A stretch of DNA of 64,000 nucleotides, from assembly GCF_033026475.1 (NCBI RefSeq), contig NC_090210.1:20255376-20319375 (forward strand). The letters are read 5' to 3'. Position 1 is the stretch's first letter. Each line of letters begins with the position of its first letter. The position numbers and the translations under genes were made by a program. The stretch is from Channa argus (taxonomy: Eukaryota). Of the stretch, positions 1-64,000 are shown piece by piece. The notes under the pieces were generated by a model. That model worked only from the letters and a program-made list of their open reading frames with translations. It was not told the origin of the DNA and searched no databases.

Positions 1-1739
1 CTCCTCTGTCTCCTTATCTCCTTTTTTAAAACTGACACTCATCAATTCTTCCTACGTGCTGCACTCATCCATGACATTCTGGCAATCCTTTGAAGAATTT
101 GCTATCCATTCGACTTCACAGTTTCACAGTCCAGAGTTTCCCTCTTAGCATTTCTTACCCAGAGATGCACTGAAATGTACTTTTTCAAAATGCAGGTTAA
201 ACAAGTTACAACACGACTCACTGAAATTCTCTGTGCTCAGCTATATAAACATTCTTGTAAAAATTACAGTAATGTGAATATGGTTTATTTAAATGACACT
301 GAGACTAAGTCAAAGACAATGACTTCTATTTCCATGTAATGGAGCTTTCGTTCCACATTAAGCCGTTGCTATTCACACTCAAAGATGTTTTAAACACACA
401 ATGAATCTGAAAAAAAGCCCTTTGTTTTAGTGTGTAAAGGAAAACTTGAGTTTTCCAAACCATGACATGACTGCTGCTCCTACTCACATTCACCAACTTC
501 CTGTTGCCGCTACCTTTCTTTGATGCTACTTATTTCTATCTGTGCAGCCAATCACATAATGCAGAAGTTGCAATTGATTTATCAGTTAATAAAACTACAA
601 TCAAAGAAAGAAGGACTCATTCAACAAATAATGAGCTACATACAAGTCACAATTCTACTTTTCTGTTTATCAGTTTGATAATATAAGATGAGTTTCCTTT
701 TTAATATTCTATGTAAAAGAAGGTCTGTATGAAAAAAACTTGAAAACATTAAGTGGACAAACCTAAATTAAGACTGTCCTTCCTTTTACCTGTACTGGTG
801 ATCCTCCAAAACCTCAGTGCTTTTTAAATAGGCTCAGGTTTAGAGAAGGATCTTGTTTATATATTGTTTCTTTGCAGGGCAGAGTTTTATTGACAACATT
901 AAGTAAAACTATGCAGGGCAAACTGTGTTCACTGACTGTGGTTTTCAGAGGTGTTCCCAAGCCCACACAGTGATTTAATCATCTTTGTTTTTAATGCAGT
1001 GCCAGAAAATCATGACCATTCAATATTTGTTTTTGGCCTTGTCACTTGGGAACATAGATTCTCTGAAGGTTTTAATGATATCGTAAACTGTAGATGATGA
1101 AATTCTCAAAATCTTTTCAAGCCTTCTGACACTGAAAAACATTGTTATTAAGTAGTTGAGTAGTTTTTGCCCACACACAGAATGATGATTTTATAATAGC
1201 CAATCATGATACTGTGCAGCTGCCAATTAATCTCATTGGCTGTGAGATGTTCCACCAGATGTTTTGATTTCCTAACTTTTTTGAGATGTGTTGCTCGCAT
1301 GAGATTTAAAGCAAATATAAAATAAAAAAAAAAAAAATCAAATTTTTCGGTTTCAATAAGTGATTGTTAGTCTTTGTAAAGTTTACAATCGCGAATAGGT
1401 TTTAAATGATATGCAAATCATTTGGTTTTGATTGACATTTTACACAGTGTCCTGACCTTTTTGGAGAGAGACCTCTATGTTATTGTCCAGTATTACAGTT
1501 TGGATGTGGTTTTTGCGATGGTTGTGGTAAGGGGTTCATCGGGCCTGGCATCAGGCCTCAGAAAGGCTTGCGATGGCCCTGCTGGTAGCATTTTTTCCCT
1601 TTTCCCCGACCAGACTGAAACATGTTGAAATCAGTCCAGGATCCAAGGTCTGCCCACACAACCCCAAGAGGATGACAGAGAGAGTGAAACAAGCCTCCAG
1701 TTACATGACAGTATAACATACACCGTAATGATTGTGAGA

Positions 1740-2100
1740 ACCGGAGGAGGGCGAGGAAGGAGGACAGAGGGGAGTGACAGTGAGTAGAGAAGGGGGGGGA
1801 TAAGGAGCAGGACTGGAGCAGAGAAAGCCAGAGAGAGAGTGTTTATTTAAGTTTTTTGTCTCCTGACTCGGACAGAGAGCAGACTACAGTGGGTAATGAG
1901 AAACAGATCTTTGGTGAAGAAGAAAGGAGGGAGGGACGGGAGACTCGGGGAACGGAGGAATGAGGAGGAGTTGGCGGGGACAAAAGAGGAAAGAGGAGTA
2001 GGGTAAAGAAGAAGAAGAAGAAAGGGGGAGGAGAGGGAAAAGTGACAGCCAGAAAAAATGAGCGGTGGGAGGGGGGGGGGATTGGGGGCTGTCATGTTCA
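1740..2100. promoter_or_regulatory. About 360 bp polypurine/polypyrimidine (GA-rich) tract about 0.9 kb upstream of nfatc4 exon 1; potential H-DNA/triplex-forming promoter-proximal element
   Basis: Run of gaggaggg / gaagaagaag / gggggggg with almost no pyrimidines on the + strand. ORFs 1847..2171 on the - strand are low-complexity artefacts of this tract. Confidence 0.5.
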
Positions 2101-2599
2101 TCGCCACAGGAAATCAGCCCTCTTATGTTCACTAGCTGACAGTTAACATCACAGTCCTGGTGGCTCTGCACACCACCTACAATGGCTGGTTTTGGAGACT
2201 GCCGGTGGTTTGCAATAAGTTTTGCTCATGATTGGAATATTAATCATTGTTTTGGGCTTACATTTGAGAGATAGCTATGGATGAGGATAATATGCATTTT
2301 ATCGGGGGAAACATTTTCTGACATTGCGTAAGTGGTTAAGGAAACACAAGTTTCAAGGGGCTGGGGTTTTAAGTAAATGTAACTAAAAGATAAACCTCTA
2401 GAGTGAATGAGGAGGGAGGAGAGGAGGGAGGCTGGAGGTTGGGGGGAGCCGTGACTGACAGGCATAAGGTCCTATGGGGAATGAGTAACGGACCAACTGG
2501 AGCTAGGAATCCCACCCAAAGTCAATTAAGGGTAAACGACGACAAAAATATTTGATAAACTTTTTTTTTTCTTCTCTCGGTCTTGGACGGCGAAGAAGG

Positions 2600-2936
2600 A
2601 GGCTACAGGGATGGCGGTGGAGGCTAGAATGAAAGACCCGAGTGTGTCTGGTAAATATGTGAGATGAAGATTTGATCTAACGCAAGGCATCAAGTCTGGA
2701 AAAACGAAGCAGTCATCTTCGTGTGAAGACAGCGTGAAAAGTTAGTGAAGTTAAATTACAGAAACTTTCCAAGAGGAGGAACATTTGCGCAATGACGCGC
2801 ACGTAGGAGAATCCCTCAAAGTTTGGGGGTCATCTGCGGAAAACTTTCGAGGCGCACCGAGGACGTTAAAGCCGCCTTTATCCGACGTGGGAGATAGGAT
2901 TGTATCCCTTTATCCTGTTCTTGTTGCCGGAGGGCG
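2600..2936 (+). promoter_or_regulatory. nfatc4: Putative nfatc4 core promoter / 5'UTR, CpG-rich, running into exon 1
   Basis: CpG density rises sharply at 2780-3140 (gcgcaatgacgcgcacg, gccgcgccgggctcgggc) immediately upstream of the ATG at 2937. The TSS was not determined. Confidence 0.3.
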
Positions 2937-3132
2937 ATGGGGGCCGCGCCGGGCTCGGGCTGGGAGGAGGGCGAGTTCGAGTTCAAGTTGGTGTTTGAGG
3001 AGGACCCGCCGCAGCGGCAGAGCCAGGGGCCATCGCCGGTGCGCACAGCCGAGCCGGAGAGCTGCGTTCCCGGGGAGGAAAGCGAGGGCGCCCTGCTGCA
3101 CCTGGACTCCCCCAGCAGCAGCAGCAGCCTGG
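2937..3132 (+). CDS. nfatc4: nfatc4 exon 1 (MGAAPGSGWEEGEFEFKLVFEED...SSSSSLG); N-terminal transactivation region
   Basis: ATG at 2937. EFEFKLVFEE matches human NFATC4 ELEFKLVFGEE. The end was chosen at CTG G|gtcaga (phase 1) to fit the phase of exon 2; the donor is weak, so the 3' end is uncertain. Confidence 0.5.
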
Positions 3133-6019
3133 GTCAGAGTCACTTTATTGATGACTGTGTTAAAGTTAAGAGACACAGTATAGAGGAGTTTCGAGTGGCC
3201 TGACACTGTGGTTTCTAACGCATGGGAACTGTATGTGTTTGCGTGCGTGTATTTGTGTGATGCATGCACTGTAATGAGGGCTCTCTTCTCCATGCCTGCG
3301 CTCATGCGATAAGTGTGCGTGCCTCTTTCTGTAAGCATGTGAGCAGGAGTATATTTTCATAGTGTTTGTTTTGCGTGTGGTAAGCATCTGAGTGTGTGCA
3401 CAGTCTGTATCACAGTTTGGTGCATTTGTATGTTTGTTCGCGTGTGCGTGCAGCCCCAGACTCAATGTGTTTCTAATCAGCTGTGCGTGTGAGTAGAGTT
3501 AACAGCTGCCATCTGGGAAGGAACCTCAGCCTCTGTGTACTGAACACGCATGCCTCCCTCTTTCACTCAATCTCCATCTCCCCCATTTTTCACCCCGCAC
3601 AAACACACACACCTCACATCCTCGCATCCACGCTCCCCTTTGTTTCCCGCCCACACTGGCGTCCAGTTGTACTACCACACCCAAGGCAAGAAAGTAAACT
3701 GCAGGAGAAACAGGAGTGCAAGTTTTCATCTTGTTAGAGTCATGTTTTAGCTTTTGGACTTTCAGATTTATGCCCCTCTAGATTTATGTTTTTCTGGCAT
3801 GCGACTATTTAAAACAAACTAATATCAGCTTGTTATCTTTTAGCTGTGACCAGCTCAACCAAATAGTGATTTAATTTTATTTATTTAACACATCAAGGGA
3901 TCCTACTTCCTTTTACTTCTGAGATCTGATCTTATGTGGGTACAGATTCCACACCAAATCTGCATATTTCCCTTCGTGGATCTTATTGTTTTTATTTATT
4001 ATTTATCATACTATGAGACCAAAGATTCTTGTGGCTCTAAAAGCAAAACTGGCAGAACGCCGTGATTTCATGAATGGGATTTATAGTGGAAACAGAATTT
4101 TCCAATGATACAGACTACAAAACTACTTTATGTGGGTTGGTTATGTCCAACAGTCTTTCTGAGGGTTTGGTGTTGGCCCAACAGAAATTATATGGTAAAT
4201 CATAAGAAAGCAGGGCGAATATTACACGAGTATCTGAGCAAGTAAACACAATTTGTTTGTAGCAGAAATACTTTCACGTCCCTTTAATCCCTCGGATTTA
4301 TCTTGATTTACCATAGTGTAACGAATTTAACCAGTTGTGAGACGATGATTTTGCAAACCCTGCAGCAGGGATCTGAACTTTTTTGTCTTTAAACCACATA
4401 CGTCACACAGTGGAGTAGAATTTTCTTTTAAATGAATGCGGCTACCTCAATTACAGTGACTGTACATGTTCAAAAGCTGTAAAATCCAATGCTGGTCTTT
4501 ACAAATGAACCACTCAGAAAATGTTATAAATTGTCCAATTAAGAATAAGATTACGAGGATTATAGGAATGTCTGAAAAAACAAACAAACCATAAAAAATA
4601 ATCATCTTACAACTGCTCAAATTTCTTGTTTGATCCCTTGTGTGGGTCTTCGCCTCCAAGTTAGGAAGATCTAATTATTGCACAGATGAAGTATTGCAGC
4701 GTATTAAACATGTTAGAATTTAATGAGGCCTCCCACAAGAACATTATAACCAAACTGTATGTTTAATAACTGTCAGGAATTTGTTTTAAAGTGATAAACG
4801 TCTCTGCTTCTCTGTACACAAATTTATAAAAGATTATTTCACAATCGAGTGGGAAAATTAACCCATCTAAATTTTTTTGCTGTTTCATATCTGAATATCA
4901 GCTCAGTGTGGCCATGAGACAGCAGCTATTTAACACTTATCAGCAAAAAAAAACAACAACCCTGAATTCACATGAAATGTTTTACCTCCAGTGTTGAGCA
5001 AATGTATGTGCGTGTCATAATTCATTTATAATACCATATGTGGATTTGTAATCAGTGTGAATAATCAGATTCTGAGCATGATCCGTCTTTTAAAGCTTAG
5101 TAGAGGTTAGGAACCACTAAATCTCAGCTTTTTTTTGCAAAGGTTCATTTCAGGACACATAATAAAATATTATATATAGTCTCTTCAATCTGTTAGATTA
5201 ACTTTATTGTGTTAGGAAGGTTTTTGTGGATCATAAACTGCTCTGCTGGTCCCGTATGAAAACCTTTAAATCACTGTTTAATGTGAAAAATACACCAGCA
5301 CAAAAGTTGCCTCAGTGCTGCGGCTTTAATCACTTGGAAATATTTTTGTTGCCAGGAAACATTTGAAGAGTCTTAATTCGTTGGCCGTTGCTGTCGTGTA
5401 TCTGCGTTACCTGAAAATTGAATACTCAATACAAAGTAGCTTCTGTTTGGCTCCGGGTGAATGCCGGTCGTACAACATTCTGGAAATATTGTTGCCTTCA
5501 TGGTCCTGTTCTCATGTGGACAACACGAGAGGTCGTTGAGAGTGTTTGCTAAAAAAAAAAAAAAAACGTACAAATAAAATGTAAAAAAGCTGTTCAGAGC
5601 AGCTGCAGAGTTGGGCATGTGATTGTTAGTGAAGTAAAATATGGATCAGTAATGAATTGGTTCGAAATCCCACTCTGCTCTGTCTGGTTTGTACATAGTA
5701 ATGAAAATAGTTCTTCACCCTCAAATTACAGAAAAGATTAGTAAGTACGAAAAAAATGTCACCATATGATTGGAAGATATTTGTTTTATTATGACTTAGA
5801 AGCATTACATCCGGATAAAGTCACTGACTTGTGTAATGTAAAGATATTTTTGATGGTTTTAATTGTATTTCTCCTTTTTGTTAAATTTGTGAACGTTATT
5901 ACTGTATAAAACGTTCTGTCTGGTTAGACCCAAGTTTGTGCACAGTTTGATACGCTAACATTCACTTTGATGACTATTTCCATCAGTTAGAGACAACCAC
6001 CTGGCTGCCACTCACGCAG

Positions 6020-6153
6020 GGCACACGATCAGCATCCCCAGTCCGCCGCCCTCAGCCAGTCAGCGGGCTGGGATGCATTCACCGCCTCCCCGAAGGGCCC
6101 CCGTCAGGGAGTTGAGCGGGACCTACGAGAGCCTACCAGCACGCTCTGTACAG
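6020..6153 (+). CDS. nfatc4: nfatc4 exon 2 (..ISIPSPPPSASQRAGMHSPPPRRAPVRELSGTYESLPARSVQ)
   Basis: Homologous to human NFATC4 IGIPRPPPPRPGMHSPPPRPAPSPGTWESQPARSV. Acceptor ctcacgcag|GG; an alternative in-phase acceptor at 5987 is bounded upstream by an in-frame TGA. Strong donor ACAG|gtaaga at 6154. Confidence 0.55.
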
Positions 6154-7159
6154 GTAAGACTACTAAAGTTACATGTTGTCTTTTTTCATACAACCCCATT
6201 TTCTCTCTTTCATCACGGCATGGATGTAGTGGCCCTTACACAAAATTGGAAACAGAGAAAGAAGATAAATCTCCCTAGATGCACATTTCTCTCAAGGTCA
6301 AAGAAACTATTCAAAGAATGTTTCAAAGAAAGTATGACTCTAAGATGATATGCATCCACTGACAGTAACATCTGTGAAGTTTCCTTCAGAGGAAATCTGT
6401 GTCCTCTGTGGGTGACTGCAACAGTAAATGGCTTATAATGGCAAATGCCCCACTCTCATCTCTGTTGTTGCTCTCTGCACACTGTAGTTGGAGCAGTGGA
6501 CCAGTCAACAGCGGCACAAGGGAGGCTGTTAAAAAAAGAAAAATTAAAGGCAAAGCTGCACATAATGTTTCTTGTACAGCACGTGTGCTGGCTTTTGCTT
6601 GCTTGTATGTTGTTTTCATCTTTTTAAATGTGTTTGTTATCTTAATATGAGGGCATTTTTAAAGGCGGTGGGAAAAGAAGTGGTTTGGCCATGGCTCCCT
6701 TTAACTAGTCAAACAATCACCAGCTAAGAGCTTTGTGCTTGTATGAGGCAGGATTTACTAAAATCGAGAAGCCCGCACCACCGCCGTGTGGGGTTTTGCA
6801 CCACTTTTGGCAAGAAACAGGAAGTGAGCCTCATTTTGTGTGTTTATCTGTGCCATAGACCTCTGTTGATGGTATTATTAGAGCTTTTATTTTTCATTAG
6901 GGAGAAGGGGGGATGGCCGTAGCTAAGTTGGTAAGTCAGTCTTCCACGGACCACAGGGTCTCTGGGCAAAACACTGAACCCCAACAGCCTTTTCCACATC
7001 CCGAGCTGTGCAGTGCCCGTCCAAGCCCAGATTTTTCATGGGGGAGAAATTAATTATTTGCATTAAAGCTCAGTGAGGCCACCATGTTATTACTCTGTAA
7101 TTTTTATTCTTATTTAATATTTTATAGCGTCCCTACGTTTTCTCTCCTTTGCTTTACAG

Positions 7160-7675
7160 GTATCAGAGTCTCGGGTGGTCGAGTGTCCTAGCATCCAGAT
7201 AACCACCATCTCACCTGAAGATGACCCAGCACCCACCATTTCCAGCTACTGGGATATGGGTGGGGGTGGAGGTGGGTGGGATCGAGAGCGCCTCTACCTT
7301 CCCCTGCTGGACCCCTTTACGTACCGCGATAGATGCCCCGGGTCCGTCAGCCCCAGCCCTGCCTCCAGCCCCTCCTCTCGTGGCTGGCTCAGCCCTGCCT
7401 CCAGCTGCGACTCCCTTTTGGTGGAAGAGGAGGAGCTCAGTGAGGCCACCATTAATTTTGGGCTCTCACCTTCATCAAGGCCCACTTCCCCTGGGGGGAA
7501 AAAGCGCAGAAACTCCCCCCTGGCCTCTCCCTGTACCTCACGGAGGGGGAGTTACACAGAGGAACTGCAAGGATGCAACCTGGAGAGTGGAGAACCCACC
7601 CCTCAATCAGAAGCTCCGGCCAGCATCTGTGAGCTCAGCATCCCTCAAAAAACCAGGAAGACGTCGTTGGAACAG
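7160..7675 (+). CDS. nfatc4: nfatc4 exon 3: calcineurin-docking PSIQIT motif, serine-rich region SRR-1 (SPSPASSPSSRGWLSPASSCDSL), NLS (KKRRNSP)
   Basis: Acceptor ctttacag|GTA, donor CAG|gtaacg, phase 0 to 0. ECPSIQITTISP matches the PxIxIT site. IPQKTRKTSLEQ matches human IPQKTRRTSSEQ. Confidence 0.8.
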
Positions 7676-7771
7676 GTAACGGTGCTGGTTTGGTTTCTTG
7701 GAAATGTTTTACATTTTATAAAATTGTTATGAAGTCTTTCTTTTATGAAATTCTCACTTTTTGTTTTGCAG

Positions 7772-7947
7772 TTGTCCCCCAGGGAGGTGGATCAGGAGCA
7801 GGCTCCAGGCCACAGCTCCCCCTGCCCACTGTCAGAGACCCAGCAATGCAGGAGGGAGCTCCCCTCACTGGGAATGGACTACCTCTCTGTGCCCCCGGCT
7901 CTGGCCTGGGGCAGGACCCGAGCCAGCGCCCACAGCCCTCTGTTTAG
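7772..7947 (+). CDS. nfatc4: nfatc4 exon 4 (MDYLSVPPALAWGRTRASAHSPLFR); ends at a GC-AG donor
   Basis: Acceptor ttgttttgcag|TTG. The only in-phase junction that keeps the conserved ...SPLFR|[12 protein letters not shown] uses donor AG|gcaagg at 7948-7949. Confidence 0.7.
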
Positions 7948-7954
7948 GCAAGGA

Positions 7955-7955
7955 T

Positions 7956-8030
<75 letters not shown>
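7955..8030. repeat. (CA)n microsatellite, about 38 units, starting 7 bp after the GC donor of nfatc4 intron 4
   Basis: Direct reading. ORFs 7745..8134 (THTHTH / CVCVCV) are artefacts of this tract. Confidence 0.95.
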
Positions 8031-8033
<3 letters not shown>

Positions 8034-8426
8034 TTGAGGAATCTCCTCCTCATCAACCTGCTCGTCTGAGAAATTGCAATAAATAAAGTTAGATGCATCA
8101 AATCTGCACAGGTGATTTTAGCTTCCAACACCAACCATTTGTGACGTCTTTATGTCTCTTATGGTGTTTCAAGACACCAACTTATATCAAACAGTTGTTG
8201 GTTCATTATTTTCATTGCTTTCAAAGCTTCCTGCTCTTTCATGTTCTTCAGTTGTTGCATCACAAACATTTGATTTTTACAGTTTGTCATTGTGGTGAGT
8301 CGTAGATTCACCACAATGTAGAGAAAGATTGAAATTTCATTACTTGTCCTGCAGAACAGTTATTCATTGGCCTCTGTCGTGACCTCTCTTGAATTAAAAT
8401 CAACGATTTTCTGATCCATTGCAAAG

Positions 8427-8589
8427 GCCGAACGCCCTGCCGCCGCTCGACTGGCCGCTGCCATCCCAGTTTGACCAGTATGAGCTGCGTATTGAAGTGC
8501 AGCCCCGTCCACACCACAGAGCCCACTATGAGACCGAAGGGAGCAGAGGAGCTGTCAAGGCGGCACCGACAGGACACCCTGTTGTTAAG
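8427..8589 (+). CDS. nfatc4: nfatc4 exon 5, start of Rel-homology domain ([54 protein letters not shown])
   Basis: Near-identical to human NFATC4 [42 protein letters not shown]. Acceptor caaag|G, donor AAG|gtgaaa. Confidence 0.85.
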
Positions 8590-8726
8590 GTGAAAAACAA
8601 ACTAGCAGATTGACACAGCTCCTGCCAGACACATGCTTAGTAATGATACAGATTAGTAACCTCTACTGAGAAATGCTGCACGAAGGTACAACCCCAATTC
8701 CAACATGTTGGGAAGATGTGTAAAAC

Positions 8727-9050
8727 ATAAATAAAAACAAAATGCAATGTTTTGCAAATCTCCTTAAGCCATAATTTATTCATAATAGAACATAAACAAC
8801 CTGTCAGATGTTGAAACTGAACATTTTTAACATTTCATGGAAAGTATTAGCTCATTTTAAATTTGATGGCAGCAACACATCTAAAAACTTTTTTGAGATG
8901 TGTTGCTGCCATCAAATTCAAAATGAGTTCATATTTTACATGAAATGCTAAAATGTCGCAGTTTCAACATCTGATATGTTGTTTATGTTCTATTGTGAAT
9001 AAAATATGGGTTGATGAGATGTGCAAATCATTGCATTCTGTTTTTATGTT
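8727..9050. mobile_element. About 320 bp palindromic MITE-like element inside nfatc4 intron 5, with a perfect central hairpin
   Basis: The left arm 8727-8888 is the reverse complement of the right arm 8889-9050 (e.g. gatggcagcaacacatctaaaaac | ttttttgagatgtgttgctgccatc). Related arms lie at 1245-1300 and 23440-23575. Confidence 0.7.
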
Positions 9051-9203
9051 TTATGTGTTCCGTGGATTTTCACATATTATTTCTAGCCAATATTAGGTAG
9101 AAGTTTAGTTTCGGAGTTTTGTGTTTATAATACTGGAATGAAGTTTCAGGACACATGTGCTCACAGTTTGATTTCATCACTCACATTGTGTCTCTGCTTA
9201 CAG

Positions 9204-9304
9204 CTGTGTGGATACACAGAGAGGAAGCCGCTCTCGCTTCAGGTTTTTGTTGGAACAGCTGACGACAGATCGATCAGGCCGCATCCTTTCTATCAGATAC
9301 ACAG
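9204..9304 (+). CDS. nfatc4: nfatc4 exon 6 ([33 protein letters not shown])
   Basis: Acceptor gcttacag|CTG, donor CAC AG|gtgctg. Matches human [33 protein letters not shown]. Confidence 0.85.
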
Positions 9305-9932
9305 GTGCTGAGCGGTATTTCTATTCAAAATCTCATACATTAACATTAAAAGGGCACAGCACATGTAAAATATTGATGGGAAACATCATGTAATTGCTGC
9401 GGCTTTTATCGTTGCATGATCTTCCACCGGCTGCTCGCTGCGTTGGTCGTTACACTCACAGTGAGGGAATTCACCTAATATTTAAAATGCAAAATCTTTT
9501 AATATAATTCCGAGACAAAAGACGACTCGAGGGAAGAATTATTATTTTATTATTAAACTCAAATGAGTCATCATCAGCATATGATTATTCTTATTTATTG
9601 CTTGTGTTTAGTTCATGGATTAATAAACGGATTGAACAAATTCTAATATGATATGATTAAATATAGCACTTTTGGCTTTCAACTATTAAATGGTTTCATT
9701 AGCAATAGCAATTATTTTTCAGGTGAAAAAATTACAAAATTTGTAATTTATTAAGTTCTGATAAATGACTTAAATGATGACTTGATGATCAGAGTAGTTT
9801 ATCATCAAAACTGTGCTGAGGGGATGGAGTGTGTACTTTGTCAAAGACAGGCTACACCTTGGACATATATCAGTCTATCGCAGTGCTGAAATTCTGCACT
9901 GCTCTTAAATGCAGATGTGTTTTCATTCTCAG

Positions 9933-10034
9933 GGTGACAGGGAAGATGGTGGGTACTGCCAGTCATGAGAGCGTTCAGGTGGGGACTAAATTGCTGGACA
10001 TCCCCCTCAACCCTGAGAATAATATGACTGCTCT
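9933..10034 (+). CDS. nfatc4: nfatc4 exon 7 (R)VTGKMVGTASHESVQVGTKLLDIPLNPENNMTA(L)
   Basis: Acceptor cattctcag|GG, donor CT|gtaagt. Matches human [31 protein letters not shown]. Confidence 0.85.
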
Positions 10035-10733
10035 GTAAGTACATATTTCCTGTAAAGATGTTTTTACATGTTATCACATCTCATATTGTAGTTCGAAGGC
10101 TTTTTTTTTTTTTTTTTGGTGTACTTGAATGTACGGCTGAGGTAAAAATGTCAGTGTAATAAATGGTCTGCGTTTATTTAAGACTTTTCTACTTTATCGG
10201 TAGCCAAAGCCCCGTTAAACCTTGTTAGACGTGTCCTCGAACAAAACACTAAACCCCAATTTGTTTGTGTCCTTCGATTGTAAGTCAGTTCGGATAAAAA
10301 CTTCTGCCAAATGACTGAAAGCAGATGTAAATGAGCAGTGGGTGGATGATGTGAATAATGTTACAGGACAAGTGAGAAGCAGAATGACCGAAGATGTTCC
10401 TAACGCTGAATCATTAAGTATTTTATAATTGTTTTATTACATTTGAGAGACATTTATTTTAATCACAGTTTTAAGCAACTTTTGAAATATTTTGTTAGAT
10501 TTTACATAAAAGCATATAAAGAGCTCCTAAAATACAATACAGCGTTAAATATTATCAAAGGTTGTTAAAAACACAGTCATAATTTTTGTAAGTGTCCGTT
10601 GCCTCAGATGTCTTGTTGATGTCTTTCACCTGCCGACATTAGTTGTGTTTACTATGCAGATGCTGCAGAATCCTGTTGACAAAAACCTTTCCTGGATACA
10701 TGTACAGTTTGAAAAAAATCCTCTGCTTTGCAG

Positions 10734-10921
10734 CATCGACTGTGCAGGGATTCTGAAGCTGAGGAACTCGGACATTGAGCTGAGGAAAGGAGAAACAGAT
10801 GTTGGAAGGAAGAACACACGTGTTCGTTTGGTGTTTCGTACCCACCTTCCTCTAGCGCCCCCCACCGCCCCATCAGGCCGGGTCCTGGCTCTGCAGGTCG
10901 CCTCACTGCCCATCGAATGCT
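10734..10921 (+). CDS. nfatc4: nfatc4 exon 8 ([35 protein letters not shown]...[10 protein letters not shown])
   Basis: Acceptor ctttgcag|C, donor T|gtgagt. Identical core to human [35 protein letters not shown]. Confidence 0.9.
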
Positions 10922-11307
10922 GTGAGTTGCTGTTTAGATTTAGATTGCCATGGGAGGGCACATTCACATACACACTGTGAGCAGACGATGTTACTGTAAA
11001 TATGCATTGCACTGGGATGCTGAAGGTGGACATGTCCAAATTTTACACAACTGCGGCTAAAAGTTGTTTTTATAATCTGCCAGTTGATTCGTCCTTTGGC
11101 CTTCAAAAGGTTAGTAAACATCGATGAAAAGCTCTAAGACAAATCATACATTCAAAGGAAATACAGAATTTCTGAAATAAAAAGTTACAGCAATTCTTAA
11201 ACCTTCAAACTCAAATTTTTTTTTCTAAAACTACAAACCTATTATTGAACTAATTGTTTCAGCCCCGGCTGTAAATTAGGTGTCTGACTCTTTTCACGTT
11301 GCCTCAG

Positions 11308-11448
11308 CCCAACGTTCGGCCCAGGAGCTGCCCGTCATCGAGTCCGTAAGCCTAACCTCGTGCTCCGTGGAGGGTGGAGAGGAGCTTCTGCTGGGTGGCA
11401 CCAACTTCCTGCCCATCTCCAGAGTCCTTTTCATGGAGCGAGGAACAG
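11308..11448 (+). CDS. nfatc4: nfatc4 exon 9 ([47 protein letters not shown])
   Basis: Acceptor gcctcag|CC, donor ACA G|gtgagt. Matches human [36 protein letters not shown]. Confidence 0.85.
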
Positions 11449-12134
11449 GTGAGTGTGCACACAAGAGAGACTAAATGCTAAGAACGTCATGTGCGATATT
11501 CTCTCGTCATCATTTTTGTTACGTTTCTGACTTAAAGGCTGCAAGAGAAAAGCTGCGTTTGAGTGTCTTACAAATGTCTGTTTTGTTAGTGTAGCCTGTA
11601 TATGATGTTTAACACACCATGTTGGCTACATGTTGCACAGTTTGACTTCAGAACTCGAAGAATACGAGGGAGCTTTCCCTCTGTCACGCAGTTATTTAAT
11701 GGAAAAAAAACAGGAAGCAGTTGTACAGTCTATTTTTAACCTGCACATGAGTGAGTCTGTATAAATAAGCAGTAATCTAGTCAGTGTCAGTGAAGTGGGC
11801 TAGATGAATTGGAGATATGGGAAAAAAATGTTTTAAATGTGGCCACATTACGGCTCAGGAGGATTCTGAATACAGACTGCACTATTTAAAGCCAATGTTT
11901 GTAGATTTGTTGACATAAGATGATAAATAATATAATTCGTCACAGCGAGTGAGAAGAAATAGCAGCTTTTGCTTCTTTGTGCTTAACAGAACTCATGTGC
12001 AAGTTATTCTCAGCCTTCTCAGGCCTAACAAAGTAATGACAGCAAAAAAAAAGATTTTCATTAAATTAACTGTGTGTTTATCTGTGTGGGCACCTACGTT
12101 ACACTTCATTTGACCTTATGTTTTTATCTCTTAG

Positions 12135-12190
12135 ATGGTAAATTACAATGGGAGGAGGAAGCTCATGTTGACCGCGACAACAGCAATGAG
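12135..12190 (+). CDS. nfatc4: nfatc4 exon 10 (DGKLQWEEEAHVDRDNSNE)
   Basis: Acceptor tctcttag|AT, donor GAG|gtaatt. Matches human PDGKLQWEEEATVNRLQSNE. Confidence 0.85.
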
Positions 12191-12291
12191 GTAATTTGGT
12201 AATTTCATCACTGCCCATTTGTATCTTAGTTCACGGATGAATCTGCACTAATCTGCAAAATGACGTGTCTGCACCTCCTCTGTCCTTGTAG

Positions 12292-12418
12292 AGTTTGTTG
12301 TGCGTGAGAGTTCCCGCCTACAGCGACCTCTCCATCAGTCTTCCTGTGTCGGTCAGTCTTTATGTTTCCAACGGGAAGAGGAAGAGAAGCAGCACTCACT
12401 GCTTCAAGTATCTGCCCA
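12292..12418 (+). CDS. nfatc4: nfatc4 exon 11 (SLLCVRVPAYSDLSISLPVSVSLYVSNGKRKRSSTHCFKYLP)
   Basis: Acceptor ccttgtag|AGT, donor CCC A|gtgagt. Matches human VQVYFYVSNGRRKRSPTQSFRFLP. Confidence 0.8.
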
Positions 12419-13524
12419 GTGAGTGTCCGTTCCCATCCTCTGTGTATTTTCTGTATGAGTAGCTGCAGCACATGTGTACGTTTTGTGTGCACATGTGTGC
12501 CCGTTTTTAGGTTTTGTTCTAGAAGCCAGTTGGTTTCCACTTTTTTTTGACTGACTGCAGGATATTTGTGCACAAATGCACTGCTGATACACCGTATAGT
12601 GGAATCCATGCATCCTTCTATCCACCACACACGCACACACACACACACGCTCCCCTATGCCTAACATTTGGTTGTTGGTAATTGTGGCCAAAGAGCTCAA
12701 TTTTTTATTTCATATGCGATCAGAACTTCTGATCACTGTTTGTACAACGGCCCTGCAGATTGGAACAGTGCCTTCTTGGGGGGTATTGCTTTGACTTCCT
12801 AACCAGCAGATCTGTCCACTTTATAGGTTTTATAGGTTACTACCTTGACTTCCACATTTTAGACTCTTCATTGGGGCATTATCCAGTACTATTCAGCCCC
12901 ATAGTTATGGTTTAGTTGGTAGATGTGTATCTTCCAGACAAGTGATAGAGAGGTGTCATCTGCAGGTCTTGGTAAGTATTAGGTGGAGTATTTTCATTAA
13001 CACAAGACCTGCTTTGGGACGGTGCCTGGGTGTAAAAACACAGGAATACCAAGCGGGATAACAGCCGTTTGCTTCCCACCTCCAACCTGCAGCATATTTT
13101 TGAGTATTTTTTTAAGTATTTCACAATTTTCCCCTAAACCATTGTCTAATGTTTATGTGCCTGAACCTAACTTAATTATTATGTTCCTAAGATAAGGTTC
13201 TTCTCAGTTGATTTCACTGTTTGAACTTTTGTATATTATACTGTTGTATGTACTGTAAAGGACCTTCTGGACCTACTAGGAGGTAGAAGACTGTCTACTG
13301 AACCATAATTATGGCCTGATGTGAGCCATATTTAATGCCGTAAATCTTTCCAGATTCTAGTTTTGTAGGCGTCACTTAGCTTTAGGTCAGATCCCCTTTC
13401 AGTTGTTTAGAGGATCCTATGGCACCTAGTTATTAAAACATCTAATATTTAATTGAACCACTACTACGTAAAATTTTTATGTTTATTATTCATGGGCAGT
13501 AACTCAGTGATCTTCTGCTCACAG

Positions 13525-14247
13525 TTATGTTTAAAGAGGAGGACCCCCTCCTACCCCGGCCCTCTGTGCTGCCCCCGGATGGGGGGACTGTGTGTCCTGT
13601 GGGAGGTCAACCTAGGTTGGACAGGGGCTTCCACATCAGAGGCGATGCCATGGCTGACGACCAAGGGCTGGGCTTCCACCTGCCCCCCTACCCTTCCACC
13701 TACTCCCCTCCCTGCCCCACCATGAGCTACCCCGAGGAGTACTGCTCGAAATCCGATGCTGTGGTAGAGGAGCCGGGGGGGTCGAGGGCGGCCCTGTCCG
13801 AGCGTCACCCCAGCTTTGAGAACCTGGAGCTGGGCTTCACTGAGCTTCTTCCCCCTCTGTACCCCCGTGGCCCACAGCCTCCCTCCCCCTCACCTTCCCC
13901 ATGGCTGGACTCACCTTACCTCTCCTCCTCACCCTCCCCTTCCCATTCGTCCTCCCTCAGCCCTTTCCCTGCTGGCAGTCCCATCTCAACCTCCTCTCTG
14001 CCTCCCATGCCCACCTCCCCTTACCCCCACTACCCTGCTTATACGCAGGAAGTGTGTCCCTCCCCTCCCTCTAACCCCAGCCCTTATCAGGACATCTGCT
14101 CAGCACCCTACTCCCAGTACGAGGGCTGGGACCCCCAGGGAAGGGTGCTGGGGGCAGGACATGCAGGAGAGAGGGATGCCAAGATCCAGGATTGCCCCCT
14201 GGAGTTTACCAGCTCAGCCTCTATGCACCACATTACATTTGAAGAAG
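13525..14247 (+). CDS. nfatc4: nfatc4 exon 12, large proline/serine-rich C-terminal transactivation region
   Basis: Acceptor gctcacag|TT. The open 241-codon frame matches ORF 13527..14288. Donor GAA G|gtaagt at 14248. Confidence 0.8.
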
Positions 14248-15207
14248 GTAAGTTGCATGTATTGATTTTAACAGCGATAGACCTGTGATAATATGTTAAT
14301 AAAAAATAAAGTGTGGTACTAGAGATGTGATACATACAGAAAATGTAATTTAGAAGTAGATTTTTGTTGGCTTTTATGCCTTTATAGATGGATAAATGAA
14401 TGAATTGCGTAGGTGGGCAGCTGTGGATGTCAGAGTTTCTTTCAGCCGGACACCAGGTGGCTCTCAGTGGGTCAGACCAGCACCTTACATGGCATCATGT
14501 TTGTGTGTGGAAATAAGCAGTAAATTGTAAAGCCCATTTAAGCTGTGCAGTCCATTCCTCATAAATCATTAGTAAAGTGCAGGTTGACTTGCTATTTATG
14601 CCAAAGCTATAATATATGTTTTTTTTTTGAAGATGTATGATTGTTTTATTACTTCTGTCCATTGGTGGAATGTGGTCCTGTAGTTGGAAATGCTGTTAAA
14701 GAGCATTTTTGTATTGGTTCCATTTGTTCACTGCTGTTATCAACTTGGTTCGCAGCTGCAGAGGTCGGCTAATTTGCAGTAAAAAAATAAATATGAAAAA
14801 CCCCAGCAGCCAGATGCAGTTATCAAATACCTGGTAAACATAGCAGGAGCATTTAAAGGGGTGGATATTTTGCTCAGGGGTTAGTGGAGACCAAAACACA
14901 GAGAGACGGAGTAATAGACTTTCATCCTTTAGGTCACATGTAACCCCAGATAAATGCTAATGCTTTGTGTTTGTGTGTCGACACATTGTGTAGACACATT
15001 AACTCAAAACAAAATCCTCAGAAAGCAGTTTGACAATTTGTCAAATATTGGTGTAATGTTCACTTTGTTGTTGAATCTGTAAGTGTTGAAACTGTACAGA
15101 CTGAGCCGTGGGCTGCAGGTAGGATTATTTAGTACCGTAATTGAGGTGGAGAGATGGATAAAAAGTTGGAATAATTAACTTGTTTTTCTCCTTTTCGTCC
15201 TCCACAG

Positions 15208-15272
15208 TGACAGAGTTCATCGGGGAGGACATCCAGTCTTACCAGTCAGGCTCTCAGATGGACAACCAGTGA
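15208..15272 (+). CDS. nfatc4: nfatc4 terminal coding exon (VTEFIGEDIQSYQSGSQMDNQ*)
   Basis: Acceptor tcctccacag|TG. ITFEE|VTEFIGED matches human ITLEEVSEIIGRD. TGA stop at 15270-15272. Confidence 0.8.
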
Positions 15273-18200
15273 AACTGTGCTCTCCCATTTGATATTCAAC
15301 ATCATTTCATAACGTAAGATGCGTCGCACCTGTGACAGGAGAATTGTATTAGCAGGACAGTGTTGTAATTAGCACAGATAGCGTTAAGGTTTTATAAAGG
15401 GAAACTGATGTTTATAACATGTTTTCAATATAAATTATACAAGAAACTGGTTGGGTTTTGTCTATTATTCCAACAGAAAGGTGAACATAGCATGAAAGCA
15501 TGAAGGAAAAGTTATTAAATCACGTGTAAAGACATTATGCAAGATGCATTATTTTCGCCAGTCTCACCAACAAATATATTTCAGCGGTTTGAAGACATGC
15601 AGTTTGTTGAAAGTGTCCATATTTTAAAATTGCACAAGCTGAAGCTTCATTTGTCCTGCAGAGAGCTCACATCTCTCCAAGCAATTTCCACACGTGATGG
15701 AAACTTTCTGAGTATTGGTAAAAGGATTTAGGATTGTGCGGTGGAATAGCAGCAATCATTGCAGGTTTTTTTCTAAAAGTTAAACAGTTAAATGAAAGAA
15801 CTTGCTCAACGGATCAATAACTCGCCAAAGGTTAAAGCTGTAAAGCAGAATCAGTTCTGTGGCCGATGTAAAGTGTTGATGCCAGAGCATAGTTCTGTGA
15901 ATTTGACCTTGTAAAGTGAAGAGGTGACCAGGCTGTTTGAAAGGTTTGAATGAGCGATGGTTTGTTAGATCCTCGTCTAAACAGAGCAGGTTTGTCGTGA
16001 AGAACAGTGCCACCTGGGGGGACTCAGAACCAGGATGGGTCAACAGTCATAAATCAGCAGCTCTTTAAAACTTTGAAGCTTCACTAGTCTAATTCTCTGG
16101 TGTTTGCACTTTCTCCACTGAAAAGCGAAATACAGACAAAAGTCTCTCATTGTTGCAAAACAGCAAAGGCAATAAAAATGCACCAGCCTAACACAAAGGC
16201 CCTAAAGTAGCATTATATGTTTTTTTTGACAGTTTTATGGGTCTATATGGTTCGGCAGAGCCATAAATGGACATGTTCAGAGCCTGAGACCAAAAAAACT
16301 TTAACAAAAATCTTTCAAGATTAACTTAACATTGGAGTCTGAAGCTGTAACTCCTTCTATGACATTGACTTTTCCTATTCCAGCTTCTGCTTTTCCATTT
16401 GGCTGCAACGCTGGAAAGACAGTAACACATGGAAGGTTCCTGAGAGGTGAATGTACTAAAAATAATGGAACAGAAATCTCCAAGTTTCAGCTCCACTTTG
16501 TCTGCAAACAACTGTTTAACAACTGTTTTAACATTTTAGGAATATTTACATGTACCTACTGTATCAGCTTTCACTTTTTTAGGAAAATTTCCAAAACATT
16601 TTTAAGCAAACTGCAGAATTTGATTCCATTTAGATGCAAGAGATGAGCATGTGCTCAATTCTGGTCATATTCTGGGGTGTATTTAGGAATACATTTTCAT
16701 TTATTTATTCTTTTTGCATTTGTCATTTGATTATAATTGCCATCATAACAGACAAGTCCAGACATCCTGAACCAAAACTGCTACAAAGGTTTTACTGTAG
16801 CAGAAAAAAAGTGTTTTCATACCTAGATTTGGGATCAGTCATAAAGATGCTCAGCTGTTTAGTACAATAAATGAATCTATTTTCCACGTCCTATAACATT
16901 TCACTAGGGGGAGGTATAATCTCAAACATCAGGCGGTGAGCTCTCACAGTCCGCCTGACTGACACATACAGGTTCATACAACAGCTGCCAAGTGGACAAA
17001 TGGAGACCCTTCTGATTGATAAACATAGAGGGTCTTGGTGAAAACCGAAAGACCATTGCATCTAAACCCAGTCTTAGTCACTGGGAAGCCTGAGTCCCAA
17101 AAGACAAGCTATGTATAGAATCAGAGAGTTATGTATATGGCTGCTGCCGACTGTTAACGTGACTTTATACACTGTGCAGACTGTTTCCTCATGACAACAG
17201 CAGTACTCTTACTGTGATGCTGCTTCTAATGCTGGTACTGAGCCAAGTACAGAGAGTGACACAGTATCTCGTAATAAAACTATGTTCACACTATAGATGG
17301 AATAACACACTTTGTGACAGAATTCACAAAATTACATTAGGAGACACAAAATACACACCACAAGGAGATGACAAATAACCAATAACATACACTGGGTCTC
17401 AAAATCTTGAGCTGTGAATGTATTAGTTTCATAAAACTTGTTAAAGGGTTGTTGTAAGTCAATCTCTGAGACTTCAACACAGCAGAAGAGAAGGAACTTG
17501 CTGAAAGCTGTTCTCAAGCATTGATAGAGTCTCTAACCAGTGACTCTAGTGACTCAGGGAACAATGGGATAGACAGGTTTTATGATTGAAAACTGACAGA
17601 ACACAAAGTTATTTAGCTGGACCCGACATGCAGTAGCTGATCATTGATGACCATGACAACCACAGTTTAGTGACATTGGACTTGTAAAAGTTTACATCTG
17701 GTTATATTATCTTAGCCCTGATTCTACTGTAATGGCTGCGTTTGCTTTTAAAACAGCATGTGTGAATGTAGTGTCGCTTTGGTTGAGAAATAAAAATAAA
17801 AGCTTCACATATATTTTTAAGCACCAGCAGTAAATCGTCTGTGTGATGCAAGAGCACACGCCCTGTGTATTTATATTGGACAACAGAGACCGGAACAGAC
17901 AACACAGGCTAATCCTATTAGATTCATTTACTCCCTGCACTGAGTACCCCCGGAAAAACAAGCACATCAGGCGGCCATCTTTATCTTCATACTTGTCTGA
18001 GTATGTCATACAATGACCTGAGTAAAGAAGCAGCTTTCCCAGAAGTCGAGAGCTGCTTTTTTGTCCCTTTTCTTTTAAATGTAGGGAGGAAGAAAGTGTT
18101 TTCATTACACAGCCCTGTCACAAAGGAATTAAAGTAGTATTTCATCCAATGAGTGTTAAAATTCTATATCTATTCTAAAACGCTAACTTTAGAAACAGAG

Positions 18201-18289
18201 TGATCTAAATTCACAGCTTAGCATTTTGAGAAACACACCTTTTCCTTCTCCACTGTCTTTTAAGTAAATGTGAAGTCACGTCCAGTTGG

Positions 18290-18700
18290 GCAAAAGTTAC
18301 AGGGCAACTTTACCAATTTTCAACTTCTCCCCATCACATTAGTTTAGGGTTTAAATATACAATAATGCTTTTAAAAGTCTCTCTGTCTTCTTTTGGCTAA
18401 AAAATGCCTCCAGATGACATCACTTGGAGAAACCTTCAGTTCAGATTCACCTCGTTGCCCACACTATGGAAGTTGGGATCGCGGTCAACCTGCTTTTCCA
18501 GAACTCCCCCAGACGATATTATCTGAACTCCCGATGATGTAAAACTCCTCCGGTTGATGTCGTCTGGAGGCAATTTTCAGCCAGAAGATAAAATAGTGAA
18601 GTGTGAGATGAGTTTAAAAGCACTTTTGTATATTTGCATCCTAAACTAAAGCCATGGGGAGCAAGTTGAAAATTGGTGAAGTTACCCTTTATCTACATTG
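18290..18700. mobile_element. Foldback/MITE-like element with inverted arms of about 130 bp
   Basis: 18290-18420 (ttacagggcaactttaccaattttcaacttctcccc...) is the reverse complement of 18585-18700 (...ggggagcaagttgaaaattggtgaagttaccctttatc). The central 160 bp is itself palindromic (cctccagatgacatcacttggag ... ctccggttgatgtcgtctggagg). Confidence 0.6.
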
Positions 18701-19424
18701 ATAAACTAAAGCAAAGCTAAATGTGAATCAGTGCACACGAAGAGATCACAGTATGACACAGCCAATGAAAAAAAAACTACTCAAGCCTCAAAGAATGAAA
18801 TTAATAAAAAAAAAAAAAAAACATGTAGGAAATGATTCATGCACTTGAGTAATTCTTTAGATGTGTTTCCATTGCACTTACTAACACTTACTAACTTTTA
18901 CACTTTAGACAAGTGTTATATTTTTCCAGCATTTACATTTGATTTGTTTTCACACAAATTCCAAATGTGCATTAAATAGGTGTATGGAAAATCAATCAGA
19001 CTTCAATCAGAAACAGTTTTTTTTTCAGTTTTTTGGCACATGACCACAAACAAAACCCAATCTTGTTGCTTAATAGACTGAGATATATTCCCCACGACCA
19101 AGCGCTGACCTTTATGTGGTGATTTGACAGTTCCTTCTTAAAATGCTGGGAGTTCCTATGGTTGAGGCAACACATTCCAACTCAGTCAAAGGCTGGTGTG
19201 AGGTCAGAGGAAACAACAATTCGTGAAACAACCCAACAAAATGACAAACTGCTTGCACAGCTGTTTTCCTTTGCATTGGCTAGAAATCAAACCATAGAGA
19301 ATGCTGCATCTGTTTGTGTGGGACCATGGGCATAAATGGGCCCCAGCACTGAACAGCTGGCTTTTTCAAGCACTCTGAGCATGTGTTGCATTGTTATATT
19401 GTCATTCAAGTGCTTATTGTTCCC

Positions 19425-20477
19425 CACACAGTTACTTAGAAAATGATACATATAGTGCTTTCACAATGTTTTTCCAGCGCTTAACTTTTTCCACATTCTG
19501 TTGTGTTACAGGCTTATTTCAAAATTTATCAAATTCATTATTTTCCTGAAAAATACCCCATAAAACGATACACCAATTACAGCCTCAAGTCTTTTTGAGT
19601 ATGAGGCTACAAGCTTGTAGCTCAGGTTGGATGGGGAGCGTTAGTGCACAGCCATTTTGAGATCTCTCCAGAGATGTTCAATCGGGTTCGAGTCTGGGAT
19701 CTGGCTGAGCCACTCAAGGACATTCACTGAGTTGTCCCATAGCAACTCCTTTGTTATCTTGGCTGTGTGCTTAGGGTCGTTGTACTGTTGAAAGATGAAC
19801 CGTCGCCCCAGTCTGAGGTTGAGAGCCTCTGGAACAGGTTTTTATCAGGGATGTCTCTGTACATTGCTGCATTCATCTTTCCCTCGATCCTGACTATTCT
19901 CCCAGTTCCTGCCACTGAAAAACATCCCCACGGCATGATGCTGCCACCACCAGGCTTTACTGTAGGGATGCTATTGGCCAGGTCATGAGCAGTGTCGGGT
20001 TTCCTCCAGACATGACACTTGGCATACAGGCCAAAGAGTTCAATGTTTGTTCCCTCGGACTAGAGAATTTAGTTTATCATGGTCTGACAGTCCTTCAGGT
20101 CATGTCCCTTTTACTGAGGAGGCTTTTCCGTCGCACCACTCTACCATACAGGCCTGATTGGTGGAGAGTCAAAACTGAATTTCCCACAGGTGGACTCTCA
20201 AGTTGTAGAAACATCTCAAGGATGATCAGTGGTAACAGGATGCACCAGAGCTCAATTTTGAGTGTCATGGCAAAGGCCATGAATACATCTGTACACGTGA
20301 TTTTATGTACATTTTCTTATAAATATTTCCCACAAACGTCTTTCACGTTGTCATTATGGGCTATTGTTTTTAGAATTTAAAAAATAATAATGAATGTGAT
20401 CCATTCTGGAATAAGGCTGTAACATAACAAAATTTGGAAAAACTTAAGCCCTGTGGATACTTTCTGGATGCACTGTG
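19425..20477 (-). mobile_element. Degenerate Tc1/Sleeping-Beauty-like DNA transposon with recognisable TIRs and a frameshifted transposase
   Basis: TIR-like ends: 19470-19560 (agcgcttaactttttccacattctgttgtgttacaggcttatttcaaaat...) and its reverse complement at 20400-20477 (ttctggaataaggctgtaacataacaaaatttggaaaaactt...gcactgt). Transposase fragments on the - strand: 20095..20280 (HQSGLYGRVVRRKSLLSKRDMT) and 19754..19936 (MPWGCFSVAGTGRIVRIEGKMNAAMYRDI). Confidence 0.75.
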
Positions 20478-20699
20478 TGCTTTAAAAGTGGAAATGTGAT
20501 GCTGCATTTGTGGTTCTTTCTTTGAGTTCTGTCTCAGGCCTCTTTCACTTGCGATTCCATCAAGCTATTGCAGTGCTGATGACTAAAACTCTTTGTTGTT
20601 TTTGTAGGTGGGAAGGATAAGAATTTATTCAGTGACCTAATAAGAATAGGAAGTCCACTCCCCAGGGGATTTTTATTGTGTACATCAGCAGCAAAGCTT

Positions 20700-20960
20700 A
20701 CTGGAATATGATGTAAAACTTGTCAGACATACTTGGTCTCAGTCATAGCAAATAGTCCCGGTCCAGAAGCAGCAAAGTGGGCCCAAATCATGATACTGCC
20801 ACACTATGTTTTTAAGGTTCTTGTGCTGGTGTGTGCTGCTGTTTGCCCATATGCAATCATACTATTTTTTTCATAAATTTTTACTTCAGTCCCATCTGTC
20901 CTAAGAACATTTTTTCAGTAGCCCACGTGGCTTTACACAAACTGTAGCTGGGCAGCTATC
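20700..20960. mobile_element. Short fragment of another Tc1-like transposon
   Basis: The motif cccaaatcatgatactgccacac is typical of Tc1 transposase coding fragments. Not reconstructed further. Confidence 0.3.
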
Positions 20961-22576
20961 TTCTTTTTAGAGACTTCCTTCGCCCTTCTAGTTTTGGGAC
21001 ATTTAATGTTTTTTTAATTTCTTAAATTTAATTTAATGTTACCACTTAGGTGATGGCATGTGGTTTGTTTTGAAAAGTGATTTATTTTTTTTTTTTACAT
21101 AATATGGGTCTGTCACATCTTTCATTTCACAAAAAGTACATTTTTTAACTTGTATTTATACAGCTGACGGGCCTCCTTTCTTTCTCAGTAACATCCTGAC
21201 CACATTAAAACGGTTACACACATTTTGCCAGTACAACCACAGTCTGACATTTGGCCATAGAGCAGATTCACTAGAGCAGTCAGGGTCAAGGCCGGGGTCT
21301 TTGATAAGGGAGGAAATAATGGGTCCTTTTTTTTGCCTGTCCCACCCAGATGTTTTCCTGTCATAACAGAGACTGAACCGGAAACGTCAGCACATAAGCA
21401 GATGACGAACTATCCGGGTAGTTCATGTGCTCATATGAGGACCTTTCTGGTCAGCAGTGGGTATCACATGGGGAGGTTGTATGCAAGATGTTTGGAGTAT
21501 TTGTATTTGGCTGTTTATGGAATTGATCAAAATCTTTATCATCAAGAAATACACATTAGCCAAATTATTTTGGATTCTGTACTCATTATCTATCCTTAAA
21601 CATCTAAATACTGTACTTTCTACATCAATCTTGCCAGTGGACGGTTCTAGAGTTAAGTCATGATTTTCCTGCACCGCATTCAAAGGTTTCTCTTAACATG
21701 GCAGCTGCTGGCTTTGCTATTGTAGTAGCTATGGCCCCACGCCAGAGGTTACAACCCTTCCTAAACAAAAATAAATGACATGACATGTAATTGTATTAGA
21801 ACTTGGCGTTGTTGGCTTCTCCTTTCCTGACCATAGATTTATGGGCAACTGAAGGTTAACTGTGTTCCACATTGCCCCCTTTATCCACCAAACCTCTAGT
21901 GGATCTGAACCACTGTGGTTCGTAATTCTGACTGTCAAGGCCCTGCAGCCACTAGATAAATTCAAGTCTCTGTGGGTTGTCCTGTGGTTCACAGAGAGCT
22001 GGAGGGAAGCTGATAGTGGATACAGGAGGTGGGGAAAAGAAAAAATGTGTTAAGCGATAAAGTAAACACTGGAGTATAAATAGTGTCCGCAGAGAACATG
22101 ATTTATAACCAGTTTATTCTGAGTTCAAACAATCATCATGGATCCCTTTTTTGAAATGTTAATCCACTGATGTCACTAGGAAAGTTTTAACATGCATATG
22201 ACACAATTAAAGACAGAAATGACCAGATAATTTGCTCACTGAGCTCATGTGCTGGTTTCAAACGTGCACTGTTTTGCCTGTCTCAAGAACCAAAACAATG
22301 ACTTCATGTGTCTGTGAGCCACACAAAGCTCCGAAATGGTGTTAATTCTGTATCAACAGGACTAATGATATTTTTACTTCAGCCTAAATATTTAAATACA
22401 GGATCTTTGCATCATTGTGTAGCCAGGAATTCAGCAGTCCAGACCGTGTAGGGGCATTACCCTGTCAGGTCAGAGCCACAAAATAATTGGCATATAGAGA
22501 CTGTTTCTTTGTGCACTTATGGCGTCTCTATCAGTTTTTATCATCAGTGATGTTTTGCGTTTATTTTAGCTTTTTT

Positions 22577-22592
22577 GGGGGGGGGGGGGGGG
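22577..22592. repeat. Poly-G homopolymer (16 G)
   Basis: Direct reading. Confidence 0.9.
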
Positions 22593-22789
22593 TGCAGTAC
22601 ACATGCAAGCTCTCCAAAGTACTGCAAACATCAGTGTTTACCTTGTTAAAAAAATATGAACAGTGCTCTGTTTGTTTACAGGCAGTGTGACTGACTGTAG
22701 TTTAATTTAGGTTATTGGTATTAGTACATTTTAGACCTATTAATGTTTATTTGAATATTTATTTTAGCCTTGATTGCACTAGGTTTAAT

Positions 22790-23080
22790 TCTCTTTATCT
22801 TTGCTTCTGGTAAATGGTCTGCACTTATCCAGCACTTTTCTACCTATTGGCACTCAAAGCACTTTACACTGCTTCTTATTCACCCATTCACACTCACAAT
22901 CACACTTACAGTCACACACCAGTTGGGGAGATGCTATGCAGCTGGCCAACACTCACCGGGAGCAACTAAGCTGGCGTTCAGTGTCTTGCTCAAGGACACT
23001 TCGACATGTGACCAGAGGAGCCGGGGATTGAACCAACAACTGTGAGATTGGTGGTAAACCGCTCTACCTTCCTGCGCCAC
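22790..23080 (-). mobile_element. tRNA-derived SINE (teleost family) on the - strand
   Basis: The reverse complement of 22985-23075 gives a tRNA-like head ggtagagcggtttaccaccaatctcacagttgttggttcaatccccggctcctctggtcacatgtcgaagtgtccttgagcaagacactgaac, followed by the conserved body ...cagtgtaaagtgctttgagtgccaataggtagaaaagtgctggataagtgcagaccatttacc. Confidence 0.7.
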
Positions 23081-23439
23081 AGTTGCCTTAGTCTGTGGTT
23101 TATGATGGCCAATACATTTGGGTTCAAATCATTTATTAGGGTGGCCAGACAGGGACACATGCTCAAAATCGGGTGGCACTTTTGGAAAATTATTTAAAAG
23201 GTTTTAGAATCAAAATCAAAAACAAACAAACAAAAATTTTGGGAAATAATACAATGTATTACTATTAATAGGCTAATATGATGTTTGTTCAGTGTCACAT
23301 ATGTAACTTGTCTACCATTTGAGACAGTCAAATAATCATAAAAATATAATACAGTAAACAGTTAGGGAGAGGTAAACATCCATCCTTTGCATGGATAATC
23401 TCCCTACCCAAATTTAAAAAATGTGCAAAATGTAAATAA

Positions 23440-23575
23440 AACAGAGTGCAATGATTTGCAAATCTCATCAAGCCATATTTTATTCACAATAGAACTTTAA
23501 AAACATATCAGATGTTGAAACTGAATTTGATGGAAGCAACACATCTCAAAAAAAGTTGGAACAGGGCTTCTTTTT
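23440..23575. mobile_element. Single arm of the same MITE family as 8727-9050
   Basis: The stretch gcaatgatttgcaaatctcatcaagccatattttattcacaatagaac...gatgttgaaactgaatttgatggaagcaacacatctcaaaaaaagttgg is closely similar to the 8745-8890 arm. Confidence 0.55.
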
Positions 23576-23739
23576 TTCAAGATCTGATATCCAGATATTC
23601 TATCTGGACCAGATAGGTGGACTCTCAGGTCAGTGGTTACAGACACACTTGACCTAGAAGTGCACCACAACTACACTTAACAAGTTAAAATGAAGATTGT
23701 TGAAAGTGTGTTTTAAATCAGACAAAAGTATCATAAAAT

Positions 23740-23742
<3 letters not shown>

Positions 23743-23773
<31 letters not shown>
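23743..23773. repeat. (AC)n microsatellite
   Basis: Direct reading. Confidence 0.95.
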
Positions 23774-23774
<1 letters not shown>

Positions 23775-25248
23775 CTGTTTACTATGTGGTTTTATTGAAA
23801 CACTGGATTACATTTTTCCTGCAATACTGGTATGGTAAGCACACTTGAACGGTGAAATATATAAAAGTTAAACAGTAACACTAACAACATGTAGAGAGAG
23901 AAAAGCATTGTTTTTGTCTCTTTCTCTGAAAATTTTTCTTTACAGCAGTACAAAACTAATAGACCAAGTCAAAAATCTGAATGAATTCAGTGGTGATTCC
24001 TCAATATTCATCACCGGGACTTTAAAAATGCATGATATATACTCATAAGTGCATTTTAACCATGGCTGTATTTTTAATCCCCAATCTTGCTTATTATCTT
24101 TCTACATGTATATAATTGGAATACGATCTGTATCCCGCAAATAAACATACAAATATTTCATAACAGGAGCAAAAAGCTGGCCTAGCATTCACCTGAACAT
24201 CAAGTAAACAATTTCTGTGCTGCTTCAAGTCTTCAAGCTAAGTGAAAATGACTAAATGATCGCACAACTCGCACAAGTGGAACTGTGCACCAGTCAGTAA
24301 CTTTAACAAAATCATCAAAGAAATGAGACAAATAATTTAACTTGTATTTTCAATTGTATTAATATTTTCTCAGCTCTGCACAGCCATATTTTTTAACATC
24401 TGTCCTTTTCTTTGTCTGAGCTTGGGAACTGCTCCAAGGTTTCCCTTGGTGGCTGGGTGGGGCCACCCCTGGTGTATATTTTTATTATTTTAGTGCAAAA
24501 GTTTGTATCTTCTTCTAAACATTATTTAATTAATAATTTCTGATGAAGGAACATTTATAATATCTTAATGTGCGTTGAATTTAATGTTTATTAAAAGAAA
24601 TCTTTGTTTTACTTTGTTTAACAATTTCAAAATAAGGGGAGGCAAACTTCTGAACCCAACCATAGCTTATTAATATCCAGAAATCACACTCATGTGTGTA
24701 TACATGAAATAATCATGTATTTTGAACATTACAAGGGGCACTGATCTGAATTACAATGCATCATAAGGTGTGGGGGGTGGGGAATTTCACCATGTTCCAG
24801 CGAAGTCTCACAATCCTCATAATAGTCTTAGACATTTGCTCTAACACATGTATGGAAAGCCTCGGTAAGTTTAAGTGAATATTGTGATGTGTAAACCATT
24901 GAACTCTATTACTTCTCTTCTCCTTCTCTCTTTTGAAGGTCCCAGGAGTGGCAGTATCCTCCAGACAAAATCTAATTTGGTAGGTTTGGAGGTGATGTTT
25001 GGGTTCAAAAAAATCATAAGATTTAGTCTTGACAACCCACTTATGTTATTGCTTTTTTATTATTTTATTCGATGAGAGCTACAGCAACATCAAATTCTCT
25101 ATTTTCTGAACCAATCTCAACTAATAGAACAGAGTTGCAGAGTGTACGCTAGCCTTTGTTTACAACACTGTATTTGGCAGTAGTTTGAAAGCCTTTATAA
25201 ACATGCCAAATTTAATTTTATTTGGAGCATATGGCTGCCCTAACACCC

Positions 25249-26130
25249 TCAAGCATTGACAAACACCAGGCGTGTGGAGTAGATCAGGTCAGCCAGGTAG
25301 AGGATGAAGTTGACAGCACTGAGCACAGCCACTGTCATGCACTTGTCCCACGGACACAGCCCGTATGAGCTGCTGCACACGTATGGCCTATCTTTTGTTC
25401 CACCGTGCTTGGGGTCAAAGTTGAAGATGGGCCAGATGATGGCAGCTGACAGATAGAGGGCCACAGCCAGCAGGGCATAGGCAGACAGGAAGCGGGCAAA
25501 TGAGAAGGGGAGGCAGCCGGTGCATTCGCCTATGCACAGCAGGATGATGGCAGCCGACAGGATGAAGCAGATGCAGTAGACGGCCATGCAGTACTTGAGT
25601 GCATCGTGACGGTCGTACAGCACAGGGTCGCTGATAAACACAAAGATGATGCAGGCCACGAAGGTCTCACATACTTTCATCAGGCCAGGGGCTGTGGCCA
25701 TGTAACCAGCCACCTCGCCTGGACGCGCCTTGCTGATGCTCACTTCACTTATGTAGGCAATGGTGGCCAGGCAGGAGAAGACGGTTGACACAATGCGGTA
25801 GTCGCGTACGTCACTCTGGCCTGTGGATCCCTTGAGGAAGTAGAGAGGGAAGATGATGGAGGCAGACAGGCAGAGTAAGGCAGCGTAGCAGGCAAAGGTG
25901 ATTGGGAAGTTCTTCCAGGAGACAGGAGCTCTGGTCTGAAGGCCAAACAGCTCCACCAGGATGACAAGCAGCGTCCCTCCAAAGCTAAAGGCCCAGCAGA
26001 AGATGCACCAGTCTCCCGTGCCGTGAAGGACTCTGGCACCATGCACTGCCACGGACAACGCCACACAGGAGAAGACCATGGCTGCCAACCGTGTCCATAG
26101 GAGAGGGCTTGAGTGGAGGACTATAGCCAT
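25249..26130 (-). CDS. myadm: MYADM-like protein (myeloid-associated differentiation marker family, MARVEL-domain tetraspan repeats), intronless 293-aa ORF
   Basis: ORF 25249..26130 on the - strand. Collinear with human MYADM: [24 protein letters not shown] matches [52 protein letters not shown] matches [28 protein letters not shown]; and the C-terminal [18 protein letters not shown]...LVFV also aligns. Paralogue assignment is not resolved. Confidence 0.85.
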   Translation of the reverse strand: [293 protein letters not shown]

Positions 26131-27399
26131 GATGAGTGGTGTCGTAGATGATGAGAGAAACTGAAAGGGTTCTTGTGAGATATGATTCTTCTCTTTATTT
26201 CACTCCCTCAGAGATAACTGCAAGAAGAAAAACAATAAAAAGAATTTTTAAAAAGAACTACATCTAGATCGAGAAGAACAGGACACAACCAGATGAGGGC
26301 ATCAGCTTGCAAGTCCAGCTCTGCATTCCTACATACTACATTTTCTGGCACAAACAATCCTGTTATTGTACTTTATGAATAGGTGAGGCATGAAATAATA
26401 GACTCCACTGTGGTCACTATGAACGCAGCATTTTTATGTAAACCCAAGTCATCTGGAGAACACTGCTGTCTCTCTTTCTCTGCTTGTTTCTGCCTTCTAT
26501 CTAACTCGAGCCTGCTTTATCAACAGCATTCCTGCGCCGAAAGCAGATTTAAATTTCACTCTGGCATTCCGCAAAGCTCATGCCCTCAGTGACGGGCTTG
26601 GTGCCGTAACCTCCACCCACCCCACAATGCGTCTGTCATCATGTTCTAAACACGGCCTCCTCATTTGTTCCACTCCCACTCCCATCTGCACTCACCAGCA
26701 CTGGAAAATAATCTCTTCCCAAATTCAGGACATCGTTAATAGAAAGTGTCAGGCATTTTTCTGCCAAGATTAAATGAGCTTTTGTTGTTTCATGTTAGAG
26801 AAGTAAAGCACCTGTAGAGATTAGCTGGTTGTTTTACACTTAATAACACTTACTTGTTTAAAGAAAAAAATATTATTGTTCGTTACTAGTGTTATAGATA
26901 AATTCTTCAGATTTAAAACTATGTTGCGAAACTCTGTTGTTTTATTATTATGCTAAAAATAAAACAAAAATCTTCTACTTACATTGACATAAAATAGAGT
27001 AAAACAGCAAATACTTAAATTTTTTGTTTACTTTTTGCTTGATGTTTTAAACAATTAATAGATTGTTAACAACGTTGTCATTAGTTCGGTATGACTGAGC
27101 ACGATAGCTCTAAACTATGCGTTGGTTGTTGGTTGACGCATCAATGTGTGAAATGAGTTCACTCAGCTGAAACCAGTGAAGGGTTTTTCCAGATTAGAGA
27201 AATTACTTAAACTGGAGAGTGTTCTGCATGGAAATCATGACTTTCACAGCGAAAATGACTCCCATTCCGCATGGGTCTGGGCCCGGATTAACAACGACCG
27301 CCACCGGTGCTGTTGACCTACAGGGTACCTGTGGAGATTGGACTACTGTTGGTTGAAGAAGGAGAGGAGGTAGGTGTGTTCGTAGGCAGAGAGAGAAGA

Positions 27400-28600
27400 G
27401 GAAAGCTAAGATGTAGGACTGACAGTAGAGAGTCTGAATGTTGGTTGACATGATGCAGAGAAGGAAGGTAGATATACTGTGTGTCCAGGAGACCAGGTGG
27501 AAAGGTAGCAAGGCTAGAAGCTTAGGAGCAGGGTTCAAGCTGTTCTACCATGGGTCAGATAGGAAAAGAAATGGAGTAGGAGTTATCCTGAAAGAGGAGT
27601 TTGTGAGGAGTATCAGACAGGTTGATGAGTCTGAAGCTGGAAATTGAAGGTGTTATGTTCAATGTTGTGAGTGGTTATGCCCCACAGGTAGGATGTGAGT
27701 GAGAAGAGAAGGAGAAATTCTGGAGTGAGTTAGATGAAGTGATTCAGAACATCCCCAGAGGTGAGAGAGTGGTGATTGGGGCAGATTTCAGTGGACATGT
27801 AGGTGAAGGGAACAGAGGTGAGGAGAATGTGTTGGGCAGGTTTGGTCTTCAGGACAGGAAAGCAGAAGGACAGATGGTGGTAGACTTTGCAAAGAGGATG
27901 GAAATGACTGTAGTGAACACTTTCTTCCAGAAGAGGAAGGAACATAGGGTGACGTATAAGAGTGGAGGTAGAAGCACTCAGGTGGACGACATCTTGTGTA
28001 GACGTAATCTGAAAGAGATCAGTGACTGTAAAGTATTGGTAGGGGAGAGTGTAGCCAGACAACACAGGATGGTGGGGTGTAACATGACTGGTGGTGAGGA
28101 AGATGAAGAGGACAAAATGTTGGAAGTTAAAAAAGGAAGAATGTTGTGTAGGTTTCAGGGAGGTTGGACACTTAAGAGGGACAGGTGGATTTGTACAGGT
28201 TGGCCAGACAGAGAGATAGAGATAGGAACGATCTGCAGCAGGTTAGTGTGATTAAAGATAAGGATGGAAATGTATTGACAGGTGCCAGGAGTGTGACGGG
28301 AAGATGGAAGGAGAACTTTGAAGAGTTGATGAATGAGGAAAATGAAAGGGAAGGAAGAGTAGAAGAGGTGACTGGTGTGCAGCAGGAAGTAGCAAAGATT
28401 GCAGGACTTTGCAGGACTTTAAGTACTTAGAGTCAACGGTTCAGAGCAATGGAGAGTGTGGAAAAGAGGTGAAGAGGCGAGTGCAAGCAGGTTGGAACCG
28501 GAGGAGAAAAGTGTCAGGTGTGTTGTGTGATAAAGGAGCATCAGCGAGAATGAAAGGAAAGATGTTCAAGACGTTTGTACAGTGCAGAAACGCTGTGAGC
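27400..28600 (+). mobile_element. 5'-truncated, internally deleted non-LTR (LINE) ORF2 fragment: AP-endonuclease domain fused to the C-terminal RT tail
   Basis: ORFs 27438..27647 and 27739..28251 encode an EEP/APE domain (DILCVQETRWKGS...). ORF 28409..28636 encodes the LINE RT C-terminus (FKYLESTVQSNGECGKEVKRRVQAGWNRRRKVSGVLCDKGASARMKGKMFKT). The junction at 28396-28415 carries a duplicated gcaggacttt. Confidence 0.75.
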
Positions 28601-28639
28601 ACACGGGCTCCCAATCCTCCCTCCGTCCCTTCCTAACAC

Positions 28640-29330
28640 CCGTCGCCCACTTGGCTCCACGAGCGCCGCGCAGCACATTCCCTGTTTACACAGAGAGACA
28701 GTTATAAACAAGTTGAAAAGGCCTGTTTACATTAGTCCCATTAAACACGTATGAAAGAGTCGAGGCTGACGAGGTGAGAAGCTGAACTGTAGGGCGCGGT
28801 CTGAGGACACCGAAGAGGACAAAAAAAAGAGACAGAAATGGAACAAGACACCCCAAAACCACCTGCAGGGTGAATCACTAAAAGCCAGGAGGGGAGGGGA
28901 GCAAGAGGAGCGAGGAACACGGGGGAAGCCCTGTGCCCCCACCGCAGAACGACACATAGTTTAAACACAGTGATGGAGAGGAATAGCAAAGGAGTGAGTC
29001 ATTATCAACCCCTACTCTTTCACCACTCCTCCTGCTCTCCCCCCCTCCTCCCCTGTTTCTTGTAACATTTTCCAGCTTGCTGATGTGTTCCAGATGTGCT
29101 GCAGTCTGTCTGCTGCTGAACAACTGGTAACTTTGTCATATTTGCCAAGGTCTTTCCTCTCATCACCTCTCCTCTCTTTTCCTTTGCTTCCTTCCCTCCT
29201 AATAGAGTCATTTGGGGGCTACTCCCTCTCTTTTCCATCACTTGTCCTCTTTCTCCCTCCCAGCTCAGTGCTCCCACTCCAGCGTTAAAGTCAGGGTACC
29301 AATTATGCCTCGTGTAAACCACTCAAAATA
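28640..29330. repeat. Low-complexity purine/pyrimidine-skewed region following the LINE fragment
   Basis: GA- or CT-rich runs. Overlapping ORFs on both strands with SPPLL / GGGG composition are artefacts. Confidence 0.5.
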
Positions 29331-29672
29331 AACGTCCTGTACATGGAGGGTCGTAATGGAAAAATCAATCTCGCCACTCCTGCTGCCATGACTTTGCTCG
29401 GTATGGAATCAAGTCAGGAAAGAAAATGGAGAAGAAAATTGCTGAAGAAAGAAGAAAAAAGAAATAACAGAAAGAAGAGTGGGGGGAAAAAAGTGTCTTT
29501 CTACAGCACAGCACGGAAAACACAGCAGGATCATACAAACACGAGTACTTCTCCAAATGGAAGTGGTGCCGAAAATAGGTTGAGACATGCAGCAGGACAG
29601 CAAACAGGATGTTACACCATCTTGCTCCTACACACAGTCACTTTTTGTAGAATCAGCAGGGGAGCATGTTCT

Positions 29673-29685
<13 letters not shown>

Positions 29686-29726
<41 letters not shown>
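29686..29726. repeat. (CA)n microsatellite
   Basis: Direct reading. Confidence 0.95.
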
Positions 29727-29729
<3 letters not shown>

Positions 29730-30422
29730 TGTGACTAGGCTGAAATCAGAAAACAAGTGTTCATCACAGGCAGAGAGGTCATGCACACTGCTTGTTTGGT
29801 TTTCATGACACAAGCTCACTAACTCAATTTCGTCTAGAATTCACTTAGAATAGATTTGTGTATCGAAGCAGAGGACGAGCTCTGCTGGCAAACCATCAGC
29901 TTAAGGTTTATGTAACGTAGGTATATTCTTACTTCATTTTTTTTCCTCTATTCTACATCATTAAATAAAGTGTGTGTTTTCGAAGGCTGAGTCATTTTTT
30001 GACCTTTTATGACAATCCAAGAAATCTCAAATATTCTACTTGTTGGCAAATCTTACCTACTGTATCATCGCAGACAAGCAGTTACTTTATCACAAGAATC
30101 TACGTTTCCTTAGTGAAAAAACAATCATGTTATTGTTAAACCAGACTGATGCAACACATCTACTCCAGGCAGGGGGAAAATTTGACACGGCTCTTCACTT
30201 TGTTAAAGTACAGTCCAGACCTTGCTGGTGAGAATCGAAGTCAGCATCTTAAATATTTTAAATAATAACTGTAATTTTTAATAAATATCAATAATATTTA
30301 AGTGAATCTCAATTTTTAAGAGGCAAAAAGAAAAGAAACCGTTTGACAGCTGTGTTTTAGCGATATAGATTTTCATTCAATGACAGCGAAGGTGGGAGTG
30401 CTGCCTGCCACACCCTGCTCCC

Positions 30423-30423
<1 letters not shown>

Positions 30424-30454
<31 letters not shown>
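30424..30454. repeat. (CA)n microsatellite
   Basis: Direct reading. Confidence 0.95.
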
Positions 30455-32164
30455 ACATAACCACCTTCTACACAAATAATGACCCAAAAACACAAATTTA
30501 AGTGACCATTTTGCTTTAAACTCACCAAAGAGCAAATTAGAAAGACTTTTAATTCCTTTACAAGTTTCACTCCTACTTTCAACTCATTTAGGCTCCTTTC
30601 CAGGCTTGGACTCAGTGATGTGAAAACAAGAGTTTCTTTTTAGCTGTGGGAAAGTGGAAAAGGTACAAACACGGCAGCTGCTGAGAGTATAATATTCTCG
30701 TCATGAAGCATGTAGGTAAGCAAGTTGCAACAGGTTGCATCTGAACAAACTATTTCCTAGGTTTGCATCTACCTCACTAAAGCAGAAAAGCACCACACCA
30801 CCACACAGCATCAATTTTAGCTCAGAGTTAGTTACCATGTGTTCTTGCCTGCTGCTGTTCTCTGGGACATCCAGCGGTAGAGACTCATAGATTGTAGCTC
30901 CTGTGCGCGCTCACTTGCCTTACAAGCAGGTCAGAGAAGCAACTCCCCACCCAGCAAACAAAATCGGGCATCAAATATCTGCAGCATTATTCAAATCTGT
31001 CAGGATTTGCTCCTCCTCCTCCACCTCCTTGAGACTGAGAACACTCCTAACTAGGCTGTATGTGGTGCAGCTGAGGTTTACTCTACATTAAAGTTAGCTT
31101 TCTTGATTAGCTCAGCTCCATTTGGATATGATAACTGACCTTGTAGTTTTGGCTTGTACCAGGAATCACCTGGACTTTTATTACAGATTTATTCTTAAAT
31201 TAGCGCAGTATGTATGACACTTATTTCTGAGCTCCATCATATAAAAGTTGCATGTACTGGGAGAGTTTTGCACCTTACTGTGCAGCTTTTCAGATTATTA
31301 AACGGATTTGCAACAATGAACCATGTTTCATAGAACATTAAGATTGTGAACACTACTCATACATTTGGGTTTTGGTCTGGTGCCCTACCCAATGAGGTTT
31401 AAATAAGTACAGACTATCAATGCGTCAATAATTTGTACTTTTTATTTGTACATTTTAGCCTTTAACCTGTATTCCTTTGACCTGTTTTTTTGTTTTAGAG
31501 TATTAAAGTGTCTGTACGGGTAATTTTATGCATTTTTCCTGAATGGCAGTGCTATGATTTATTAAATATAACTGGTGGTTTTGTGAACATATGGTTTTGT
31601 GAACATATTGTTATTTAATGTATGAAATCACTGTGGCTTAAAACATCGTAAGAAAAGCAACGCTTTTATAAATATGTCAGAGAATTATTTGACAAAAAGT
31701 GAACTCATTTTGTCAGGAAACCCCACCAGCACGTATTAATAATGAAAAGATCTTCATTTGTAGTTACTATAAACATCTCTCCACCACTATCGACACGGGC
31801 CAGATGAGTCAAATATTTGTCAGTGCTATATCTGAATTACAGGGGATGTTTGTGTGTGGTGCTTAGCAACAGCCACAGTAACCCCTAGCAACCACAACTG
31901 TTTACAAAGAAACGTAAAGGACACATTTCCTTGTCACTGAAGAAGTAACAAAAACAAAAAACAAAGCAAAGAAAGAAAAAAGAAAAGAAATACTTTCACA
32001 TGTACATTCTTGCAAGAGTTGCTTAAATTATCCACATTTCATTTCCTCACTGGAAGGCAGTGGTGTTACAGACGGGCAAACTGTTTTTTTCTCAGCACAT
32101 GACTGATAAAAAAAAATTTTTTAAAACTTATTTAAAATGTACCGAATGTTCAAATACAATTTTT

Positions 32165-32345
32165 TTTTTTTTTTTTTTTGGTCCTTTCCGTTTATCCTGT
32201 GAGTTCAGGGTCGCAGCAGCGGATCGTTGTCCGCATGTTGATTTGGCACAGTTTTTACGCAGGATGACCCTCCTAACGCAACCCTCCCCAATTTGTACTG
32301 GGCTTGGACCAGCACTGCACAGCTGGGGAGGGGAATGGGCTGTTA
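32165..32345. mobile_element. Interspersed repeat fragment (SINE-like) after a T18 run
   Basis: The stretch ttacgcaggatgaccctcctaacgcaaccctccccaatttgtactgggcttggaccagcactg resembles a widespread teleost repeat core. The family was not identified. Confidence 0.3.
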
Positions 32346-34346
32346 GGGGTTCAGTCGACAAAGAAGTGATTATTTTCCATTATTAAAAAGCTGGTTTATT
32401 CTTCAGTGTTGCAAACAGGGAAAATGAGAAAAAGGAAATACCAACATGTTTTTTTTTTTATTAAGGTGCTGGGCTACCACATGCTGCCAGAACTGCTCCA
32501 GTGCACCTTGGCTCTCTGGAACTCTACTGGAGGGATGGCACAGCACATTTCCAAAACACATTTTCTCACTTGGTGTTTTAGTGCTGGACAGTGCTAATCC
32601 TCCAAAGTACTTCATAATGTGGGTATTCGATTGATGTTGAGGTGACGGTGAAGAGCGCAGCATGTGAGTCAAACCATTTTTTAATAAAACATTTAACAAC
32701 CATCCCAGTGGCCTTAGGGATGAGGGCATTGTCATTCAATCACGATAGAATGGAATGAATCAATGGATAGAATCACTCAGAACAACTTTGTGCTGTTTTG
32801 CATTGACCCTTCTCTCTAACTCGATTAGTTGCTTTTCCTTTTCATCTGGCACCTGGGCCCTTAAATTATCTAAGAGGGATGTTGGTTAGGCTCTGTCACA
32901 GTATAAAGCCCGCAGATGGCGCTGTTGACTTGCGTTTTACTGGAAAATGTGATAGACTGATAAAGTCATACAGGAAAAAAGCAAAAGTTTGGATGATAAT
33001 AAGCAACTGAATTCCAAAAGTTTATACTTGCTTAAGGGAATCCTGCAGAATTGCAGCGTCCACGTGGGCTTCGCTCTCAAAATGATAGAACACTTTGTCA
33101 TAAGGGCAAGATGACTCTGTTGGAGCAGAGTTCTTGTGCAATGTGAATTCCATGTTGCACTTGTCAGCAGATGCAGCTCTTTGTGGCTCTTTCAGATTTG
33201 AAGCATAGCTGCACAAAATGTGAAGGATGGTTTGGTGAGGAAGCATAATGTCAGCAAGTGGCAAACGGGAGGAGCAGAAACATAAACGGCGCAAAGGTCT
33301 GAAGGACACGAAGCGCCAAGTATCGACCATTTCTCAGAAATTAATGAAGCACACAACAGTTTCCAAGATCCCCCCTTTTTGATTTCTTTGGAGGTGCTTT
33401 GTTTTACGGCCTTTGTATTTATGTTCAGTCAACTATTTTAAATGAATCATTGCTTAAATGAAAGTACAGAAATGAGTGAAACAGAAACACCTGTCATCCC
33501 TTATCTGACTTCAAATGCAACGACACATTTCATTTCACTATGAGTCATCATTAAGATATTTTTAGATTTTGAAGATGTGCAAATCAAATTCATCTTAGAT
33601 TACTGTCGTGTTTACTTTGTAATTTAAAAAATATTTGTAATTTTCAAAAGCATTTGATGTCTATTACTACCATGAATACTGCATATGAGGGTTTTGTAAA
33701 TTTTTTTAGGTAAAATGAGAATTAGCCGGACATAGTTCTCCGGACTCCACCCAATGTGGCTGAAAATATTGAACTTCTAACACCACTATATTACTAGTTA
33801 CCCATATTTTACAATATTTGCTATAGCACTTTTGAGGGTTTGTAAAATCTGAAAAAGACATGTACATTCACATTATCAACAGCATCAAATTTTCCTTGCG
33901 GAGTACTTGTACATTGGTACTTTACGTTTTAAAGCACGTACCGCTGTAATTTAACTTGAGCAAATATCTTTTTTCAAGAGTTTATATAATCCTGAAATTG
34001 TTTCCCAAAGTTCCTCTTTTATTGTCACAACGTCCATTTGGTTGCTATGGTACGTCACCGTGATGCAATGCAAACATAAATTGTTTATCTCATAACTCCC
34101 CAGCGAGTTTGACAGCGGCGCTTGAGTGTACTGGTGTACATCTGTAAACTACCTATGAAAAAGTACTACAGGAGACAGAACTAAAGACAAGTGCAGATAA
34201 TTGCTTTTAATTCAACATGGAGCAACCTGGGAATAAATACTTGAATTGCTTTACAAGTTTGTAGAGAGATTATGCTTCAAATTATTAGCACTGTTAAAAA
34301 AAATAGCTGAAATACAATCAATAAGCTTAATCCAAAATGCGTTTGT

Positions 34347-34348
<2 letters not shown>

Positions 34349-34426
<78 letters not shown>

Positions 34427-34437
34427 AAAATCTCAAC
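34349..34437. repeat. (TA)n microsatellite, about 44 units
   Basis: Direct reading. Confidence 0.95.
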
Positions 34438-34950
34438 ATGACAGCCCTTTACAGACATGGGATACAACACAATGCTGAGTAAATCAAGGCTTTCTTTCGA
34501 TCAGATCAAGGTTGTCATTTCAAAAATGTCATTTCTTTCTTAGTGAGCTGAGCTTCTGAATAATGATTGTGATTGGTTGCAGCTTTCTTTACCAACTTCC
34601 TAGACTGCTGTGATTGTAGGACCACTGCAACAACACCTTACATCTACATCTTTTGCCAATCCACTACCATAACATAGAGATGTGCCATGATGACAGTTAA
34701 ACATAAGTGTTGGTAGGTTCAATCTGGTATGATTGCCATCAAGCATTTTATCAAAAGCTGACAATGGGTAGTCTTTCAGACATTAAGTGAATGTTAGGGG
34801 TCTTTAGCACAATAAAATGGAGAACATTTTTGAAAGGGGTTTGAGGATAATGTGCTACAGTTTCGGGTTGAGATGGACCTTTGAGACCAACCATAGTAAG
34901 GATTAAAAAACAGAAACAAAAACAGTTTGTGAATTTATTTTTCACAAGTT

Positions 34951-36060
34951 GAGGAAAATGGCCAACACACCGAGTCCACATGTTTTCTATGGTACTTCAT
35001 ATTTTCTTCGCCTAATATTGTATTGGTCCCCCTCGTTCAGCCAAAACAGCTCTGACCCGTTGAGGCATGGACTCCACAAAACCTCTGAATGTGTCCTCTG
35101 GTATCTGACACCAAGATGTAAGCAGCATATCCCTAAAGTCCTGTAAGTTTTGAGGTGGAGCCTCCGAGGATTGGGCTTGTTTTTCCAGAAAATCCCACAG
35201 ATGCTCGATGGGGTTGAGATCGGGAGACTTTGGAGGCCAAGGCAGCACCTGAAACTCTTGGTCATGTTCCTCAAACCATTCTTGAACAACTTTTGCACTG
35301 TGGCACGGAGCATTATCCTGCTGAAAGAGGCCACTCCTGTCAGAGAATACTGCCGTCATGAAGGGGTGCACATGGTCCGCAACGATGTTCAGGTAGGTGG
35401 TACCTGTCAAATTAACATCCACATGAACGCAAACACCCAGTGTTTCCCAGCAGAATATTGCCCACAGCGTCACACTGCCTCTGCTGCCTTGACTTCTTTC
35501 CATAGTACATTCTTGTGCCATTTCTTCCCCAGGTAGGCGAAGCACATGCACCCGGCCGTCTACGTGATGCAACAGAAATCGGGATTCGCCAGACCAGGCC
35601 ACCTTCTTCCACTGCTCAATGGTCCAGTTTTGACGCTCACGTGCCCAGTGTAAACGTTCTTGGCGGTGGACGGGGGTCAGGATGCTGCAAAGCAGCATGT
35701 TTTCAGATTGCTGTTCATCAAATGCAGCATCTAAATTGTCAGCAATTTGCTTTGTAGTAGCTTTTCTGTGCGATCGCCCACTTTTGGCGACCTTTTTCTC
35801 GGCTCGTGCAGGAATGACTTCCGGGCGACCATGACCCTGCTGCCGGTTCAGTGGTTGTCCATCCTTGGACCACTTTTTGTAGATACTGACCACTGCAGAC
35901 TGAGAACACCCCACAAGTTCTGCTGTTTGTGAGATGCTCTGACCCAGTTGTCTTGCCATCACAATCTGGCCTTTGTCAAAGTCACTAAGGTCCTCACTGT
36001 CCTCCATTTTTCCTGCTTCCAGCACTTTCCTATTACCTGGAAAAGAAAGTAGGTTCAATT
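34951..36060 (-). mobile_element. Tc1-like DNA transposon copy A (3' end and complete transposase ORF present; 5' TIR not identifiable)
   Basis: 98-99% nucleotide identity to copy B over 34951-36058 versus 38552-39653. The similarity ends right at the transposase ATG. Confidence 0.8.
35012..36058 (-). CDS. Tc1/mariner-family transposase, intact 348-codon ORF (DDE: WSGESRF...FQQDNAPCH...NPIEHLWD)
   Basis: ORF 35012..36058 on the - strand, open reading frame with no internal stops. Carries the HTH N-terminal region ([27 protein letters not shown]) and the DD(34)E catalytic motifs typical of Tc1-like transposases. Confidence 0.85.
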
Positions 36061-38551
36061 TGTAAACAATTTCAGAGGGTTGTTAGATTTAACTTTCCGT
36101 TCACATTTGAGGTTATGGTGTGAGTAACATGCGTCACTGAATCGACCAAAGACTGATACTAAACTCACCTTATAAAAACATATGCAGACCAGACTGTAGA
36201 GACCTAAAAGAAAAAAAGGCAGCTTAGTATCAACTTGCCATTCGATCAACATCCTCACTACAATCTGTGTTGTCAAACCCATCAGTGCAGTGAAAGAATT
36301 ATCATGAGGTTCAGGTGAAACACAGACTTAAATGCAACTCATCACTAAGGTTTGACTCAATTTAGTTTTTCTAGCTAAAATGTAGCAAAGAGCAAAATCC
36401 GGAATCTTCCCATTTGAAACGTGGACTAAGTAAAGGCAGAAAAACAAACATACCGAAGTAGGACACCTCAAAACGGTTTTAGGTACAATAAAGTATCATA
36501 AAATACCTTACAGAGTACATTAACTACATATTGTTACCCACTGAAAATAAACATAAAATTCAACACACCTTAAATTTTCATTAAGTTCGTTTTAAGTCAG
36601 TGTAATTCGGCTGAATTCTCTTCTGTCTCACGGATCTAATTTTTCCATGTTACTGATAATTTGTCGAATAACGCCTCTTCAGTACAAACCACGTGGGTGC
36701 AGCCACTGGAGCAGCGAGCTAACAAGCATCATCTGAGGGGAAACAAGCACAACAAGCAGCCGCACACAGACACACACACACTGCGACATCAGCAACACAA
36801 TCCGATCCCACACACAAACACAGATCACACTGAGGCCGAACATGTACAGGTTTCTTGTCTTTCTGCAGAAACCGTCCGTCCTCCATCACCAAAATAACGA
36901 AGAGACACTGGCGCTTATTCTTCTTCTTCGTTTTTTTTTTTTTAGTTTGTTTTTGTGGCTGGTGGTCAACAGCATTTTTTGGCAAACACCGCCACCTTCT
37001 GTTCGGATTGTGTACCAGAGGTTTAGCCCTGTGTGGCGTAAATAAGAGAGAGATGTCTAATCTGCTTGACGTCCTCACAATTGTCTTTAAAATACAACTC
37101 CTGGGACTCAGCCCCGCTAAGTCCTTCTTCATATGCTGTTTTTCCATTTCATAATTACATGTTAATCACTCAACTCAACATCACTCAAACAATCCAGTTG
37201 GTTGGTTCCCTCTTGTCTGACTGTACTGTAAAGGTAGAATGGTGCAGTCTAAAAGTATCTTCCTCTTCCCTTAACCTAACTATGTTTCTACATATCAGAC
37301 TATTAAACTACAAAGGAACTTCCTCAACATTACCAAATGCAAATTTTTTTATTTCTGCAATACAAAATAAAATAGTGACACAAAGGTTCCCAAGACCAAA
37401 CCAACAATCAAAAAGAATCTGGTCCAAAACAGCACAGAAAGTGGAGAAGAACGTGTAAAACAGTGATGGAGAAGAATAGCACGAGAAAGAAACACCACCA
37501 AATGGCTTTTATTCATCTTTCTAAGGCCACTGTGACTGAAAAAGACAATTCAGCTGAGAGAATTTCCTTCAAAATGTAAGAACTAAGAACAGCTGCTGAA
37601 TGTAATATTCATCCTATGAGGTGTGCAGAGAAGCAAAACAGATAATCAATTTTACTTGCACAGGCCACATTCCCCGTTTTATGCCAGCTATCATGTGTGT
37701 TTGTCTGCTGCACTTCTCTGTGACATCACAAGCAGGGAATTGCTAATTGCCTCCCTAGCAGCTCAGAGGAGCAACTCCCCGCCCCAGCAAACTAAATCAG
37801 GCATCAAATGTGTGCAGCGTTGCTCACATTTGTAGGAATTTTCTCTTCCTCCCTGGTGCAGCTGAGGTTTATACCTCAATAAAGTAAGATTTGTGAATTT
37901 CCTCAGATCTGCTCCAACAAAGAAATTCTGCCAACATTTGCAAAATGAGTGTGTGTAGGGCGAGAGCATTAACACACTCTACTACTGTATGGATCCCCTT
38001 CCACACATTATATTATTAGACATTTTACATGGCTGACTGCTTTGTAGGAAGTAGGCAAAACAATCAAATTGAAAGTTATGTTTTTATGAACATATCCCTG
38101 TTTGTGGATATAGTTGAATATTTTATAGAACACCTGAGATCATTGCATGGATATTGAGAATTAAGTTGCCTCGCTCTTCATTTATGGACTTTCATGGAAA
38201 TTTTCATATGGAAATATGCTGTTTCAATGAAAAAAAAATGTAAAAAACATAACTTAAAATACAGAACTACACGACCCTTTGCATGCACTACCTTCACATC
38301 AGTTGCTCGCAATGTTTGACGACCTGAAGAACAGCAAAGAAGTCTGGAGGCAATAACCATGTCTTTTCATATTGATGGTCTGAGACTTGAACGCATGAGT
38401 CCTGTTCTTTTCTGTCCACCTTACAGGGGTCTAGATAATGTGCTACAGTTTCAGATTAAGATGGATGTTTAATAAAAAAAAATAAATACATATATAAAAT
38501 ACATTTGATAAATAAATAAATATAAAATAAAACAAATGTAAAACACAAAAA

Positions 38552-39655
38552 GAGGAAAATGGCCAACACACCGAGTCCACATGTTTTCTATGGTACTTCA
38601 TATTTTCTTCGCCTAATATTGTATTGGTCCCCCTCGTTCAGCCAAAACAGCTCTGACCCGTTGAGGCATGGACTCCACAAAACCTCTGAATGTGTCCTCT
38701 GGTATCTGACACCAAGATGTAAGCAGCATATCCCTAAAGTCCTGTAAGTTTTGAGGTGGAGCCTCCGAGGATTGGGCTTGTTTTTCCAGAAAATCCCACA
38801 GATGCTCGATGGGGTTGAGATCGGGAGACTTTGGAGGCCAAGGCAGCACCTGAAACTCTTGGTCATGTTCCTCAAACCATTCTTGAACAACTTTTGCACT
38901 GTGGCACGGAGCATTATCCTGCTGAAAGAGGCCACTGCTGTCAGAGAATACTGCCGTCATGAAGGGGTGCACATGGTCCGCAACGATGTTCAGGTAGGTG
39001 GTACCTGTCAAATTAACATCCACATGAATGCAAGCACCCAGTGTTTCCCAGCAGAATATTGCCCACAGCGTCACACTGCCTCTGCTGCCTTGACTTCTTT
39101 CCATAGTACATTCTTGTGCCATTTCTTCCCCAGGTAGGCGAAGCACATGCACCCGGCCGTCTACGTGATGCAACAGAAATCGGGATTCGCCAGACCAGGC
39201 CACCTTCTTCCACTGCTCCATGGTCCAGTTTTGACGCTCATGCGCCCAGTGTAAACGTTCTTGGCAGTGGACGGGGGTCAGGATGCCACGAAGTAGCGCG
39301 TTTTCAGATTGCTGTTCATCAAATGAAGCATTTAAATTGTCAGCAATTTGCTTTGTAGTTGCTTTTCCATGCGATCGCCCACTTCTGGCGACCCTTTGCT
39401 CGGCACGTGCAGGAATGACTTCCAGGCGCCCATGACCCTGCTGCCGGTTCAGTGGTTGTCCATCCTTGGACCACTTTTTGTAGATACTGACCACTGCAGA
39501 CTGAGAACACCCCACAAGTTCTGCTGTTTGTGAGATGCTCTGACCCAGTTGTCTTGCCATCACAATCTGGCCTTTGTCAAAGTCACTAAGGTCCTCACTG
39601 TCCTCCATTTTTCCTGCTTCCAAAGCATTAACGTTTAAGAACCCACTGTTCACTT
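38552..39655 (-). mobile_element. Tc1-like DNA transposon copy B (paralogous to copy A)
   Basis: See copy A. It lies at the start of the duplicated block 38552-43400. Confidence 0.8.
38613..39653 (-). CDS. Tc1/mariner-family transposase, intact 346-codon ORF (copy B)
   Basis: ORF 38613..39653 on the - strand. Differs from copy A by a handful of residues and carries the same DDE motifs. Confidence 0.85.
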
Positions 39656-39879
39656 GCTGCCCATTAGTTTAAATGACTTTCAGCTTTGTCCTTTGGGGAT
39701 TAACCAGGAGTGGACTACTTCTTACAATGTTTTTTCCCCCCATTATCTGGAGAAATAAAAAGTCAATTCGTAAACTATTAGTCACAAAACTTTGTAATGT
39801 ACTAATTAAATAATACTAAAAACTATAAAACAGTTTCAATTTAAAAACATCCATGAAAAGGTATGAATTGACTACAAAG

Positions 39880-42090
39880 ACTGATACTGACCTCAACTTA
39901 TAAAAACATATCCGGACCAGACTGTATAGACCTAAAAGAAAAAATGGCAGTTTAGTCTAAACTTGCCATTCAATCAACATCCTCACTACAATCTGTGTTG
40001 TCAAACCCATCAGTGCGGTGAAAGAACTATCATGAGGTTCAGATGAAACACGGACTCACATGCAACTCATCATTTAAGGTTTGACTATGTAAAAGTGATA
40101 TTAACAGAAATGTGTCTTTTCAAAAGGTTTTCAATTAAAAGTGCGGTGAGAAATAGAGATATTTGAGGTCAAACTGTTTCACATTCACGTCAGTGCTCCA
40201 AAACCAGGGTGTGAGGTCAAGACTACATTCTTTTTCCTCTAACAGTGTTTGGTAAAAACATTATTTATGTGTTTATCACTGAATGAAGTTTGTTTCTATG
40301 CCGTTTTCTTCCACAGCAGGATCATAATGAAACAAAGTTTGGGATGCCATGGTATATGACACCAATTAATCTGTTCAATGTTTTATTATTAGTTGAATAT
40401 ACTGCAGATGTTAAGGTAATAATGGTTAATTGATGAACTATGTCAGAAGGGTGTTGGTTCAACTTAGTGTTTACTTCACAGCCTGCAGTTGATGCTGTGT
40501 GACTTGTGTTTTATCCACCTTGTACAAAATGACAAACTAGTCACAAACATCGGAAATGTACTAATTTTATAGCAGTGCAAACTACAGCCTCTAAACCTGC
40601 AACTTAAAAGAATCCATAAAAAGGTTATGACAGGCATGTGCCACACAATAAAATACTTCATGCATGAGTAAATTGACCACAAAGTTGATACTGACCTCAC
40701 CTGACAAATCCACATGCAGACCAGACTGTAGAGACCTAAAAGAAAAAATGGCAGCTTAGTCTCAACTTGCCATTCAATCAACATCCTCACTAGAATCAGT
40801 GTTGTCAAACCCATCAGTGCAGTGAAAGAACTATCATGAGGTTCAGATGAAACACGGACTCACATGCAACTCATCATTTAAGTTTTGACTATGTAAAAGT
40901 GATCTTAACAGAAATGTGTCTTTTCAAAAGGTTTTCATCCACACATAAGCTGAGAGCTAGAGATAATTGAGGCCAAACTGTTTCACATTCACGTCAGTGC
41001 TCCAATACCAGTGTGTGAGGTCAGACTGATTTTTTTTCTCTAACAATGTTTGGTAAAAATTTTATTTATATGTTTATCACTGAATGAAGTTTGTTTCTAT
41101 GCCGTTTTCTTCCACAGCAGGATCACTCTGAAACAAAGTTTGGGATGCCATGGTATATGACACCAATTATTTTGTTCATTGTTTTATTATTAGTTGAATA
41201 TATTGCAGATGAAGGTAATAAAGGTGCATTAATAAACTATGTGTTGATTCAACTTACTGTTAAGTTCACAGCCTGCAGTTGATGCTGTGTGACTTGTGTT
41301 TTATCCACCTTGTAAAAAAAATGACAAACTAGTCACAAACATCTGAAATGTACTAATTTTATAGCAGAGCAAACTACAGCCTCTAAACCTGTAATTTAAA
41401 AGAATCCATAAAAAAAGAGTGATACTGACCTCAGCTGACAAATCCACATCCAGACCAGACTTTAGAGACTTAAAAGGAAATAAGACAGAGGTTAGTCTCA
41501 CTTAACCATACATTCAACATCCTCACTACAATCTGTGTTGTCAAACCCATCAGTGCAGTGAAAAAATTATCATGAGGTTCAGGTGAAACACAGACTTAAA
41601 TGCAACTCATCACTAAGGTTTGACTGAATTTAGTTTTCCTTGCAAAAATGTAGCAAAGAGCAGAATCGGGAATCTTCCCATTTGAAATGTGGACTAAGTA
41701 AAGGCAGAAAAATAAACATACTCAAGTAGGACACCTCAAAACGGTTTTAGGTACAATAAAGTATCATAAAATACCTTATAGAGTGCATTAAATACATATT
41801 GTTACCCACTGAAAATAAACACAAAATTCAACACACCTTAATTTTCATTTTCATACACTGGAGCACTGAGCTAACAATAATCAAACTGAACTCACCTTAT
41901 AAAAACATATCCGGACCGGACTGTAGAGACCTAAAAGAAAAAAATGGCAGCTTAGTCTCAATTTGCCAATCAATCCACATCCTCGCTAAAATGTTTGTTG
42001 TCAAACCCATCAGTGCAGTGAAGAAAATACTATCATGAGGTTCAGATGAAACACGGACTCACATGCAACTCATCATTAAGGTTTGACTCT
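39880..42090. repeat. Tandem array (about 0.75-0.8 kb unit, about 2.7 copies) of a non-coding repeat, unit boundaries approximate
   Basis: Blocks 40086-40890 and 40890-41640 are collinear (ttttcttccacagcaggatca...; gttcaacttagtgtttacttcacagcctgcagttgatgctgtgtgacttg...; gactgatactgacctca...aaggtttgact). The R subunit gactgatact...ggtttgact recurs at 36150-36360, 39880-40085, 40670-40890, 41440-41640 and 41880-42090. Confidence 0.7.
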
Positions 42091-42925
42091 ATTTTTCTTA
42101 ATAACTTATTCTCAAAGTAGGCCATCATTCATAGTGAGTATTTCTCAAGTAAATTTTGACATTGTAATTGAGCACAGCTTAAATGGTTTGGTTTATAGTA
42201 GTTTGATTTGTTTTTTATTATACTAGTATTTCAACATTAAAACCTAAAACCTCTTAAGAGGTGGCAAAAGTACACAAGCTAAAATTACTCCTCTCCATGT
42301 AGAAGCGCCACTTCAAAATCTAGATCTATAAAACGTCTTAAAAAGTACAAGTAAGATTAGTAACGATAACATGGTCAAAATCTAGGCGAGATTCAGGAAA
42401 TCTTAATCGTTCATGCTTTGTTAAATGCAGTCACTGTACTAAAAAAGAAATTCGTGTATTGTAAATTCACATTTAATTTTTTTTCTATTCAGAACTTGAC
42501 ACTTAGTTGGGGGCTACACGTGCACTGCAGTGAATTTTTGAAGTGCAGACCACAGACCCAAATGTCCATTATGTTAGGTACTAAATAAGTTTATGTCTAA
42601 TTCATGCGAATTCTTTTCATTCTCTGATCTGTTTTCCCTTTTTCCATTTGACTGATTATTTGTCGAATAACTCCTCTTCAGTACAAACCACGTGGGTGCA
42701 GCCACTGGAGCAGCGAGCTAACAACGATCCTCTGAGCGGACACAACCACAACAAGCAGCCGCACACAGACACACAAACTGCGACATCAGCAACACAGTCC
42801 GATCCAACACACAAACACATACCGAAATGAGCCCGAACATGTGCCGGTTTTTGTCTCTCTGCAGGAACCGTGCGTCCTCCATCACCACAGCAAGAAAGAG
42901 ACCGCGGGATGGGGGTGCGCGCGCC

Positions 42926-42955
42926 TTTCTTCTTCTTCTTCTTCTTCTTCTTCTT
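42926..42955. repeat. (CTT)n microsatellite
   Basis: Direct reading. Confidence 0.9.
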
Positions 42956-44206
42956 CGTTGGTTTATTTTTGATTTTTTTGTTTGTGGCGCATTACCGCCA
43001 TCTTCTGCTTCAGTTTAGATCCTGCCCATTAGTCCTTATTGGCCTAAATAACAGACATTTCTACTTAATATGCTTGAGATTCTCAGAATTGTTTTTAAAA
43101 TAAACTCCTGACACAGTGACGAAGGAAGACAGGAATATGGTGGAAACCCTGTGCCCCAACTGCCACCATCAAATCACTTATTTAAGTTTATAAGACCATG
43201 ATAGCGATTAAATAAAAAAAAAAAAAACTGTGTTAAAAGTTTTTCTATTGTAAACTAATTTCCAAGCGAGGTGTAAAAATAAGTTTTGTTTGGTGTGAGA
43301 ATTTCCTTCATCAGCATGTAAGAAATACAGACAGCTGCCGACTGGAATACTCATCCTATGAGGCCTGGAGGTAAGTGGGGTGCAACAAGTCTCCGATGAA
43401 CAATTTCCTTCACACAAGCCACATTGGACCAGTTTTATGTCAGCGTTAGAAAGAGAATAGCATTCAATTAATTGCTAGCATTAATGTAAACAAACTATAT
43501 ATATAATTTTAAAAAAAGGAATGAAACAAGTAAAACAATAGATGCTTCATCCAAAGGTTTTTATTCTTCAATATTGGCACAAACAGTGTATCTCATTATC
43601 TCGTCTAGTATTAGATAACGTGGCACAGATTCAGGTTAAGTAGGACTCTTGAAGAGGGCTGCAAACAACAGTTCTGCCTAGTCCATTCTATTTAAAGTAT
43701 TTAAAGGGCACTACACCATCATTTGTTTTTTCTACTGCACACATATAGACAGTAAAACTAATAATATTCGGTCACATTGATTCGTTTTTTGTAAGTTTGA
43801 ATCTCAAGGATAAGTTCTAATGATTTTTCTGGACCCTCCTAAATCTTGACACCGACCTGATTAAGGAGCTATTAGCTGTGTGGTAGGGACTAACAGCTCT
43901 GAGGGAACCTAATGGCACTTTTGTTAGTTAATTGATCTCTAAATGGTCATTAATGCATAATTTCTCAAAATCAGTTGTAAAAATATTGTGACAACAAAAA
44001 ACTCATGTGTACAGTAAAAAAGATATTTTGAGGTGTAGTCCTCTGAGCGACACAACTACTCATAGCAGTGTGTCAATGAATCAAAATGGTAAAATACCTC
44101 GTCAATTTTTGACAAGATGAGTTAAATAGCCTACATACCGAATCATGTACAAGTGTGGGAGTTTGCTGTGGTGGTACCAAATATCCAGAACATTAAAACC
44201 ACCTGC

Positions 44207-45244
44207 CTAATATTGCAACTGCTCCTCTTCTGCTGCCAAGACCGCTCTGACCCGTTGAGGCATGGTTTCCACAAGACCTTTAAATGTGTCCTCTGGTATC
44301 TGGTACCAGAATGTCAGCAGTTTATCATTTAAATCCTGCAAGTTCTTAGGTACAGTCTCCATGGATTGAACCAGTTTTTCCAGCACATCCCACAGATGCT
44401 CGAAGGGATTAAGATCAGGGGCATTTGGAGGCCACGGTAATGGCTTGAACTCGTTTTCATGTTCCTCAAAAAATTCCTGACCAATTTTTGCCTTTTGGCA
44501 GGGCACATTATCCTGCTGAAAGAGGCCACTGCCATCAGGGAATAGCTTTGCCATGAAGGTGTGTACTTGGTCTGCAACCGTGTTTAGGTAGGTGGTACGT
44601 GGCAAAGTAGTATCCACATGAATGCAAGGACCAATTGTTTCCCAGCAGAATATTGCCCACAGTGTCACGCTGCCTCCGCCAGCTTGACCTTCCACAGTGC
44701 AGGCCTGTGCCATCTCTTCCCCAGTTAAACGATGGACACGCACCTGATTGTCTTTATGATGTAGGCGAAATTGTGATTCCCCAGACCAGGCCACCTTTTT
44801 CCATTGCTCAGTGGTCCAATGCTGATATTCATATGCCCACTGTAGGCTGTTTTGGTGGTAAAGAGGGGTCAGCCTAGGTACCCTGATCCTTCTGCGCCTA
44901 CGCAGCCCCATACGCAGCAAGCTGCGATGCACTGTGTGTTCCGACACCTGTTGATCAAAGCCAGCATTAAACTGTTCGGCAATTTCTGCTACAGTAGCTT
45001 TTTTGTTGGACTGGACCAGATGGGCGACCCTTCGCTCAGCACGTGCATCGATAAGCCTCGGTCGTCCATGACCCTGTCGCCGATTTACTGGCTGACCTTC
45101 TTTTATCCACTTTTTATAGGTACTGACCACTGCACAGCGGGAACACCCCACCAGACCTGCTGTTTGGGAGATACTCTGACCAAGTCGCCTAGCCATCACA
45201 ATTTGGCCTTTGTCAAAGTCACTCAGATCCTTGTTCCTGCCCAT
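44207..45244 (-). CDS. Tc1/mariner-family transposase of a second, divergent subfamily; intact 345-codon ORF
   Basis: ORF 44207..45244 on the - strand ([27 protein letters not shown]...WSGESQF...FQQDNVPCQ...NPFEHLWD). About 60% amino-acid identity to copies A and B. TIRs not identified. Confidence 0.8.
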   Translation of the reverse strand: MGRNKDLSDFDKGQIVMARRLGQSISQTAGLVGCSRCAVVSTYKKWIKEGQPVNRRQGHGRPRLIDARAERRVAHLVQSNKKATVAEIAEQFNAGFDQQVSEHTVHRSLLRMGLRRRRRIRVPRLTPLYHQNSLQWAYEYQHWTTEQWKKVAWSGESQFRLHHKDNQVRVHRLTGEEMAQACTVEGQAGGGSVTLWAIFCWETIGPCIHVDTTLPRTTYLNTVADQVHTFMAKLFPDGSGLFQQDNVPCQKAKIGQEFFEEHENEFKPLPWPPNAPDLNPFEHLWDVLEKLVQSMETVPKNLQDLNDKLLTFWYQIPEDTFKGLVETMPQRVRAVLAAEEEQLQY

Positions 45245-47099
45245 TTTTCTTGCTTACGACACATTAAATTTTAAGAACTGGCTGTTTAGTTGCTGCCTAA
45301 TAGTTTAGCTATGTCCTTTGAAAATCAAACTTGAAACTGGAGTGATCCAGTGGTGAACTTACTCCACCTAGTGCTTTGTTTTTGTTACCTGTAAAAGAAA
45401 AAAACAAGTTAATGAATAAATTGTTTTAGAGGGTTGTTGGTCCAACATTATGGTTACTTTAAAATCGATGGTGCTGTTGACTTATTTTTTTCTGCCTGGT
45501 TTATAAGAGCTAGGACAATCTATTAAATAAATCAGTAATGCAGCAATTTAACAGTACTACACTCTAAAGGGGGCCTGGCGGCTGCTTAATAAGTGCTTTT
45601 ATGTTAAGTTAATTTTGATAAGCTTATATTTATACTTTTTTTTGTATGCTACCAAATATAAATCAACCCCCAAGTGCATGAAAATGACCAGTGGTCGAAG
45701 AACGATTCAGATCCATGACAACCATGTAAACATACTCACTTGCATTTCTGCATTGAAAAGCTAGATTATTATTAATGTAAAGGATAATCAGAAAACTAAC
45801 GTATTATTTCAGAATAATACACCCCCTGAGTATAGATAGATTGTTTAGAAATTCACACAATGATTGCCAATCTTTTCCGCTGGAGGTATGGTTAGTGTTA
45901 ATACTTAATACACAGTTTAACAATCTAGTTCAGTGGCTCCAAAAGTAAAGGTCGTCATCTGCTTAAGGGCCCAAGTAGAGGGGTAGGATAATGGAAAAAA
46001 GGTCTGGTACATTAAATTGTGTTCATTTTCAAATGTTTCTGCAACAGCAGGTTAGGAACCACTGCTCTGATATTGAACAATACATCTGCAAAATACTGAG
46101 AAATACTTCAGTTGAGAAGTTCAGAATCAACTGCAATTATCAAGTAAATGTCAAGGTACATACTGTATCTTAAACGGTTCTCCACTGCAAGCAGGAGTAA
46201 GACTATTAATTCATCGACCAAGTTTGCACGCTCTACATTTTACTTTTAAAATATAGTATTTTAAACTGGTCTGTCTGTGCATCAACTTGACTGAGCTACT
46301 AATAAATTGGCTTTTTGGACAACTGAACCTGACGCTGTTGATGACCATGTACTTGCTGGTGCAGATGTGTTGCATGAGTCTCGTGAACACAGTTTCTGAT
46401 AGATTCTAAAAGCCTCGGACCTCCAGGACTTCAATTAGGGCAATGCACAGATTGCAGGCAAGCAAGTGAGTTATAAACTCAACAGAGGCGGTAAAAGCAA
46501 ATTAGTCACTCGTCTTGCCAACTTCTACAGGAAACAGGATGTATCGTGTTGCCATGGATACGGAGTCACACTGTGGACTGCAACTTGAACCTCGCTTTAT
46601 AGCCCAAGGAGGGGGGGAACTAGAGTTTCGGGAAGTATTAAAAACTGTCGCTGAACTACTGGGATACAGACGACATCTTATTATGTCGAATCTATTATTC
46701 TAAGGCAGGTTCTCACATTTATAAAGATCCCCAAGTAATAACTACGAGACCCGTACCTTGTACATAGGATATCTGGAACTTATATAGACACTATCGCATT
46801 TACAATTATGAGAAACATGACTCGTAATTGGGGGATCCGGACCGCGTATTTACTTGGTTATGTCTCTCATGTTTTCCCCTTTGGTGAATGCAATGCGCCG
46901 CAGTACCAGCTACTGTAGCATGAAGCTCACGTGATAATCTGAGCGCTAACAACCTCAAGAAAAAAACAAACCAGACGTATATCGGAAGATAAACCACGTT
47001 ATTAGCAATGCAAAACATTTACAATACCGTTAATTTGTATTTTTTCTGTCTCTTCTGTCTCTCACCCAAACACCAACCGATCTCCATCACCAACCAAAG

Positions 47100-47270
47100 A
47101 AAGGGGACTGGTTAAGGAAATATGGAGCTTCCGCTCCTGCTTCCTCTTTTTTTTTTTTCTTCCTCTTTTTTTTTTTGCTTCCTCTTTTTTTCTTCATCTC
47201 CTCCTCCTCGTCGTCCTCCTCGTCCTCCTGATTCTTCTTCTTTTACGGTTTTTGGCGGTGTAGACGGTAC
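47100..47270. repeat. CT-rich low-complexity tract
   Basis: Contains cttcctcttttttttttt, ctcctcctcgtcgtcctcctcgtcctcc. Confidence 0.7.
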
Positions 47271-48009
47271 CAGGCATATTACTGACCTCCACTGGATATG
47301 AGTATATTCATTATTTCGCATAAAATGTGGTTATTTTTTTATTTGCTTGCGTGTTCATTTTGTGTAAAATGGTTTCACAGAAAAACATTTAAATACAAAA
47401 AGAAGTTTCCTCTGAGTTGAATACTTTCGAATACTTTCCTCGTACTTTCGTATAAGTTGTTTTCTTATAATGAGGAACCTTTAAACCTTGTTTCACAGAA
47501 TATTTGACTTCCTGTTTAACAAATGTCTTCTTTTGATATGAGGTTGTAAAGCGAAATAATGTCTTCCACTTGTCCACTTTTTCCATTTTTTTTGCTATTC
47601 ATTTTCCTTACCCCTTTAGGTTTTCTATACTCCACTCTCACGAAGGGAACATTACTGCCTTTATCCACTTTGTTTGGATTTTGCTAAAGACGATTTGGTT
47701 TTATTGTGGACAGGAATCCAGCATAACTTCCCCGGCATCTTTCCAAATTCTATACAAGACAGACATAATCATAATAAGGTCAGATCAAGGTTTTTATTCC
47801 CCCTAGGCCATCAGGGCTGCTGCCGAGTCAGAGCAAATAAGGACTTTTCCGATCTAGTGTCCCACAATGAGAGAATTTCTAACAGTTCTGCAGTATAAAC
47901 AGACACTCAGTCTGTGATGCACTAATTGGTGACTCACAGATGTGCATGAGAAAATGAGTGTGAAATGTTGACTGTCTGTTTCAGTGTCAATGTGACTGAC
48001 TCTCTGTGT

Positions 48010-48115
48010 TGGCCCTGAGATAGAATGGTGACCTGTCCAGGGTGTACTACACCTCTCGCCCAGTGACAGCTGGGATAGGCTTCTGCCCCCCTCGACCCAG
48101 AACCAGATCTCGCTA
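48010..48115. mobile_element. Fragment of a conserved teleost interspersed repeat (SINE/LINE-tail-like core)
   Basis: The stretch gacctgtccagggtgtactacacctctcgcccagtgacagctgggataggcttctgcccccctcgacccagaaccag matches a very widespread fish repeat core. The family was not named. Confidence 0.45.
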
Positions 48116-48527
48116 ATGTATGTGTTTTAGAATTTGTGCAACAGTTATTGTTAGAAAATCAACTACAGAACATGAATGAACAACATGAATAAACCAGCTT
48201 CAAGGGGCTGTAAAACAGGGGCTGACTTACGCGATTCTCCACATTGAAACACATACATTTAAATGAATGTGAATAGATTAGTGCAAAGACAACTAGCTCC
48301 TTTAAAACAAAGAAACAAGTGAATAACATATGTCCAAACACACACACACACTCTCCCCAGTAAAAACTACAAAATGACGTACTTGCTGAAGTACGGGTCT
48401 CCTTCATGTCCAAAAAGCCCCAAACAAGTCACGGACATAACGCAGAGCTGTGCGGATGGAAACTTGCGGCGTAACCTTCAGCAACACTTAACCACTTAGT
48501 TGAGGGTCGGACAGTCATTTTGTGGAC

Positions 48528-48543
48528 ATGAGGGTCTTAATAG
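48528..48543 (+). CDS. sdr39u1: sdr39u1 exon 1, 16-nt coding micro-exon (ATG AGG GTC TTA ATA G = MRVLI + 1 nt)
   Basis: The reading ggacATGAGGGTCTTAATAG|gtacgt joins in phase 1 to exon 2 and gives MRVLIGGGSGFVGRELTRLL, matching human MRVLVGGGTGFIGTALTQLL. Confidence 0.65.
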
Positions 48544-49610
48544 GTACGTACGTATTGTCAAGAAACCTATTTAGAAGTTTTACTGACAGTTCACCATGAC
48601 ATAACGCGTCCAGCAGCTAATAGCTAGCTGTCAGCTAACAAAGCTTTATAAATGGAGTTAATGTAGCAGCAAATCCAGAAAATTCTAAATCACTTTAAAA
48701 AAAAAAACGTAGTTTTATTTTTATTCATTGTTTCATTACTTTAGGTTTTGCACAAGATCCCTGTTTTGTAAGCATGTATCGTACGCATGCGCACAATAGT
48801 GGCACACACATATATGCTGGCAGCTGATCGCATAACCTCGCGTACACCTCCACAATCTAATTCAGTCCAATACAGCACCTCTGCCATGAGCCTTTATAAG
48901 ATTAGGAAATGGTCCTAAAGTTTTGGCCCCCTACTAATAATGCTCTCCTAAACGACTCACTATGACCTCAATATAAACACATAATAGAATTAGTTTCGAC
49001 CTAAACACTCATTTACAAGACTGTAGTCTTGTAAACATTGAATTTATTGCATTAGACTGTACAGGTGTGTATCGGGTTAATTATAATCAGGTGCAAGCAT
49101 TTATGAGTGAAAATAAACCTTTCTGGGTTTATTGAACACTGCAAAATGTATTTTGTTCACAACACAATTTACAATGTGCTTCATTGGATAACTAAAAGGT
49201 GTTGGATGTCTGAGCCAAATATCTAGTCTTATACATTTTAGGATGTCATTTTGCATTATAGTAGTTTTTCTTTTTGTATTGTGTTATGTTTTGTGTAACA
49301 TTGTTTGGTTTTTGTCTCTGTATTGTGTGTTTGTGTCTTTGCTGTTTCTTGGTGCTCATTATGTGTCTGTGTTCATTTTGTGTCACTTTTCACCCTTTGG
49401 CTTCTCTGCAGTACATATTTGTGTGTTTTACGATTTGTTTTTCTGTTCGGCTGCTAAAGTATTAAATTGCTTTCTATGAAATATTTAAAAAATGGTTTAG
49501 GGCATAATTATATTTTCTGTAACCCACATTTATTGTAAATGGTAAGTGATGGATTCTCTGTGACTCTTTTGTTGTTCTGTCTCTACATTCTCTCCTTTTT
49601 TTTTTTTGTA

Positions 49611-49717
49611 GGAGGGGGATCTGGCTTTGTGGGCCGTGAACTAACTCGCCTGCTCATTGAAAAGGGGCACAAGGTCACATTGATATCTCGCCAGCCTGGT
49701 CCTGGAAGGATAACTTG
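49611..49717 (+). CDS. sdr39u1: sdr39u1 exon 2, Rossmann GGGSGFVG motif (..GGGSGFVGRELTRLLIEKGHKVTLISRQPGPGRITW)
   Basis: Acceptor t12 gtag|GA, donor TGG|gtatga. Matches human GGGTGFIGTALTQLLNARGHEVTLVSRKPGPGRITW. Confidence 0.85.
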
Positions 49718-49922
49718 GGTATGATATCAGTGAAACTGTGAAGTTTCACTGAAAACAGGATCATGAACTGACTCTGAATGAATCACATTTAGTATTGATT
49801 AAAATAACCGTAGCTCTTCTACAGCTGCAGTTATACTTTGCTTTCCCTTTCAGCTACATTTCAGGTTAACGGTTATGCTCAGTTATGAACTGTAGTACAT
49901 TTCTTCCTCTGTGCTCCTGCAG

Positions 49923-50005
49923 GATGAGTTGGAATCTCATGGCCTCCCGCCATGTGAAGGCGCTGTCAACTTGGCTGGAGAGAATCTCATGAACCCATTG
50001 CGATG
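49923..50005 (+). CDS. sdr39u1: sdr39u1 exon 3 (DELESHGLPPCEGAVNLAGENLMNPLR)
   Basis: Acceptor ctcctgcag|GAT, donor CGA TG|gtgagc. Matches human DELAASGLPSCDAAVNLAGENILNPLRRW. Confidence 0.85.
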
Positions 50006-50505
50006 GTGAGCAACTACTTAATAAGCTGGAGACTACAACTAAGAAATGTTCAACGATTAATCTGCAGATAATTTTCCTAGTGAATCCTAATTCTTGCCAA
50101 AAGAAATTGTGAAAAATATCCCTCAACACTAATTACATTAGTACACAGAGCGGAGGGGGTCATCACAATAGTGCTGTAAGTGACAAAGTATTTCCTCCTT
50201 CACCTCAGAAGCTGGAATCTGCCAAAATTGTTATGGAGAATTAGATATTGTTTGTGTTACACTAATGAACAAATAAACTGAACCTGAGTGACGACAACAT
50301 AAATCTGCACTGCCTCATTATCTAATGGCGATCATAGCGTGGATTTCCCACTAAATTACACTAATGGCATATGAACTCTTGGCTAAAATTCAAATGAAGA
50401 TAGTGGGCAATGACTGGGGAATTTCTGTCCAGAATAAGTAGGGACTGGTCGTCCCTGATGTGAGCTGGGTCTCTTCCTTCAAAGCCGTTTCATTTGTTGT
50501 TTCAG

Positions 50506-50627
50506 GTGGAACGAAAGCTATAAAAAGGACCTGTTCTCCAGTCGCATCGACACTACAAAAACTCTGGCTCGAGCCATTGCTGCTTCTCCTAAACCTCCTC
50601 ATTCCTGGGTGTTGGTCTCGGGTGTAG
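50506..50627 (+). CDS. sdr39u1: sdr39u1 exon 4 (WNESYKKDLFSSRIDTTKTLARAIAASPKPPHSWVLVSGV); ends at a GC-AG donor
   Basis: Acceptor ttgtttcag|G. Only GTA G|gcaagt (canonical GC donor, AG|GCAAGT) keeps the frame into exon 5 (SGV|ACYKMSLTAQY, matching human TGVAYYQPSLTAEY). Confidence 0.8.
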
Positions 50628-50740
50628 GCAAGTTTCTGTCACACAGAACCAGATTGTTAAAACGAATATAAATTTGAATGTTTGGTAAATAATATACACT
50701 GCATTGCATTGAACTGCCACTTTTTCTTTTTCATCCAAAG

Positions 50741-50893
50741 CTTGTTACAAGATGAGTCTCACAGCTCAATATACAGAGGATAGTGAATGGACACCATTTG
50801 ACCTCTTCTCCAACCTTGTGAAGGAGTGGGAGGCTTCAGCACGTCTGCCTGACAATGTGGCAAAAACCACTAAGCAAGTCATCATCAGGTCTG
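50741..50893 (+). CDS. sdr39u1: sdr39u1 exon 5 (ACYKMSLTAQYTEDSEWTPFDLFSNLVKEWEASARLPDNVAKTTKQVIIRS)
   Basis: Acceptor catccaaag|CT, donor TCT G|gtatgt. Matches human FFSNLVTKWEAAARLPGDSTRQVVVRSG. Confidence 0.85.
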
Positions 50894-51365
50894 GTATGTG
50901 CAAATTCCATATTTCACTACGTTACAATAGACCATTTTTTCATTTAGAGTTGGAAAGTCCAACATTAATGTCCAAAAATTTATATTATACTCTTAGAAAG
51001 CTGCACACAGTATGTTTGCATTAACAAAAGTGGCTGGTTCGTGATGTTTTACATCAAAGGACAATAAAGATGGAGAACTTCAGAAGACAAAAAAAAAAGT
51101 TCTATGGATGAGCAACGTACTCGTTGCTGTTTTGTCCCTCAACTTTTAAGCCTCACTTTCATGTCCCTCCTCTAACTTCCCTGTTTTTGCAGTTTCCATC
51201 AAATGAAACAATAGCGTGCTCATTTAATGCTAATGATTGCAATCAACATAACTTTGTACTGCATGAAACAAAATACAGGTACAGGTGTCTGAATCAAAAC
51301 ATGTACTTCACTTTACCGTATCTCGAAGAATTAGGGAATCATTTTGCATTTCTTTCCGCTACCAG

Positions 51366-51796
51366 GGATTGTGCTGGGCCGTCACGGTGGTGCCATGAAA
51401 CAAATGCTACTGCCTTTCTGGCTCGGCCTCGGGGGCACTCTGGGGTCTGGGACACAGCCGTTCCCCTGGATTCACGTCTCGGACCTGGCAGGAATTATCG
51501 CTCATGGCCTGGAGCCTCCAGCTAACACCCTCTCCTCTTCACCACAAGTCTTTAACGGAGTCGCACCTGGATTGAATACCAACTATGAGTTCACTAAAGA
51601 ACTGGGCCGGATTCTGAGACGGCCCACCATTTTTCCTGTACCAGTTTTCGTCCTGAATACCCTGATGGGCTCTGAGAGGGCTGTGGTCCTCACCCAGGGC
51701 CAGAAAGTCATACCAAAGAGAACTCTAGAAGCTGGATATCTGTACAAGTACCCAGACCTGACCTCAGCACTGAAGGAGATTGTCGAGAGCTATTAG
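51366..51796 (+). CDS. sdr39u1: sdr39u1 terminal exon (..IVLGRHGGAMKQMLLPFWLGLGGTLGSGTQPFPWIHVSDLAGII...KVIPKRTLEAGYLYKYPDLTSALKEIVESY*)
   Basis: Acceptor ccgctaccag|GG. Open frame to TAG at 51794-51796, as in ORF 51344..51796. Matches human GSGHQFFPWIHIGDLAGIL...GQKVIPQRTLATGYQYSFPELGAALKEIVA. Confidence 0.85.
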
Positions 51797-52190
51797 ACTT
51801 CATAAGAATGTGTGTAATTTATAAATATACACAATCATGTCTATATATTTACTGTACTATATATGAGGACAATATGTACAGAAATAAGAACTGACCAAGA
51901 ACTTGACATCTGTTAACTATGTGGGTTTCTTCTGGATTGTGTAAGTTAAAGTCCAGGATTACAGCAAACATTTTATAAGGCTGGTGCACAATAAAGTTGG
52001 GTAAAGAGCAAGAATATGAGATTTTATTGAAGTAATTCTGTTACTAGTTTTCCAATGAGTCAGAATTTTACTATTCCCAATGAGGAAAGCACGGTACTAT
52101 TTAACCAACAGCTGATGTGTCTTTAGACAACAGTCCTATCTCAGTGTGAGTTCATGCTTCCACTGTGTAAAGACGACGACTCTGGCTGAA

Positions 52191-52281
52191 TCATCCCTCT
52201 GAATCACCGTCCTCCTCGACCTTCTGAAACATCGGCATTTGATCTCCCCAGTCACTACTCCGGGCACAGCGGTACACATCT
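52191..52281 (-). CDS. mettl17: mettl17 exon 14 (terminal): (R)DVYRCARSSDWGDQMPMFQKVEEDGDSEG*
   Basis: Matches human RDLYRCARVSSWGDLLPVL. TGA is the reverse complement of 52191-52193. Acceptor ccag|A. Confidence 0.8.
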
Positions 52282-52632
52282 CTGGTTAAAGAAAGGGATG
52301 GAAGTTTCAAACAAATAGAGTATTGCATAAAGGTTCCACAGCAAAATTATTTTTACAAACTAGATCACATTCATATGAGGTTTGGCTTTTTTTCTTTTTT
52401 TAATCGAGTTAAACAATTTAGACCAATTTAAAACCACAAACTTGCGGGTTTTTTTCAGGATATTACTTGATTTTGTTAGAAAAAGTTCATGAACTACAAT
52501 GTTTGTAGTGGTTGGCGCTGGTCTTGGCACTTGTACAAGGAAAAGAAAAAAAAATCAACTCAAATCAAACCCACACATTCAAAACTAAAAGCTACTACAG
52601 ATGGGTTTGACAGTGTGTGAGATGACTTTTAC

Positions 52633-52829
52633 CTGCTTTGTTTTCGAGCCGTCACCACCACATGTTGTAGTTGTCCATCAGAGCAGCACATCCGACAGTG
52701 GACGTGTCTCGTTCTGCGTTGCACCGGAGCGATCAGCCTGGCCCAGTCCACACCTTCTGTTTCTGGCCCCGCTGGTTCTGTCCGAGTCAGAATCAAGTAG
52801 CTGAACTTCTCTCTCTGACGATCATTGTG
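52633..52829 (-). CDS. mettl17: mettl17 exon 13 (HNDRQREKFSYLILTRTEPAGPETEGVDWARLIAPVQRRTRHVHCRMCCSDGQLQHVVVTARKQS)
   Basis: Matches human [57 protein letters not shown]. Acceptor ccccag|CAC, donor AG|gtaaaa. Confidence 0.85.
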
Positions 52830-53214
52830 CTGGGGAAATGCTTATTTTTTTAAATTTAAGCTTTATTGTCATTATTGAGTACATATGCAGGTTATTTGTA
52901 ATATTTGTTCTGTGTTTAACTCCTCGCCCTGTAGAAAGCAGTGGGCAGTCACAGGGACCAGGGAGCTTCTGTCTCATTCCAGGACACACCTGGTGGGTGA
53001 GCTGGTATGTGACGATGCAGACTTCTGCATCCCAGTCTGATGGTATGGGAAATCGAATCTATTGAATCTATAAATGCTTTTTGGATCATGTATTCATGGA
53101 ATGCTGAATGGTCCAGTTATTTCCAAAAGGCACAAATAAGCTGATGAAATAATTTCTGACTCTTGGGTAATAATACATGGCTGTAACCAGACGTGTAATC
53201 AAGTCCAATCTTAC

Positions 53215-53307
53215 CCCAGGCAGAGGCAAAGGATGGTAAAGTTGCTGAAAGTTGCAGGGTATGACTGGCTCACGGCCAAGTTTAGGACACGTCAGCTCGT
53301 GTGGACA
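53215..53307 (-). CDS. mettl17: mettl17 exon 12 (CPHELTCPKLGREPVIPCNFQQLYHPLPLPG)
   Basis: Matches human [28 protein letters not shown]. Acceptor tttccag|TGT, donor GGG|gtaaga. Confidence 0.8.
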
Positions 53308-53392
53308 CTGGAAAGAAGACGTAATAAAGCTGTGACACTGTCTAAAGAAACTATGTGGTGATATTTTAAACCCAGCTAGGACATAAACATAC

Positions 53393-53443
53393 TGGAGCAA
53401 ACACTGATGCTGGTCTGGAGTCATGGACAATCTTCTCTTGTTT
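53393..53443 (-). CDS. mettl17: mettl17 exon 11 (KQEKIVHDSRPASVFAP)
   Basis: Matches human KGKEKSPLDPRPGFVFAP. Acceptor gtctccag|AAA, donor CCA|gtatgt. Confidence 0.75.
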
Positions 53444-53551
53444 CTGGAGACAGAGAAACAAAAACCGTAGGCTGTTTCCATTAACTGCACCTATTTAAAC
53501 TCCCACATGAGCATTTGGAATTTTTTAAAATATATTTATGTGTATAAATAC

Positions 53552-53620
53552 ATTTAATAAAGTGTCTCTGGCCTCCATAAGCATTTGATGACCTTCTTTT
53601 GTCCCATTTTCTACCAACAC
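53552..53620 (-). CDS. mettl17: mettl17 exon 10 ([23 protein letters not shown])
   Basis: Matches human [24 protein letters not shown]. Acceptor ttgttatag|GTG, donor AAT|gtattt. Confidence 0.8.
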
Positions 53621-53745
53621 CTATAACAAAAGAAGAAAAAAAAACAAAGCTCTAGTGCAGTATGTTCACTAAAGATGCAAAGAAAATAGGATCTCACACA
53701 CACTAACTATCCACAGACATATTAATTATCATTATTTCAACCCAC

Positions 53746-53853
53746 CAGATATGAGCTTGTCTTCCTCCACAGCGTGAACACAGCATCTTCTCTGTCTTTC
53801 CCACTCGGAAGCTCCGACAGGGTGAAGGCTGCGACCACCAAGTCGAACTGCAC
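53746..53853 (-). CDS. mettl17: mettl17 exon 9 ([36 protein letters not shown])
   Basis: Matches human [36 protein letters not shown]. Acceptor cctctcag|GTG, donor CTG|gtgggt. Confidence 0.85.
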
Positions 53854-54378
53854 CTGAGAGGAGAAACACTGCACCATCAGAGCTCCTTTATTTTCTACAT
53901 CATCGACCTCATAAGTACTAAATCCCTGAACGCTAATCTAATTGTGAAAGACTTCGCACAATTTTAATTTGTTTCGCTGAAAGTGGGATCAAACCTTTAT
54001 TTCTCATGATGAAGGTTTGAATTTCATTTCTCACTGTCAAGGAACTGAGGCAAACATAATTTATATAAGCTACCTTGTTTTCAAGTTTTTTTTAAAATAA
54101 AGAATAAAACAACAATTTAAAAAATTTGTTACAAATGTCAAAACTTAACCATGTCAGAGTGATCTGGTCCAAAAATGGTGATCACTGCATCATTTTTCAA
54201 AACACAACTGAACTTTTTTTTTTTTTTTTAATCACTGCAATTGCTATTATCAAAAACAGTGTATTAAAAACATGCAACGTTCTAATACTGACTGTAGAAA
54301 AATTACTAATGCACAATGCACACATTTTGTTGGCACTCAGGTTAATGCTAACTGAATTAAAACCAGACCGGATTTTAC

Positions 54379-54449
54379 CTTTGGAGAGACAGGGAGGAAC
54401 TGCCTAAAATAGACGTGTTTGATGTAAGGTTCAGCGCTTTCGTCATCAC
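54379..54449 (-). CDS. mettl17: mettl17 exon 8 ((G)[23 protein letters not shown])
   Basis: Matches human [24 protein letters not shown]. Acceptor gttgagcag|GT, donor AAG|gtaaaa. Confidence 0.8.
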
Positions 54450-54539
54450 CTGCTCAACAAAAAAACAAAAATGCTTGTCTGAAGGTTGTCCGAGGGACTA
54501 CTGGACTACAAGAAAAAAAAAAAGTGTTTGTGTGTGCAC

Positions 54540-54634
54540 CTTTGAGAAGTCGTTCTGCCAGAATGTTCATCGGTCCAGAGCTGTCCACACACACCATCTC
54601 TTTCAAAGTGTCACCCCAGCATGAGTGCGACGCC
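54540..54634 (-). CDS. mettl17: mettl17 exon 7 ((W)ASHSCWGDTLKEMVCVDSSGPMNILAERLLK)
   Basis: Matches human [31 protein letters not shown]. Acceptor ctgcag|G, donor AAA G|gtgcac. Confidence 0.8.
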
Positions 54635-54725
54635 CTGCAGAAAAAACAGACGGAGATTGAATTCAGGGGTCTGGTAATTTAGACACAAACTCTATAAATA
54701 ATACAGCAATTTTTTTTAGACTAAC

Positions 54726-54799
54726 CACACAACGGATCCCAGCCCTGAACCAAAATCCAGGAGAGACTGAGGGGCAAAAGAAGGATCCCGCTTCTTAAT
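54726..54799 (-). CDS. mettl17: mettl17 exon 6, SAM-binding motif I (IKKRDPSFAPQSLLDFGSGLGSVV)
   Basis: Matches human [24 protein letters not shown] (Rsm22/METTL17 methyltransferase motif I). Donor TG|gttagt. Confidence 0.85.
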
Positions 54800-55000
54800 C
54801 TGGTATAGAAAAAAAATATCATTTATGAGGGATAAAGGTAAAAGTTTAATCCCTGATCCTATGCTGATGTCATAATTCTCAGTAATCAGTAAACGTATGT
54901 TGTCATTTCCCATGTTTTACCAGTATACATGTAAAGATATGTTTTCAGTGATCCCTGGTACCATGTGAGTTAGTTTCTAATCCTCACGACTTGCTCATAC

Positions 55001-55082
55001 CTCATTCAAAGCTCTCCTCACCGCTGCATAGCCCCCAGCCAGCCGAGCTGCCATGTATACCACACCTAATTCTTCATCATAC
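55001..55082 (-). CDS. mettl17: mettl17 exon 5 ((K)YDEELGVVYMAARLAGGYAAVRRALNE)
   Basis: Matches human [26 protein letters not shown]. Acceptor gtgtttcag|G, donor GAG|gtatga. Confidence 0.8.
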
Positions 55083-55471
55083 CTGAAACACAGAGTGACC
55101 TGTAAATAAACTCAGCTAAATCTTAGGCTTAACTGGGAGAGATACCAGTAGAAAGCCCCGAAACGTCACTCCACCTCTGGTTTTGTGCAAAGGTTGATTT
55201 ACAGACAGTGCAATATTCTTATGTATGGAAATTCTTAACTTTGAACGTGTCAGTATGATATCTTCTGTGTGATCTTAAAGCTCCAAAGGTGGCACAAATT
55301 TTAAGTTGCATAAATAAGACTTGCTAGTAAAAGATGCTCTTTTTATCCAATTGGAAATTTGTGAAATTCACAGAGGACTTTTCTGAATGCATTCATGCTT
55401 CAATAAAATCCCATACTTTTATGCAAAGTATTCTTATATGAAAAAGTGTGTAGATAAAAAGTGAGTGTTAC

Positions 55472-55559
55472 TTCATTGGAGTCCAGTGATAGGTTGTTCT
55501 TCTAAGCTCTGAAAACACTTTTTTCCTGATGCGATCTTCCAGTGCTTGCTCATCTACAT
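55472..55559 (-). CDS. mettl17: mettl17 exon 4 ((D)VDEQALEDRIRKKVFSELRRTTYHWTPM)
   Basis: Matches human [22 protein letters not shown]. Acceptor atcgcag|AT, donor AA|gtaaca. Confidence 0.75.
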
Positions 55560-56193
55560 CTGCGATATAAAAGGACATTTATTTTTCAGTTCAACTTTAA
55601 AAAAGAAATTTCGTTAACGCCATTGAATTGAGTGACATTTGTGCATATTTTAGAAAATGTCACTATGTTATAATGTCTTTAAGTCCTGTTACAGATAAAA
55701 TTACAAGTCATTTGCAGAAATGTGGCAGGAAATGTGAAATTTGGTATTGGAAATGTAGATTGTTTAGTTTATAGCCTCTAAGTCACTGTGTGGAAAGGTT
55801 TCTAGAGTAGCTTTTCAGACAGTGACAATGGCTTATGACCAGAGTGAAGAGTGTGACAGAGAGTGCAGAAGCTTTTTAAGGACAAAAACAACTGTGACTG
55901 TTTTTAGTATAGAACTAGACTATGATGTGACTGCTACCCCCTAGACAACGGTCTGCTAAAGAGGCTGAGGTTTTAGTTAACGTTACAAGTCTGTCAAGTC
56001 TTAGAGAAAGCCCTCAGGTTTTAGGGAGGTGTCTTTAACCAATGCTTAGGTTTTAAAGGTATCTAAGGTCTTAGTGGGTTAAACAGTTTGAAATTGATGA
56101 GTAAATAAAAAAAATTACTTTAGATTAATTTCCATAGTTGCTGCATTATATAATTATATAATCATTTGTAGATTTTTGCACTATGCCACTCAC

Positions 56194-56343
56194 CTCCTCT
56201 TTTTGCCATCGCTTTCTCCCAAAGTTCTTTCTCCAAGCTCACAGCTTTCTGCCTCAGAGTCACATCCTCAACTGGCCGTTTCCTGCTCCACAGGATGTTT
56301 GTGAGGCTGCGAATGCGGTCAGTCAGTCGAGCCACCTGAGCTC
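56194..56343 (-). CDS. mettl17: mettl17 exon 3 ((R)AQVARLTDRIRSLTNILWSRKRPVEDVTLRQKAVSLEKELWEKAMAKRG)
   Basis: Matches human [38 protein letters not shown]. Acceptor ctag|GA, donor G|gtgagt. Confidence 0.8.
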
Positions 56344-56444
56344 CTAGACGTGGAAGGATTCAAAACACAGCATTTATAGAAATGTATTTTGGGACCAGTG
56401 AAGCTAGTATATCAGTGCATAGTTCTAATCAGAAGTAAACTTAC

Positions 56445-56586
56445 TGTGAATAATAGATTGTGCAGCCATCTGGAGTTCCTCAGGTAGGTGCAGTGTTTTC
56501 AGGTTCGTCACACCTGGGTGCTTCTTGTGTGGTTCTCCTTTAAGGAAATCTGCCTGTGAATGTGGGTGTGTGGCTACACTCATTCC
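56445..56586 (-). CDS. mettl17: mettl17 exon 2 (GMSVATHPHSQADFLKGEPHKKHPGVTNLKTLHLPEELQMAAQSIIH)
   Basis: Matches human [34 protein letters not shown]. Acceptor catcctcag|GGA, donor CAC A|gtaagt. Overlaps ORF 56425..56625 on the - strand. Confidence 0.8.
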
Positions 56587-57218
56587 CTGAGGATGACAGA
56601 TACAATTGAATGTCTCCTTTATCACCTCTTTAAACAGTAGCTAAACAGTTTTAAAGTAATGGACAATTTTAAACCTAACAATCTCTCATTATAGCAATGA
56701 ATTTTTGGACGTATTATCTAAAAGATTTTTCACTTTACATTCTTAAAATCATAATACTCTTGTTCACACATATAATAATTCAACTTGTATGTATATGAAA
56801 TATCCAATTCTAGAACTGTACGCAAACAGTACCAACAGATTTCAAACACCAAAAACCTTATCACGAGAATTGTGCCTGTTGTAGTTGGTAAGTAACTTAA
56901 CGCTGCTCATACATTTTCACAAGTTATTAATACAGAAATTTCCTGGTAGTAAAAAAAAAGAAAATGTACACAAATAACGTTACACACAGTCTATGGAAAG
57001 CAATGATTTTGCAGGTCATTAACATTTTGGCACAAAATAGAAAAATCTATGAACAATGATGACACGGCTAGCACACAAATGAAGAAAGATGACAAGAAAT
57101 AAATATGAACATTTGCTGTTCATCTTTATTGTGAACACACAAATCAGTTGAACTGTTTTCTGTCTGACCTCCGAGATACAGAAGTTCCGTAGCAATGACA
57201 CCTACCGACAGTACTCAC

Positions 57219-57287
57219 CCTAAACAGCATCCTCACGACAGCCGCCCCCTGACAGAGGACACCGGCGCCGTAGCTCCGTGAAGCCAT
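57219..57287 (-). CDS. mettl17: mettl17 exon 1 (MASRSYGAGVLCQGAAVVRMLFR), probable mitochondrial presequence
   Basis: ATG is the reverse complement of 57285-57287. Donor AGG|gtgagt. Arg-rich, acid-free N-terminus. Phase 0 into exon 2. Confidence 0.75.
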
Positions 57288-58151
57288 TTCTTTGGATTTT
57301 GAAATTTATTGTGTTAACTTAAAACATTGAACGAAACGGAGCACGTTAGACATTCATCCATCCTTCTGCAAAATAATTCCGACCCTCGAGTAAAGCGGAA
57401 CGTTTGATTTCAATGTTTTGTTCCCATTCATAGTTGACAAAAGAGTGCTCACTCTGTTTTTTTATATTGCTTTTTCTTCACTGCAATTCAATGAATAATA
57501 TACTTTGAACTCCACTACATTTCTGTGACAAGTTGTCCTAGTTAGCAGATGTGAGTTATTAACACAAATCCTAATTTATAAGGCTTTACCACCTGCATAT
57601 TTACGTGTTATTACTTTGTTATACTTCACAAAGATGGTTGTTGGTAACAGAGATCGTAGGCTCTTATTTGTCATTTGTAGAAAATTGTATTTGCGATATA
57701 TTTCATGTTTTAAAGTTCGTTTGTAGTGTGCAGCACACATGTTAAAGGAGGTCACAATTTATAATTCTTATTTCTAAAAATGTTCGTGTGTGTGGATTCT
57801 TTTCAGTTAATCGAAGAAAATCTGAATGGGAGAAATTAAATCAACATTAGGGAATGAAATTCTCAGAAATGTTAGGAGCCATTCACTCCTTAAATCAGTA
57901 CATTAAACATATTTTAGAAGACATGACCATTTAAAAAACGGGTATGTTACTTCTTCTTGGCTAAAGTGAAGTACGCTTGCGTCAAGGTTACGCTGCGTTT
58001 TGTTTTAATCACGGAGTGATCCATCTTCACGATAAACGATCTCTGGTTGTACCGGCCAGGAAACGGCGGTGTAGTTAGGAGGTTTTCCCGCTGTTGTCAC
58101 TGTTGTCCAATAGTTACCGCAACTACCTTATTGTTTTTCCCTTAAACCACC
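57288..58151. promoter_or_regulatory. 864 bp head-to-head intergenic region, putative bidirectional promoter shared by mettl17 (-) and parp2 (+)
   Basis: Start codons at 57287 (- strand) and 58152 (+ strand). Contains ccaatag (CCAAT-like) and ggaaacggcgg (ETS-like) within 100 bp of the parp2 ATG. No RNase P RNA-like conserved regions (CR-I/CR-V motifs) were found. Confidence 0.5.
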
Positions 58152-58224
58152 ATGAGGCGAACAAGGGGTTCGGGAAAAAAAAGTCAGAATGCAACAGAAA
58201 GTAACAAAGTACCGTCCAAAACAG
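58152..58224 (+). CDS. parp2: parp2 exon 1 (MRRTRGSGKKSQNATESNKVPSKT), basic N-terminal region
   Basis: ATG at 58152. Donor ACA G|gttggt (phase 1). Basic, like human PARP2 MAARRRRSTGGGR... Confidence 0.7.
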
Positions 58225-58832
58225 GTTGGTTTAATGCTGGAACGTGGAAATGATAAGCTAACGTTAGCTTACTTTACGTTAACGTAGAATTGGGAAGAGG
58301 ACGACAGAGACAGAAAAAGTCATATGATTGAATGTGTAGCTAACATTATTTTTGCTTCATACTGGCTTTAATCTTGTTAAATGAGTTTCTAGGGAACGAC
58401 TAACTTTCTGCTTCGTTTGATAGTTTCACTGCTGCCCCTCTTTATTAATACACGCCAAGTTGTAACGTTACTTTATTCACAGCCAGATTGCTAACTAAGG
58501 TAAGTAACTGCAAAGTAAAAGTACCTCAACGCAACACTCTAATAAACATGCGAGTTCGCCTAAGAAGGTAAATATAGAAGTACCCGTTTCAATTCTACAT
58601 GCTTTAAACTTCAGATGGTTTCCTAATATTTTTTGGAACTGTGCATCTTTCAGTCTGCTGTGACATTTTAGGAGCGCTGTTTTTTTTTTGTTTTTTTTTG
58701 GGATCTCTACCTAAGAGTTCATCATCTCAATCATAAAAATCACAATCTTACAGACACCACAACCAAAGACAAGTCAGACTGAACTAATATGTTAGAATTA
58801 TGAACAATGAATTTCGCAAGTAGAGTTATTTG

Positions 58833-58853
58833 GTGTGTGTGTGTGTGTGTGTG

Positions 58854-58883
<30 letters not shown>
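58833..58883. repeat. Compound microsatellite (GT)n(AT)n(AC)n in parp2 intron 1
   Basis: Direct reading. Confidence 0.9.
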
Positions 58884-58884
<1 letters not shown>

Positions 58885-59187
58885 TGTTTTGGGTTTCATT
58901 CACAGAGCTGCTGAACTGTGGAACACTCACAGTAACACTGAACAAGGCAAACATGAAAAAGCCTACTTACAACAGCACCACTACTGAAAAACAATCCTGG
59001 GGGGAAAAGTGAAAAGCTTATTTGAATGTGTCATATTCCTTCTACTCAATTTGACCCTTTATGTAATATCAATGAAAACAAGCCAATTGGGTGCTGCACA
59101 TCACTGAAGTGAAACATTTTAAAAGGAGAAAATGGGTATTGTGAACTCACCTCACATTTGTGCTATAAACTGGAAAGGAACTTAAAG

Positions 59188-59189
<2 letters not shown>

Positions 59190-59247
<58 letters not shown>
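59190..59247. repeat. (TA)n microsatellite in parp2 intron 1
   Basis: Direct reading. Confidence 0.9.
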
Positions 59248-59249
<2 letters not shown>

Positions 59250-59405
59250 CAACCTTTTACCTAATAGAAATATGGGCCATAAATCAGTAATTTGGTGTTA
59301 AAAATGCAGGATATTAACAAATGCCAGTTACAAATCTTGACATGTAAGTAAACAGAATGTTAAATCCTGTAGTGATAGACAGCCCCACTCTCTGTGTGTG
59401 ATCAG

Positions 59406-59615
59406 TGTGGCAGTGGAAGGGGAATGAGGGGCAGTGGGAACCATATCCTCCTTCAGCCTGTACCTTGTTGGACTCAGCAGTGTCTGCAGGGAAAACGTCT
59501 GTCACTCTGACCTTTGGCTCTGGGACACCCTATGACGTCGACCTGAAGAAAATGTTCCAGATAAACCCTGTCACAAAGTATAAGAGGAAGATTCGCTGTC
59601 AGATAGTAAAACCAG
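59406..59615 (+). CDS. parp2: parp2 exon 2: WWE domain (VWQWKGNEGQWEPYPPSACTLLDSAVSAGKTSVTLTFGSGTPYDVDLKKMFQINPVTKYKRKIRCQIVKP)
   Basis: Acceptor gtgtgatcag|TG, donor CCA G|gtgtgt. Phase 1 to 1, matching exon 1 (G+TG=GTG) and exon 3 (G+AA=GAA). Open 70-codon frame. The WWE signature W-x-W-x5-W-x2-Y...YxVDL..M.Q.N..T...R.IRC is present. Confidence 0.65.
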
Positions 59616-60004
59616 GTGTGTGTTACTGTGTGTGTTGTGCTATGTCGGCTGCTATTTTGTCCTATAGACTGCTTGGATTTTTGCTATTGTGTGTTAGTTT
59701 GTATTTTAATACTGACGCCATGTTAATTTCTATTTAGGTCCTTTTAATCACCATATCCAAACATGTCAGAGGGCTACAAAAGCAGTTCAATTTCCTAATA
59801 ATATATTTGTACATAGTACTATTACAACAACTTTTGCTTTTTTATATGTTCCATGGTTTAATTATTTTGTTTGATTTACTCGATGTTCTGTTAAGTGTTC
59901 AACAAATACAAAATATTAAGAGCTTATTAGTATTTTCTGTATTGATAAATATACAACTTACTGACACCATTAAAATTGTATTTCTGTTCTCTTCTTGTGT
60001 TTAG

Positions 60005-60172
60005 AAAGTTTAAGTGATGCAGACAACTCAGATGCTCACAATGAACGGCCAGTTCAAGTTAAAGAGGAAGACGAGGAGCCGGAAGAGAAACCTGCAGCTA
60101 AGAGGAGGAGAGGAAAAAGCAGGAGTCAGACGAAGACAGAAGAAATACCCAAAGAAGAAATAAAAAATGAAG
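60005..60172 (+). CDS. parp2: parp2 exon 3 (ESLSDADNSDAHNERPVQVKEEDEEPEEKPAAKRRRGKSRSQTKTEEIPKEEIKNE), acidic/basic linker with NLS-like KRRRGK
   Basis: Acceptor tgtgtttag|AA, donor GAA G|gtaaat. Confidence 0.75.
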
Positions 60173-60365
60173 GTAAATTGGGTCTAATTTTTCTCTGCAT
60201 GTGATAACACTGGAAGAGAAGTAGGATTTTTTTTTTTTTAGATATAGAAACAGGTCTTAGTTGCTCTTAAAAATACCACTTTATTGAGGTTATCAGAACT
60301 TTACATGTGCGTAATGTTAGATGCAAGGTTTTCCTATTAATGTTTTGTTTTTGCATGGTGGACAG

Positions 60366-60436
60366 AATCTGTGAAGATAGTGGTCATGAAGGGCAAAGCT
60401 CCGGTGGACAATGAATGCAAAGCCAAACTTGGAAAG
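60366..60436 (+). CDS. parp2: parp2 exon 4 ((E)SVKIVVMKGKAPVDNECKAKLGK)
   Basis: Matches human SVKALLLKGKAPVDPECTAKVGK. Acceptor gacag|AA, donor AAG|gtatca. Confidence 0.85.
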
Positions 60437-60694
60437 GTATCATTTCCATGTTGATATGAAACTTATGTATTGTTTGTCATTTAACACCTGTTAGAAGATT
60501 TATGCAATTCCTCAGTTTCATTTCATATATATTTAATTTGGCTGAACAAACAAAGTAGCTTCAGAATGTCATGTTGAGCTCTACACAATTAGTAGTTTCA
60601 TCTTTATCTTGTAATTTCCTTGTTTTTTTCATCTTTGTAACATCAGGTACAGTAATCTTCATCCATATAGCTAATTGTTCCATCTCTCCCTTAG

Positions 60695-60745
60695 GCTCAT
60701 GTTCACTGTGAAGGAAAAGATGTTTATGATGTTATGTTAAACCAG
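60695..60745 (+). CDS. parp2: parp2 exon 5 (AHVHCEGKDVYDVMLNQ)
   Basis: Matches human AHVYCEGNDVYDVMLNQ. Acceptor tcccttag|GCT, donor CAG|gtaata. Confidence 0.9.
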
Positions 60746-61097
60746 GTAATAATGTTAATGTTTTATTACAAGTTTGCATGAAATGCATTAAATTTTAAAC
60801 TAATGTTAAAATGTTAGGGAGGCTTTTTCTTACACTCGAAGCTTAAAGAAAATTTTTACATTAAGAAGTGCTGACTGAGTAAAATAGTAATTCCGAATAG
60901 TAAACGATATTTGTATATTATTTGATATTCACACTGCAAAGTATATGTGTCAAATGGGATTTTTCTTATATGTAGCCCAGACTGAATACTAAAAACTAAA
61001 TTGCAGGAAAGCCTTTAAAAATATCCAATAGATTGCATTTTCTTTCATTTAATTTAATTTTTAACCTAGTACCAAACACTTTCTGTCTTATTTGCAG

Positions 61098-61194
61098 ACA
61101 AATCTTCAGTTTAACAACAACAAATACTACCTGATCCAGCTGCTGGAAGATGACAGCTCCAAGGTTTACAGCGTGTGGATGAGATGGGGCAGAG
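61098..61194 (+). CDS. parp2: parp2 exon 6, WGR domain part 1 (TNLQFNNNKYYLIQLLEDDSSKVYSVWMRWGR)
   Basis: Matches human TNLQFNNNKYYLIQLLEDDAQRNFSVWMRWGR. Acceptor tttgcag|ACA, donor AGA G|gttctt. Confidence 0.9.
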
Positions 61195-61334
61195 GTTCTT
61201 GTTCTTTGTGTATTTGACATATGAAAATCTCTGTATTTACACAGTAAATTACAAAAGCAGCTCCTTTCTAAGACACAAACTGACCAAAGACACTACTCAA
61301 TTTAGTGATTCTATTGTTTATCTTGTTTTGTCAG

Positions 61335-61410
61335 TGGGCAAAGTGGGTCAAAACAGCCTTGTAGCCTGTGGTGGAGACCTGTTAAAAGCCAAAGATATCT
61401 TCAAGAAAAA
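61335..61410 (+). CDS. parp2: parp2 exon 7, WGR part 2 ((V)GKVGQNSLVACGGDLLKAKDIFKKK)
   Basis: Matches human VGKMGQHSLVACSGNLNKAKEIFQKK. Acceptor tgtcag|TG, donor AA|gtgaga. Confidence 0.85.
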
Positions 61411-61483
61411 GTGAGATTATCCATTTGAATATAAATCCGAGATGTCTCAAATGGAAGTAGATTAATGACATTTTTGGCCACAG

Positions 61484-61586
61484 ATTCTTTGACAAGACCA
61501 AGAATGAGTGGGAACACCGGTCGAATTTTGAGAAAGTGGCTGGAAAATATGATATGGTGTTTATGGACTACAGCACAAATGAGAAG
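61484..61586 (+). CDS. parp2: parp2 exon 8 ((K)FFDKTKNEWEHRSNFEKVAGKYDMVFMDYSTNEK)
   Basis: Matches human FLDKTKNNWEDREKFEKVPGKYDMLQMDYATNTQ. Acceptor ccacag|A, donor AAG|gtacat. Confidence 0.85.
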
Positions 61587-61690
61587 GTACATTTAAACAT
61601 GAAGAAATAACGAGTTTGGTGTCTCCTCAGTATCTTTGTCTAATGGACTTAACAACTCGGACACAAGAGCTTCCGTTTCTACTCTTTTAG

Positions 61691-61844
61691 GAGGAGAATC
61701 GGACAACAGTGGATACTGCACCTAAACAGAGGACCTCCAAGCTGGATGTGAAGATCCAGTCTCTCCTGGAGCTCATTTGTGACCTCAAAGCCATGGAGGA
61801 GTGTGTGCTGGAAATGAAGTTTGACATTCGGAAAGCACCTCTTG
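61691..61844 (+). CDS. parp2: parp2 exon 9, helical regulatory domain start (EENRTTVDTAPKQRTSKLDVKIQSLLELICDLKAMEECVLEMKFDIRKAPL)
   Basis: Matches human SQLDLRVQELIKLICNVQAMEEMMMEMKYNTKKAPLG. Acceptor cttttag|GAG, donor CTT G|gtgagt. Confidence 0.85.
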
Positions 61845-62098
61845 GTGAGTTTGACAGTATCAAAAAAGAATATTAAATTGTTCCATTATGCTTACAACTT
61901 TATATTTATTTTCACTTAATACCCATAGAGAATTATATAAAGTATCTACAGATAGCTTTTAAAAATATTCAAGATGCTACAGTAAGTGCCAAGATCCAAT
62001 AAAACAAGGGTCAGCATTTTATCTCCATATGAATATAACAGTAGATTAAACTGGTGACAAACAAGTGAAAAGTATTTCGAAACCTTTCTATTTTCAAG

Positions 62099-62237
62099 GC
62101 AAACTGACCTCAGAGCAGATTCGTGCAGGCTACACTGCACTGAAGAGAATTGAGCTGTGTTTGCAGAAGAAGGGCAGTAATCGAGAATTGGTGGAGGCCT
62201 GCAACCAATTCTACACCCGCATCCCACATGACTTTGG
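62099..62237 (+). CDS. parp2: parp2 exon 10 ((G)KLTSEQIRAGYTALKRIELCLQKKGSNRELVEACNQFYTRIPHDF)
   Basis: Matches human KLTVAQIKAGYQSLKKIEDCIRAGQHGRALMEACNEFYTRIPHDFG. Acceptor ttttcaag|GC, donor GG|gtagga. Confidence 0.85.
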
Positions 62238-62328
62238 GTAGGAAGTATGCAACATACTTTAATGAATAGATAGCAGCAGTTTTACTCTGATCTCTATCTT
62301 AGTGTAACTAAAATATGTAACTCTCCAG

Positions 62329-62392
62329 GCTGAAAACTCCCCCAGTCATTCGCACAGAAGAAGAGCTCAAGGAGAAAATTGCACTACTAGAG
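62329..62392 (+). CDS. parp2: parp2 exon 11 ((G)LKTPPVIRTEEELKEKIALLE)
   Basis: Matches human LRTPPLIRTQKELSEKIQLLE. Acceptor ctctccag|G, donor GAG|gtgaag. Confidence 0.85.
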
Positions 62393-62477
62393 GTGAAGTG
62401 CACTAGTTCTGTTTTTATCTCCACGCACTGTTCAACATCTACTTCTTGTAACGTTTGTGTTTTTGTCTTGCTCTCAG

Positions 62478-62612
62478 GCATTGAGTGACATCCAGATTGC
62501 AGTAAAAATGGTTCAGTCAAGCAAAGACAGTCATGAACACCCCCTAGACAGACAGTATCATTCCCTCCAGTGCAAACTGGAGCCTCTGGACTCCAGTAGC
62601 CATGAGTATAAG
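62478..62612 (+). CDS. parp2: parp2 exon 12 (ALSDIQIAVKMVQSSKDSHEHPLDRQYHSLQCKLEPLDSSSHEYK)
   Basis: Matches human ALGDIEIAIKLVKTELQSPEHPLDQHYRNLHCALRPLDHESYEFK. Acceptor gctctcag|GCA, donor AAG|gtctgt. Confidence 0.85.
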
Positions 62613-63212
62613 GTCTGTGTGTGGTTATTCATAATGGTGAAATTGGTAAATGTCTGGATTCACATTGCTGCTGTGTTCAAGGATACATCCTTAAATCTCC
62701 ATCTGACTGATTGTGAAACTTTGGAAACCAGTTGTTATACTTGCAAATGAAAGATGTCACACATCTGTCATCTGCCATCAGATCTGTCCAATCATCCATC
62801 TTCTCCTGCTTATCCAGACACTGGGGATGGTAGCAACAGGTTCAGCTACATTTACCAATGCCTTTTGTAGGCTAGATGACTTAGAAATTCTCTGAAGATC
62901 TGGGTCTGGGTCATCAACTGATAGAAGACCCCAGTTATGTAGCCTCATTGATGTAAAGGGGATGGACAAAAAAACAGAAACCACTGTTATTAAAATGTGA
63001 CACAGCTCAACAGCAGCACAAATAGCACCCTCCACAATGACTAGATTTAATTTTCTAAAACATGCTTGACATAAAGTGAAAATTATTTTCTTCATGAAGG
63101 GAGGATTTGTTGCACAATATTGTACAGGACTGCATTGATTTTGCATTAATGTGTCTGAAATACTTTGGGTTGTCCCTTTGTTAAACACTTCTCTCCTGTA
63201 TCTGTGTTGAAG

Positions 63213-63340
63213 GTGATAGAAAAGTATCTGCAGTCCACTCACGCCACCACTCATAATGACTACACCATGACTATCCTTGACATCTTCTCAGTGGACAGAG
63301 ACAGAGAGGGCAAGAACTTTCTCTCACAGTTACATAACCG
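63213..63340 (+). CDS. parp2: parp2 exon 13 (VIEKYLQSTHATTHNDYTMTILDIFSVDRDREGKNFLSQLHN)
   Basis: Matches human VISQYLQSTHAPTHSDYTMTLLDLFEVEKDGEKEAFREDLHNR. Acceptor gtgttgaag|GTG, donor CG|gtatta. Confidence 0.85.
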
Positions 63341-63537
63341 GTATTACAGGTTTTTTGCTGTTACTGATTTCATTTTTTGTTGTGGGGTTCTGTTGAAACA
63401 AACACTTTGCAATCTGCTCTGTTCCTGTCAGTTCAATGTTTGCCAGGATAAAATGTGCAAATGTCAAAGAAAATGTTTTTTCTGCACAATTAACACCTTT
63501 TCAAGTAGAGCACAATGTTTGTCTGTCTGTGTACCAG

Positions 63538-63637
63538 AACTTTGCTGTGGCATGGTTCCCGATTGTCTAACTGGGTTGGTATCCTCAGTCAGGGGCTCAG
63601 AGTGGCCCCGCCTGAAGCTCCCATCACAGGCTACATG
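63538..63637 (+). CDS. parp2: parp2 exon 14, catalytic domain start ((R)[33 protein letters not shown])
   Basis: Matches human [33 protein letters not shown] (H-G-S of the ART fold). Acceptor gtaccag|A, donor ATG|gtatga. Confidence 0.9.
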
Positions 63638-63955
63638 GTATGAACAGTAACATGGATAAGTAGATGGACACTGGATTGTCTTTTATGTTTGTCTTAAAAT
63701 CAAAAAATGTTTTAAAACAAAAAAAGGAAATTAACTAGTTAATAGCATTTTTGAAAATAATTAGTTTGGTTGGCTCTGATAAGAACAATTGCTGATGGTT
63801 AATTAAGAAATGGTATCCAGAAAGGAGAACATTGCGATAACTGACGAGAAGTGTAGTGTGGAATAAAATGATGTATAAATTGTATGAAATCTGCGACCAC
63901 AGCAATATCTTTCAATACAGAGTAATAACATCTCCGTTTCTTTCATCTGCTGTAG

Positions 63956-64000
63956 TTTGGTAAAGGCATCTACTTTGCTGACATGTCATCTAAGAGCGCC
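63956..64000 (+). CDS. parp2: parp2 exon 15, partial, runs off the window end (FGKGIYFADMSSKSA...)
   Basis: Matches human FGKGIYFADMSSKSANY. Acceptor ctgctgtag|TTT. Confidence 0.85.

Follow-up and report, generated by a model that had tools for sequence, protein, structure and literature searches.

The second exon of a teleost parp2 gene encodes a predicted WWE domain with likely counterparts in tandem-WWE PARP2 proteins of other animals

The parp2 locus

The window, as we call the whole 64,000-nt stretch of Channa argus DNA analysed here, holds on its plus strand a parp2 gene that continues past the window end. The gene model was assembled by inspection and verified via translation, and it comprises 15 exons with AG/GT boundaries throughout. 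Exon 1 (58152..58224, +, 73 nt) starts with the ATG at 58152 and codes for a basic N-terminal peptide, MRRTRGSGKKSQNATESNKVPSKT; its end is in phase 1, and a set of teleost PARP2 proteins (P0001-P0003 and P0079-P0082) share this N-terminus (MRRTRSS...). Exon 2 (59406..59615, +, 210 nt) begins and ends in phase 1, is bordered by ...gtgatcag/TG on the acceptor side and CAG/gtgtgt on the donor side, and encodes amino acids 25-94, which comprise the entire predicted WWE domain. A single frame is open across it, the one starting at 59408, and this ORF runs on beyond the donor site to 59737. Exon 3 (60005..60172, +, 168 nt, phase 1-1) encodes an acidic stretch and a basic KRRRGKSRSQTK segment that form a linker with a probable NLS, and it is homologous to the N-terminal region of mammalian PARP2. 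Both the phase 1 end of exon 1 and the phase 1-1 exon 3 fit the WWE exon, and the joined frame reads MRRTRGSGKKSQNATESNKVPSKT, then VWQWKGNEGQWEPY...KRKIRCQIVKP, then ESLSDAD..., then ESVKIVVMKGKAPVD... across successive exon junctions.

Downstream of the linker, exons 4-8 (60366-60436, 60695-60745, 61098-61194, 61335-61410 and 61484-61586, +) carry the SVK..KGKAPVD motif and the WGR domain, and the corresponding residues 160-288 align with the human PARP2 WGR chains 6f5b/6f1k at E ~1e-64. Exons 9-15 (61691-61844, 62099-62237, 62329-62392, 62478-62612, 63213-63340, 63538-63637 and 63956-64000, +) encode the helical regulatory domain and the first part of the ADP-ribosyltransferase domain, with residues 299-538 aligning with PARP2 catalytic-fragment structures (4zzx, 3kcz and others; E ~1e-108); exon 15 is truncated at the end of the window. 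Of the catalytic H-Y-E set, the His (LLWHGSR) and Tyr (GIYFAD) motifs lie inside the window, and the Glu position lies past its end at 64000. The 538-residue partial protein matches human PARP2 (PDB 6x0l_P) at E=3.8e-185 and 620 bits, compared with 328 bits for PARP1 and 143 bits for PARP3. Judged by these alignments, the gene is orthologous to PARP2, and not to PARP1 or PARP3, over the WGR, helical regulatory and ART domains. The alignment of full-length human PARP2 (PDB 6x0l_P) starts at fish residue 117, within exon 3, and it contains no human match to fish residues 25-94. The proteins closest to the window's PARP2 N-terminus are 68-77% identical to it.

An earlier note on this DNA had described the WWE exon, and its coordinates, phases, splice sites and peptide all proved correct on sequence inspection and frame-by-frame translation; its attribution of the exon to parp2 is borne out by the match of the downstream exons to human PARP2 (E=4e-185). 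The note had also named the SVK..KGKAPVD exon at 60366-60436 as the neighbor of the WWE exon. These coordinates stand, but the exon is the fourth of the gene, and the linker exon 60005-60172 intervenes, as the splice junctions listed among the note's proposed checks already suggest.

Upstream of parp2 lies an Rsm22/mettl17-like gene in head-to-head orientation (54.7-56.6 kb, minus strand), and a gene of the same kind is placed likewise in the paddlefish contig L002; this common neighbor supports the orthology of the two loci. Mammalian PARP2 and RPPH1 have a common bidirectional promoter. A candidate RNase P RNA gene adjoining parp2 was rejected here, as Rfam gave no match to one in the whole window at gathering thresholds, nor in 52000-59400 at E<=1. 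The only sub-threshold Rfam matches were to miRNA and snoRNA models on a (GT)n(AC)n repeat at ~58826-58898.

Identity of the WWE domain

The earlier note had proposed that the exon peptide be searched with the WWE HMM, and the 70-residue peptide scored 66.8 bits (E=2.2e-18) against Pfam WWE PF02825, well above the gathering cut-off of 21.1 bits and over profile positions 2-66 of 67. The sequence matches of the peptide in the PDB are WWE domains only, namely those of DTX1, TRIP12, HUWE1, Drosophila Deltex and RNF146; the best is DTX1 (E=7e-10, both WWE repeats), and the match to RNF146 is weak (E=0.075). For the exon-only peptide, an AlphaFold2 model was built with 27 aligned rows of PARP2 WWE segments; its mean pLDDT is 88.5 and its element order E-E-H-E-E-E-E, and the predicted structure contains the six beta-strands, half barrel and single alpha-helix of the WWE fold. 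When this model was compared to the PDB in Foldseek (E<0.05), WWE domains alone were returned, at TM scores of 0.65-0.89. Among the top matches were TRIP12 (TM 0.85, rmsd 1.0 A), HUWE1 (0.89) and RNF146 with iso-ADP-ribose (0.87), with the WWE domains of PARP13, PARP11 and PARP14 lower, at TM 0.65-0.71. The WWE signature claimed for this peptide is thus that of a bona fide WWE domain by Pfam, PDB sequence matches, AlphaFold2 and Foldseek, and, on sequence and modeled structure, exon 59406-59615 is an exon that encodes one complete WWE domain.

Use of the exon in teleost PARP2

Three Logan contigs of genomic DNA from other teleosts (L004-L006) were aligned to the window. Four-way identity is 0.4-0.7 within 59384-59619 and falls to 0.2 or less, mostly 0-0.1, on either side, and both the CAG/TG acceptor and the CAG/GT donor of the WWE exon are kept in all four teleost genomes. 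For the exon, pairwise dN/dS values are 0.09-0.13 at dS values close to 1 or higher. A dN/dS ratio of about 0.1 together with conserved splice sites points to sustained use of the exon. The 2593-nt Logan contig L001 (SRR11928275) represents a spliced PARP2 mRNA of a fish, 5' and 3' UTRs included, in which the frame continues as MRRARSTRNK...ESKT-VWSWKGDD...KIRSQTIKT-EAVKENGG...KGKAPVD...WGR...PARP to the stop, giving the domain order N-terminus, WWE, linker, WGR, PARP_reg, PARP. One TAA occurs in the L001 frame (ECKA*LGK) and is probably an assembly or sequencing error.

Annotated proteins give a similar picture. More than 10 teleost gene models named PARP2 contain the WWE exon, and precomputed Pfam lists combine WWE with WGR or PARP in entries of that name from Oryzias melastigma, Ataeniobius toweri, Clarias magur and Liparis tanakae. 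GenBank/UniProt entries from Xiphophorus couchianus, Serrasalmus, Champsocephalus, Albula and Prochilodus have WWE with WGR/PARP under other names. Exon 59406-59615 is, on this comparative evidence, a used coding exon of teleost parp2, and we infer its inclusion in the window's species from its relatives and from selection.

Two other accounts of the exon have to be weighed against this one. The open frame could be foreign to parp2, whether as a pseudo-exon, as a piece of another WWE gene (Deltex-like) or as a chance ORF in intron 1, an idea encouraged by the label "DTX4-like" that GenBank gives to an N-terminal fragment of ray PARP2 (P0007) and by the extension of the ORF past the donor to 59737. 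However, the L001 mRNA has the WWE and PARP domains in one frame, the splice sites are exactly where conservation ends, an orthologous exon occupies the same place in PARP2 of paddlefish and turtle, and the full-length platypus, Narcine, oyster and nematode proteins are organized as WWE-WWE-WGR-PARP_reg-PARP; a pseudo-exon or foreign gene fragment is excluded by these observations, and we regard a frame foreign to parp2 as extremely improbable. A cassette exon, by which the WWE domain would be present in some transcripts or tissues only and the major fish PARP2 would be mammal-like and lack it, is easier to entertain but still rather improbable. Being of phase 1-1, the WWE exon could be skipped with the frame intact; RefSeq lists several PARP2 isoforms for coelacanth, Narcine and Thamnophis, and among the models that begin downstream of the WWE domain are catfish isoform X2 (P0012) and some from Ensembl. 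These points are countered by the low dN/dS (~0.1) and conserved splice sites, by the presence of the exon in the sole full-length fish mRNA contig recovered, and by its presence in most teleost models, many of the WWE-less entries being obvious fragments.

Ancestry of the WWE exon

Two tandem WWE domains together with the same linker and the SVK..KGKAPVD..EC motif are present in proteins of paddlefish (P0005), snapping turtle (P0006) and manta ray (P0007) and in a frog-like transcript (P0024). The turtle protein is named PARP2, and the manta ray protein is mis-named DTX4-like. More relatives were sought by an exhaustive profile search of 1.84 billion representatives, followed by name look-ups and Pfam scans. 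The order WWE-WWE-WGR-PARP_reg-PARP is found complete or nearly so in platypus (RefSeq XP_028933514.1), the electric ray Narcine, Pacific oyster (XP_011443308), the snail Bulinus and the nematode Syphacia, and PARP2 of the frog Leptobrachium shows WWE-WWE-WGR-PARP_reg. Tandem-WWE N-termini were further found in coelacanth and two additional frogs, and the profile was also matched by snake, limpet and Plectus entries. Every teleost protein examined has a single WWE, and this domain aligns to WWE2 of the tandem proteins.

The same correspondence is seen at the gene level. In the paddlefish gene (L002), WWE1 is split across two exons and WWE2 lies in one exon (10271-10480), with an orthologue of the linker exon at 13916-14113; in turtle, the WWE2 exon (L003, 6653-6865) is orthologous to the window exon. 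The paddlefish and turtle WWE2 exons have the same donor as the window exon and an acceptor ~6 nt more upstream. The window contains a single WWE exon only. A WWE1 relic was considered and set aside, as tblastn with five WWE1 sequences, from paddlefish, turtle, ray, frog and an invertebrate, matched only the known exon (59408-59605) and nothing in intron 1 or upstream.

Among mammals, the PARP2 entries of human, Myotis, naked mole-rat and kangaroo rat are without WWE, and the placental N-terminal region is the counterpart of fish exons 1 and 3 together. A query with the platypus N-terminus returned the turtle and otherwise only placental PARP2 entries without WWE, in a word-indexed search that gave no protein longer than 507 aa and whose absences are therefore weak evidence. 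The earlier note's statement that the WWE domain is absent from mammalian PARP2 accordingly holds for the four species just named and fails for platypus, of which the RefSeq model has both WWE domains. Its description of the exon as an extra one, gained in fish, has to be given up: with tandem WWE domains in PARP2 of rays, paddlefish, coelacanth, frogs, turtle, platypus, oyster, snail and nematode, the exon is ancestral instead. The simplest history suggested by these sequences is that the teleost WWE is the surviving WWE2 of an ancestral bilaterian tandem-WWE PARP2, that the WWE1 exons were lost in the teleost lineage, and that all WWE exons were lost after the monotreme split. Placental mammals on this history lost both WWE domains, with exon 1 and the linker remaining as what is called the N-terminal region in human PARP2. 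As the WWE and linker exons are both of phase 1-1, loss of the WWE exon would keep the frame.

Ligand-contact residues

Crystal structures of the HUWE1, TRIP12, DTX1 and RNF146 WWE domains have one recognition mode in common (PMC11269756, section 14), in which Gln pairs with adenine, Trp (Tyr in RNF146) stacks on the adenine, and Tyr and Arg grip the proximal phosphate (PMC11269756). By alignment, W28, Y67, Q76 and R85 of the window's WWE domain match, residue for residue, those that contact the ligand in HUWE1, TRIP12 and both DTX1 domains (WWE1/2). Oyster WWE2 and nearly every vertebrate WWE2 examined keep these four residues, with Narcine WWE2 having His at the R85 position, and the adenine-pairing Gln is invariant in all 27 of the sequences in the PARP2 WWE alignments. 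At the position of the phosphate-binding Tyr, WWE1 has Leu or Ile in all tandem PARP2 proteins examined except the turtle model, which has a gap there. Lacking this Tyr, at least one of the two ancestral domains would not be a canonical binder, and as WWE2 has all four contacts, teleosts kept the copy that looks ligand-competent.

The HUWE1 and TRIP12 domains (PDB 6miw, 8rd7, 9bkr and 9bks) are the best structural matches to the fish WWE, at TM 0.85-0.89, rmsd 1.0-1.5 A and 32% identity; the Trp, Tyr, Gln and Arg contacts are the same, and both have an acidic or neutral loop where RNF146 carries Arg110. The RNF146 WWE (PDB 3v3l), the prototype reader of iso-ADP-ribose, has the same fold (TM 0.87), and its adenine Gln and Tyr/Arg phosphate contacts are conserved here, despite a weak sequence match. 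In contrast, the position of RNF146 Tyr107 is occupied by Trp (W28), as it is in HUWE1, TRIP12 and DTX1, and that of Arg110 by Asn31, with Asp in most fish and other vertebrates. Trp35 of the window's domain is equivalent to RNF146 Trp114. The RNF146 numbering follows the paper and the RNF146 sequence. Tyr107, which is hydrogen-bonded with the distal ribose, and Arg110 are credited with the iso-ADPr specificity of RNF146 (PMC11269756). Neither a Tyr at 107, with its hydroxyl, nor the basic Arg110 beta-loop-beta around the distal phosphate is found in the fish domain, and the Asn/Asp and Trp in their places argue against tight iso-ADPr binding. Binding of iso-ADP-ribose, which the earlier note had proposed from general knowledge of WWE domains, is therefore not what the alignment favors, as the general adenine and phosphate contacts are present and both RNF146 specificity residues are missing; on sequence the domain looks HUWE1/TRIP12/DTX-like and not RNF146-like.

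Discussion

We favor the reading, at a probability of roughly 0.6, that the window exon is a used exon, that its product is the surviving WWE2, and that this domain would be an ADP-ribose reader that tethers PARP2 to PAR. It would read ADP-ribose or the ADP unit of PAR in the manner of HUWE1, TRIP12 and DTX1, probably with modest affinity, W28 stacking and Q76 pairing with the adenine and Y67/R85 sitting on the proximal phosphate. In this way the WWE could tether PARP2 directly to the PAR at DNA lesions that is made mainly by PARP1, which would concentrate PARP2 there and possibly activate it, so that existing chains might be extended or branched. We found no binding assay or experiment on any PARP2 WWE in the searchable literature, and Perina et al. 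(2014) called this domain "a putative PAR binding module" (PMC4245714). In human cells, the arrival of PARP2 comes later than that of PARP1 and requires PAR made by PARP1; a report on the disordered N-terminal region ascribes to it PAR binding, a role in PARP1-dependent recruitment and a requirement in activation and branching (PMC6089979). The recruitment of PARP2 has also been described in later work as PAR-dependent in a rapid-exchange mode (PMC9023293) and as mediated by XRCC1 via BRCT domains (PMC11838041). A broader proposal, to which we give somewhat less than even odds, is that the ancestral animal PARP2 was a built-in reader-writer, in which WWE2 would dock on PARP1-made PAR and position the catalytic domain to extend or branch chains, and that therian or placental mammals dropped the WWE and now rely on the basic N-terminus and XRCC1 for PAR-dependent recruitment.

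The translated WWE may instead be a protein-protein interaction or structural module and not an ADP-ribose reader, for which the WWE pair of Drosophila Deltex, which binds Notch ankyrin repeats, is a precedent. Among WWE domains, some have lost PAR binding or serve to bind other proteins, and that of PARP14 is described as devoid of PAR binding (PMC10450202). The best PDB sequence match of the fish peptide is the DTX1 tandem WWE; the DTX1/DTX2 WWE domains have the same four residues and yet bind ADPr, ATP and iso-ADPr weakly (Kd 190-700 uM), and the TRIP12 WWE binds PAR 11-mers weakly (PMC11269756). Conserved contacts are therefore no guarantee of useful affinity, and WWE1 is non-canonical (Leu/Ile or a gap for Tyr) in every tandem PARP2 examined. 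On the other side, teleosts keep exactly the WWE that has all four contacts, conserved from oyster to platypus, its Gln is invariant (27/27), and PAR binding is reported of the mammalian PARP2 N-terminus too (PMC6089979). We consider a pure interaction role unlikely on balance, although it deserves more weight than the cassette account.

The WWE exon of fish parp2 is already known, from Perina et al. (2014) and from public gene models. Those authors described WWE domains at the N-terminus of non-mammalian PARP2 (PMC4245714), and their non-mammalian metazoan PARP2 (DNA Repair 23:4-16, section 3.1.1, Fig. 1A) shows the same feature as the window's gene, with nothing different in kind. On birds the paper is inconsistent, as elsewhere it calls PARP2 lost in them (PMC4245714). 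The earlier note's suggestion of a distinct and possibly unannotated architecture is thus superseded by that publication and by named GenBank/UniProt fish PARP2 entries with Pfam WWE. Of other accounts, Otto (2005) placed WWE only in other PARP groups (PMC1266365), the survey of Citarelli (2010) has it in clades 2 and 3 only (PMC2964712), a 2023 domain re-annotation covers human proteins only, and a 2024 PARP2 review leaves WWE unmentioned. What our analysis adds is that the teleost WWE is WWE2 of an ancestral pair, that platypus keeps both domains, that the contacts of WWE1 and WWE2 differ, that the domain is HUWE1/TRIP12/DTX-like, and that the exon structure is mapped.

In terms of genome annotation, the exon is ordinary and correctly predictable. 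The standard picture of PARP2, with a disordered basic N-terminus followed by WGR, HD and ART, derives from placental mammals, and, judging from sequence, PARP2 appears in most animals to include a putative ADP-ribose-reader module of its own. If the WWE binds PAR, it would offer a direct route for PARP1-dependent recruitment of PARP2 and an evolutionary explanation for the PAR binding reported of the human N-terminal region. If the reader-writer proposal is true, fish, frog and platypus PARP2 would be a natural gain-of-function comparator that could help to resolve the disagreement on how mammalian PARP2 senses PAR. It also matters for work on zebrafish and Xenopus PARP2 and on PARP inhibitors that the PARP2 of these animals is not domain-equivalent to that of human.

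Comparison to known WWE proteins places the putative fusion of reader and writer in context. The HUWE1 and TRIP12 domains lie within HECT ubiquitin ligases, where PAR reading directs ubiquitylation, whereas in parp2 the putative reader is fused to a PAR writer. Deltex/DTX1 (PDB 8r5n and 2a90) resembles ancestral PARP2 in having two WWE domains and a short linker; unlike it, teleost PARP2 has a single WWE and no RING or DTC domain, and the phosphate-binding Tyr, present in both WWE domains of DTX1, is missing from WWE1 of tandem PARP2. The human PARP2 N-terminal region (aa 1 to ~90) occupies the same place in the protein and is homologous to fish exon 1 and exon 3, but it is disordered and basic, with no folded WWE, and PAR binding is reported for it (PMC6089979). 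The clade 3 PARPs (PARP7, 11, 12, 13 and 14) and plant RCD1 likewise have WWE N-terminal to the PARP catalytic domain. Unlike PARP2, a clade 1 DNA-dependent poly(ADP-ribose) polymerase, these proteins are mono-ADP-ribosyltransferases or inactive and are without the WGR and helical domains, and the clade 3 WWE domains are the weaker structural matches to the fish WWE (TM 0.65-0.71).

Contact residues in the tandem WWE domains

A comparison of the two WWE domains of tandem-WWE PARP2 proteins, here WWE1 and WWE2 in order from the N-terminus, shows a disparity at one of the ligand-contacting positions. In the alignment, the position at which ligand-binding WWE domains have the phosphate-contacting Tyr is occupied in WWE1 by Leu or Ile in all tandem-WWE PARP2 proteins compared, which range from those of a nematode and molluscs to that of platypus, with a gap at this position in the turtle model. 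The WWE1 segments compared were those of P0005 (paddlefish), P0007 (the manta ray Mobula), P0109-P0111, P0114, P0120, P0135, and P0179. The adenine-pairing Gln is retained in WWE1, and the phosphate-contacting Tyr is retained in WWE2 of most tandem-WWE PARP2 proteins, with the snail and nematode proteins as exceptions. This pattern of residues, Leu or Ile in WWE1 and mostly Tyr in WWE2, indicates that WWE1 and WWE2 are probably not equivalent domains.

PARP2 gene models, transcripts, and records

Several public gene models are faulty around the WWE exon. The Pungitius model (P0004) is a chimera of WWE and a 7TM receptor, the Notothenia PARP2 model (P0039) places the WWE exon within the catalytic domain, and the N-terminus of ray PARP2 (P0007, Mobula) is found under the name "E3 ubiquitin-protein ligase DTX4-like". 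In four other gene models, from three frogs (P0107, Engystomops; P0108, Ascaphus; P0043, Dendropsophus) and the coelacanth (P0110, Latimeria isoform X4), the PARP2 N-terminus is fused to a DNA-binding domain of the MADF, zf-BED, or Myb/SANT-like type in place of the WGR-PARP portion. The N-terminal part of these models consists of the tandem WWE domains, the linker, and the KGKAPVD exon, with only WWE2 present in the Dendropsophus fragment. The fused models may be mis-joins into transposon-derived ORFs located inside an intron, or they may be genuine alternative isoforms.

The spliced fish PARP2 mRNA contig (L001, Logan run SRR11928275) was called as two ORFs by the gene caller because of a single in-frame TAA at approximately nt 580-590; the PARP2 frame is unbroken elsewhere. 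This stop codon falls in the conserved ECKAKLGK motif, which reads ECKA*LGK in the contig, and probably arose from an error in sequencing or assembly.

"Bird" is listed among the taxa possessing WWE domains in PARP2 in the survey of Perina et al. 2014 (PMC4245714, sections 3.1.1 and 4), but the survey also concludes that PARP2 has been lost from all sequenced birds. No bird PARP2 was present among the matches of any search in this analysis.

Genomic surroundings of parp2

Exons of an Rsm22/mettl17-like methyltransferase gene, one of which encodes the SAM-binding motif LLDFGSGLGS, lie on the minus strand at 54700-56600, head-to-head with parp2, and according to tblastx matches this gene occupies the corresponding place upstream of paddlefish parp2. 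Mammalian PARP2 and RPPH1 share a common bidirectional promoter. Rfam searches of 52000-59400 and of the whole window found no RNase P RNA gene adjoining parp2, and thus the mammalian-type PARP2/RPPH1 arrangement is absent from the window. A single-exon MYADM-like ORF of 293 aa with two MARVEL-domain matches (25249-26130, minus strand) and a terminal exon with a DUF1731 match of the kind seen in SDR39U1-type epimerases (51344-51796, plus strand) belong to neighbor genes without relation to the WWE exon.

Intron 1 of parp2 contains adjoining (GT)n, (TA)n, and (AC)n tracts, in that order, which form a perfect hairpin-like palindrome at 58826-58898, and a (TA)29.5 microsatellite 300 nt 3' of it at 59189-59247. 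The palindrome gave Rfam matches on both strands to mir-297, mir-466, mir-1277, and others, all far under the gathering scores; these sub-threshold matches are repeat artefacts and do not mark RNA genes.

The minus strand carries three transposase ORFs of the Tc1/mariner type, at 35012-36058, 38613-39653, and 44207-45244. They look intact, encode 345-348 aa, and contain HTH and DDE_3 domains. The first two are near-identical and 3.6 kb apart. These may be recently active elements.
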